Both the position numbers and the translations under genes were made by a program. Source: Octopus vulgaris (lineage: Eukaryota). Taken from it: DNA of 64,000 nucleotides. The stretch is from assembly GCA_951406725.2 (NCBI GenBank), contig OX597815.1, forward strand, positions 86,738,001 through 86,802,000, given 5' to 3'. The notes under the pieces were generated by a model that saw only the letters and a program-made list of their open reading frames with translations, ran no database searches and was not told where the DNA came from. Shown here piece after piece: positions 1 to 64,000 of the stretch; within the stretch, counting starts at the first letter, position 1; each line of letters starts with the position of its first letter.

Positions 1-11
1 TCTTATGCAAT

Positions 12-470
<459 letters not shown>

Positions 471-1442
471 CATTGATTGATTGATTCCATACCGTGGAAT
501 TAACTGCATATATGATCTGGATATTCGCATAATTCGGTCTATTATTTATGAAGATACCGTTATTCCTATTATTACATCGCATGTTTTCCAGCTTTGGGAA
601 AAAAAATTGTACCTTAAAATTGAACATTTAGTTATATAGGAATAAATGAGACTTGAAGCTATCAATTTAATATGTTCGTATGGATGCACTTTATATATTT
701 TCCTGGCTGATGTCAAAAGAATTAAGTAATTTTAAAATATTGTCCTTGTCGTTTCAACGAGTTACATACTATTGAAGTTGAGATATCGGTGCATTTTATC
801 TTTGTAATTGTATAATAACATTATTCTATGAATATATATTTATTGGAGATATATATTGTAAACATATAAATTCCAATCACCTGATGTTTGATCGATAATT
901 TTACCAACTACACTCGATTTTGATTGTCTCAATTAATTTTTCTTAAAGCACGTGATCATAATTGTTCTCTGGAGTGTGACTCATTGCAGGGCATTTGATT
1001 CTGGTTAAGCTGAGATAATTAAGGAATATCAAAGCCTGCCTCAAGCCGAACAGCTGCATGAGGTCGGAGCTTAGCCGGATTTTCAAGGGGTTTAACCGAG
1101 AGTAAAAGAACTGATTCTTGAAAAGTACACCAGTTTGTCACAGAGTTAATTAATCCCCAGTCGCAATTGGAACTAATGTTCAGCTGTGTTGGAGTAACAT
1201 ATGAACTACTTTGCTAATGGATATAACAAGCTACCCATCCGAAAATTGCATCCCGAACCAAACGATCATGCAACTAATGCCATTATTGCTAGCCTAATGA
1301 CTTTACAAGAACCTCAAAAGGAATTTAAATACTTTAAAAAAATTTTTACCGACACATAATAAAAAAAACTTAAATTGAACAATAGGAAAATAAGTAATCC
1401 ATATATAAGTACACAAACAGTGTTATCGATATGTTGAAAATG

Positions 1443-2321
1443 TAAGTGGTGTGATCAAAAGAATCCGGACTGTTGTCATAGTAACGAAGCTAAACTACGT
1501 AGAGTAAAGATGCTTAGCACATCTTGACCTTGAACTCTACTGTGCATGTGCACTACGTTTTAACGTTCTAGCTCATTTCTGCTGTTTATGGCAGTGCTTG
1601 GAAGGAAGATGTGTAGCGTGTGATCATCGTATTGACCATGATAGAGAAATTTGTGCAGGTAATCTGCATCAAATTTTTTCAAAAGCTTGGCGATACCTGC
1701 TCAGAAGCCTATGCAAAGTTTTCAAAACATTTACATTTTTCTTGACACAATCAGTGAGATTTTGTCCGACTGAAACCCGAGTGCCTTTTTGGTCAGATGA
1801 AAGCACTTTTGGCACAAACTTGTTAGATATGCGGCTCATACCCAAATCTTCAGTGATAATGGACTGAACTGAACTGTAACTAATTTGCGCATCCTCTGAT
1901 AATTCACAGATGGGGATTCGACGCTTTCACCTCACACCTGCACATATATCTGCGAGGTTTTTCTCAGTCTGCTGGATGCGGGTCTCCCAGAACGTTCGTC
2001 AATATCAACATTTTTTCGGCTATCTTGGAAATGTCTGAACCAATTGTACACTTGTGTGCGATTCATACACTTTCTGCAACTTTGCGTAGGCCTCTGAGCA
2101 GGTTTGGCCATGATGTTTTTCACTGTGAGGGCCAATGCGACGATCACACGCTATAGACCTTCCTCCCAAGCACTGCTGTACACAACGGAAGTGATCTAGA
2201 ACGTTTAAACTTAGTTCGCATAGCAAATTTCAAGGTCAATATGTGCCAAGTAGCTTCACTCTACGTGCTTTAGCTGCCTCACTATGGCAACAGTCCGGAT
2301 ATTTATTGATCAGACCTTATA
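1443..2321. mobile_element. Fold-back mariner derivative built from two inverted 5' ends
   Basis: Termini TA-AGTGGTGTGATCAAAAGAATCCGGAC and (reverse complement) TA-TAAGGTCTGATCAATAAATATCCGGAC; about 280 bp of inverted similarity (1443-1728 vs 2070-2321). Minus strand encodes frameshifted transposase N-terminus: TCSEAYAKLQKVY, MNRTQVYNWFRHFQDSRKNVDIDERSGRP, EDLGMSRISNKFVPKVLSSDQK. Confidence 0.85.
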
Positions 2322-2911
2322 TCATTCATGCTTTATATAATTTTTAGATATGTAGCATCAACGCAATGCCTTACTTTAAATAATGAGCTAAATTTCATAA
2401 CTCCCTGCTTATTATGCGTGTTAGGTTAATCGTATAAAACTTACAATTAAGTGGAATCGTATACAATTGAGTGTAATCGTACTGCAAATAGATTCTATAT
2501 CGTTCTAGACCAGTGGTTTTCAACCGGACTCCCTATAAGATTTTGTTTAAATCTATCTGCAATAGATTAGCTATACTTTTACAATACACAATATATGTCC
2601 ACAATTTATTTTCATACAATTCCTAAAACTATTTAATTATCAAAATGCATTATAATGTTTTAAACATCGAATGGCTATGGGGCTAGATCCTAATAAAATA
2701 GGAATCAACTACGTAGCTGAGAGGTCCATAGACACTTGCAGCTTTAATGTAAAACTCAGAGGCAGAACCAGCATGCGACAATATATAAGAAAACTAGTAC
2801 ATTGATTTATTGGTAAGGGCCAAATAAAAACTGTCAGCATAACAACACGCCAAACAATAAAACTGAACCTACATAACCATGAGTGAGAGGTATGTCTCGT
2901 TGGTATATATA

Positions 2912-3108
2912 TTCTTTTACTCTTTTAATTGTTTCGGTTATTTGACTGTGGCCATGCTGGAGCACCGCCTTTAGTCGAGAAACTCGACAGCAGGACTTAT
3001 TCCTTGTAAGCCTAGTACTTACCCAATCAGTTCTTTTGTCGAACCTCTAAGTAAACACACCAGCATCGGTTGTCAAGCGATGTTGGGAGGACAAATACAT
3101 ACACTCAC

Positions 3109-3166
<58 letters not shown>

Positions 3167-3329
3167 GACAGGCTTCTTTCAGTTTCCGTCTACCAAATCC
3201 ACTCACAAGGCTTTGGTTGGCCCGAAGCTATAGTAGAGAACACTTGCCCAAGGTTCCATGCAGTGGGACTGAACCCGGAACCATGTGGTTGATAAGCAAG
3301 CTACTTACCACACAGCCACTCCTACGCCT
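2912..3329 (-). mobile_element. tRNA-derived SINE family A with internal (TA/CA)n
   Basis: Minus-strand head GGCGTAGGAGTGGCTGTGTGGTAAG...CCGGGTTCAGTCCCACTG (A/B boxes), CORE-like CCTTGGGCAAGTG, tail GGCGGTGCTCCAGCATGGCC...AAACAATTAAAAGAG; matches other copies in the window. Confidence 0.9.
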
Positions 3330-4346
3330 ATATAAATATACATACATATATGTGTGTGAGTGTATGTATATACATATATACGTATATGTACGAACACATA
3401 TATATATGTATGTGTGCTTATATACACATAAATAAATATGCATATATATATGAATATATGCTTGTGTGTGTGAGTGTGTGTTTGTGTGTCTGTGTGTGTG
3501 CTTTCCTCGTTGAATCGTTTGTGGGATAGAAATAGGAAGATTAGCAGACATTATTTGACGTGATACATGTAAATTTTATGGTAATGAAAATTCGCAAAAA
3601 CTAATTTGGTTACAGTCATTATTCACTGTATGAATGCATATATGAAGGAGAAATGTATGTGTATGTGTGTGTGTGCGTGTATGTGTGAGTCTATGCTGGT
3701 CTCTATGGATATGTTGGTGCGTGGGTGGGTGAATGCATAGGTATAGGCTTGTTTATTGTGCGTATGAAGTTTGTTTTGTGAATACGTGCGAAAATGAAAG
3801 GCGAGAGGATAGCTCAAGGTGACAGAAAGTGAAAGTATGCATACAGTATGTTTATGTATGTGTGTTGGCATGCATGTGTGTGCGTATGTATGTGAGTGCA
3901 TTTGGCTTCACATATGTATAGATGCGTGTGCGTCTGCATTTTGTGCATGTGTATGTTTACTCCTATCTCTCTCTCCTGAGGTTTCCCTCTCTCTCTCTCC
4001 CTCTCTCTCTCTCTTTCGCTCTCTCTCTCTCTCTCTCTCTCTCTTGCTTTCTCCCTCTATTTTTCTTTCCTTCTCTGTCCCTCTGTCCCCATTTTTATTG
4101 CTTTCTCACTGTTATATATCTGTGCTTCGATATTATCCATTCCATATTAACATAACTCTACCTACAAGATGTTGTATGCATCTATGTGCTTGTATATTAT
4201 ATATGTGTGTGTGTGTGCGCGCGTGTGTGTGTGCATGTGTGTGTGTGTATGTGTGAGTGTGTATGTATATGTATATATATGCGGGGGTATGCATATGTAT
4301 ATATATGTGTGTGTATGTGTATTTATATATGTATATATGTGTACAT

Positions 4347-4417
<71 letters not shown>

Positions 4418-4450
4418 ATATATATATGTATATACATGTAAATATATACG

Positions 4451-4501
<51 letters not shown>

Positions 4502-4590
4502 ATATATATATATATATACACATATACATATATATGCATATATATACATATATATATAAACATATATATGTGTGTGTGTGTGTGTGAAGT
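3330..4590. repeat. Long (TA)/(TG)/(TC) microsatellite field
   Basis: Directly visible dinucleotide tracts. Confidence 0.9.
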
Positions 4591-5201
4591 TTGGTTTAGG
4601 TTTAATGATGCCACCTATTGTCAATACGAGAGAATATTGAAAATACAAAATACAAGAAAACTTATTTTTCTTTTTCATTTATTTATTTATTTATTCATGT
4701 TTTTGTTTTTAATATGGTGATTGATGTTTTCTATTTCCTTTGCAATTATACAATGAAATTTAAATAGTCACTAAATCGAAAATAAATATCGAAAAAACAA
4801 CATTAATACTTAAGCATTACTCACCAAGGATTTGATATGAATATATATATCAGTAAACAGTGAAATTCATTTTTTTTTCGGACGTCACCAAATATAGAGC
4901 TAATCTTCAATTTTGAGTTAGATATTTTGAAGTGAAAATATGTCGCTCAAATTATATGTATGCAAAACATTTTTATTATGTTTTTCCTTTTAGCTGTGTG
5001 TGTACATAAGCTGTGACATAAAGTCAATTTATTATGAATTTCGTATGAAATACTTTATGGGAACAATTTTATAATGGTTTCAGAATATTTTACTATTATG
5101 CATACAAGTGTGGGCTTAGCCATGTAGTTACTTCATTAAAGTGGACTATTGTAGAATTCTTCCAACCCTGATACCACTGGCACTTTCTCACACACTTTAA
5201 A

Positions 5202-5376
5202 GGTGCAGGAGTGGGTGTGTGGTAAGTAGCTTACTTACCAACTACGTGGTTCTGGGTTCAGTCTCACTGCGTGGCACCTTGGACAAGTGTCTTCTACTAT
5301 AGACTCGGGCCGACCAAAGCTTTGTGAGTCGATTTCGTAGACAGAGCCTAAAAGAAACCCGTCGTATATATATGTG

Positions 5377-5417
<41 letters not shown>

Positions 5418-5638
5418 TGTGTGTGTGTTTGTGTGTGTGTATGCGTGTGTGTGTGTATGCTTGTTTGTCTGCGTTTACGTCCCCGTAACTTAGCTGTTCG
5501 GCAAACGTGACCGATAGAATAAGTACTGGGCTTACAAGGAATGGATCCTGGGGGTCGATTTGCTCGAGTGAGGGTGGTGCTCCAGCATGGCCGCAGTCAA
5601 GTGACTGAAACAAGCGAAAGGGTAAAAGAATTAAAGAA
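5202..5638 (+). mobile_element. SINE family A, full-length copy
   Basis: GGTGCAGGAGTGGGTGTGTGGTAAGTAGC...GGGTTCAGTCTCACTG head, internal (TG)n, tail ...GACTGAAACAAGCGAAAG. Confidence 0.9.
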
Positions 5639-6559
5639 TGTGAAAGCGAGTGGCGTAATGGTTGATTCGTGACATCATTGTTTGCATTCGCCAGATGGGC
5701 AGTACGTTGTATGCTTCAGCAAACACTTCGTTGCACGTTCATCCGTCTCAGTCAGCTGTAAATGAGTAACACTGTGGTTGATGTAGCACAAAAGCCCTAG
5801 TTCGTGAAAAAGCAGTAGCGTCGAACATCAACTACATTGACCATCACCTACTTACAAATAATTAGGTCGAGACAACAGAGTGTCTCCTTTAAGGCCAGAC
5901 TGAATAGTCACAGATACGCATTTACGATTCAAGAATGGTATAATGTCAAAGTATTAAACAGCTATATGTGACAATAAAAAAGAACATACTGCTATACGAC
6001 ATCACCTAAAATTTGCTGGAACGTTCTGGGTCATATCTTTATGAAAGTAGGTGCTGCAGACTCTGTTTGGCGAAGAAAGAATCATTCTAAAATATCCACA
6101 CTATCCGGGCGCTTACTGAACACAAAAAGCGAAATTTTAGAATATTGCCCTCGAGATCGCAAATTCCGTTTGTCAGCGTGTTCATGTTCTTCTTTGAAAA
6201 AGAGGACTTATTTCAACCATAGCTAACACCAGCCAATGGGGAATAACGATGATGTGCCTTTCTGGCCAGCGTGCCTGAAGTGTCGTAAATGTTGTCTTGT
6301 GGTAATATTCGGTAAAATTCTGACCAGTGTTATTACATAACCACTTGACAATATATAAATGCACCCGTTCTATTTCTTATATTGAGTGTGATCTTTTTCT
6401 GCCTTATGAACAAGTAACTGATTATATATATATATAATCGGTCGTTTCTTGGAAGCGAGCTTGGTTTCATAGCATTACCATGCTTTCCGTAATCGTTTAA
6501 GTCGTTTAAATGCTTATATAGTGATGAGGAGATTGACACCTTTTGCAGTTTTAGCCTCG

Positions 6560-6712
6560 AGTACCATTCAATAGATAATCAGCTGTTACTTTTTTCAAAT
6601 GATCAGACGGAAGCAACGTTAGATGAAGAGTCTTGTCCAAGGACACTACACATCGCCCTTTTCAGTAATCGGAACCAGGAACTCAAACTCAGCGCTAACC
6701 ATTAGACTCCAC
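6560..6712 (-). mobile_element. Degenerate CORE-type tRNA SINE
   Basis: Minus strand GTGTAGTGTCCTTGGACAAGACTCTTCATCTAACGTTGCTTCCGTC resembles the 47435-47745 copy; similar remnants near 1100-1300 (-), 5640-5775 (+) and 51460-51600 (+). Confidence 0.55.
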
Positions 6713-6744
6713 TATACATACACTATACACACACATTCATGCAC

Positions 6745-6796
<52 letters not shown>

Positions 6797-7479
6797 TATT
6801 ATTTTTCACTGTTTGATTTGCCTAATAGTGGTTTTATCTCTAATTTAATAAATTATATATATAAATATATATATATATACATGTGTATGCGTGTACATGT
6901 GCGTTTGTTTGTTTATGTGTGTGTGTGTAATGGATATTTTCAGGTATAATTTTAATCACAGTACTAATCCTGGTAAGGATTGTGGTGTTTGTTGTAATCA
7001 GTTACTATAGTGGTGTTCATAGATAATAATGGTGGCAATGGATATATTGGAATGGGCATTGTATGTGAGTGGTTATTTTATTTGACATGTGAAGATGTTT
7101 GTTGTAGAAATGATTGCATCACTGTTAACGTTTTTAGTTGGGAAAAAGACCGCAGTTCTCTAATAGCCATTTTTACCGAAATTGTAAACTAAAATTGCCG
7201 ACTGTTTCAAAATCGTGATTCTTCGTTGTTTAGAGCTTAGTGAGATATTTTAAACTGAAAATGCTTCAAGAAAATATCTTTTAGAAAAAAGCTAGAAAGT
7301 TTAAAATTCATTCTTATTTAGAATTAATGTATTTACAAGCCTTATTGCGTATTACGTAATTCTCGATCACCTACTAACGTTTTCCTTCAGCTGTCATTGT
7401 TACTACTATTGTATCACTGCTTGTATAGTTACTACGACTTCTGCTGCTATATGATTACAAACAACTCACTTCCAGAAGA

Positions 7480-8472
7480 TTAAAAGAAATGTTGCAAAGG
7501 CTAATTTAATCGCTAAGATCAATTATTGAGTATTAGTGTGCCGCTGAAGACAATAGGAATTAGAAAGAAGGACCTGAGTGCAGAACTATTTGACTTCTAG
7601 AATATATTTAAGTGTTCCTCGTCAATATTTATTATATTGTGGATAACTAGCTAATATTCCTATAAATACAAATACAAGAAGAAATTAATGAAACATTAAT
7701 GAAACAGATACCAAATCTATAAGAAGCAACATATTCCAATGGGTTTCATCACTCTGTTTCCTTTTCTTCTTGGAGTGAACGCCTTTAAACCCAGATGCCA
7801 ATCCAGACTGGGGGCGGACAAATATGTAAGGGAGGACAATCAATTATCTTTTTATATGGATTGCCTTAATGTGTAGGCTGTTGAAATCATATGACAGGAA
7901 AAATGTTACATAGCGGCCACAAATTCTGCGGAGGAATTGATATATAATTTTCAGTAGAAAAAAATGTGCCGATTTGAAGAAAAGAGAAGAATTTGAAAAA
8001 GAGAGAAAAATTTGAAGAAAAGAGAAGAAAACTCATAAATACTATTCATATGTCAGATAAAGAATCGGACTTGGATGGAACGCAGACTAACAAATACCGA
8101 GGAATTAATGAACAAAACAACGTAAATAAATGAAAGAAACTCGTAGCAAGGAATATTACAGTTACAGTCGTATGTTATACTTATAATATTGTTAAAATTG
8201 GCAACTAAGCGAATTACCATGACTAGACAGGAAAACAAAAAATATAAAGTCTGCATTTAGGAACACACTACACAAAAGCTTATGCAGAAAGATTGTGTTA
8301 ACGCGATTATATTAACGAGTGTTCGGCAACTAGAACATTGTTCAAAAGTATATCTACTATAAAAGTACAAAAATTTCTAGTAAAGAATAAAGAGAAATGT
8401 CTACACATAACAATAACATGTGTGTGTGTGTGTGTGAGTGTGTGTTTGTGTGTGTGTGTGTGTGTTTGTGTG

Positions 8473-8547
<75 letters not shown>

Positions 8548-8990
8548 TGTCTTCAACGAGGACAGCAAACAAAATATACAAAGACCGAGATGTCACACAG
8601 AATAGATGTCAGAAAGATGGAGGAACAACAACGGACACTATTAAAACAATAAAAATTCAAATCGAAAACTTTGGTTATAATATGTTTCGCTCAGAAATGT
8701 TCTTAACTTAACCATACCTGACAAAAGTGAGGTGTGTGTCTGTAAAGACAAATCCCAGCAAAGCCACTTAAAGCTGCCAGAAGATTCCAAATAAATTAAT
8801 AATAAAAAAAACGAACAAGTAAAGGCATTTGAAAGATATATTCGAATGTAATAGGTTGGACTCCATGCACGCGATACTCCGGTATCGTTTTTGCATCTAG
8901 TCCAGCAAATTGCATTTATAACAGGCCATGCTGATGAAGGTTACAGTTATCCTTGCGGAAAATAATAGCCGAAACTGATCAGTACACGGG
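7480..8990 (+). pseudogene. Highly decayed Penelope-like element remnant ending in a hammerhead
   Basis: A-rich plus strand with vestigial motifs (LFDF*NIF near 7585, like SFDVxSLF; QIYKKQHIPMG near 7713, like YxQxxGxPMG; [11 protein letters not shown] near 8660) followed by a type I hammerhead at 8926. Motifs are weak. Confidence 0.35.
8926..8989 (+). ncRNA. Type I hammerhead ribozyme motif
   Basis: CCAUG-CUGAUGA-A-GGUUA...UAGCC-GAAA-CUGAUCAG-UA-CACGG: intact core, stem II GGUUA/UAGCC, palindromic stem III ACUGAUCAGU, GUA cleavage triplet, stem I CCAUG/CACGG with one mismatch. Confidence 0.75.
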
Positions 8991-9228
8991 TAATTATTTT
9001 AATTTGTATATTTTCACTTGTTTATTGCTTCGGTTTTGTGCTGAGTAAGATTTGAGAACATAATGTTTTGTGGAGAATGGCGATTTGACGTCTATATCTA
9101 GCATGTTGACTGTCCACTTTTCGTGTTCAGTCCTTAATTGGTATATATAAATATTTTAATCTTCGGATTATTTTTTTAATATGCTAGACCACTGGTTTTA
9201 AATGATAAATATCAATTTCTACCCTTAA

Positions 9229-9296
<68 letters not shown>

Positions 9297-9337
9297 CTCT
9301 GAACGAAGAATAAACAGTAACTGCACGACAATGTGAA

Positions 9338-9424
9338 GTATATTTGCCATCTAAATATGGCTAACCACTAAGCTACAGTAACATCCACCCTTAGTGGTTA
9401 GCCATATTTAGATGGCAAATATAC
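9338..9424. repeat. Perfect 35-bp inverted repeat with 17-nt spacer
   Basis: GTATATTTGCCATCTAAATATGGCTAACCACTAAG (9338-9372) and its exact reverse complement (9390-9424). Confidence 0.95.
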
Positions 9425-9462
9425 CACACACACACATATGTATATATGTGTGTGTGTGTATG

Positions 9463-9529
<67 letters not shown>

Positions 9530-9840
9530 AAATTTAGGGAAGGGACCAGGTAAAATCCAGGTTACATATGTTTCTTAGCAAGCAGAATGTCGGACGTAGT
9601 AGTTACTCAACGAGTATTTTTTTATTCGCATTCATAGCAACGCTAGTTCTTATCAGTGAACTATGAAATAACTTCTCTCACTTTATCGAACTTCGATGTG
9701 GGTAAAATTAACAGCCTTCTACTTTAATAAACCACTTTTGTTCGTGAAAGTTGTTTTTTATACCTTTTACAGACCGGTCGAAGCTTACTAGCTTCCTACA
9801 CCTGGATCCTTGGATCTTACTTTTTCATATCAGTATATAT

Positions 9841-9896
<56 letters not shown>

Positions 9897-10019
9897 GTGT
9901 GTGCGTGTGCGTGAGTGTGTGTGTGCGTGTGTGTGTATGTGTAAAGGAAATGAAGATGTTCTCCAATTATGAAAATTACTAAGCAAAAATTATCAGGGTT
10001 TGTGAAATGAAAATAGAAA

Positions 10020-10396
10020 GCTTACCAACTACATGGTTCCGGGTTCAGCCCCACTGCATGGCAACTCGGCCAAGTGTATTTTACTATAGCTTCGGGCCGA
10101 CCAAAGTCTTGTGAGTGGATTTGGCAAACGGAAACTGAAAGAAGCCTGTCGTATATATATGTGTGTGTATGCGCGTGTATATGTGTGTGTCTGTGTTTGT
10201 CACCCCAACATCGCTTAACGACCGATGTTAGTGTGTTAACGTCCCCGCAACTTAGCGGTTCGGCAAAAGAACTGATAGAATAAGTACTAGGCTTACAGAG
10301 AATAAGTTCTGGGGTCGATTTGTTCGGCTAAAGGTGGTGCTCTAGCATGGCCGCAGTCAAATGACTGAAACAAATAAAAGAAAAAGATAAAAGAAT
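10020..10396 (+). mobile_element. SINE family A, slightly 5'-truncated
   Basis: CATGGTTCCGGGTTCAGCCCCACTG...GGCCGCAGTCAAATGACTGAAACAAATAAAAG. Confidence 0.9.
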
Positions 10397-10619
10397 ATCA
10401 CACTAGGTTCCTTGGAAACGATAAAACCGTTTCAGGCAATAACAGAAATAGCAAACAGGAAATATGACAATCACGCATACACTGCACACTTACATAGCCG
10501 TGTTTATGTTCAATACAATAAAATAAATTTTTATAATAATATATATCTAACAAATGTACAAAACACCTGCGCTTGTGCAATATCAACATGTAGTAAAAAT
10601 ATGAAAATTATTCTCTAAA

Positions 10620-10745
10620 TAATGATTGTTTCAAATTTTTACACAAGGTTCGCAGTTTTAGGTGGACAGATTTATCCGATTGCATCGGCACTAGTACGTT
10701 ACTGGTACTTATTTTATCAACTCCCATAGGACATAAGGCAATCTA
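10620..10745 (-). mobile_element. SINE family B, degenerate 3' part
   Basis: Reverse complement of the family box GATAAAATAAGTACCAGT and tail CCTTGTGTAAAAATTTGAAAC. Confidence 0.65.
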
Positions 10746-10789
10746 CACAGAGGACTGGATGGTGTGGCTTCTGTGCGAGTGTGAAAGCA

Positions 10790-11280
10790 ACAGACGTTAA
10801 TTCTAAAACCACTGCCAACAAGAAAGCAAATCAAACGAATCTAGTAGACTACTAAAAGAAACAGGTAGAAACAAATTGACGAGCGTGAACCCAGAAGCTG
10901 CAGCATGGACAATATTCTTCGGGGTCAAAATGCCGATGTAGATGAAGCAACAACCCATCAATGGCTGAGGAGTTCAGGGTTCAAAGTAGAGAATGAAGGC
11001 TTCATACCAGCTTGTTTACCATAAATAATGAGGCTAATGTTCTTAAAAAGTGCTGACCCAAAATGCAGGTTCTGCAATACATTTCATGAAACAATAGACC
11101 AACTCGTCTCGGGTTCTCCTGTGCTAACACCAAACGAATATGAATAATCGCCACGATAGGGTAGTATTTTATTGTAAAATACGTAAGCAATACACAATCG
11201 ACACTCCTCGTAACTAATATGAATACCAACCTTAGCCATTGGTTGAAGGTAAAAATGTCTCCATCCTCTTAGATTTTAAT
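10790..11280 (+). pseudogene. R4/Dong-type retrotransposon fragment (CCHC region)
   Basis: WLRSSGFKVENEGFI near 10963 and KCRFCNTFHETIDQLVSGSPVLTPNEY..RHDRV near 11061; close to the 57428-58200 fragment. Confidence 0.8.
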
Positions 11281-11899
11281 AATGATTCTAAATGAGTTTG
11301 GTGAAACCAAGAAGTCGTAATTGACTTCCAAATCCAGTCAAAATAAAAGATTACCGCAGGCTGTATATCATTATACATGACTTTGAAAAAGACAATGTAT
11401 CATAATGGACGTTATATTCGCTTCAAACTAAAAGAATGCAGAGAAGTAGAAGAGATTTAAATATAGGCTGAATTAAAAGTTGATATATCAAGAAAGAGAA
11501 ATTGCCCAAGAGCAAAAAGTCATAGAATTCATCATCGAAGCATTATGTTCAATCCCGGTACGGTTGTAGACAGAAATTCGAATATTTAGCGTGTTCCTCG
11601 ATAAATTTCCTTTCTTCAATTATCACCCATACAACCCACTCTTGTTAGTTCATAATCCTACTGTCTTTGTCTCTTCAATATTCGTATCCCGCCTCCCTTT
11701 GTTATTCCATTTCAATATATGCTTTGTGCGCAACTCTTTGTCCAGTGCACATGGTCTGCACTGTGCCTGTCCTCTCTTTCATTTTTAGGTTGGGCTCTGC
11801 CAACTCTGCAGCCTTTTTGACACCTTATTCCCTTCTTATCATTACACTTATTTGGGCTCAACCAACGAGGGGGTTCATGTAACAGCGTATTTTTACTAC

Positions 11900-12170
11900 T
11901 TTGAAGCCGTTACCAGCTACTTTTATGGACATCTGGAGTATTGTTGAACTATACACTTCAGCTTTTGTAAAGTTTGCCATACGTTTTGAAAGACCATGTG
12001 TCTTGGCAAAAGACCATGGTTGGTAACATCACAACTTAAATGTCTCTCCCAATCCAAAGACGTCGATGTCCGTTTGTTCCTGTTTTAACACGGTCTCAAT
12101 CTTAGTACCCTTTTGATATCATTTAAAGTTACTGCACTAATCTGCCAATGATCTTAATTGCCTACTCTCT
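11900..12170 (-). pseudogene. Decayed LINE apurinic-endonuclease N-terminal remnant
   Basis: Minus-strand EQTDIDVFGLGET resembles the APE DIxxLxE(T/V) motif; VYSST resembles VYAPT. Many stops. Confidence 0.35.
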
Positions 12171-13696
12171 AATCGTTAGAAATGTTTCTTTGGTCTCCGA
12201 TCTAGCGATTAACTTTTAGTTTTGTGTGAGGAGGACATAGCGGAACAACACCTCCAACCTCGCCGGAAAAGTGTTTACCTCTTTTCTTGACTCCACTATG
12301 GCAGTAATGTCATCCATAAAGGCAGGCGGTGGTGTCAAAACTAAAATGTTCTCGGATCTTCTCTCTTTCCAAACAGATTTTTGTACATTCTAATATCAAC
12401 TCCATAACCATTGCAAAAAGAGTAGGAAAAGAGTGCACTCTATCATGATGCCTGTTTCCAGTGACTACCCATTAACCGTAAAGACCTTCTTGGAAACTAC
12501 ATTACTACTGAACGAAAGCGCCGAGTAATAATATCCCTCACACCTCCCTGAATCCCCTTAAGAGCTAATACTTAATATTTCAGTGCTTGGAAAACTTATG
12601 TATAAACATTTGCCCAGTCGAATCAGGGAAGCTATTTTGGGCATATTGAAAAGGGACCCAAATCAACTGAGCATGCTCAAGGCCACTTAGTAATCAAGAA
12701 AGCTTTAGAAGGTAAGGTGTTTATGAGTTCATTCTTTACAAGGGACCTTGTTATTGTTGTTGCCAAGATTCTATAAAACTCCTTACCTTCAACCGAACAA
12801 AGAGTTATAGATAAAAGCTGGTCAATCGATACCTTCCACACTCATTACAATAAACTGAACTGACGCTCTATGGACGGCTAGTTTACAGGATATACTGGTG
12901 TTGCTTGAAACACTGTTTTTAATATCTTGCATTCACCACGAACAACTTATTTCTTTGGTGTAGACCGAAATCTCGAGCTAAAATTTAGATTTAGTTGCAA
13001 GCAGCTCATCAGTGATGGGGGTAGGAACACGTCACGAACTCCGAGTAAACACATTGAAGACGATTCTGATGTTCCTTTATAAATAACCTCGAGACGTCCG
13101 CTTTGTTTTGTTCATACACCTTTTCACAAACCAGCAATACACGAAATTTCTTTCATTGTTCTATTTTCTTCTTTTTTTTCTGGTGTACTCTTTCCGATGA
13201 AAATTTCATATCTTAAGCATTTTTTTCATTTGCTGCTGTTTTTTATTCTCCTTTGTGTATGGTATAGCTTCGCTAAGCCTAAATCGACACATTTCGTGGA
13301 TGACTGGAGTAAATCTACATATCTTTCCAACGTACTGATGGTTACAATTTGTTCTTCAGAATCACTCAGACATCGTTATCTAGAGATTTCCAAACTTTCA
13401 TAAATTTTGCACTGGGCCACTCTAACAAAAACTTGTTCCAGACGCTACTATTTCCAGAGATCTACAACCGCGGTTCTGAAAATAACGAATTAAATCGCTT
13501 CGCTCTCTGTAGCAGACATCAAGCACCCAACCAACCAAGTTCCTGTATATTGTAGGGTTTTCTTGCCAATCACTTTACTGTCCTTTACTGTCTCTGAGGG
13601 TATTTCTTTATAAATGGAACTTTTATATTGATTCTGCTGTCTTTTAAATTTTCAGGTTGTCGTTTCAATTTTCCAAGATAGTGCCTCGTCTTTTGG

Positions 13697-14037
13697 TGGA
13701 TGTGTGGTAAAGTAGCTTGCTTATCAACCACATGGCTCCGGGTTCAGTCCCACTGCGTGGCACCTCGGGCGAGTGTCTTCTACTATAGCCTCGGGCCGAC
13801 CAAAGCCTCGTGAGTGGATTTGGTAGACGGAACCTGAAAGAAGCCCGTCTTATATATGTATATGTGTGTGTGTGTGTGTTTGTCCCCCCACAACATCGCT
13901 TGACAACCGAAGCTGGTGTGTTTAAGTCCCTGTAACTTAGCGGTTCAGCAAAAGAGACCGATAGAATAAGTACTAGGCTCCACTAAAGGCGGTGCTCCAG
14001 CATGGTCACAGTCAAATGACTGAAACCAGTAAAAGAG
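13697..14037 (+). mobile_element. SINE family A
   Basis: GTGGTAAAGTAGCTTGC...CCGGGTTCAGTCCCACTGCGTGGCACCTCGGGCGAG...GACTGAAACCAGTAAAAGAG. Confidence 0.9.
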
Positions 14038-15964
14038 TATTTTCTGAAACTGTAAATAGAGTCTAAATACAGAATTAGAACAATTCGTGCTAAGAATACC
14101 AGAGAAGCTACAGAGAAACAATGAAAAGAAAGAAAAGAAAGATTTTCGCGAAAGAATGAAAATATCAAAACACACAAAACAAATAAATATCTATAAAATA
14201 AAACAATAATGCTACAGAAACGGCCATGATGGAGAAGAATATAAAAATAACAGCTCAGCAGAGGAAAATAAAAAGCAAACAAACTATGACAAGTACCATG
14301 TAAAAACACAAAATTAATTAAACAAATACTCAACCATAATAAATATATATTTGGAGCCCAAAGAAAACAATGAAGTTAAATAAGATATATATCACAAAGA
14401 TTAATTACACTTAGTCAACAATAATAAAAATCTAACAAAACAATTTGAATTGACTATAACAAAATCAATAACTATGAATCAACAGGAACACCTGCCCAAG
14501 CTATTAATAGAAAAATAGACAGCTATTCTTCAGATCACATCTTACTGTCTTAAAAAAAATACAAGGTCACGTAGAAACTTTCTAGGAACAAAAAATACGA
14601 AATAAAGAAAGTGTGAGCATTGCTGTTGCGTATTTGTTCATAGATTGGTTACACAACATGAACTTCACGACTATGGACTTTCCAACAGCTAACAGACAAA
14701 CATCTGCAAGAAATAGTAACTGAATACACGTCCCTTCAAGAAAACCCTTCCACAAAAACAATTTGATCACAATCTGTTCAGTAGCAATGGTAATATCCTA
14801 TGTTCGGCAAATTAAAGACACATATAGAGAATAAAATTAATTAAAATCCAAAGCAAGGACCAAATCTGTAGATGCCGAATATATACAATCACCAATATAC
14901 ACAGCCACAACAATAGCATATTCTCCACCTCACACCTAATGATAAAATAAGTCAATAGCACATTATAACAAATGAATGAGCAAATACCAACATCCCCCTA
15001 TCCAAGTTAGAAACAAAGAGCTCTCCAAAAATAATAAATGTAATATGATCTTGCAACAAATGCTTTTGCTGTAGCAAATCGCCCTGAATAAAGAGAGACA
15101 GAATGTTCTGATATATTCCGTAGCAGTGTTAGTGGTGTGATAAAGTCTACTTAATCGTTACAGAATCATATCCACAGCCAATTTCCACCCGAAAAACAAA
15201 ACAACACTTTAAATTGATGTACCGAAAGTCGCTTGTAAAAAGCAACACATACATTTAACTGAATGTTTTCCTTTTCTTAGAAAAAGAAAACAGACAATTG
15301 GTAGTGGCTGTTTCATTAAATTTAGGATTATCTGCTGAAAGTTAATTTAAATACTTAGAAGAAAGGTCAGATCCCTTTCAACTGATCAAATAGGTTTGAG
15401 CATATTATGCACCCTGGTGGAGTCTAGTACAGACTGCAAGATATGATATTGCTTTCGAAACAAACAATTTCTAACAGCTGCACTTTACCATTACCAGTTC
15501 TAAATACTTTGCTAGTTGACTGTTCTTTTGCTTTAACAAATTAATTGAGGTCATGGCTTTAGGAATTGCAATGTGATTACAATACTGACATAACACTGAC
15601 AATGGTCTTATTTATTAACATATTGTGGTTTTTGGTTGATGTCATAGTACACCTGCTGCATGTGGGTGTCTTTAATAAATTGTAGTTGGTAATAAGATAG
15701 CAATCTAAGTCCCCTGCAAAGTAATCTTAGAGAAGCATTTCTCTTTTCGCTAAATAATATTCGTAGCAGTTGAAAATAATTGAAGACGTTGTATCGTCTG
15801 CCATATGAATATGCATGAACATTTTCGTATCATGGCTTTCATTTTCTGTCAGACAATGCTAGAAATATACAGAAAATAATGTCCCTAGAGTCATGTTGTG
15901 CCAATATGACTCTTAATCCTGTAACTCAACTAACAGAAGCTACCCATCCGGTGTCAAATTTAGG

Positions 15965-16130
15965 TAATATTATTTCCTACTCTAGGCACAAGGCCCAAAA
16001 TTTGGTAGGAGGGGGCCAGTCAATTAGATCGATCCCAGTACGCAACTGGTATTTAATTTAATCGACACGCGAAAGGATGAAAAGCAAAGTCGACTCGGCG
16101 GAATTTGAACTCAGAACGTGAAGACAAACA
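15965..16130 (-). mobile_element. SINE family B, partial
   Basis: Reverse complement of ACGTTCTGAGTTCAAATTCCGCCGAGTCGACTTTGCTTTTCATCCTTTC... Confidence 0.85.
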
Positions 16131-16660
16131 AGATAACAAATTGAGATAATATTGTACATGATATTGACAGTGCACTGTTTTAATTTTACAAGTTTTCGTT
16201 GACAAATCCGCTGAAATTGCTCTTCCTTTTTATCAGTTACTATCATATATCTATCTTAACAGCTATGTGTAGTATGAAACGATTATGAAAGTTGCTTAAT
16301 CTCATAATTATCCATTGCGTACTTTAAAAATGAGTCATAGTATTGATCTTAATTGCTCCTCATTAAACTTTTTGATATGAAACCCACTCACACCCAAAAT
16401 ACCTTACTTGTCGTTTGATGTGAGTTAACTGCAACGTAACATCGTTAAACAGCAATTTAATATAATATCATGATTTTTCTTTGTGTGTGTGTGTGTCTTG
16501 TCATAGGTTATGATATTATCAACATATTTCAAAAGATTGCTTTATGATTTCCAGAAATTCTTCAAATGTTGAGAGACTTCCGAAAACCGAAAGCTTATAC
16601 CGATATAAATCATTTCTAAAAGATTATGCAATGTTGGTGATACTAATATTCAGATCTATT

Positions 16661-16878
16661 AAGGTGGCGGGCTTACAGAGTCGTCATCACCCCGGCAAAA
16701 ATGCTTAGCGATATTTCGTCCGTCTTTAGGTTCTAATTCAAATACCGCCGAGGCCGACTTTGCCTTTTATCCTTTAGGGATCAATAAAATAAGTACCACT
16801 TGAGCATTGGGGTCGGTGTAATCCACTTACTCTCCTCCCCCGAAATTGCTGGCCTTATGCCAAAATTTGAAGCCAGTA
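16661..16878 (+). mobile_element. tRNA-derived SINE family B, full-length
   Basis: AAGGTGGCGGGCT...GTTCTAATTCAAATACCGCC head; central GACTTTGCCTTTTATCCTTTAGGGATCAATAAAATAAGTACC box (Nin/Deu-domain-like, from memory); imperfect TSD ATTCAGATCTA/ATTCAAATCTA. Confidence 0.85.
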
Positions 16879-18727
16879 ATTCAAATCTAATTTATTACCA
16901 ATGCCAGATTTATTTAAAATTTTCGATAATGCATCAACAGTAGTTATTTAATATTGTCTTCTCTGTAAGGCCGTTTCAGTTACGCGTTTATACACGCGCA
17001 AACGAACGCAGCCCTCGTTCTTTTGTACAGCAATATATGATTAAACCTAGCAGTGGAACCAGCATATTATCAATGATGTGCAATTTCACAAAACAATTTC
17101 TTCTTCTTCTTCTCATTTCATTATACGAAATGTTATTTACCTTATAGATTGTATTATTGATTATAGATCATCGATGATTAATAATTTTAACAGTCTTTTA
17201 ACTGACCGATACTTCAGGCTATTGTTTAGTGACTGAATCATATTTTCATATTTTTCTGTTGACAGTGTATTATTGTAGTTTATTTTAGTTAATAAAATTG
17301 AAGTAAATGCCTCATAAACCACTAAACCATCATAGATTTGGCAATAAATATCCTATGAATACGGTGAATTGAGCCAATATTGAATGTGACATAAATAGCT
17401 CCTAGTAAAGCTAAAGGTGTAGCTGACCTATAGGGAAATATCTTGGATTTGAATGGTAGAATAAGAGTTTCAGAGTTTAATCCCTTGATCTTATTCAGTG
17501 TCGTTTCATCAACTATATTACCTGTTGCTGAATAATCAATAATGAATGGGGTGACTATTCCATCAACTTATTTTAGCTCATCGCCATCTTCAATCTGAAA
17601 TATAAATTCATTGTCACTGACAGGCAGTGTTTTCCCATATAACGCATTCCAATTGTCTTCCATACTGGCGTGGTTAAAAGTGTTTGTAAAACTGCGAAAA
17701 TGTGGTCTCAGATTTGCAAGTGCTCACGAAATAGTCGATAATTTTCTTAACATATTCGTGATTTAATATCTTACTCAAAACATATTTTTTTTATGTAGAT
17801 ACTGATACAATGAAACTGCCAAATCGAGTTCGTATTGTCTTCATTGTAACCAATACATTTGCTTTTTTCCATGCTTTACAATTATATGTGTACCAATAAT
17901 CAACTTTTAAAGTGTGGTGTTGGGTACTTGAAACAATTTTATTTTCAGTGTGATTTGTCTTTTCAATGAATAGATCCATTGTTGCTGTTTTTGTATTTTT
18001 TACTCGGGTAATACAACTGAGGACTATTTGACTCGGCGCGAAGTACACTGGAACATACTCTTCTCTTCAGTATTTTTACTAATTACATAGGACGTTAGTA
18101 AGCTATGAATTCGCGTCATCCTCTCAAATGAATTTAATAACAGAATCGCCCTTTCTCTGTTGTCATTTATTGCAGCTGTCTCAAATGCATTTTTATTGTA
18201 TTGACCCAACTCTTCCAAGCGTGTGCAAATGTATCTGGCGAATTTGCGACGTTGAGTGCTGAGGGTAATCTTATCTCACTTTCGTTTCTATTATAATACA
18301 CCTAGCGATGTGATTATTCAAAGCCTGATAATGGATTTTAACTGTGACGTGATTAACTAAAATAAAAGTGGGATTTCGAGAATTGAATAGCCAAGTTCTT
18401 TCTATTGAAATCTTCACCATGATAAATAGAACCCATCACTTAAACATGAACACTTAAATACGCAACAGTAGCATAGAGATGTTATTTATTCTAAGATATA
18501 CTAAAGGCGATATACATCAGCGTATACAGCACAGATATATATTGTCTCAAAGATTCTGGCAACGATACAGTAGAGGCGTCCTTACGAGCTAAGGAAGTCG
18601 CCAGCAAAGAATCGATTTTCAGTCAATGCACGCCTTGGTGTTATATTTTGTAGTTATTATTTTTATGAGAAAACAAAAGTCTGTTAATGGTTAATGTTAT
18701 CGTAACTGAAGTAATTTGGTTTTCTAC

Positions 18728-18845
18728 CCACTACTACTATCACATACATTAAGAGTATGTACACATACATTAAGAGTATGTGTACTCTTAATGTAGAACT
18801 TATCTGGAAATTGATAAACGTTTTCTGGTTTGATTAATAGTTCTC
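18728..18845 (+). repeat. Dispersed repeat shared with 20571-20660, with a local 21-bp tandem duplication and an inverted copy
   Basis: CCACTACTACTATCA...GTGTACTCTTAATGTAGAACTTAT...AATTGATAAACGTTTTCTGGT occurs at both sites. Confidence 0.8.
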
Positions 18846-19319
18846 AGTTATTTGTCAGGGAAAGACGAACGAGACTGTATTACTTCCAGATGCTCGTCTA
18901 CCATTGCTACTAAAATCCATTTATCCAAATTAGTAACCCATTAAACATCATCATAGTAGAGCTACGAACTATATCATGCACTTCCTTCTGTTTCTGCTCC
19001 TCAATGATCGATTCAAATACACTTCTAAACGTACTATCACCTCCAAAACATTTAATATAATGAGTCAATCCCTTTATATGAATATTTTTTTTATCTGAAA
19101 CGAGTGCTCAGTTAATGAGTTACTAGCCCTTTTAAATGAGCTCCATTTCTAGATGTCATCATTGTTTCCATTGTTGATGATCTTCGTTATCATTCTTGTT
19201 GTTTTCTAATTTACTGTGCTTAAGCCAGTCGCTTCATTCGACTTTTTGCTGACATTTTCAACATGATTGTTGTAGGTCTTGTAAATGTTAACACCGTTTC
19301 TGCCAGTCCATAACTATAA

Positions 19320-19548
19320 TAATAATAATAACTCTGTCTACTATAGACATGAAGTCTGAAATTCTTTTTTTGGGGTGGATGTCTAGTCAATTACATCGAC
19401 CCAAGTGCTCAAATGGTACTGATTTTAACGAACCTGAGAGAATGAATGGCAAGTCAACCTCCATGCATCTGAACCCAGAACATGAAGACTGACGAAGTGG
19501 AGCTACGTATTTTTTTCAACGGAGTAACTATTCTGCCAGCTTATTGCC
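19320..19548 (-). mobile_element. SINE family B, degenerate
   Basis: Family B body in reverse orientation (TTACATCGACCCAAGTGCTCAAATGGTACT; CTGCCAGCTTATTGCC), flanked by (AAT)n. Confidence 0.75.
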
Positions 19549-19589
<41 letters not shown>

Positions 19590-19610
19590 CATTATTATTA
19601 TTATTATTAC

Positions 19611-20093
19611 CTTGTTTTGTCTTGGTATAAAAGATGGACTACAGCAAATATTCTGCTCAATACCACAGATTTGTTTGTCAGTTGTGTGACCTTAACCAGT
19701 TGACTATGTTCCTTAGTGGCTGTCGATATGTGCAGCTCTGATAACGAGCAGAAGTAATGGGGGAGCATAATAGCCATGTGTTGAGAGGGATTCTTTGGGG
19801 TTAGAATAATTCATCTCTGGAAACATGGGTGTTTCGTTCAATATCCTTAAACAGCTCTTATTCAGGGACCTTTTGAGCGGGATGGGTTACTCGACCAGAA
19901 GAAAATTCTAACTGGGCCCCACCTGCAAGGTCATGCGATGTTTATCTTGATATGAGATCACCATGTCACGCACATATAGTTGTGATGTATGTGCCTAGTG
20001 TACACTTATCAGATGGGTAGTCATGATGGGTATACTGGGCTTCGTATATTTTACCCCAGTGTCACTTTGATGGCATGGACTGCTCTCTCACTC
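19611..20093 (+). mobile_element. TAA-anchored non-coding retro-element 'family D', 5'-truncated copy 1
   Basis: High similarity to 30561-31163 and 57111-57427; all three end in CTGCTCTCTCACTC directly followed by (AAT)n. Confidence 0.85.
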
Positions 20094-20156
<63 letters not shown>

Positions 20157-20179
20157 AAGAAGAAGAAGAAGAAGAAGAA

Positions 20180-20231
<52 letters not shown>

Positions 20232-20235
<4 letters not shown>

Positions 20236-20345
20236 GGGGCTGATTACTACCTAACTCAGATACCAGAAAATTCCAAAATGGAAGAGATTCAAAAAATAGT
20301 GTTCCTGGAAATTGCTCATATCCTACGGAAAATATTGTCTTTGTA
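20232..20345 (+). pseudogene. R4/Dong-type ORF C-terminus followed by probable 3' UTR
   Basis: KGADYYLTQIPENSKMEEIQKIVFLEIAHILRKILSL* matches the IQKxxLLGTAHILRR C-terminus of the 21840-24958 element; starts directly after (AAT)n. Confidence 0.75.
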
Positions 20346-21703
20346 ATCCAAAAATCATTCATTTTAATCTATAAATATTGTCAAAATTACTTTTAAATGT
20401 ACAAACACTTTTTACTGATATCGTAAGATCATACTATCATCTTATAATCAAATTACTTTTAAAACAAACTTCAAACTTTATGTTTTGACAGACATTCTCT
20501 AGAACAATACTTCAAAATCAAAAATATGGTTCCCTAGTCATAACACCAATTTTCACTTCTAACTTTCTGTCCACTACTACTATCATAATGTATGTGTACT
20601 CTTAATGTAGAACTTATATGAAAATTGATAAACGTTTTCTGGTAAGATTAATAGTTCGCTTGAGGTCTATTTACACTTGATCCAGGACTACAGCTCATTC
20701 AAAGAGACAAACTGCAGAAAAAAGAGTTTGACAAAAGCCGATGATACCTACTAACCGCCAAGGGGATGCTAGATCATGCCTCAGTACAAGTCTTCACATC
20801 AACAGGGATGCCCAATCCTCCACTCAGTGCAAGTTGATAACAAGTATACCGCCTGAGTAACGGAACGCACTTCTTCCACATAAAGTGGAGGAGCAGCTAC
20901 TCCAGTCCCGTAAGACACGAGCTGGGCAACGCACGATAGCTTTCTCTCGACGAATTTCTGGGTGAGATTGCCCTCGCTGCTCGTCACCTTGTTTCAGTTT
21001 TATACTTGGAGATCTGAAACAAACCCACTTGATAGCACATGCATTATCAACGCACCAATGCAAACTGATTACAATCTTGTGAAGAAGTGACCTGTAAAAC
21101 TTAGGAATTACGACGATGTTCAACTGGAAACATTTAAGAAAATTAAGGAATGTATCTATCACCCCTTTGAAATTAACGTAGCTGGAGTGATACCAAAAAC
21201 TTTCTTGGGATACTGCTGAATAAGATATTAGGATAGACATAGGTAATTTCTAGATAGCAGCAATTCTATGGTCTATACATATTATATTACTAGGACATTC
21301 TTTCACAAAATATACTAAGCTTAAACAAATTTCTTAACGTTGAGCGTTCCCGTTAGCCGTAAACACTCTTTGTAACGCTGAACACTGCAATGCACCTTTT
21401 TTCATTGGCTATATTTCTTAATTTTATACATTTTGGTTAACGATCATCACCATCGTTAACTTTGCACATTATCATATTTATATTTTCTCCAGGATGATCT
21501 GCATTCATGATTCAAGAAGAGAACTCGTGAGTTTTATCTTTCTTTTCTGGAAATCGTGAATAAGGAAATAAAAAATCCTTTTGTTCTTGGCAATAGAGAC
21601 ATCACAAATACATACAAAGAGTTGTAAACAAAATAATTACAAATACATTCGAATATACATTATTTACATTTGACGGATATTTGTCCTCGTCTTGTTTGTT
21701 GTT

Positions 21704-21750
21704 AACACAACGTTTCGGCTGATATACCCTCCAGCCTTCATCAGTTGTCT
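21704..21750 (-). ncRNA. Minimal Penelope-type type I hammerhead ribozyme with intact core
   Basis: Minus strand AGACAA-CUGAUGA-A-GGCUG-GAGGGUAUAU-CAGCC-GAAA-CGUU-GUGUU: perfect 5-bp stem II, palindromic ACGU stem III, GUU triplet. The sister copy at 25267-25312 has GACAC 5' (pairs GUGUU) but a mutated core (CUGAUUU). Confidence 0.75.
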
Positions 21751-21839
21751 TGGGGAAATTTCGAACCTGGGTTCTTATTCCTAAGGTGTTTTTCCAAGTT
21801 GTCGTTGCTGTTGTTATTATTATTATTATTATTATTATT

Positions 21840-24800
21840 TTCAGTAGTTTTATTTTTATAACGTGCTTTCACTTCACTACCGAGCGCAGCTCTGTGTACC
21901 TTGGGTATGTGCTATGATTTGTTGTGATGCTCTGATGGTTATTGTATGGAAAGTGTTCTGCGTAGGATGTGTGCAGTGCCTAGTAGTGCAATTTTCTGTG
22001 TTATATGTGTTTGTAAGTCCTGGTGTTTTTGTTATGTATTTGTCTGAATATTTTTTTATCATGCCTAATGCACCTACTATGATAGGAATTGTTTCTGTTT
22101 TTAGATTCCACATTCTGGTTACCTCTATTTCCAGGTCTTTGTATTTTGAAACTTTCTCCATTTCTTTTAGAGACACGATGTCATCTGCCGGTATTGATAC
22201 ATCAATTAGAAAGCATTTTTTTTCTTCATGATCTCTGACAACTATATCTGGCCTGTTGGCCTTAATTTCTCTATCTGTGTGTATCGGCATATCCCAGAGT
22301 ATGGTTGCTTTCTCGTTTTCTGTGACCTTTTCTGGTGTGTGCCTATACCATCTTTTTTCTGTTGTTATTCCATAATGTTGGCATAGCTTCCAGTGTATGT
22401 AGGTTCTAACTCTGTCATGTCTGTGAATATATTCCTTCTTAGCCAGGACTGGGCAGCTAGAGATAATATGATTTATTGTTTCTTGTCCATCTCCACATAT
22501 TCTGCAGTTACTTGTTATATTTCTTTTCATTACATGTTTTTGGTAATTTCTGGTGGGGAGGCTTTGGTCTTTTGCTGCAATTAAAAATCTCTCTGTCTCT
22601 GCTTTGAGTCCTGAGCTTCTCAACCACTGCTGGGATTTTTCTTTGTCTATTTCTTTTGCGTTTAGTTTAGTCCAGTAAGGGGCTTTTCTTGCCATCGTTT
22701 TATCATGGTTCGTTGCTGTTCTATTATTAGTTTGGATTTCATTTGTTTTATAGCTTTTGTTGTTTCTTTATCTTCTTCTTCTTCTTCTTCTTCTTCTTCA
22801 TATTTATTAGGTGGTATGATTTCTTGTTTGTATTTGTCAGCTTCCTTAAATACTGAGAAGTTTTTTTTGTTTTGCTCGTGTTTTGCCGCTATTTGTATCA
22901 GTTTTCCTTCCTTCTGAAGTAGATATTTTTGCAGTCCTATGGTGGTTATTTTATAGTAGTTTTCCAGCTGTATAAGGCCTCTACCACCTTCTATACGTTG
23001 TATATATCGTCTTTCTATGTCAGATTCTGGAGGATGCATCCTAGATCCTGTCATTATTTTTCTTGTTTTCCTATCTATTTTGGTCAGTTCATTTAGTGTC
23101 CAGTTATGGATATTGTAGCTATAACTTATAACTGGGACAGCTAAAGTGTTAATACCTATTATCTTGTTTTTAGCATTGAGCTCTGTTTTTAGTATTGATC
23201 TAACTCGTCTATAGTATTCTTTTTTTTTTTATTTTCTCTTTCATTTGTGTGTGTTGTGTCTTATCTAGTTCATGGATTCCTAAGTATTTGTAAGTTTGGC
23301 TTTGGTCTAATTCTTTTATTTCATTGGTTTTATCTAGTGTGGTGTTGCTACTCTTAACTAGTTTTCCTCTTTTCATGGTTACTTTGGCGCATTTTTCTAA
23401 TCCAAATTTCATATCTATTTCTTTGGTAAATCCATTAACTGTCTTTAATAGCGTTTCCAGCTGTTTGTCATTTGCAGCGTATTGTTTTAGGTCATTCATA
23501 TATAAAATGTGGCTGATCGTTTTGCCGTAACATTTATATCCGCATCCAGTTCTATTTAGCATATCAGATAGAGGTGACAGTGCCAAGCAGAAAAGGAGTG
23601 GGGAGAGCGTGTCTACCTGGAATATTCCTCTTCTAATGGGGATGGCTTTGGTTTTCATGAGTCCCTCTTTTGTTTGGAGCTGTAGCACTGTTTGCCCTTT
23701 ATTCATAGAGAGCCCTATGAATTTTATAATTGTTGGTGCTTCTTTGTTAATGGCTAGTGTTTCGAGGATCCATATGTGGGGGATGCTATCAAACGCCTTT
23801 TTGTAGTCGATCCATGCCATACTGAGGCCTTTCTTCTTTCTGTGGCTGTCTTCAGTTATGGCTTTTATTAATTATTAGTTGATCTTTACAGCCATATGAG
23901 CCTTTGCGGCATCCTTTCTGCTCTTCTAGAAACAAGGTTGTTTTCATCCAGGTGCTTGTTCAACCTTTGTGATATCACTGCAGTAAATGCCTTGTACATT
24001 GTAGGGAGACAGGTTATTGGTCTGTAGTTTTCTGGTTTTGCTGTCTCATTTGATTTGGGAATTAAGATAGTTTTCTCCTTCGTGAGCCATTCAGGCATTG
24101 TCTCTGGCTCTGCTAGTATGTTGTTAAAGTTTTCAGCCAGCTTTTTGTGCATTCCTGTTAGATATTTCAACCAGAAGTTGGGGATCTTGTCATGCCCAGG
24201 TGCCTTCCAGTTGCTTAGTTTTTGCAGTGCCTGGGTGACCTCTTCAGTTGTTATGGGGGTCAAAAGTTGTTCAGATGCCGAGTTTGTTATTTTGATACTC
24301 CTTTTTTTGGCTGTTCGTTCGCCGACCATATTTCTCTCCAGAATTCTTCCAATTCTTCTGCCGTTAGTGCTGCAGTGATTTCTATTTTATTTTTGCCAAG
24401 TTCTTGGTAGAACTTTTGGGGATTGGAGATGAACTTTTTGTTTTGTTCAAAGAAGCGCTGGCGTTTCTCATACCGGCGGATCCTTTGTGCTTTGGCAAGG
24501 ATATCTTGCTTCAGCTTTTCTTTTATCTCAGGTAAATCTTTTTCTGTGATGTTATATATGCGGAGTATTTTTGTTTTCTTTTTGTTGCTCAGTAGCGTTG
24601 ATTGTCTACTGATTTCATTAAGAATCGACAGATCTTTTCTCATTTTTTAAATTTTGTTTTGGATGTTATTTATCCACAGGGTTTGTTTGGGTGGTGGTAC
24701 TCCTGTTTGGATGGGTTTGAGTGAGTATCCAACTTCTTTTGTGGCTGCAGTGGCGGCTGCGTATACTAAGTCATTTAGCTTAGTGATATCGCTTTTTGTT

Positions 24801-24958
24801 TCAGTGGCTATTAATTCCGTGACGACTAGGTTTATGCTGTTTATAATTGGTGTTGTTGTTTCGTCTATTTTGATTTTTGGGAGGTATGGTCGGTGGTCCA
24901 TTTTGAGCTCTGTGGTTTTCAGTTCTTTGACTATTTTACTTTTTATATTATCATAATA
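21840..24958 (-). mobile_element. R4/Dong-clade non-LTR retrotransposon (RT-CCHC-RLE), 5'-truncated and frameshifted
   Basis: ORF pieces NWKAPGHDKIPNFWLK, NYRPITCLPTMYK, WIDYKKAFDSIPH, RRGIFQVDTLSPLLF, HILYMNDLK (YMDD mutated), KYLG, CRICGDGQETINHIISSC, RHD, PDIVVRD...LIDVSIP...KVSKY (PD-D/ExK). Flanked on both sides by (TAA)n, the known Dong target. Confidence 0.95.
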
Positions 24959-24972
24959 TATTATTATTATTA

Positions 24973-25028
<56 letters not shown>

Positions 25029-25030
<2 letters not shown>

Positions 25031-25168
25031 AGTGACTGCCTGGAATCGAACTCGGAATCTTGGGATTAGTAGCCTGCGCTCTTAACCACTATGCTATATG
25101 CCCGTAGTGGTTAAGAGCGCGGGCTAGTAACCCCAAGATTCCGAGTTCGATTCCAGGCAGTGACCTGA
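25029..25168. other. Head-to-head pair of tRNA-Thr(AGU)-like Pol III heads
   Basis: Minus: GGGCATATAGCATAGTGGTTAAGAGCGCAGGCTACTAATCCCAAGATTCCGAGTTCGATTCC. Plus from 25104: GTAGTGGTTAAGAGCGCGGGCTAGTAACCCCAAGATTCCGAGTTCGATTCCAGGCAGTGACC. A box TAGTGG, B box GTTCGATTCC, loop CTAGTAA. Confidence 0.8.
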
Positions 25169-25173
25169 ATAAC

Positions 25174-25209
<36 letters not shown>

Positions 25210-25639
25210 AACAACAACATCAAAAAATACCATAGGAATGAGAATCCAGGTTCGAAATTTCCCCAAGACACCTGATTTATGCTGGAGGGTATATCAGCCG
25301 AAACGTTTTGTTAACAAACAAGATGAGAACAAATATCCGTCAAATGTAAATTATGTACATAATTCCTCATCTCTTGAATATAGAACTACATTCGAATATA
25401 ATATGCAATAAACAGGAGAGTGTAAGAAATTCATACAACTACGGTCGAATGAAAAATTGATATAGAATGCCATTTACACCCCTCACGAATCGGTACAAAG
25501 TTTCAGCTATGTAAGGATGAGAGAACCTCAAATTCCTGGCTACCTTTTCAAAAACAGGCAAAAAAAATACTAAAACTCTAAGAAAATTGAATCCAACAGC
25601 AGAAAAAGAAAAGTATATATTTTGTTGATAGTCCAAATA

Positions 25640-25863
25640 ATAATAATCCTTTCTAATATAGGTATACAAGGACTGAAATTTTAGGGGAGGGGTAAATCAA
25701 TTACATCGACTCCAGTACTCAATTTGTACTTATTTCATCAATTCCGAAAGGATGAAAGGCAAAGTGTACCTCAGCGGAATTTGAACTCAGAACGTAAAGA
25801 CGGACAGAAGGCTGCTAAGCATTTAGCGCGGCGTGATAACAATTTTGCCAGCTCGCCGTCTTC
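25640..25863 (-). mobile_element. SINE family B, full-length
   Basis: Reverse complement of AAGACGGCGAGCTGGC...GTTCTGAGTTCAAATTCCGC...TTTGCCTTTCATCCTTTCGG; (AAT)n tail. Confidence 0.85.
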
Positions 25864-26761
25864 AATAACAATAATTCTCATGATAACTGAATACCGTTAA
25901 TAATCATTCTGGTGGCTGTACTGACATCGATGATAAATATGGTGGCCATGGTATTGGCATAACTGATGATAATTTTGAAATTTTCTAACCTTAGCTGTTA
26001 TAATTTTTCCTTCCTGGCTTCCTTCATGAAACACCTGAATACTAACGCAATGTGTTGCCAGCAGGAGGTACTTCTGTGGAAATGTCAGTTTCCATGTAAA
26101 TTTTTAATTCTGTTTCACTGCAGACATGTCGACTATCTTTATTTCCATTCAGAGTTATCTTCTGCAGGCAAGTCAGTTATTATCATATCGATAGAGGTGC
26201 ATGACTTTAATTAAGCTGGGGATTTTTTTTTCTATATTTATAAATAACACAATATACATTTTATATTTTCTAATTAATAACTTAATAATCATCTAATTTA
26301 AAAAAGCAATTAATTGAAAAGTATATGATAGAGATATTATGCAACATATTTAGTTGATACTTGATTAACATGAATAAAATTATATTGCAAAATTACTAAA
26401 TTACATTAATCAAATTTACAAAGGTTGTGGTGAATTTAATTATTTGTAATATAAGATATTGTAGAGAAGATTAGTTAGTTATTTTCAAAGTTGAAGAAAT
26501 ATATTATGGGTGAGCTATTTTATGATATAAATGCTATGTGACTGATAAGGCTATATATATTGAGTAATACATCTAATACAGGTGTGCATATATTAATAGA
26601 CGTTAAAAATATTTGCTTGATATAGTTATATGTACATGCAAAACTATTTCGCATGTATTAACAGCTACGATTTTAAACATAAGTGATTGTAAAACGTTAT
26701 AAGTACTAATATAGAAACGCCATGTTTAAGAGAATGCGTTGTGCATACGTTAATATATCTG

Positions 26762-26972
26762 CGAAGTGGCAGAATCGTTGCCAAAACCGGGAAAAGTGTT
26801 TGGTCCATTTCTTTCGATTTTACGTTCTGAGTTTAAATGTTGCGGGTGTCAACTTTTCCTTTTATCCTTTCAAGGTCGATAAAATAAGTAACAGTTGAAG
26901 ACTGGGGTTGATGTAATCGACTCATCTCGTCTCCCAAAATTTCTGGCCTTGTGCCAAAATTTGGAACTAATA
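26762..26972 (+). mobile_element. SINE family B
   Basis: TGGCAGAATCGTT...GTTCTGAGTTTAAATG...GTCGATAAAATAAGTAACAGT...GCCTTGTGCCAAAATTTG. Confidence 0.85.
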
Positions 26973-27272
26973 TTTCCATTTCACTGTATTAGCTAAATAT
27001 AAGAATAGATATGATGGGTTTGAGACTGATACTTTTGTTTTGGAATCAAATTTCTTGGTAATTCATATAGGGTTGGAGAAAAATATGTGGTTTAAAATAG
27101 TGGTAAGACATATTTGTGGTCATATGTTTATGTACCACGTTAATTTGTATGTCTTTTACAACGCGTGTATATCTATATAAGTGTGTATATGTATGTGTGC
27201 GTGCACTCGTGTTGCATACTGAGTTAAATGCTGCCATATGACAAGACACAGTAATGATAGTAACGAAGATAA

Positions 27273-27340
<68 letters not shown>

Positions 27341-27747
27341 TTATGAGTGCGTATGCTTATATGTATGCTGGGTATATGCGTATGTTAGGCAATTAATCGG
27401 GAAATATAAGAGTAAGGAAAGTGAAGTCACCACAAGTTCTAGGTGTGTAGAAGAAAACCTAATTATGTGCATATCTAATAAAGAAAGCTATTTTATTACA
27501 GTACTTAGAAAAAAGTCAATTATTAAGGTAATAGAATAGTGCTTGTTTATTTTTTGTGAAAACTGGAGTGTCTATTGTTATAAAGGATCACAACAAGTAA
27601 GGAAGGACAGCGAATGATATAGAAATTAATGGAAGTCTAATAAGTACAATCAGTTCAGTGATAAATAATGATGAAAAATAATAAAAAATAAACAGAATGA
27701 ATTTGTGTGTGTGCATGTGTGTATGTGTGAGAGAGAGAGAGAGAGAG

Positions 27748-27859
<112 letters not shown>

Positions 27860-27943
27860 TGTGTGTGTGTGTGTGAAGTGTACGCGAGCGCGCACGTACG
27901 CAACGTTTACTGGTTCGTATTATCGTTAATATATGTCTTGGGT

Positions 27944-28149
27944 AAGGATGGCGTGCTGGCGGCATCGTTATCACGCCGGACAAAATGCTCAGCACCATTT
28001 CATCCGTCTTTACATTCTGAGTTCAAAGTTCACCTTCGTCGACTTTGCTTTTCACACTTTCGGAGTTGATAAAATAAGTGCCAGTTCAGTCGGTGTCATA
28101 AACTTTCCCCTCATCCGAAACTGCTGGCCTTGTGCCAAAATTTGAAACC
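27944..28149 (+). mobile_element. SINE family B with 16-bp imperfect TSD
   Basis: TSD AATATATGTCTTGGGT (27928-27943) / AATATATGTCTCAGGT (28150-28165). Confidence 0.85.
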
Positions 28150-30560
28150 AATATATGTCTCAGGTGATCGATTTACTCCATCACCCTGTTTCAAGTTATC
28201 GACTGAACCTTGAGTGTCTTGATGAAGTTCCTTATGTTTCAAGCATTGGAGCCAGGTCTCTGATTTTAAGATAACTGACCTTCGTTTTGTAAGCGATATA
28301 AAATGTTAAAGAGATATGTAAGTTATCGAGGCTAAGACTGTATATTTATCGAAGTAATAAATTAGGAAGGCTGAATGAAAGAAAGAGGTATCACCAGGGT
28401 GAGAATAAATGGGAAAGTTAGATATAATTTTTTGAAAATATGTTTTTAGAGAAACCGAAGAGAGAAAATTTAATAGAGAGTCGGCTATTTCGGCCTAATA
28501 ACAAAAAGCTGAAGTAAGTACTTGCAAATTAAGAAAGTTGAGGAGAATATTATGTTGTTTAATGCATATAGAGATCGGTTTACTTCCAGCCTGGTTAGCT
28601 TTCTCACAAATTAGTAAATGTTTTCTTTCACGATTTCTGTATAGGAACACGTATTTTCAGCTTTGCTAACAACGTCTAGGGATATTCGTCACTGAGAAGA
28701 CCAAATAAAATCAAAGCCTCTTGGATGTTTCTTTGAGACAAAATATTGCCGCTAATGCCGTTCTATGACTGTATGCACATTAATGTAAGGCTCTTTTAAA
28801 TGCATATGTTTGTACATTTTTAGCAGAATAATGGAAAAGAGTCCTTAACTTTTGATAGTGGTATTTTATATTTAATATTCAATGCAAAAACGACTGGCTA
28901 AAGGAAACGAAATTCTGATAGGATATGGATAATGTTTAACTTTGAAAAGATGTAACTGCGCAGATTATAAGTGTTGTAAATTGTCTGGCAAAATGTGTTA
29001 GAAATGCATTATATGTATGAGAACGATGATTACTAGTACGTTAATATTAATATTTAAATATTTTGAGTCAATCATTAGTACACATAGTTATATATTTTAC
29101 TTTTTTAAAAAGATGTTTCATGGCAAATGTCAGCTAAGTGAAATGTGGGAGAACATATATGGCTGTACGAGAGATATTATGCTCTCTATCTAATGTAACA
29201 TTTACTTGTCTAATGTTCGATGAACATTAGTATGGTTTTCAAAGGATAAAATTAAAGATTCAAAGTCATCATATTGTCTTTTAGGTTATGTGTAATCATC
29301 TGACCTTATCAAAGGTCAGCTGAGTGAGAAATGGATGAAGAGATAAATCAATATTAAAGGTGATAAGTGGGAGAACAGATGTACAGGTGCTAATGGGAAA
29401 CAACATTGTTTAATGTAATGTAATATTTGGAATTATTATTACATAAATTATTAGCCAATACTGTTTTGCTCTTTATAAGCTAAGAATTATGTTGTCTTGG
29501 TCAGTTTAATTCGTAAAATAAGGAGATTGTTGCAGGTATATCATATTTGTAGTTACAGTAAGGTAGTTGTTGGGAATATCGAGGTAGGAAGAGCCGAGAA
29601 TAAAGGCAATTAGGTTTAGTCCTAAATATAGAAGTATAAGTGCATAAAATGTCGAGTGTTTTCAAAGATATTCCTTGTATTATTAGGAGAAATGTGAGGT
29701 GCATTTAATCATAAGTCAAAGCATAAATGAATAGCTATAATAGTAGCTCGTATATTGAAGTGGATATTGAATTTAATACACAAGTATGGAAGGTTTTAAA
29801 GCCGTCTTTATGTGAACAAAAGTGACAATAATTTACGGTGTGAAACAAAATTTTTACAAAAATATTTTAAAAAGCGAATCATTATCTATTACACACTAAT
29901 ATAGACTAGTTTAGAAAATGATGATGCAATAACAGGTTGTTCTTAAATGTATAACTTCAAAAGTATAATGGTTAATAAATATATTACAGCAGATGGGTTT
30001 TTACAATACTCATAAAAATGGCAGAACACTAACGTCCCGACATAGAGGCGATATAGCATAGATTATCCGGTTATCTACTGTACAGTTATAATTTAATTAT
30101 TTCTTAGATAAAAGGTATAAAATGTTCGAATATTTAATTGTTTCGTAGTTTATCGAAGTAATCAAATATAATATAAAATTGCTTAACACACATACTGGTC
30201 TGTACAACTCGTCCACGAATGTTATCTATTTAACATAACCACTAACAGCCAATATTCACTATTTTACCAAACAAATATATATTTGCCTATACATATAAAT
30301 TCTATAGCATAACATTCTCCTCAACGTACTTCATTTTCAGAAAATTGCTCCATTATTCTTATACATCATCTTCTTATTATTATTATCCTTTTTCTGGGTC
30401 GATAAAATAAGTACCAGTTGCGTACTGGGGTCAATGTATTTGACTCATCCGGCTACCCGAAATTGTTGAGCTTGAGCTGAAATTTGAAACCACTATTATT
30501 ATCATCATCATCATTATTATTATTATTATTATTAATATTTTTATTATTATTATTATTATT

Positions 30561-31161
30561 GAGTGAGAGAGCAGGGCATGCCATCAAAGTGATTCTGGGG
30601 TAAAATATACGAAGCCCAGTATACCCATCATGACTACCCGTCTGATAAGGGTACACCAGACACATGCTTCAGTGACATATGTGCGCGACATAGTGGTCTC
30701 ATATCAAGATAAACAGCGTATGACCTTGCAAGTGGGGCCCAGTTAGAATTTTCTTCTGGTCGAGTAAACCATCCCACTCAAAAGGTTCTTGACTAAAGGT
30801 TGCTTGAGGAAGTCAAACGAACAACCCATGTTTCCAAAGGAGAATTATTCAAACCCCAAAGAATCCCTCTCAACACATGGCTATGATGCCCCCTCCCACT
30901 ACCTCTGCTCGTGATCAGAGATGCACATATCGTCAGCCACTAAGGAACATGGTCAACTGGTTAAGATCAAACAACTGACAAGTAAATCTGTAGTACTGAG
31001 CAGAATATTTACTGTAGTCCATCTTTTATACCAAGACAAATCAATGTACATGATAGCATTTCCAATCAGTTAAGATCAGAAGCCACGAGAGCCACTGCCT
31101 GGTACTGCATCAGGGCATAGATCAGAAGCCACAAGAGACACTGCCTGGTACTGCCTCAGGA

Positions 31162-31163
<2 letters not shown>
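30561..31163 (-). mobile_element. 'Family D' element, apparently full-length copy with 46-bp tandem duplication at its 5' end
   Basis: Reverse complement of 19611-20093 plus extra 5' sequence; (TAA)n on both sides; duplicated unit at 31073-31118 and 31119-31163. Confidence 0.85.
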
Positions 31164-31251
<88 letters not shown>

Positions 31252-31274
31252 TATTATCATTATTATCATTATTA

Positions 31275-31315
<41 letters not shown>

Positions 31316-31321
31316 TATTAT

Positions 31322-32590
31322 TTTCGTATTTTTCTGTCAAGATTACATATTTCAGTAATTGACCAGTTAATGATGTTGAAACTGTAAATCACGACTGGTA
31401 TTGATCGTTTCGATCCTGTTTCTCGCATTCAGCTCTGTCTAGAGTATTGCTCTCACCCTGCGATAACATTCTCTCCTGATCCTTTCCCTAATCACTGAAT
31501 GCCTGATTCCGTCCCCTTCAAGTAATCCTTGGTATTTATAGCTCTCCGCTGGGTCTAACTCTTTAATGACATTCTGCAACTCAAGTTTAACGTGAGATGT
31601 TTCTGTCATTTTTCCTTTGATAAAGCTTTTGCACATTTTTCAAGGCCAGATTGCATTCTGATGTCATCACTGAGTTGTTTAACAAACGCCAGTAACCCCT
31701 TGAGTTTTGGTGGTGATTTTTGCAAAGAGCTTTAAATCATGCATGTAAATGAGATGATTTATATTTTTATTAAATTTTTTATAACCGTACTGTGCATCAT
31801 TGAGCAATTTTGAGAGAGGTATTTAGGCTAAACGAAAGAGGAGTGGTTATAGTGAGTCACCCTGGAAAATGCCACATGAAATTTTTACATCTCCAGCATT
31901 TAGAGATTCATTGTCACTGTTCAAAATCAGTGTGGTTCTCCACGATCTCATACTTACAGAGAAAATGTTTCGCAGAGTTGGCGCTAGTTTATACATTTTC
32001 GGACTTTTCTTAATCCAGCTATATGGTAGGCTATCAAAAGCTTTTTATAGTTTATCCAGGCTATTGACAAGTTTTTGTGTCATTTGTGACAATCTTATAA
32101 GATCATCTTATTGATGAGCAACTGATCTTTACAACCATATGATCCACGTTTACATCCTTTTTGCTCATTAGGGAATATGCTGCTTTCTATTAAAAAAACT
32201 ATAGGTATATTCAGTCAGGACAGATGTTAGCGTTTTATACATAGTAGTTAAGCAGGTTAGGAGTCTATAATATTTTGGTTCATTTGTTTCTTCACTCTTT
32301 GGAAGCAGGAATGTTAAACCATTAACTAGCCAATAGGGTATCATACTAGGGTGTTGCAAAACAACGTTGTAAATTTCTGTTAGCAGTTCATGGTTCTCTG
32401 TGAAGGCATTCAACCAGAAGTTAGGAATGAATTTTATCCTTTCCTAGAGACTTCCATTTGCTTAACCGCTTGAGAGCAGATCTTATATCTGCTACCTTGA
32501 CAACCTCTCACTTTTGCTCCTCTAAGGAGTCTAAGTCTGTAGATATTCTATCAATCCAAGGGGCCTTTTCATTGTGTGTTTTTTTGGGGG
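31322..32590 (-). pseudogene. R4/Dong-type RT fragment bounded by (TAA)n on both sides
   Basis: IPNFWLNAF, LLPKSEETNEPKYYRLLTCLTTMYK, NHLIYMHDLKLFAK, ESYKYQG, RRECYRRVRAIL. Confidence 0.85.
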
Positions 32591-32605
32591 TTATCATCAT
32601 CATCA

Positions 32606-32669
<64 letters not shown>

Positions 32670-32779
32670 GCTAGTAGTGTAACATAGATGACACCTTATA
32701 AACTTCAGCAATACACAACAGTTCTATTTTATCTAGTTTTACTCAAGGTTTTTTTAAATTATAACTGAATCACCTAGAA

Positions 32780-33676
32780 TACAAGGTGCATTTCAGAAGA
32801 TTTGAGATTTTCTTTTTTTTTTTAGACTGGCGCTTGTAACTGCTCTAAATTATTGTAATTTTAGTATACCATTACTATACATCTAGCAAGCTAACCTGCC
32901 AACTTTTGTTATTTCAGACTGAAGGGGACAGCTGTAGCAGCACTTTAAACACAATAAGCACTGCTGGTCACAATCATCTAGTTTGCAGAATGCAGTGCGG
33001 AGGTTTGGTAGCTCGCTATGCAATAAAGTGTTGTGTTAAACTGGGCCAAACGCTAAAGAAACTTAATAAATGCTTCAGATTGCTAATGTATTAAATTCCT
33101 TGCTGGCACATGAGGTTCAAGGACGCTAGAGAGGTGAGAGACAAGATGTGTGGAAAGTAGAGAGACATCTGATCATCAAATCTGGTTGGGAAACTTCGCA
33201 ATCTTCTGGATGTTGAGGATCTTCTGTCTTTAAAGATAACAAGCATAAAGTTGGTGTGGCAACCGTACATAGAATTATTCATAAAGATCTGAACATGCAC
33301 AAAATTTGTACAAAGTTTGTTCCCAGAATGCTCATTGATGATCATCCTGGTAACCAAATACTTGCGAAAGATGGTTATCAAAACTGCCCCTCTCCTACCT
33401 TACAGTGCAGACCTTGCTGCTTGTGACTTTTGACCGTTCCCCAAGCTGAAGGAGACACTTAGGGAGAGTTGTTTTAAAGATAAAGAGGCTATGACAAGGG
33501 CTGTGGATGCCTTCATTTTGAAGGACTTCAATTGGGATTTCACTGTGTGGCTGGAGAGCTACAATGAGTGTATTGAAGTCAGAGGATCCTAATTTGAAGT
33601 AGATTAAAGTTTTGTACTTCTTCGCAATTAATGTCTGAACTGAAAAAGACTAAAAAATTCTGGAATGTAATTCGTA
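32780..33676 (+). mobile_element. Degenerate, internally deleted mariner
   Basis: Termini TACAAGGTGCATTTCAGAAGATTT and (reverse complement) TACGAATTACATTCCAGAATTTTT; remnants RYAIKCCVKLG, KFVPRML, PPYSADLAACDF*PFPKLK, ECIEVRGS*FE. Confidence 0.8.
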
Positions 33677-33965
33677 ATTCTATAATACATATCCGATCCC
33701 TTTGAAATTTTCTATTTACTAATTATAATATTCCTAAGCATACTCTTAGTCGCACTATCTTCGGAATCTATTCGACCTTAAGTTAACTTGATTTACCAAG
33801 AACGTATTCGTTATATTTGATCGTGAGAATAAATGTATCTTCCATTCTACTTTTCTACCAATTTCTTTCTCAAATACATATGATACATCACTCTCTACAT
33901 CGAGAACCATAGTTTCCATAACTTCGAAGTATATTCAACAAACAGCTTAACGGTAATTCGCAAGC

Positions 33966-34035
<70 letters not shown>

Positions 34036-34644
34036 GCATACCCACGCACGTGTGTATGTATTATATATTCCTTTCTAATTTTGATTATTATTTATTATCT
34101 CCATACACAATGTATTACATGCTATTCCTTTCTCCGCGTGTTTTACTCCATTATAACCACACAGATTATAGTTTTCACAGAATGAGAATGCTTCATTCTG
34201 TTACTTTAAATAGTTTTCTATATGTTTGCAATTACATAAACCCACATGTTTATTTCTAATGATATACAGTAATCTTCTGAAATAGTCTTCCTATTAAAAA
34301 ACACATTTAACTACTTAATATGAACATACATTTGTCTAAAATCTACGTCTTTCAGTTGAACGAATAACTTTCTTTCTATCACATACTTACAGTGATATAT
34401 TTTATTTTTTCGCCCATTAAATATTTCTCGAATATTCTAGTATTCTATTAATCAATTAAGAGGATTCATTGTGAATAATTCTAAATTAGGATGCCTCAGT
34501 TTTTATTTTCCAACCAAAACACCTAACCTGCCCACAAAATCCAACATACATATTTCGCACCATATAATGATGTTACAGTGTCAATATGTATGTATGTATA
34601 TATGCATGTATGTGTCATTAAACTGTGTACATATCTTCTCCATT

Positions 34645-34950
34645 ACTTTCTTTTTAAGCCTGGTACTTAATTTATCGGTCTCTCTTGCCGGACCGCTAAG
34701 TTACAGGAAGGTAAACAAAACAACACCAGTTGTCAAGCAGTAGGGGCGGGGTAAACACAGGCACGAAGACAAACAGAAAGTGAGAGAGAGTGAGAAAGAG
34801 GTATACAACTGGCTTCTATCAGTTTCCGTTTACCAAATCCACTCACAAGGCTTTGGTCGGCTCGAGGCTATAGCAGAAGAGATTCAGTGGACTGAACCCT
34901 GAGCCATATGATTGGGAAGTAAACTTCTTACCATGCAGCCATACCTGCAC
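34645..34950 (-). mobile_element. SINE family A variant
   Basis: CCAAATCCACTCACAAGGCTTTGGTCGG, GGACTGAACCC, CCGCTAAGTTAC shared with other family A copies. Confidence 0.8.
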
Positions 34951-35546
34951 CGAAAAAGATTCCTTTCTTTCTTTACTTTCTGCCTAAGTCAAAACTCACA
35001 CCGTCTCCAAACACTGTCTTTGATGTAATGAAGTAATTTGCTTGTTAGTTCAACAGCTTATTCTGAATATATGAAAATGTAAGACAGACAGAAGGAGAAG
35101 AGGAGAGTGAGGAAAAAGAAGAGATAAACAAGTAAGAGAAAGGATAATTCAGAAGACCATATCGTTCGACCGAAACATGGTCACTCAGCATATTGAAAGC
35201 AATAGCTAAATTTCTTGCAAGCGCACACTACTTTCTGGGAGATAATGGATGGGATTATTGTGACTGTAATATCGTTCATTATATATTTTTTTCAGTACTA
35301 CTTATCTGGAAATATGACAACAAAATTTATCTCGTGGTCTCAGAGTGTAGACACTTCTTATCAGACATAACAACCAAATTTCCCTCAAAACAAACACTGC
35401 TGTCTTAAATTACAAAGCGACGTATGGAAGGTTTTCTCCCGCATATAAAAACCGTCAAGATAATAAATCTATATGTACGTGTGTGGGGGGGTTTATATAT
35501 CTACTAATACACACACACATACTTATGTATATATGTATATATATAC

Positions 35547-35582
<36 letters not shown>

Positions 35583-35719
35583 GTACATACATATAGATAT
35601 ATATGTAACTGTTGCGCAGTACAGTCAACACCGAATGCAAATAATATACATATATTATATAATATATAATAATATATATTAATAAACATATATTAATATA
35701 GAATGCTGGGTAAAATTGG

Positions 35720-36520
35720 GGTTTACATCTTAGTGTAGGTTCATCTTTTCGGTTCTTAAGTTTATGATAAACTGTTTGAAAATGTTGCTATAAATTTCTT
35801 TTTCTCCTGTTTTGTCAAGTGGAAAGCTAACATTTACAACCGAAAAACCGTGCCGAATTGTTTTTGCATTTGTCAGGTCAGGGATGTTGTTTTCAGCTTT
35901 TTGCTTCACTAATTTTCTTATCATATATCAGCCGCAATGTGTTCATCTTTTCCTATTCCATATTGCTAAGGCTACTACAGCATACGTCATAGGGAGGTAG
36001 CATTTGGAGAGTATTCCCTCGTAGTTAGCTATGAGTAAGGCGGGGGTTTTGCATAATCGACATGTTTGTAAGCTGGTATGTTTTGACTTTCATGCAGACT
36101 GGAGATTTATAGCTTCGAGATAACATCTACGTATCTCTTCCAGGTGTGATATTATAAGCTGCTTTGTAATCCATACTAGTCTTTTGAAAAGCTATATCCT
36201 CTATATTGTCTATGTTTTCGTTCTAAGTTCCCATATACAGCCTCTGCAGTCAGCAGAGCTATATTTCGATATTATGTTTACTAGGTTTTCCAATATTCAT
36301 CAGAGAGAAAATTGTCTTAGCTGCTCTGACGATGTTATTATTTTTTGTGCTTATTTGCTTGCAAACCAAACATTTGTTGTGCTTTCTCAGCTTGTGATGC
36401 TTCAGAATGCGAAACGTGTCCTCACAGGATGCTAATACAAATTAAAAGCCAGCCTATGTCTTTTCAAACGCAGCAAACATATTGTTAATAAATGCAGTAA
36501 CTCACTGTTTTCTGAATCCT
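35720..36520 (-). pseudogene. Highly decayed Penelope (Neptune-like) RT/GIY-YIG remnant
   Basis: Order of vestigial minus-strand motifs IVRAAKTIF..YWK, SADC, QYRGYS (like LYRDDG), LIIT..VD, KEIY..FKQ fits Neptune-type PLE proteins; very degenerate. Confidence 0.4.
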
Positions 36521-38107
36521 CTTTCATGATGTGACAGTTTTTTTATAATTCATTTAAGGCACGGTAGACAAATTTCCTTACCACTGCATTACAAATACGA
36601 AAAGACCAATATAATTTTTTTTGTATGCGCGTGCATACGTACGTGTGTCTCTGCGTGTGCATCATGATTATAATTAATATGTCTGGCGAAAATTTCTTAA
36701 GAATATAGGTGCCAGTTTCTCTCCACGGTTGAGTAGCAAATTAAGAAAATCTTACTTTGTGTCATTCATATAATGAATGCTTTAAGAATTAATGCAAATG
36801 TTCAAATTTTCTTCGCAATCAACCAACTTATGGAAGCAGAAATTAGAAGCAACGGCTAAAAAGTTAATATCATTCAAAAAGATATGAAAAAGCATGAAAA
36901 CAAGAAAAAAGAGACAATTTCCATTTTTCAGCATCTTGTCCCGATTTTTCTACAATTCCAAATGTGATGGAAGTGTATGAATTTATTTATTTTATATTTT
37001 CTTCTTTATTTCTTTGATTTTAGTTTTTTTACAAATAACCGTTAAGTTTGCTAATATAATGCTTAAAATATTTTTAAATTGCCTCATTCATTAATTTTTG
37101 TTTTCTAATTCTTTCCGCAGTTTTACTGGATTTTATTTTTATTTTAGATATAATCCAATAGTGTGTTCCATCATCAGAATAAAAATGAAATCACTTTATG
37201 CAAAAATTCCTCATCAATAATAATTTTTATTAGAATTTTTTTGCTTAATTTGATTTCATCTGTTTATTTGTCTATTCATTGGAATTTTGTTGTTGTTTTT
37301 TGTTTGTTTAGCTTGAGATTTTTGGTACTGTTGTCTTTGTTTTCTTTCTTCTTCCTGTATTTGATTTTAAACAAAATATTTCCGTGAAGTGGGATTTCTT
37401 CAACCACGACTGCTCAACACTAATTTTCTATATTTCCTATTTGAAATAAATTTAACATCCATTAATTATTGCATTATGGCTAGCTTGAGAGTGGTTAAAT
37501 GGCGGACTGGTAATGTATTGGATAAAATGCATCGTAATACTTTATCAAGCTGAGTTCAGATCTTATTGAGGTCGAATTAAATCCTTTTCCCTAACAACCC
37601 CCATCCCACTTTTGGTATGATAAAAGCAGTTCAGCCCTACCACTTTTATCTTACTCTGCATCTAAGACTAGATTATTAAATTTTTCTCTTACTTTTAAGA
37701 CAGGAGGCGAATTTCATTGCTATATCCAGCAGTTCGAACGACAACATAGAAGAACTTTCGTTTGTTTGTAGACTTTGACATTTAACTTTCGGTGCCTATA
37801 GGAAAAGTTGGGTCAACTGATTATATTTATACTTTCCCTGTTTTTCCATGTATCAATACAAAAAAGCCTTACATTGAATGATTGATGGTAATACAAATAG
37901 AGTCCTGTATTAAAAAAAGAAACTTTACGCACTTCCAGTGAATAGAAATTCGTTTAGATTTGTCAGTATTTGCAATTGTGTCATAATTTCTTGTCAAAGG
38001 ATCACTGAAAAGCCGAGCCCGCTTTTTGTATTTTGTAAACGGTTATTAAAGCTGTGTAGATGGCCAAAACCGTAGTTCTTAGACGAAGTAATCCACCAAG
38101 CAGAGAA

Positions 38108-38327
38108 TACGATGGGCTGCTGAAAAGTTTCTGGTTCTAAGGGTGTTGCGAAAGGCCTGGTTGGAGATCCAACCTTCCGAGTTTTTTACAGGGCTTAGAA
38201 AAACTGAAGGACCGCTGCAATAAGTGTGTGAATCTGAGAGAGGAAGATGTTGAATAAGATCACAATTAACTGATCCTTCTGTATTTTCTTTTACCCAAAG
38301 CCTGAAATTTTTCAGCACCCCATCGTA
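38108..38327 (+). mobile_element. 220-bp mariner MITE
   Basis: TIRs TACGATGGGCTGCTGAAAAGTTTCTGG / (reverse complement) TACGATGGGGTGCTGAAAAATTTCAGG with TA TSD; interior resembles a transposase C-terminus remnant. Confidence 0.85.
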
Positions 38328-38499
38328 GAGGTTTTATTTTCTCTTTGTCATCCTTTACCTTTTCAACAAGAGATATTGTGAACGTAAAATATCTTTTCCC
38401 AACATTGGTCAATTCGCCTTTGCTATTGGCTCCAATACATTACGAACTGAACACTTCCATTAAACTAACGCAGTATCTGGTTAGATTCTCATTAATGAG

Positions 38500-38700
38500 G
38501 AAAATATAATTTACGTGAAAATTGTCCAACACTTCTCCCATAAATTTCCTGTTATAGAACTTACTACATTAACCTTTGCTGATAACACTGCAACTTTAAA
38601 TGAAAACTACTCGACAGCTCGAAAACAACTAGAAAGTTTTCATACATCTGCAAGAGTGAGACTAAAAATCATAAATTAACATAAGTAATGTTTATTTGGT
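38500..38700 (+). pseudogene. Decayed LINE reverse transcriptase motif C/D remnant
   Basis: From 38557: ELTTLTFADNTATLNENYSTARKQLESFHTSARVRLKIIN*, like LxFADD...GLxIN. Confidence 0.5.
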
Positions 38701-41700
38701 AACCTGAAGCTCACAATCATATATTTTGCTTCCAGGGGTTCAGCTTTTCATTGTCAAACATTTTTTGTTATTTTCGAAATAGCATAGAAAGCAGTGCGCA
38801 TACTTTATTCTGTTGGAATTGTTCTGACCGAGAACAGATACCTTAGAGTAGGAACAACTCACCATGTAAACAGAGGCACAAAGTGACAAATGTTTCGCTA
38901 ATTTTCAGCAATAAATTCAACTACTCTTCTCTGTTTATGTAAAAAGGGCAGCTACTTACTAAATTTGCTAAGTGCAGGTTCACTATATGACGAGTTAGTG
39001 GGTTAAGGCAATCCCTATTGTTAGTTTCGAATGAAATCAATCCCATGTGCATATTTGTGAAAATAAAGATTGTTTGTTCGTGTACAAAAGTGAGAAGGTG
39101 TTTTTACTATGACAATTGTGTATTATAGCAACTGTGAATGTGTGTTTGTGCACATTTTTAGGTGTTTGTGTAAAAGTGATGCTACATGTTGTTTTAATTT
39201 TTTTGAAATCGCTGCTCTATGCGTACATGTTTGTGTGCGTGTGTGTATTCGTGTATGTGCGTTTTAGTGAAACAATATATACGCGTGATTGCTGAGAGCG
39301 ACTGCTTATGTGTGTATTAGTATGGATAAGAAAAGGTATGACTCCTTATATCCTAGTGTTAGTCTTAGAATATGTGTAACTAGATTTGAATCTATGTGTA
39401 TGAAAGTTTTATTATGTGTGAGGGTGACTGATGAGTATTTCTTGTAATTATAAACTTTCGCTATTTCACGATTTCCTTCTATGTTTTGACAGTTTTATCT
39501 GTAATATACTTCCATCCTTCTTCGTTGGAAAATATTGGCGTAGAAGTTATGGAAGTCATATTTTTTTATACAAACGGTAGTTTTCTTTTTTTCTTTCATT
39601 GAGTAAAAGCCGCATACATAGATATATGAAATGTATTTAACTATAACACCGTTCATGTTCTTCAAAAAAAAAGTTCCGTTCTGTCTGACTTCTTCACCAA
39701 CTGGCAACTACTACACTGAAAAAAGCATAGTCATAGTAAGTGAAAACATCCTGTATATTTCAATAAAGCACCTAACAATTTTGCATGTGACATAGACGAA
39801 TACCTTCTAAAATTCGACATGATTGAGAAGACTACATTTATCTACATTGAAGCCTTAACGCTTTAGAAGGATTTACCTAACAGAAATATTTTATGCGAGA
39901 GTTATTTACTATAATTGAAATAACTAAGGATAAACAAATAGTTGGAGAAAATAATGGTATTTATTATTATCATCATCACATTAACGGGTATGAGAACATG
40001 AGAGTAGAAGAGTAAGAGAGGAAGAAAAGGAAGTCGAGGACAGGACAAGAAGAGGGAAATGGGGAAACAAAGGAGAGAAGAAGAAATGACACCTTCTTAT
40101 TCTTAAACATACAATAGAAGCAAAAACTGATTTTTCTCTTTCCGTTCGTGAGAAATTAATTCTATCTACAATCTATATTAAGTTGTTTTGTCTCTTATAT
40201 TTCTCATACAATTATCGCTTTCGCTTCCTTTGAAGAATACAGCTTGATAGCATATTTTTACCATTTCAATAATAGTAAATAATGATCTATTTTTAATAGG
40301 CGGTGTTATTTCGCGGGAGCCATAGATGTACATGATAGTTGCTGCTTAAAGGAATCACGAACAACTAAGTGTATAGAGTAATTAACAAGTAGCTTACAAA
40401 TGCTTACTAATCAGTAGTTATTTCCTTTCAACACCGCTGTATTGTGTGATTGGTCAATACACTTATTTTCCAATAGCCTTATTACCCCCTCGTTTTAAAG
40501 AGATAGCATAAATGGAATGGCTCATTGTCGAACATCGTAGTAGCATATATTTAGCGTTTGGTTTGCTCACAAAAATGTCTATCCAAGTCCTTCAACTTCT
40601 GTGATAGATGTATGTATCTCAGAGGTGAATGGGATCTGATCCGCTGTAATTAAGTATCCACTACATAGACGATCGAGAGATTAAGTTCGTCGTTGGATAA
40701 AATACATAGTATGATCATGCTAAATACGTAGTATAATAAAATACATTCCAACAATGACAATGTTATCTGCAGTTGTATTATTCTGATATCTTAATATGAC
40801 TGCTTTTAAGACGGTAGTGTTTGATTTGAGGGAGATTTAGCTATTGATTATAACATATTCAACGACTACGCAAATACTTTCTCAGCTGGTCGCGACTTTT
40901 AGGTTTTTAATAGTGTGTGAGATTATGCAGTCAAAAATTTTCTTGATATGTGGAACCATTGCTTCACCGTCGTAGAATGCTATGTAATATACCAAATGGA
41001 TAACACATATATGTAGCAAATGAAAGAGAAGTAAAGAAGGGCATTATCGGAGCAGGAATATGTCAAAGTAGAAAGGACTAAAAATGTAAATGTATAATTA
41101 TGATCAGAAAGACATATTTTAATCTGGCCAGTATAGAATATCCGACTAGCATATCATCAAACTTTCAACACGTGCGATATTCCGGCTTGATATTATATGT
41201 TTAGTAATATCACTTATTTGGGTGATCCTATTCCTGAACCGCAATTATCAGGTTCTTCGTCATTCAAAGATACGCTTTGGGCTTTGGCTATCTCTTTTGC
41301 TTCTACTGTTTCGATTACTATTTTAGTGGACTCTGTTCCTTTGAACTGGCAGATATCATGCCATCTTCACACAGGCACCTCTGCCCTATTCGCCTCTCTT
41401 CTTATTACCTTTGTTGTGTTCGGCTCCCCCGGTCTTTCACTAACCGCTATATTTAGTCTTTCCTTTCGAGAATGTCGGCCCGTAGGAATCTCTTATCAGC
41501 TCATCTTTTTCACGTGTATTGTCTTTAAAAGATTCGAAAAAGAACATTAATGGCATGAATCACATCGGTTTAGGAAGACCAGCAAAGGACCTAGGCGCAC
41601 CCCTTTCTATAGACACAGCATGTAAATAGTGCATACATACACACATGCACGTATGCATGTATGCATGTCTGTTTGCATGTATGCATATATGCGTGTGGAG

Positions 41701-42654
41701 TCTCATACAATGTAATAAAGAGAATGTAAACAGGAAATCCCATATAAGAAACAGAATAAAAATATATCGAGTGTAACATTTTGCAACAATTTGCTTTCAT
41801 CATCTCAATAACTAAAAGAATAATATTCTTTAACATGATGATATTAAATCGAAACTGTTTCTAAAGTTTGTTCGGTGGCGAATAAATGAAGTTGAGAGCA
41901 GATGTGATGGTTTAAAAAACGTGTCGATAGCCAAGAACATGTTCATATCTTCTTATGTTTACTAGATGGTTTAGATATGACAGACAAAAAGAATTCTTTT
42001 TCTTTTCCTTCACAATGATGGTTTTTCCCATGGTGAACCGCTGCAGCCTCTACACTTGTTCTACCAGAACCATATACTGTCTATTAATCTATCTACCTAC
42101 CTACTTATCATTTTGTCCTTTGTTCGGCACCTCTCTCCCTCTCCATCCCGCTAACCCTGGCTTTTTCTCTATTTCTCTGTCCTTATAAACACACTGGAAA
42201 ACTCTACACAGTACACCACGTGTGTTTTGAAAATTTCAATTTTACGACTGTAAATCACATGACAGTCTTCTAATTTCTTTGTATTTACTTTTGGATCTTT
42301 AATTTCTTTAAACTATCATATGCTAGAGCATCTTCTCTATGGTTTAAATCTGTCTTACCCATCACAGTGAAATCCGTTCCTCAACATTGATCTTCAATAT
42401 CTGATGGATCTGTTTTCTGTGTCGGCTCTTCTGTATTTTCTGTGAAATACCTTTGTTATTATTTATGTTGAATATAAGGCGGTGAGCTGGCAGAATTGTT
42501 AGTACATCAATGAAAATGCTTGGCAAAGATGCGATGAATAAGAAAATATAGAATATAATTCAGTTTGGCATTTTTTGTGTTGAAACGCCGAGATTGTCAT
42601 AAATTATTTAGTTAAGGTATCTTTAGACATCACATAAGTGTTCCCTAATATTCA

Positions 42655-42820
42655 CATTAAGGGCCTAAAGTAACGTTTTTAAGGGAGGGGCCAAGTCGAT
42701 TACATCGACCCCAATTCTCAACTGATATCTATTTTGTCAACCCTGAAATGATGAAAGATAAAGACAACCTCGGCGGAATTTGAACTCAGAACGTATGGAC
42801 TGACGAAATACTGCTGATCT
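42655..42820 (-). mobile_element. SINE family B, partial (a plus-strand head fragment lies at 42476-42525)
   Basis: GTCGATTACATCGACCCC...AACCTCGGCGGAATTTGAACTCAGAACGT. Confidence 0.8.
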
Positions 42821-45639
42821 GTCGTCCAGCCAACACTCGTAAATTAACTTCTTGAAGCTTAAAAATACTATTGGATGTATTGCGGTGATGTCTCAAGGTG
42901 ACGTAAAACTCTGTTGGATCGCATAAAGATGATCTCTAAACGTTTCCTCTTGAGAATTTGCCTGTCTCTCAGAATACCATGATGTTTTTAAATTAACAGT
43001 AGGAAATATTACATAACAGATTTACGGTATTCAGAATTTCTGAGTGAGTAAATTTTGTTTTTCTCCCCGATATTGTGACGCCAGTCTATTTCTCATAGTT
43101 CAACTTTAATTTCAGACTTATATTGGAATTTTGATATTTCGAATTTAGAGCCGTTTTCATTGGCTTACATCGAAAATTCTATGATTTATTGTCCTTATTA
43201 GAAGAGTCTACTTTCAAAGTTAAACCAAAATAACTTGATACATTTGTATTTATGAATAATAGGAAAAGGTTGTTGACCAGATAATAATATGGAATGCGTG
43301 TTTTTTAATAAATATGTAAAGCCCTAAAGTTAACTTCGAGCTTAATTAAAAATATGGATATTTATACTCAACGAACACAAGAAGGGAAAGTAGAAGACTA
43401 CTTCTCCTTCACAGTGCTAACTGATCTAGTTTGCCAAACCTTGTTGTTCACCACAAATTAGATTCTTTATAGCAGCTTGTTCGGGACTTCACTTGTTGTG
43501 CATACAAATCGTATTAAGAAAGATTAATAATTGGTTTCCTCTTCATGTGGGCGATACAATATGAAACAGTAATATATAAACATCTGTTAAGACAATTATA
43601 GACCTACAGACCCTTACAAAGACTGTACATTCTATCTTGTCGAAAGAAAATATTTAAAGTGCATGTGCTGTTGAGATAACATACATATATTTCAGATAAT
43701 TTACAGCAGCAAACATTTATAATCGCCTGATTTAACCTATTATCAAAATGCTAAATTTGTACAGTTTAACGTTTGATACTTTCAAATATTATTATACCAG
43801 ATACCTTTCATCTCAATAGGATCGATGGAATAAATACAAGTAATATAATGAAGTAAAAATCAATCGATTATATGACCTGTCTTCACGGAAATTAGTTTGT
43901 ACCAAGCTTAGAGAAATCTATATTTCAGTAATTATGGAAATTATCCTTATTTAAATTGTTATTGTCCTAGCAATCATTTAACAATTATTCACACTTCGTT
44001 AGATTTCCAAAATTATAGTAATGAAAATTTTAAGATGTTTACAAAACACATCAATAGTTTATATATCTTTTAGACAAAGTATATTTATGCAAATTCTTCT
44101 GTAAGCACAAACAATGAATGCTTGTTATTTCACTTTAAGTATCTGGTAGCTATTCATCTTAACTGTCATTAACTATTCAACACCCGGTTTCATTCATTAC
44201 CTGTAAATTAATCAGCTATTTCTCGTGAATAAAAGCACATTTATATAAAATAGAAGCCTTTTAACATTCACATATTGCACAAACAATATAAAATACATAA
44301 ACAAAAAACAAAATTATGAACCGATGAATCTAAAACAAAACCAAACAGCACAATGTAATTCACAGTTTTAATATTTGAATGATTATTCCACACGTCATAA
44401 TAGCAATACCACCATCATATTTGATATCTTTTGTGCAATAGCACGTTAAGCACAATCCATCATTTCAGAGAATAATAACCTCTTGGTGAAACCAGTGAAT
44501 GAAAGAAAATATTTAATGAAAACTGGATAGAAATCCGAGAGAGAAGGTAATGATGCTTCACAAATATGATTATATAAAATAATTAACATTTTGAAACTGC
44601 TTTTAAATAAAATCACATTTCTTGAGTAAAAATAATGAGAAAGGAAACGATTATCTCAGGATGGTTTTGAATTTTGTCTGAAAAGTGTCTATATTGAATA
44701 ATCTCCCACTTATTTAATGTAATTGATAGACAGAAACCATATGGTCTTTCATGAGGGAGGCTGTGCCTTCCTTGGGTAATCACAAACACACATACACTAG
44801 CATGTTTGTATATATAGACATAAAATGCGTGCATAAATGTAACATAGATGCATATCCACACATACACCTTTTAAACATGCGTATACTTATATGATGAAGC
44901 TATATACGCATGAGTCTTCTCTCTTTCTACATCACCGCTTCCATGGACGACACATAGGTGGCTTCCATAATAAACTATGTTTTCTTCATGGAATTTTCGT
45001 GGTTGAACGCATACTAGGTTTCTTGTAACCTCTATTTTCATCTAATTTATTTTATTTCATAAGGCATTGTCTTATCGGCTGGACAAATCGTGTGTCACAC
45101 TTGTCTGTGTAAAACGGTTAAACCCCTTGGATTTATTTAGCCGCATCAAAGACAAGAGGAATTTCATCCAATGCTCAACAAACTACACCAATCCACTACT
45201 CTAGATTGGAATATCATAAAATCGACCCGGAAAGAGAAACGGCTAAGTTGACCTCAGTAGTTGAAATCAGAACTTTAAGATCTGAAACAGATACTGTAAT
45301 GGTTATCTCCTTTATTAGTTTATAACTAATAAATCAAAGCTGATTGAATATAAATGAATAACATTTATACACCAAATTGAAACATTATTTAAGATTTTAA
45401 TCCGAGTATGAGGGTAGAAATGACTTAGCAGACTTCTTACTAAATTTGGATGAAGTACCATTCGTGACGAAGTTCATGATAGTCTTTTTAGTGCACAAAG
45501 CCAAGTTGTTATGGAAGAGATAGCAAATTGTTGATGGATGAGGTCGTGCTAATTTATACAAAAATTAGACTTTATTTATTTTATTCAAGCCACAGCATTT
45601 TTTCACAAACCGTATGATTGACAAGTTCGCTTTGCAATA

Positions 45640-45766
45640 ACGTGATTTCGGGTTCACTCCAACTGCGCGGCACCTTACAAAAGTGACTTCCACTACAGAC
45701 TCGGGACGACCAATACCTTGTAAGTCAATATTGTGAACAGAAGCTGGAAGTCTGTCGTGTGTGTGT
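45640..45766 (+). mobile_element. SINE family A 5' half (probable 3' half at 47820-48006)
   Basis: TTCGGGTTCACTCCAACTGCGCGGCACCTT...GACTCGGGACGACC...GAAGTCTGTCGTGTGTG ends exactly at the family's internal microsatellite. Confidence 0.75.
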
Positions 45767-45767
45767 A

Positions 45768-46135
45768 TCTATTATATAAAACCCGTTCTGTCTGTCTGTG
45801 TGTGTGTCTTCTTGGATCTCGGGCATCCTCCATCCGATTGCGCTCAAATTGGATATGTAGATACCGACGGTATCAGGGCGTGTATGAGTCTTGGACAAAT
45901 TACAAAAATCGATTCCAGGTGAGAATGCGATCGATAAAGTGAATAAAATCGTTTTTCTTTGGAATAGAAAAAAACCCTATCTTTATTTCTCCTTTTGCTG
46001 GTGTCTCAAATTTAGGTTAAATCAGTGTTTCTCAAAGGGGAGGCCTATAGGACGGTCTGACAAGTTGTTTTCAGAAAATTTGGTTTAAATATTTGACAAC
46101 TCAGCACTGTCCATTGGACAGGGGGCGTTTTACTC

Positions 46136-46136
<1 letters not shown>
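45768..46136 (+). mobile_element. Non-autonomous Helitron-like element
   Basis: 5' A|TCTATTATATAAAA followed by (GTCT)n and CCGATT; 3' hairpin CTGTCC-ATT-GGACAG (46107-46121) 11 nt before a CTCG|T end (CTAG variant). Confidence 0.65.
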
Positions 46137-46184
<48 letters not shown>

Positions 46185-46187
<3 letters not shown>

Positions 46188-47427
46188 GAGGGTGTACACA
46201 AAAGCAACTGGAAATGTTCTCTGTGGGGCAAGCCCTCGTTGTAGATCAGGCTTCTACCGATAAAAGTCACTTGATACGACCCTCGGGCATCAGGCTTCCA
46301 ACTGGTGCCGTCGAGGGAAGTCATGCTGCCACGTAGTGCATCTTTGTTTTGCAGTGCTTCACCCCTGTTCGTCAATTTTTGCGATGGCTGAAACGAAGGA
46401 ACATCGTGCTGGGGGAAAACGATGGCCAAAACAGTGGTCTCGCTTCAAACAGCTTACAAAGATGATGCAATGAGCAAAAGACAAGTTTACGATTGGTTTT
46501 CACGCTTTAGGAATGGTCATTTGTCGATTGAAAACCCACCTCATTCAGGGCGACCGTCGACATCCCGACCAAATGAAAACATCACGAAAATTAATGAACC
46601 AACCGATCTTGGAGGACCATCGCCGAACAATTGGCGAACTTGTTAATAAGACTGGTATATCCTAAAACGGACACACCAGCGAATTTTGAGCGAGGAATTG
46701 TGAATAAAAAGAATTGCAGCAAAATTTGTGTCTCGCTTGCACACGGAAGATCAAGAGCCGTCACGACTGTATGCGTGTAGTGAACTGAAACAACATTTGG
46801 GAGTCGATCCGAACCTTTTCCGAAAGTCATCACTGGTGACGAAAGCTGGCGCTACGGCTACGACCCAGAAATGAAGCAGCAGTCAATGGAAGCATTCAAT
46901 GTTAACATGTCCCGCAAAAGCGCGTCAAGTGAAGTCCAATGTCAAGACATTGTTCCATCGTTGCGAAAGGAATTTTCCACATAGAATTTGTTCCTCCTGA
47001 TCAAACTGCTAACCAGACATTTAACAGTTCTGAAGCGTTTGCGAGACGCAGTTAAACGAAAAGGCTCCGACTAGTGGCAAAGTGGAGAGTGGTGGTTTCG
47101 TCAAGACAATGCGCCTGCGCACACCGCCTTGAGCGTAAAGCAGTTTTCGCCAAAAATAACATGACCTACTCTCTCTATTCGCCCGATCCTGCTCACTGCG
47201 ACTTTTTCCTGTTCCTCCGAATGAAAACAGGTGTCGAAGAGGTGAAGAAAGAAACGACGCAGGCATTAAAAGGCATCACTTCGCAGGAGCTTCGAACAGT
47301 GGAAAATGCGTTTGGACCGATGCATTGCTTCAAATGGAGAATACTTTGAATGTGTTAAACGTATAAACATGTAAAACTAAGTGAATAAAATATTACAAAT
47401 TTCTGGCTTCTTTTGGGTACACGTCGT
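46185..47427 (+). mobile_element. Near full-length degenerate mariner (DD34D-type) inserted in (TA)n
   Basis: Termini TACGAGGGTGTACACAAAAG / (reverse complement) ACGACGTGTACCCAAAAG; MSKRQVYDWFSRFRNG..HSGRPSTS, ITGDESWRYGYDPEMKQQS, QDNAPAH, YSPDPAHCDFFLF; multiple frameshifts. Confidence 0.9.
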
Positions 47428-47434
47428 GTGTGTG

Positions 47435-47745
47435 GATTGCACTTAGGAAGCCCCCCCCCCTGAGGCACAAGTCCAAGCAAGGCTGTTTATGGAAGACCAG
47501 CAGTCGCGCATACTTACCAGCCTCCCTTCTCCACGCTACCAATGTTATTTAAGGGAAAAGCAAAGGCCGATACAGCTTGCCACTAGTTATATCGCAACTC
47601 ATTTCTACAGTTCAGTGGACTGGAGCAACGTGAAATGATGCGTCTTGCTCAAGAACACAACACACAACCCACTCCAGGAATCGAACGCACTACCTCATAA
47701 CTGTGAGCCCGACAGCCTAATCACTGAACCATGTGCCTTCACGCA
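47435..47745 (-). mobile_element. CORE-type tRNA-derived SINE
   Basis: Minus head GGCACATGGTTCAGTGATTAGG...GTTCGATTCCTGG, then GTTGTGTTCTTGAGCAAGACGCATCATTTCACGTTGCTCCAGTCCACT. A related degenerate copy lies at 49560-49796 (-). Confidence 0.8.
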
Positions 47746-47747
47746 CG

Positions 47748-47793
<46 letters not shown>

Positions 47794-47819
47794 CACACAC
47801 ACGCACACACACACACGTA

Positions 47820-48006
47820 TATATTATTTGTGTATGTGTGTGACTTATGCTCTCCAGCCCTATTTGACAACCGGTGTTGGTTTGTTTACTTCGCGGTTTG
47901 GGAAGAGCATCAGACACAAAATAAGCACTGGAGTAGATTGTTTTGGTTACTCTACAAACAAAGCTCCAGCATGGTCACATTTAAATGACTGGGACAAGTA
48001 AAACAG
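47820..48006 (+). mobile_element. SINE family A 3' half
   Basis: TTGACAACCGGTGTTGGTTTGTTTAC...GCTCCAGCATGGTCAC...AATGACTGGGACAAGTAAAA. Confidence 0.7.
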
Positions 48007-49089
48007 TATGTGTAATATACTTCATTTAAAAATTACCCATTGCACCAAATTTTAAATATTACCCTGCGACCAGTTCGAAGCTCCAAGAAGCGTCAGTAAA
48101 GTCTACTTTACGAGTAATTCGTTCGCTTGCCGTCCTAGATTTAATTCCTGTCATGAGGAAAACAACATGCAATAGACCATCTGCCAGCCCAGAGGATGAA
48201 TTCACAATGAAACAGCAATAATTTCGTAAGATTTAAATGGTTATTATTCTAGCGCACAGACATGGATTAGTCAAGAAGAATTGTAACGGACTACATCAAC
48301 ATCGTTTCTGTTATTGGTATCGATCGATGCGAAACATTTATCTCTGCATAAGCTTTATCAGCATTAGAATTTGAATGACTTATGGAGTATTTCAAAACTG
48401 TAACATAAATATAACCTACACAGATTGCATATCAAAGAGAGAGTCGAGATTGTAATAGGTCTCGATGCTATATAGATACCATAACGGAGCTTCAAATGAG
48501 AGAAGGAGAAATAACACCAACAAACAAAACAAAGACGATAGCAATGACGACAATGGTGGCGACGATGGTGGCTGCGATGGTGACTTCAGCGGTACAACAA
48601 CCACGATTTTACCAATTTTATCAATTTAGTGTCGTAATATTAATTTAATACGTTGTAACGTTAGTTATCCTATGTGAATGTTTAGTCAATTATCTAGTGC
48701 TCAACATGATAATCAGGAAAAATATATAAAAAGAAAATGCTGTTAGAGATGTCAATTCAAAATATAGATTTTAAACCGTATGTGCCTTACTATTTCAATA
48801 AATAAAGGATGTATATTTACTAAAGTAATATTTTCATGAAATTTTACGACCAAATATAGAATTCTGACTATGGACATAAACATAGCTTTTATCAAAGCTG
48901 GTATAAACACGTATTTCACCTCATTTATCATTATAATGCTGTTCGTATGTGAATTTATGCTTCTGAAGTTTGCACATAAAGACTCTTCCACAGTCAGCGC
49001 ATCATATTGCTGCAGTCATACGATGACGATTCTTTACGTTTACTCCCAAAAGTGACAGTAAAGGTGAGGAAACGTCTTCATCTATACGT

Positions 49090-49188
<99 letters not shown>

Positions 49189-49954
49189 CGTGTGAACGAA
49201 CTATTACAGAACATCCCTGCTCGGCATAACCTCTCGTGCTCATTCTAAAACTTTATCACTTTGTAATTGCACTTTCAACATGAAGCGAAAGTGCAGTATA
49301 TGTTTTTTATCACCCTTATATCTGAATCGGTCCCTATTCGGGGCCATGAATTGATGTTTAGAACAGGGCAAAGCGTTAGAGGCTCGCGCCGTTTTTACCA
49401 TGGATTGCTCTGGTATTGCAATACTTCAAGGAAGATAAATAGAAAATCATGGCGGTGTTCTATTATGATTGCAGTTCAATGACTGAAACAAGTAAGACAC
49501 ATACACACACACACACACACATATACACACGTGACTATTAGATGTCACTAATTAGACTGCACTTCCCCATATTGCTGTAGCTATTGAATAATGCCACCCT
49601 GCTGGTTAGGTGAGCAGGCCGATATTCTCTTTGAAAGGAACAGAACACTAGTCTATCGCAAAGGTACCCTTTTACATGTGAGGGTACTGGAGCAACGTGA
49701 AATTACGTGATTTGTTCGAGAACACAATATACCGCTGTTCACGGAATCTTGAGATCGTGAATGCAGCACCCTTGCAACCAGAGCACGAATCTTCACACAC
49801 GAACACACACACACACACACACACAAACACATACACACCCACAGACACACATACACACACAGCACATGCACATACATATACACGCGCACATCTACACACA
49901 CACATATGCACGCGCATCCCCTATACACACACAAACACACATATATGTGTGTGT

Positions 49955-50250
49955 ATGCAAGAGTGGCTTTGTGATAAGAAGTTTGCTTCCCAACCACATG
50001 GTTCCGGGTTCAGTCCCATTGCGTGGTGTTTGTCTGCATGTGTGTGTGTCACTACTGCTTGACTATCGATGTTAGTGTGCTTACGTCCCTGTAACTTAGC
50101 GGTTCGGTAAAACAGATCAATAGGACAAGTACCAGGCTTAACAAATAAAAAAAAATGTATTGGGGTCGATTCATTCGACTAAAATTCTTCAAGTCATTCG
50201 TCTAGTATGGCTGCAATCTAATGAGTGAAACAAGTGAAAGAATGGAAGAA
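49955..50250 (+). mobile_element. SINE family A, internally deleted
   Basis: GAGTGGCTTTGTGATAAG...CCGGGTTCAGTCCC...GTAACTTAGCGGTTCGG...GAAACAAGTGAAAG. Confidence 0.85.
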
Positions 50251-50254
50251 TATA

Positions 50255-50782
50255 TATTTATACTGATGAGACTACGGAAATAGCGGAAACTGACCAACCG
50301 ATATAAGGAATTCTCCACCGGTGTTTTCGGGCGATTACATTCCCTGTCACTATATATGTATACAAATATGTACTTTAACTACAGCATTAGAGCATTTTAC
50401 CTCTTGTTTCTAGCAATGTAGGTCTTCTAACACCCCTAGTAATATTTAGTGACAATTATAGTTTTCCTTTTGGTAACACATTGTGCACAGATGTCTGTAT
50501 TTATTTTTTGTACACACATTAGCAATTCGCAAACTCATCCATAGATTTTTAAGGTGAATACACATATACCGATAGAGAATTAAGTCTGGAATTAACTGAA
50601 TCGGGACGAGGACAGGGAAATAGCCGAAACTGACCGACCAGTATAAGGAACTCTGGGCTGACGTTTTCGGCCGATTAGAGTACCTGTCAGTTTATATGCC
50701 TTGACTACCGCATTAGAGCATTTTAGCTCTTATATCAAGCAATATAGGTATTCTAACATTGCTAATCATATTTAGTGACAAA

Positions 50783-50784
<2 letters not shown>
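50255..50784 (+). repeat. Tandem dimer, period 340 bp, each unit starting with a hammerhead-like motif
   Basis: GAAACTGACC at 50286 and 50626; CCTGTCA(C/G)T at 50343 and 50683; shared GCATTAGAGCATTTTA...TTCTAACA...ATATTTAGTGACAA downstream. Copy 1 has CUGAUGA (50263); copy 2 has intact stem III ACUGAC/GUCAGU. Confidence 0.7.
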
Positions 50785-50838
<54 letters not shown>

Positions 50839-51814
50839 TCTTCACTAGTGCTTCAAATACTCGTCTATTTTCTCTGTGTTTCTCAGTTTGTTTCCCTGTT
50901 ACATAGATTCTGTTTACCTTGATCTTTACTTTTGTTTCTAGTGTTCTTTTGAAGCCATTGTGCAGCACCTCTTCTTCCTCTGATTCATTTTGAACATCAA
51001 TTTCTTTATAGGATAAATCATCGTCCTCATTCCACAGTTTGAAGTCGATCAATTTCTCTGAGAATTTCTTTGCCTGTTTGACCTTCAATTGCCTGATGTA
51101 TATAGAAACGTCGTCGCCTCACTTCTTAAGTATTATCTTAATTCCCTCTCTTAAATTTCAATCAAAATTTACTTCCGACCCCTCTTTATTTACAAACGTC
51201 TCCCCATTACAAATACACTTTAACACCATAAGCAATTTTCTCTACTTCTCTCTCTCCCTCTCTCCCTCTCTTCCTTTTCTTCCCTCCCCCTCTCTCCTTT
51301 CTCCTCTCTCTCTCTCTCTCTCTCTCTTCCCTGCAGTTTATAAATGGAACTAGCTGCCAAGATATCGTTATATATGCAAGTCAGTGTCTGACTGATTTAA
51401 GCCCTCAGGAAAAGTGGTTCTATGAACAGTCTCTTACAAACACCTTACGCTCTGTCTCTAAAAAGCACATGTCATAGTGGGTTGGGTTTTCGTCTCATAT
51501 TCAGAAAGTCATTGGTTCACTTCTTGGCCGGGGCAAAGCGTTGTGTCCTTCGGCAAGGTACTTCATTTAACATTGCTTCATTCTACTCAGCTGTAATGAT
51601 TAGCTCACATGTAATGATGCAGCTCTTACTCCTATCCTCGATGCCTCCTATCCTCGACGTTCGCTTGAGTCAAGAAGGGGATGGTCTAGATTATGTCTAT
51701 GTCAGCTCATCACTATATAGGTACTTAAAACATCTGGCAAAGGCATAATAAATGTTACCACGCCATTTTAGATGACAAGTGATGACTGGCGGTGAAGGAA
51801 ATTCCGTAAAAAAT

Positions 51815-51853
51815 CATTCCTGATGAATCTGTAGCGAGATGAAAGCGCTGAAC
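51815..51853 (+). ncRNA. Degenerate minimal hammerhead motif
   Basis: CAUUC-CUGAUGA-AUCU-GUAGCG-AGAU-GAAA-GCGC-U-GAAC: perfect 4-bp stem II, palindromic AGCGCU stem III; cleavage-site nucleotide apparently missing. Confidence 0.5.
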
Positions 51854-52071
51854 AGATAATTCTCCAAAATTCTGACTACATCCTTTTTCCTAATATATAA
51901 AATCTGTATACTACTTCAAACAATCTACACACACACACAAATATAACGCAAGAAAGAGAAAATCAAAATGGTGAACGAAAGGAAAATTATATTAGAGAAC
52001 TCATATATGTGCCCAAAGGCATAGAGAGGTGTGTGTGTAAGAGAGAGAGAGAGAGTGAGAAAGCGTGTGTT

Positions 52072-52112
<41 letters not shown>

Positions 52113-52611
52113 CATGAAATTCAGTATGTGGAATTGATATTTTGGCAAATAACCATCATAATTAATATTGAGCAAGTAACATTGCGTATCTCAATTATTT
52201 TCTAGGATAAAAAAATTATGTAAATGGTTCATTCCAAATGTTCACAGAATTATCTGAATCTGCCTTAAGGGGATAGAGAATATAAATGCATAGCTGTAAT
52301 TGTTTTACATACAAGCATATCGTTTTACTTACATAAGAATCTATACACATAAAATTGCTGTAGAAAGAGACAACAAAATGTGTTTATCACGATTTTGCTC
52401 TCTGCTTAATACTAAATTTAGGCTGATTCCAAACATGGTAATAGTTTTTCTCTATCGTCAACCATTACCGACTTACAATTATAAATCTGATTCGTATTTT
52501 TAATTTTAAATCAGTTACAAAGTAGAAAATAGCCCTATCACCTCCATATCAAACAATCATGTTTTTCTATTTCAGATCGTTTTTTAGAATTGTGAATCAA
52601 CTTTATGGAAT

Positions 52612-53790
52612 ATGACAAACAGTGGAAACAAAACTGTGACAGTTACATCCTGTTATACAGCTACCAAGTAGGTATCACACAAAGTTGTGAACGTGTCAAA
52701 CGCTAGGTGGCATATAAGGTACTTTCAAATGCCTATTAGTGACCAAGATAAATCTTGGGGCTCTCATTAAATATGTAGAAGCTATCAGCCTAGTAGAGAG
52801 CTGAAGAAACACCACACTTGGTGTTATAAAGTATAGTGAATTAACGGAGAATAAACTCATCGGAATTCAGACTAAAAAGAAAGGATTAAATAGGTTAAGA
52901 TTTTAATACTACTATGTACTGGAAAATATACAGAATTTGCACCATATGCTGATTTTCATGAAGATTTGTGTTACTGCCAAGACGGGAATTGTTTGTTCAC
53001 AGTACTTGGACTGAAGCATGACAACTGTTCATAGACTACCCAACACTAACTGTCTTTTACTGTACAACAGAGAAACATATTCATCCCTAACTCTTTTAAT
53101 ACATGCCACAAATAAAAGGTTATGAAAATCTTAAGCATTATTTTCCAAAATCAACAATGCAGGGGTGCATAGTGTTTTCAATATGCTTGTTTTTATGCTT
53201 GATTTGCAAAATGAATGTATAAAATATTAATGTTTCCTTTGTTTACGAGATAGGAGAGCTATTGGTGGCCATAGTATATAAATTTCAGTAAGTACCACAA
53301 CAGAAATTACAACCAGGAATGATAAATGATGATGTTGTCAGGGGGCCTCTTGTAGAAGCTGAAAATGATTTATTACTTTATATAAGATTCGGATTGATGA
53401 AGTAGATTGTAAAGCCTTATATTTTGAAATTGAAATTTTCGAGGAGTTACCTGTTTCCAAAGCTCTCTGAGATATCAATGCAAGATTGGCAAATTTGTCG
53501 GATCTCAAATGAATGATTTGAAGTTAGAAATCTCGGAAAAACGATGAGTAGTGTCCAGGATCTATTGGAAATCCTTCTTAAAATAGTGAGAACGTGGACT
53601 TCCACATGTATGTAACAGTACATTTTTTGTATTCGCATCTTTAGTTTCTTCATGTAAAAATATTGAGATTATGTCTGTGAAGAGTACAGTAGAATATTTT
53701 GCTATATCAGTGGAGAGAAGAAAGGAAGGTCAGAATTCGGGGGGCCTATATCTGGCCTTGCTTAAAAAAGATGAATGTACGATTTTAAAA
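52612..53790 (+). pseudogene. Decayed DNA transposase resembling Chapaev3 (CMC superfamily)
   Basis: Ordered motifs PISDQDKSWGSH (near 52732), LCYCQDGNCLFTVLGLKHD..LFID (near 52966), FPKLSE..GKFVGSQ (53454), VHFLYSHL (53618) match the GDQDKxWAPH / WRLFID / FPKLSxxKxKEGIFVGPQ / HFLxSHLDFF series. Family assignment is from recall. Confidence 0.65.
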
Positions 53791-54334
53791 ATTCGTTTAG
53801 TTCTTAAACTCTTCCATATTGTCTGAGTTTGTCAGTCATTTTCTTTGTCAAATTTATTTGGGAAATTTTGAGTGGATTAAACATAAAATTCTGAATTTTG
53901 TCAAACATTTTACTTTGAAAAATAGCTATTTGAAATAGTTCAAGCAAATTAAGAAGGAAAATTATTTATTTTTCTCTCGACACCAAGCCCAGGCTGAAGG
54001 TCAAAGGCGATATATCATATAAAAACATGAAATTATAAGCGATTACATAAAATTAGTATTATTTCCGAAAGCATCTCTTGTATGTGGAAATTAAACGCAT
54101 TTTTGACCTAAGTACCAATAAATATTCAAACAAGAAAATGTGCTACCTGGTGCAATAATAATACTTTCTAACATTAAACAATACATTATGTGGAAATGCT
54201 GCGTTAGATTTAATTGTCTCCAGTATTTTTCTAGTATATAAATATATATCAATACCCCGGAGTGATGAAACAAGTTGATCACGCCTCTAGTTGTACTCAG
54301 AATATAAAGTACGTAACAAAAAAACGCTAATAAT

Positions 54335-54558
54335 AATCCTTTCTACTATAGGTACAAGGCCTGAATTCTTTTGTGTGGGGGGAGTGTTATAGTCTATTAC
54401 ATTGAGCCCAATGCGTAAGTGTTTCTTATTTTATCGATTTCAAAACGATCAAAGCACGGTCAACCTCGACAGTGTTTGAACGCAGAACATAAAGACCAAC
54501 GAAATGTCGCTAAGCACTTTGTCTGTCGTGTTAATGAATCCGCCAGCTCGCCGCCTTA
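54335..54558 (-). mobile_element. SINE family B with TSD
   Basis: Head CCGCCAGCTCGCCGCCTT in reverse orientation; flanking AACGCTAATAATAAT / AACACTAATAATAAT. Confidence 0.85.
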
Positions 54559-55089
54559 ATAACACTAATAATAATAGTTCTAAGTTTCCATCATTATGTT
54601 CTTAATAATTCTTAAATTTGCCATAATGCAACAAATTGTTTTAGATGCAAGTACAGTTGTTTATATCCACCTTAGTACTTTACTGACAAATATTTTATTG
54701 ACCACCTGCGATGTTTGAAGGCATAGTTGGGTGTCACTATTAGCTATGACCGAAAACGATTTCTGTCGGATAGCAGATCAGCTCTTGGAACTCTAACATT
54801 TTCGGAGTTCCGACTGTTGATCTGGAAATGAACATCTCCATAGCATACTATTATTGTTCTTGCTATTCTTATCCTTTGGCTTCTCCAGCCGTTCTAGGCA
54901 AAAAGCTCTTAAATGACTCTACTTTTTTACTCTCAACAACCAGTAGTAAAGTGTATGTCCGAAACTCCAGGATATTTTTGTTACGTTGAGGCGTCATGAA
55001 TTGTAAGTCCATTGAGACCATCACTAAAATTTATGGCAATGTTGATCATCTGCTCATATTTTGTCACAAAGGTAAAGGATAATGTCATC

Positions 55090-55369
55090 ACCGATTGCTT
55101 TTACAGAGACACTCGCATTTCAGCATTTCATCGTTTCAAATATTGTAGCATTAGTTATTGAGGAAGTGTGTCACTAAATCAGCTGATCTCTTCGCTTTGA
55201 AACCAAAAGAATTTTACATTGATGGGATTAAAAAGCTTGTAAATAGATGGAAGGAAATCATAGATAATCAGAGAAAGTACACTGGTGATTAAATTTCAAT
55301 TAAATATAACATTTGATCACTTGTTTTCTTTACTCAAAATTCGGACAGAACTTATGGAATGACCTGATA
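55090..55369 (+). mobile_element. Mariner 3' end fragment
   Basis: FYIDGIKKLVNRWKEIIDNQRKY followed by TIR-like CGGACAGAACTTATGGAATGACCTGA-TA. Confidence 0.75.
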
Positions 55370-55600
55370 ATTCAGGTTTTGCATAGATAAGAAACAACTA
55401 CAACACCAATAATTATAATCATCTACCCGCAAAGGGTTCGTAAATACAAAAGAAATAAACATCAAAAGCGTGGGGTTTATAATATATATGATGGAACTAT
55501 TTTAACTCTGTTGTATTGTAGGAGTAGATTCGAGGTAAATAACACTGGGGTGTAAATTTAAGTGCGATTTCAGATCAACTGTTATATCTAAATGGGGACT

Positions 55601-55833
55601 AAGGCGGCGAACTGGCAGAAACGTTAGCGCGCGGGGCGAAATGCATAGCCGTATCTCGTCTGCGGTTACGTTCTGAGTTCAAATTCCGCCGAGGTTGACT
55701 TTGCCTTTCATCCTTTCGGGGTCGATAAATTAAGTACTAGTTTCACACTGGGGTCGATGTAATCGACTTAGTCCGTTTGTCTGTCCTTGTTTGTCCCCTC
55801 TATGTTTAGCCCCTTGTGGGCAGTAAAGAAATA
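55601..55833 (+). mobile_element. Young SINE family B subfamily (alternative tail), perfect 17-bp TSD
   Basis: TSD TATATCTAAATGGGGAC at 55583-55599 and 55834-55850; tail TTTGTCCCCTCTATGTTTAGCCCCTTGTGGGCAGTAAAGAAA shared with 61873-62070. Confidence 0.95.
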
Positions 55834-55920
55834 TATATCTAAATGGGGACGGCTTGAAGTTTTTATACCGATTATGCACAAGAAGCTCAGTTTAATCAGG
55901 AGCCAAACGAGATAACAATC

Positions 55921-55997
<77 letters not shown>

Positions 55998-56048
55998 CAG
56001 ATATTTGCACATGCATACTGAGGAGGGTATGTAGATAGGTGATAACAT

Positions 56049-56414
56049 CATCGTGACACTCCGTCGGTTACGACGATGAAGGTTCCAGTTGATGCGATCA
56101 ACGGAACAGCCTCCTCGTGAAATTAACGTGCAATTAGCTGAGACACGTGTACCCTTAACGTAGTTCTCGGGAAGATTCAGCATGACACAGAGTGTGCAAG
56201 GCTGCCCCTTTGAAATACAGGTACAGCAGAAACAGGCAGAAAGAGTGAGAGAAAGTTGTGGTGAAAGACTATAGCAAAGTTCACCACCACCCCCTGCCGG
56301 AGCCTCGTGAAGCTTTAGGTGTGTTCACTCAATAAACGTCCGGTCTGAGAATCGAAACCGCGATCCTATGACCGCGAGTCCGCTGCCCTAACCACTAAAC
56401 CACTGCGCCTCCAC
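56049..56414 (-). mobile_element. Distinct tRNA-derived SINE (family E), 11-bp TSD
   Basis: Minus head GGAGGCGCAGTGGTTTAGTGGTTAGGGCAGCGGACTCGCGGTC...GGTTTCGATTC; TSD GGTGATAACAT at 56038-56048 and 56415-56425. Confidence 0.85.
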
Positions 56415-57019
56415 GGTGATAACATACGTACATACATAAACCACAAATGTATTCATTCGAACATTTAATCGCTTTTTGTTGGCTCGAATTCGAAATGGAA
56501 ATAAGCACGGTTGCTGATAATTGCTAAACTGGGTGGGAAGAAATGGTACAGAGGGAAGGATATGACATTTCACTGCGTCGTTTAGCGATCAACAGGATTG
56601 TTTCGGACTTATTCCGAAATCGTAAATTCACAAAACCGAATTCTCTAATTGGTTCGGCGGATTTACTATGTTACATGCACAAGTCCATTCAGCTATTGTA
56701 CAGAAATATCTTAATCTTCTAAAGTTTGCTAGCCGACATTAATCCTTTTGCCATTTCTGTAATCACTATGGGAAAACATTATCTGCCTATCATGAAATGT
56801 CATTCTAACCTCATTTTATATAAACTAGCCCTTTCTTAGGTAGTAGCAATGTCTGTTCAAATCCAGCTTCAATCAGATGTTTCTGGCATCAATTTATGGC
56901 AGTTTGTGAAAGGAGATCTATTGCCTTTTAGCTCGAATCGAAATATATCATTGACACTCAAGGATGGAATCCTTCATTCTTCTACATCTTAGTGAGAGCA
57001 TTTCCCTTCGTATCAGAAC

Positions 57020-57091
<72 letters not shown>

Positions 57092-57110
57092 CATTATTAT
57101 TATTATTATT

Positions 57111-57427
57111 GAGTGAGAGAGCAGTCCATGCCATCAAAGTGACACTGGGGTAAAATATACGAAGCCCAATATACCTATTATGACTACCCGTCTGATAAGG
57201 GTACACCAGGCACATACATCACAACCATTTGTGCGTGACATGGTGATCTCATATCAAGATAAACGGCACATGACCTTGCGGGTGGGGCCCAGTTACAATT
57301 TTCTTCTGGTCGAGTAGTCCATTCCGCTCAAAAGGTCCCTGAATAAGGATTGTTTAAGGATGTTGTGACGAACCACCCATGTTTCCAAAGGTTAATTATC
57401 CAAACCTCTAAGAATTCCTTTCAACAT
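57111..57427 (-). mobile_element. 'Family D' element, 5'-truncated copy 3
   Basis: Same 3' end plus (TAA)n as the other two copies. Confidence 0.85.
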
Positions 57428-58200
57428 TCACAATAACAAGAACAGTTCTCTCTTTAACATGCCACATTTTTTGAAGTTCAATTTCCAGGTCTTTATATTT
57501 ATTTAATTTGTCAAATTCGTTTACAGATATATTTTTATCATTGGGAACACTTACATCTATTATCCTACTAGAATTTTCTTCCTTGTTTTTAGTAATTATA
57601 TCTGGTCGATTAGTGTTAACTGGAAAATCCCAGAGAATTGTGACATTTTTACCATCAGCGACTGTCTCAGGAGGATATGTAGTGTTTACATATTTTCCAG
57701 TGTAAATACTGTCCTACCCTATCGTGGTGATTTTTGTATTCGTTTGGTGTCAGTACAGGACATCGCGAGACGAGATGTTCTATTGTTTCGTCAAATGTGT
57801 CGCAGAATCTGCATTTAGGGTCATAACCACTTTGAAGAATGTTAGCCTGGTAGTTTTTTGTAAGCAAGCTTTGATCTTGTGCCTCCAATATGAAACCTTC
57901 AATTTGTTTCAGTCCCCAACTTCTCAGCCACTGATCAGCATTTCCACCTCGAAGTATATACTGTCCATGCAGAGGCTTCTAGTCCCACCGTTCCTCAATT
58001 TGTTTCTACTCGCTCTTTTTTCAGTCTTGTTTTGTGGCAGTAGTTTCAGGTTCTTCATCTATTTCAGGGTGAATACCAAGTTCCCTTGCGAATTTGCAAG
58101 CTTTCTTGACCAGAAAATGTGATTTTTTGCTGCTTCGTGTTTGCACACAAGCAGCAGCATTCGGTCCTCTGTACTAGATAAGTACCTGTTCATTGCTATA
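57428..58200 (-). pseudogene. R4/Dong-type CCHC-RLE fragment
   Basis: AQDQSLLTKNYQ, CRFCDTFDETIEHLVSRC, HDRVGQYLHWKIC, ILWDFPV..NRPDII..IIDVSVP..KLNKYKDLEIE; begins at (AAC/AAT)n. Confidence 0.9.
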
Positions 58201-59202
58201 TTATTATTATTATTGTTGTTGTTGTTGTTGCTGTTGTTGTTGCTGTTGTTGTTGTGGTTGTTGTTGTTGTTGTTGTTGCTGTTGCTGTTCTTGTTGCTGT
58301 TGTTGTTGTTGTTAAGAACATACTATAATATACTTTGTATATAGTTTTGAAGGCTATAGATGGTACACGAGGAGTATATTGGATGGAAAGTAAAACTAGA
58401 AATTTAAACTGAATGGTTGAGTGGACGAAGAATAATACTACCATCCTAAAAACTGATGAATCTATATCCTATAACTGGCATCACATTGTCTCTTTGGAAA
58501 ATTACATTTATTTTTTACATTCCTTGAGCTTTCCTGCATGCTAGAGGTAGAAGTATGTCGTATCGGCAGTCAAATTTATGAAAAACTGACATCCTAATTC
58601 GTGGTATTTTCACCTATTATCCACATTTAAGTATATCGAATGCTGGATTTTAACAGAGATTTTATAACTACTTGTATCCGTTGAGTATGTTCATTATTTT
58701 AGAATTTATCAATCAGAAAACATTTATTTTGTTAGATATCAATATGTATATGGGAAAAGCAGAGAAAGAAAGATTTTTATTTTGCAAGGAAAATACTCAC
58801 CTAGTCATGGAAGTATGTGAATAACGTGTTTAACGAATAGGAAGATGGTACACACCAACTTTTGTTATAGTTGTAATTTGAATAAAAGTCGAGTTCGATT
58901 AGTTGCTTTCAAGTTTAAGGCTGAGTACTAGAGCAAAATGGGAAGTTTTGAACACAGCAACGAACCATTTTCGGCTTTTCCACTCCAGCCCATGCTTATA
59001 GTGGCATGCAGTTCTATTTTGAAGTACTGTCAGCATTTACAGTATTTTGCAATACATCAGAAGATAGAGTGGAACGTCTGAGGGTTTAGTTTATTGAAAG
59101 AGTGCTGACCGAATTTACAACTTACTGTAGGTAGTTTCATTGTTTTGGTCCTTTTAGTAAGAGATCTCACTCTCACGATCTTGTCGATACTAACGTTATA
59201 TA

Positions 59203-59282
59203 TACAGAGTGCGGCAGAAAGGTTTCCCATATTTCAAAAGCTAATAATTTGAAATTGGGCAACATTTCTGGCGCACCTTGTA
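59203..59282. mobile_element. 80-bp Tc1/mariner-like mini-MITE, almost entirely hairpin
   Basis: TACAGAGTGCGGCAGAAAGGTTTCCCATATTTCAAA vs (reverse complement) TACAAGGTGCGCCAGAAATGTTGCCCAATTTCAAA; TA at both ends. Confidence 0.7.
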
Positions 59283-60247
59283 CTTAGTCTACACTAAATG
59301 AAAGTGCGTACAGGCATCCCCCAGACTTTGTCTAGCCTCAAGATTCCTCTGGCAATCATCTAGCGGCCGTGTCCCATTATGACCACGGTTTCATTAGAAG
59401 CCAATGTTTAATGTCCAGATAATGCTACAATTAGCCCAACTTCAGCACATCTACAGCGAAATATCAAATTTTTAGTGACATATGTTATAGTATAATTCTC
59501 AACATAAGAATCCACAAGCACCGACCAGATAGAAACCGGGTTTGGCCTCTAGGATAAGGATACGTGAATGTATGCCACCAGAAATGTCTAAAGAAAATCA
59601 AGCTCACTGCGAGGCTGAGAAAACGGTGAATTGTCAGAGTACTCGAGTAAACTTAATATCTGTAGAAGTATGAATAAGTGACATCACATCCGATAGTTCT
59701 GCCGTATCGTACGAATTTCAGACCATTGTTGTTCAAACAAACAATTATTTCCAGTTCAAGAGAAAAATTGTCCCCAGGGAGGACAGAGGAAACATAATGA
59801 CTTACACATTGACAAACATGAAAGAAGATATATTTGGTGGACAATCTTTACTACTCAAAGGACTAATGACGGCTGTATGTTTATGCGTGTATGTGTGTAC
59901 GTGCGTTTGTGTGTTGTTTGTGTGTGTTTGTGTGTGTGTGTGTGTGAGTGTGAGTATGTGTGTGTGTAAGGATAGAGAGGAGGTAGATAAATAGACAGAC
60001 AGACATGTGCATGTGTGAATGCATACATATACAAAGATATACACTAATATACGTATACATAAATGTATATATGTATGTAAATATATATTAGTTAAGAACA
60101 TGCATGTATACATACCACAACCACACAGACATGTAGCAAACACGCAAGCACAGGCATATATGTGTGTGTATTTATATCTGTATATATCTATATATGTATA
60201 GAAAGAGAGAGAAAGAGAGAGGGAGAGAGAGAGAGAGAAAGAGGGAG

Positions 60248-60314
<67 letters not shown>

Positions 60315-61374
60315 GTGAGAGAGAGATGTAGGTATAAAACAATATTCAGGTTGTGACTAACGGCATTGAGAACTATGCAAGAAAAGTTTTGAAATTTATT
60401 GACAATCCAATAAGATTAAATCTTCACATTATTCTCAGGAAGATGCAGCTTCATGCTTACCTAATTCCTGCTGGAAGCCTTAAGTCTAAGTCGTTATTAT
60501 AGATTTGAATCGTTGAAAGAATATTCCATCTTATAACACAATATATTAAATCTTACTGCATCTAGAATTATTTTCAAACAAATCAGCAGTTTATGTATGC
60601 ACAAATACGCACAGACGCAACGAAAAATATATACGTATATATGTATATGGGTTACTATCTATTTTGTACCTTACAGGTATGATACACTGTTCTTTGCAGT
60701 TACAGTATGAGTTCGATTTGAATTCTGTTGAGGCTACCCAATTTTGCTTTCGTCTTTCATTGATCGATAAAAAGAGGACAATTAATGCAAAAATCACTCC
60801 GAATGTGAACTAATGTAAGAAATTGGTTTTTGTAATTAAAAATGTATTGATTTCTTTAATAGTTTATTAATTGTTTCTGTTTCCAGATTTTTTTCTAAAT
60901 AAACATGCTTTATCGCTTAACAGAAGACAAAGATGAACTGAAATCAAATATTATTAGCAATTTAATAATGAAGTTCAAATTTCTTGTTTATTGCCAGAAG
61001 AATTTATAGTTTGGCAAACACTTAATAGATATGAAAATAGATAACGAAATTCTAAGAAAATTTAAATAAGAATGGTAACATAAAAGTTTAGAAGATATTT
61101 GTTTTTGTTTTTTTTTTTTCGTAATTCTCCTTATTCGCCTGCTTTTCTAACTGTTGCTAGAAAAGCAAGTGGATGAGAGGAATTGTTGGAGTTAGAACAT
61201 CATTAAGCATATATCTCAAAAATTGAAAATACCGTCTTTTTAGTTTTAAACATGAACAAAATGAGATCATACATCAGTTTAATGAGATTTAATGGTCATA
61301 TCTGTCTATAGAAGGATGAAATAACGGTGCTGCTAAATATCGTTGCCTCCGACCAGAGAAGAATAACAGCAATT

Positions 61375-62338
61375 GCTTCAAATTTGGGGCGCAATGGCCA
61401 GTAGTTTTGAGGGGTGAGGGGAGTTCATTACATCGACCCCACTTCTTGAAAGGTAAAATAACAAACCGCGAAATGATAAAAAGAAAAGTCAACCTCAGAA
61501 CATAAAGCCGGAAGAAATGCCGCTAGACATTTTGTCCACTGAGATAATGATTCTGCCAACTTGCTGCCTTAATTTTTCTAGTTTTGGTACAAGGCCACCA
61601 ATTTCAGGGGAGGGGTTAAGTCGATTACATCGCTCCCAATGTTCAACTGGTACTTATTTTATGGATACCGAGAAGCTGAAAGGCCAAGTCGACCTCGGTG
61701 GTATTTTAACTCAGAACGTAAATCAGCAGTGCCGTTAAACATTTTGTCCGACGCTCTGACGAATAGCCAACTTACTGTTTTAATAAAAATGATTATAATT
61801 ATTATGGTTTCATATTTTGACGCAAGGCTAGTAATTTCAGAAGAGGGGCAGGTTAATTACATTTACGCCAGTAAGACGGCGAGCTGGCAGAACCGTTAGC
61901 ACGCCGGGCGAACTGCTTACCGGTATTTCGTCTGACGTTACGTTCTGAGTTCAAATTCCGCCAAGGTCGATAAATTAAGTACCAGTTATGCACTGGGGCC
62001 GATCTAATCGACTTAATCCCTTTGTTTGTCCCCTCTATGTTTCGCCCCTTGTAGGCAATAAAGAAATAAGGTTACATTTACCCCAGTATTCAACAGTTAG
62101 TTATTTTATCGACCCCAAGACGATGAAAGGTGAAGTCGACCGCGACTGAATTTGGACTGGAAACGTACTGACAGGAAAAATTCCACTAAGCGTTTAGCCC
62201 GGTGTGCCAATCATTCTGCTAGCTCACTCCCTTAATAATAATAATTATAATGATTCAATAGTAATAATAATTTTTCTACTATAGGCACAAGACCTGAAAT
62301 TTTGGGGGAGGGGTAACTCGATTACATTACCGTTAAGC

Positions 62339-62382
<44 letters not shown>

Positions 62383-62605
62383 TAATAATAATAATAATAA
62401 TGATTTCAAAGTCAACAATATCTGAGAGGGAGAAAGGCGACTGCTTTGGCCCCAGTACTCAATTGGTACTTATGTTATCGACCCCGAAACGATGAAAGGC
62501 AAATTCAACCTCGGCAGAATTTAAACTCAAAACGTAGCGAGAGACGAAATACCACTGATCATTTCGCCCGGCCTCCTAACGATTCTGTCAGCCCGCCACC
62601 TTTGA
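61375..62605 (-). mobile_element. Cluster of about five head-to-tail SINE family B copies
   Basis: Repeated TTACATCG/TACTTATTTTAT/GTCGACCTCGG/TTCTGCCA blocks near 61375, 61575, 61805, 62270 and 62400, partly separated by (AAT)n. Confidence 0.8.
61873..62071 (+). mobile_element. Young SINE B subfamily copy nested antisense in an older SINE B
   Basis: TSD TTACATTTACGCCAGT (61857-61872) / TTACATTTACCCCAGT (62072-62087). Confidence 0.9.
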
Positions 62606-62641
62606 AATGATAACAACAACAACAACAACAGCAACAACAAC

Positions 62642-62690
<49 letters not shown>

Positions 62691-63450
62691 TTGCTTTGTG
62701 AGGAAGGTGTTTTTCTTACTATTTAATCATTCTACAGGATTAACTATAATACGTGTCTAAGACCGGATGAAGTGAGGAGTCAACGGCTATCCAAATACCA
62801 AACTCTTTATTAGTTGTGCAGCTGATTAAGTCCTTGCCGGTTAAGATAGCAGTGGTAATAACAATGATGGTAATAACGACGGTGTAGATGTTGTTAGGCG
62901 GACAAAGAACTACTTGAGGAAATGGGTAGAAAAAACAGGAAAATGATGACAAAGAACAAGAAACTGCACCCTAAAAGCTATGTCGATAGGCCGTATGTGG
63001 CTAGGACCATAGGATGTAATATCTCTGTTGTCAACACGGAAAATAGTGCGTGAAACAACAGAATGAACCTTTGTTAGAAATGACAACACAATACCTACCG
63101 AAAATGTGACGCACCGAAAAACATTTAAGAAACATGACGAAGAACAAAGAATAAACAACTGTAAATGAGAACAACACATAGGCAATATCTCAAAGAAATC
63201 GAAGGAAAATAAAAGACCAGCACTTGGCGGTGGCCAAGGAAAAATTATCTGAAAGGATGCACTGAGGTATTAATACGCACTGCTCAGGAAGAAGCTATGA
63301 GAACTAATTACACCAAGTTCCAATTAGATAAGAGAGGTCAGTCGCCCCTTTGTAGGATGTGTGGCAGCAAAAATGAAACAATCTCACATGTTGTCAGTGA
63401 GTGTAGCGAGCTGGCTCAGAAACACTACAAATGAAAGCACAATAACTGGC
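62691..63450 (+). pseudogene. Third R4/Dong-type lineage fragment following (AAT)n
   Basis: RKMMTKNKKLHPKSYVDRPYVAR, LKGCTEVLIRTAQEEAMRTN, LCRMCGSKNETISHVVSECSELAQKHYK*KHN. Confidence 0.85.
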
Positions 63451-63484
63451 TAAGTTCTGTGTGTATGTGAGTGTTACATATATA

Positions 63485-64000
63485 TAATGATGTGTCAGCG
63501 TCAAGCAGAATTAGGTAAGTTGAAACATGTTTGTCACATACTTCAAGTGCCAAAAGGCGAATACACTGCCGTTACCATCGAGAAAATATCTCTCTTATGG
63601 TAAAAAGGTGTGAAAACATCCGGTTCGTTCAGTGTTGCCTTCTATTAGATATTCCAGAAATCGATGCTTCGAGTTTTTTTTACCATAAGAGATTTTTTTC
63701 TCCACAGTAACTACTGTGCAATTGCCTTTTAGCTGTTGAAATATGTGATAAACATATTTCAACTTACCTAATTCTATTTATACTTACGCACTGCTTCGCG
63801 CTGACATTTCGTTATTTACCTCGGTCGGGTGATCTACTTGCATAAATCAGTCAACGTGTTAGTTGAATTATATATAAAGCTACGGCTTTATTAAGTTCAT
63901 TCAGAGTTGCCTCTCTTAGGTAAATGTCATCCACAAGGGTCAAAACCTTCAAACATCGATGTCTGGAATTCCTAATAGATGGCTACACTGAACGAACCGG
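63485..64000. repeat. Complex inverted-repeat element (A-B-A'-C-B'), running off the window end
   Basis: 63485-63606 is inverted relative to 63676-63815; 63620-63672 is inverted relative to 63949-64000. Confidence 0.8.

What the first reader, a model, noticed from the sequence alone, without database searches (positions are those of the whole stretch)
21644..25400. Candidate new retro-system: tRNA-promoter + hammerhead-ribozyme SINE inserted as a Penelope-style inverted dimer
Seen: a perfect 14-bp direct repeat (TACATTCGAATATA) brackets two head-to-head copies of one ~280-nt unit. The unit is a tRNA-Thr(AGU)-like head with A/B boxes, then (AAT/GAT)n, then a body with a minimal type I hammerhead (CUGAUGA-A-GGCUG/CAGCC-GAAA-CGUU, consensus stem I GACAC/GUGUU), then an A-rich end. 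The arms are asymmetric: the right arm has ~28 extra 3' nt and lacks ~11 nt of the tRNA 5' end. Established: minimal hammerheads with a palindromic stem III, and inverted pseudo-LTRs with a short extra tail, are hallmarks of Penelope-like elements, whereas classical SINEs borrow LINE tails and insert as single units. Inference: a Pol III-driven, self-cleaving non-autonomous element mobilised by Penelope RT/GIY-YIG. I do not know a description of this combination in cephalopods, but I cannot search databases.
Basis: partly seen in the sequence, partly recalled or inferred. Interest (0 to 1): 0.88.

Follow-up and report, generated by a model that had tools for sequence, protein, structure and literature searches.

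The report
Penelope retrotransposon with tRNA-derived promoter
This is a head-to-head pair of end repeats from an abundant Penelope-type jumping gene whose repeat starts with a tRNA-derived promoter-like head and contains a hammerhead ribozyme motif; the head likely lets the element make short SINE-like RNAs that its own enzyme would copy, and one arm was later split by an unrelated 3-kb retrotransposon.

Summary
The duplication, inverted arms, tail asymmetry, A/B boxes and minimal hammerhead are real. The unit is not a separate SINE family. It is the pseudo-LTR of an autonomous Penelope/Poseidon-type element in the same genome: it follows the ORF end in 25 of 30 loci and precedes the ORF start in 22 of 30. 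Inverted, tail-less partner arms are typical (56 of 90 loci; 41 of 56 with target duplications, 3% in controls), as is known for Penelopes. The unusual part is the tRNA-derived head inside the pLTR. Of 66 arms reaching it, 48 end within 18 nt of its start, and heads outnumber the sequence just upstream about tenfold, which suggests a Pol III start there. The 2.3-kb ORF also has no shared T4 terminator (P about 0.03-0.05). No diagnostic site separates short from ORF-linked copies. RNA reads from a related organism show A>G/T>C excess of 6-23%, likely ADAR editing of the fold-back. Pol III use and cleavage are untested. Verdict: new variant of a known kind.

The parts
21644..21657 (+). Left target-site duplication (14 bp; last bases overlap element-like sequence)
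   Evidence: such duplications in 41 of 56 inverted loci vs 2.9% control
21658..21806 (-). Left arm pLTR body, tail-less (5' coding end of the PLE ORF in other copies)
   Evidence: 87% to right arm
21704..21749 (-). Minimal type I hammerhead motif, intact core, one stem I mismatch
   Evidence: sequence; column conservation; no Rfam match
21807..21840 (-). (AAT/AAC)n spacer, downstream part
21841..24945 (-). Later insertion: broken, probably 5'-truncated Dong/R4-type LINE (RT, CCHC, restriction-like endonuclease motif) in the AAT run
   Evidence: 97-99% to other copies; Dong targets TAA
24946..25027 (-). (AAT)n spacer, upstream part (Dong target)
25028..25103 (-). Left tRNA-derived head, complete: box A 25086-25096, box B 25043-25051
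25104..25168 (+). Right tRNA-derived head lacking first 11 nt; box B 25145-25153
25169..25215 (+). (GAT)n spacer
25216..25359 (+). Right arm pLTR body; ORF start codon region 25235-25247
25267..25312 (+). Hammerhead motif with mutated core and stem I (likely dead)
25360..25386 (+). PLE tail, present on one arm only
   Evidence: partner arms end 23-34 nt short in 51 of 56 loci
25387..25400 (+). Right target-site duplication

Best explanation
The locus is an inverted, ORF-less insertion of a Penelope/Poseidon-type retrotransposon whose pseudo-LTR consists of a tRNA-derived A/B-box head, an AAT run, a hammerhead-bearing body and a tail; the head likely acts as an internal Pol III promoter, so pLTR copies would yield short RNAs that the element's own RT/GIY-YIG protein would insert as head-to-head pairs. 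Shown: pLTR-ORF-pLTR anatomy, inverted arms, tail, duplications, 5' end pile-up, later Dong insertion. Inferred: transcription starts about 7 nt upstream of the tRNA-like +1; the endonuclease makes a staggered cut (8-14 bp duplication); RT starts at the fixed tail end; the cDNA runs off at the RNA 5' end and either folds back on the TGCCC/GGGCA repeat or joins a second cDNA started about 25-30 nt inside the tail. Most templates are uncleaved or re-ligated at the hammerhead. Introns carrying such pairs likely fold into dsRNA that ADAR edits.
For: Head follows the ORF end in 25 of 30 loci, query included; body/tail precedes the ORF start in 22 of 30; full copy L094; RT match and 54-69% identity to RT/GIY-type proteins; ORF opens in the pLTR and the hammerhead-coded peptide aligns with homolog P0005 (47%, E 6e-22). 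56 of 90 tail-anchored loci have an inverted arm, 41 of 56 a duplication. Stop rate per nt: 0.0076 inside head, 0.072 at +10..-7 (48 of 66), 0.0029 just upstream (2 of 18). Exact 20-mers: 865 upstream vs 5148 in head; corrected for retention (35 of 84, 46 of 182) about 2,100 vs 20,400. Boxes A and B are canonical. No shared T4 run from ORF start to head (0 of 12 T runs), versus 3 in Dong and 6 in another PLE frame of equal T content. The one subfamily-variable hammerhead core site is the free position 7 (T 70%, A 26%).
Against: No direct test of Pol III or cleavage. A native 10-bp hairpin overlaps the head start, and exact palindromic junctions centred on its loop are common (31 loci vs 38 native among the first 100 rows; 12 of the 48 stops), so RT pausing or fold-back can explain part of the pile-up. 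No SINE subfamily: no diagnostic site, divergence 5.9% vs 6.7%. T4 absence is modest (P 0.046; codon shuffles expect 1.9+0.7) and G4 runs are absent too. RNA reads show no strand bias and no start or end pile-up. Over 90% of arms cross the cleavage site; the excess of ends there is weak. The tail-anchored sample is biased to copies with an exact tail.
Confidence: 0.62

Rival explanations
1. Ordinary 5'-truncated Penelope copies: all arms come from long Pol II or read-through (possibly circular) RNA; the tRNA head is a passenger, and the pile-up comes from RT stalling and snapping back at the hairpin at the head start.
For: Native hairpin; palindromic junctions keep its loop; arms of one locus share derived sites above chance (19 vs about 8); no subfamily split; dual hammerheads 100-700 bp apart on opposite strands were already read as truncated PLEs (PMC4209133); some arms span ORF end, head, body and ORF start (L184, L191).
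Against: 36 of 48 ends in the window are not palindromic junctions; ends lie within and just beyond the hairpin, not at its 3' foot; fold-backs use the 5-bp inner stem, as expected if cDNA ends near -7, and only 1 of 86 arms ended at -14 where the fuller stem would prime; T4 absence is unexplained.
Confidence: 0.28
2. A true separate SINE: an independently replicating non-autonomous lineage that borrows the PLE machinery.
For: Heads outnumber ORF ends five- to tenfold; SINE-like 5' ends; non-autonomous PLE derivatives are known.
Against: The full unit including the head is in the autonomous element; variant sites have like frequencies in 54 ORF-linked and 89 short units.
Confidence: 0.08
3. 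The Dong/R4 LINE inside the left arm is the autonomous partner and the body is its 3' end.
For: Dong 3' ends sit upstream of the body here and in L018, L029.
Against: All 30 Dong 3' ends run into (AAT)n and only 3 of 30, this locus included, continue into the body; Dong copies are 97-99% alike, pLTRs 87-94%; Dong targets TAA repeats.
Confidence: 0.01

Closest known systems
Penelope/Poseidon PLEs (Penelope of Drosophila virilis, Xena/Poseidon, Cercyon of Schistosoma mansoni)
   Same: RT plus C-terminal GIY-YIG-type domain, partial tandem pLTRs, inverted 5'-truncated copy, one-sided tail, minimal type I hammerhead with extra base before stem II and palindromic helix III (PMC8557442, PMC4209133, PMC2377424).
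   Different: [quoted passage not shown] Here a tRNA-derived A/B-box head occupies the pLTR and most copies start at it; tail 24-32 nt rather than 30-40.
Schistosome SINE-like hammerhead repeats (Sm-alpha/Sj-alpha; names partly recalled)
   Same: Pol III-type promoter followed by a hammerhead (review PMC6765202, passages).
   Different: Described as tandem repeats cut to monomers, with no PLE ORF link in the passages read; here dispersed inverted pairs and part of a coding element. The primary paper was not held.
Non-LTR retrozymes and non-autonomous Chlamys (MRC1)
   Same: Short pLTR-related, hammerhead-bearing or pLTR-forming elements tied to PLEs (bioRxiv 10.64898/2026.07.22.740005).
   Different: Tandem direct arrays; retrozymes are said to lack promoters (PMC7761336).
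TRIMp3: Cassandra, Helenus, Ajax
   Same: Small-RNA-derived Pol III promoter inside a terminal repeat (PMC10886601).
   Different: Non-autonomous LTR elements; that paper argues autonomous partners must use Pol II and share little repeat sequence. Here the autonomous element itself carries the head.
Octopus tRNA SINEs OK, OR1, OR2 (Ohshima and Okada 1994)
   Same: tRNA-derived heads in octopus (title only; not held).
   Different: OR1/OR2 are cited as CORE-SINEs; this body is PLE coding sequence. Identity with OK could not be checked.

Membership tests
Penelope-like element (EN+, Penelope/Poseidon) | Single ORF with RT | tested here: met
   RVT_1 E 5.8e-8, above cut-off; DKG, GLPKIHK, RYVDD motifs
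Penelope-like element (EN+, Penelope/Poseidon) | C-terminal GIY-YIG endonuclease with CCHH | tested here: met
   Aligns column by column with PF01541-annotated P0015; motif reads Y..G with K for I. Pfam itself gave no GIY-YIG hit on the copies.
Penelope-like element (EN+, Penelope/Poseidon) | Partial tandem pLTRs, inverted 5'-truncated copy, one-sided tail | tested here: met
Penelope-like element (EN+, Penelope/Poseidon) | Minimal type I hammerhead in the pLTR | tested here: met
   Motif by sequence; Rfam silent; activity untested
Penelope-like element (EN+, Penelope/Poseidon) | No extra zinc finger between RT and EN (vs Neptune/Nematis); clade by tree | tested here: inconclusive
   No cysteine cluster in the linker, unlike L381; no tree with named references was built
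tRNA SINE | tRNA-derived head with boxes A and B at the 5' end | tested here: met
tRNA SINE | Independent non-autonomous family distinct from its partner | tested here: not met
   Whole unit lies in the autonomous element; no diagnostic site
tRNA SINE | LINE-derived or simple-repeat 3' tail, single-unit insertion | tested here: not met
   Fixed PLE tail; 56 of 90 inverted
tRNA SINE | Pol III transcription | not testable with these tools
   Indirect support only
Non-LTR retrozyme | Tandem direct arrays with circular RNA | tested here: not met
   Mostly single or inverted copies; circles not testable
Dong/R4 LINE (insert) | RT, CCHC, restriction-like endonuclease, TAA target | tested here: met
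   endonuclease motif and clade name read from sequence and recalled, no tree

The most novel reading that the evidence does not exclude
The whole protein-coding retrotransposon is a Pol III transcription unit: a captured tRNA promoter in the pLTR drives both the 2.6-kb genomic RNA (kept free of T4 terminators) and a SINE-like short RNA from every stray pLTR, so one element is its own LINE and SINE, and its fold-back insertions seeded thousands of Alu-like ADAR substrates.
Probability: 0.3. Interest if true: 0.85.

Novelty: new variant of a known kind. Interest (0 to 1): 0.62.

Why it matters
It joins two categories usually kept apart, tRNA SINEs and autonomous Penelope elements, and runs against the stated expectation that autonomous partners of Pol III elements use Pol II (PMC10886601). 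Tens of thousands of copies with fixed ends, duplications and fold-back junctions give an unusually large record for testing how PLEs make inverted insertions and tails, which is still open. It suggests that some repeats labelled SINE in cephalopods are PLE pLTRs and that Smα-type repeats may have a similar origin. Born-inverted pairs are ready-made dsRNA, and reads on them look heavily edited, offering one concrete source for the high dsRNA and hyper-editing reported in octopus (PMC5625713).

Tried and rejected
Dong as partner: rejected. Thr(AGU) origin: not supported; isotype unresolved because only 30 tRNA loci of a few isotypes were compared. Rfam and ARAGORN: no call (3, 4); the mir-3160 hit is only the head-to-head hairpin. 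Folding single heads or hammerheads: no significant z-scores. Stem II covariation: not testable, one master lineage; searches with distant PLE proteins returned the same family in all 30 loci cut. SINE subfamily: none. RNA start, end or strand signal: none; no RNA holder on record was listed. Ends at the hammerhead cut site: 15 of 277 arms at positions 90-102 vs 13 of 262 at 64-89, but no higher than positions 25-63; inconclusive. Scan findings: two look-ups, nothing. Paper searches listed no description of a tRNA-headed PLE pLTR; three relevant papers were not held; Repbase, Dfam and SINEBase could not be searched; the supplement of PMC13282606 held no sequences; bioRxiv supplements were not seen. 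Prior library annotation is therefore not excluded.
Full report
Observation. The 14-bp repeat is unique in the window. Between its copies lie a tail-less body (21658-21806, minus), an AAT run split by 3.1 kb, a complete tRNA-like head (25028-25103, minus), then a head lacking 11 nt, a GAT run, a body and a 27-nt tail on plus. The 3.1 kb encode a broken RT and zinc-knuckle protein with a restriction-like endonuclease motif. All 30 best copies of its 3' end run into (AAT)n and only 3, this one included, continue into the body; Dong elements target TAA repeats (PMC3812793, passages) and Dong-R4 is recently active in Octopus vulgaris (PMC13282606, part 1 and passages). It is a later insertion. The host is a 2.8-Gb, 227-contig genome; octopus is my inference, not a tool result.

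The autonomous element. One of 30 best body matches (L004) had RT and GIY-YIG-type frames directly upstream of the head. Searching with that end gave 30 loci: head follows in 25, head or body in 28. Searching with the ORF start gave 30 loci: body or tail precedes it in 22. L094 is a full copy: inverted body, partial pLTR with tail, ORF, head, body, tail. The frame opens inside the pLTR, so the hammerhead is coding; this N-terminus aligns with an outside homolog at 47%. Homologs at 27-69% carry RT domains and one carries GIY-YIG; Pfam did not call GIY-YIG on the copies themselves. This is the anatomy described for PLEs (PMC8557442 passages; PMC2377424 abstract and introduction; PMC4209133 parts 1-2 of 4).

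Insertion form. The exact tail 31-mer occurs 3054 times, the hammerhead 44-mer 951 times; 750 kb of arbitrary tiles held 10 clusters. I took the first 90 tail matches on contig 1. 56 have an inverted upstream arm, 51 of which end 23-34 nt short of the tail end; 41 of 56 have a duplication score of 8 or more against 2.9% in shuffled pairs, 7 of 34 in the rest. Arms vary from 45 nt to over 1.6 kb with ORF. In 54 loci paired arms share 19 derived non-CpG sites against about 8 expected, fitting one template or one subfamily.

The head. Boxes A and B are canonical, the T stem is broken, the majority anticodon is ACT; closest of 30 host tRNA loci is Arg by a small margin. Among 86 arms with a head, 20 stop inside it, 48 of 66 stop between +10 and -7, 2 of 18 in the next 40 nt (12 palindromic junctions were assigned to the start window). 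Genome-wide 20-mer counts give about 20,400 heads and 2,100 upstream segments; the sample suggests fivefold and the tiles (3 of 8 heads ORF-linked) less. A start near -7 lies about 15 nt before box A, as expected for Pol III (established knowledge). The rival is a hairpin at the same place: 31 palindromic loci against 38 native ones among the first 100 rows. But most ends are not palindromic, and fold-back on the inner five pairs is what a cDNA ending near -7 would do. Across 117 aligned pieces the sense strand has 12 shared T3 runs and no T4 (P 0.046), 0.36 T4 per kb against 1.97 expected; Dong has 3 shared and another PLE frame 6. Codon shuffles expect 1.9 and 0.7 in two non-overlapping frames with none seen. 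G4 is also absent, so this is suggestive only. Short (89) and ORF-linked (54) units share all variants, so there is no separate SINE.

Hammerhead. Core, extra base before stem II, five-pair stems and palindromic helix III match the published minimal motif. The only polymorphic core site is position 7. Over 90% of arms cross the cut site and enrichment of ends there is weak. Activity is untested; such motifs cleave poorly and as dimers.

RNA. Three raw RNA runs of a related organism cover ORF end, head and body without strand bias or end pile-ups. On a near-majority copy they show A>G at 19-23 and T>C at 12-13 places at 5% or more, against 2 and 2 in a contig run of unrecorded type that looks genomic, and 1 and 0 in own-genome copies; the 20 sites I tabulated from the 40 rows shown are 6-23% in RNA and 0-4% in DNA, 1 of 20 with a 5' G. 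Dimers fold with about 85% paired. This fits ADAR editing, but RNA and DNA are not from one animal or species label. Octopus is reported as exceptionally rich in dsRNA and hyper-editing, and lizard Penelope as heavily edited (PMC5625713, passages).

Comparison and verdict. Inverted hammerhead pairs from truncated PLEs, retrozymes as PLE derivatives (bioRxiv 10.64898/2026.07.22.740005, parts 1-3 of 5), Pol III plus hammerhead in schistosomes (PMC6765202, passages) and tRNA promoters in non-autonomous LTRs (PMC10886601, passages) are known. Eight searches listed no tRNA-headed pLTR of an autonomous PLE; key older papers and repeat databases were out of reach. PLE identity is near certain (0.97); Pol III-started short RNA 0.62; whole element on Pol III 0.3, with uncapped translation as the open difficulty. 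New variant of a known kind, interest 0.62.

Noticed in passing
L007:1503-1640 with runs X21-X23: Strong A>G and T>C excess in RNA reads over DNA, likely ADAR editing of fold-back pairs; no tail position was among the 40 rows shown.
   Followed up: partly
window 21493-21527: Looks like a small exon (pyrimidine tract and AG before, GTGAGT after) 117 bp upstream of the insertion, so the element may be intronic.
   Followed up: no
   Followed up: partly
L018, L029, L052, L054, L020: Dong-type LINEs repeatedly land in the pLTR's AAT run: one element supplies targets for another.
   Followed up: partly
pLTR body positions 90-95: About 16% of arms carry small deletions at the hammerhead cut site, discordant between paired arms (16 of 17), so a post-insertion hot spot.
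   Followed up: partly
L172, L174, L186, L191, L196-L198: Internally deleted copies joining the ORF start or middle to the 3' pLTR, each with its own junction.
   Followed up: no
L381:844-3258: A second PLE family with long open frames, a cysteine-rich linker and GIY-YIG hit (Neptune-like); no tRNA head looked for.
   Followed up: partly
G000:C2:16238319-16238941: Four native ORF-end/head junctions 150-300 bp apart, perhaps a local tandem array.
   Followed up: no
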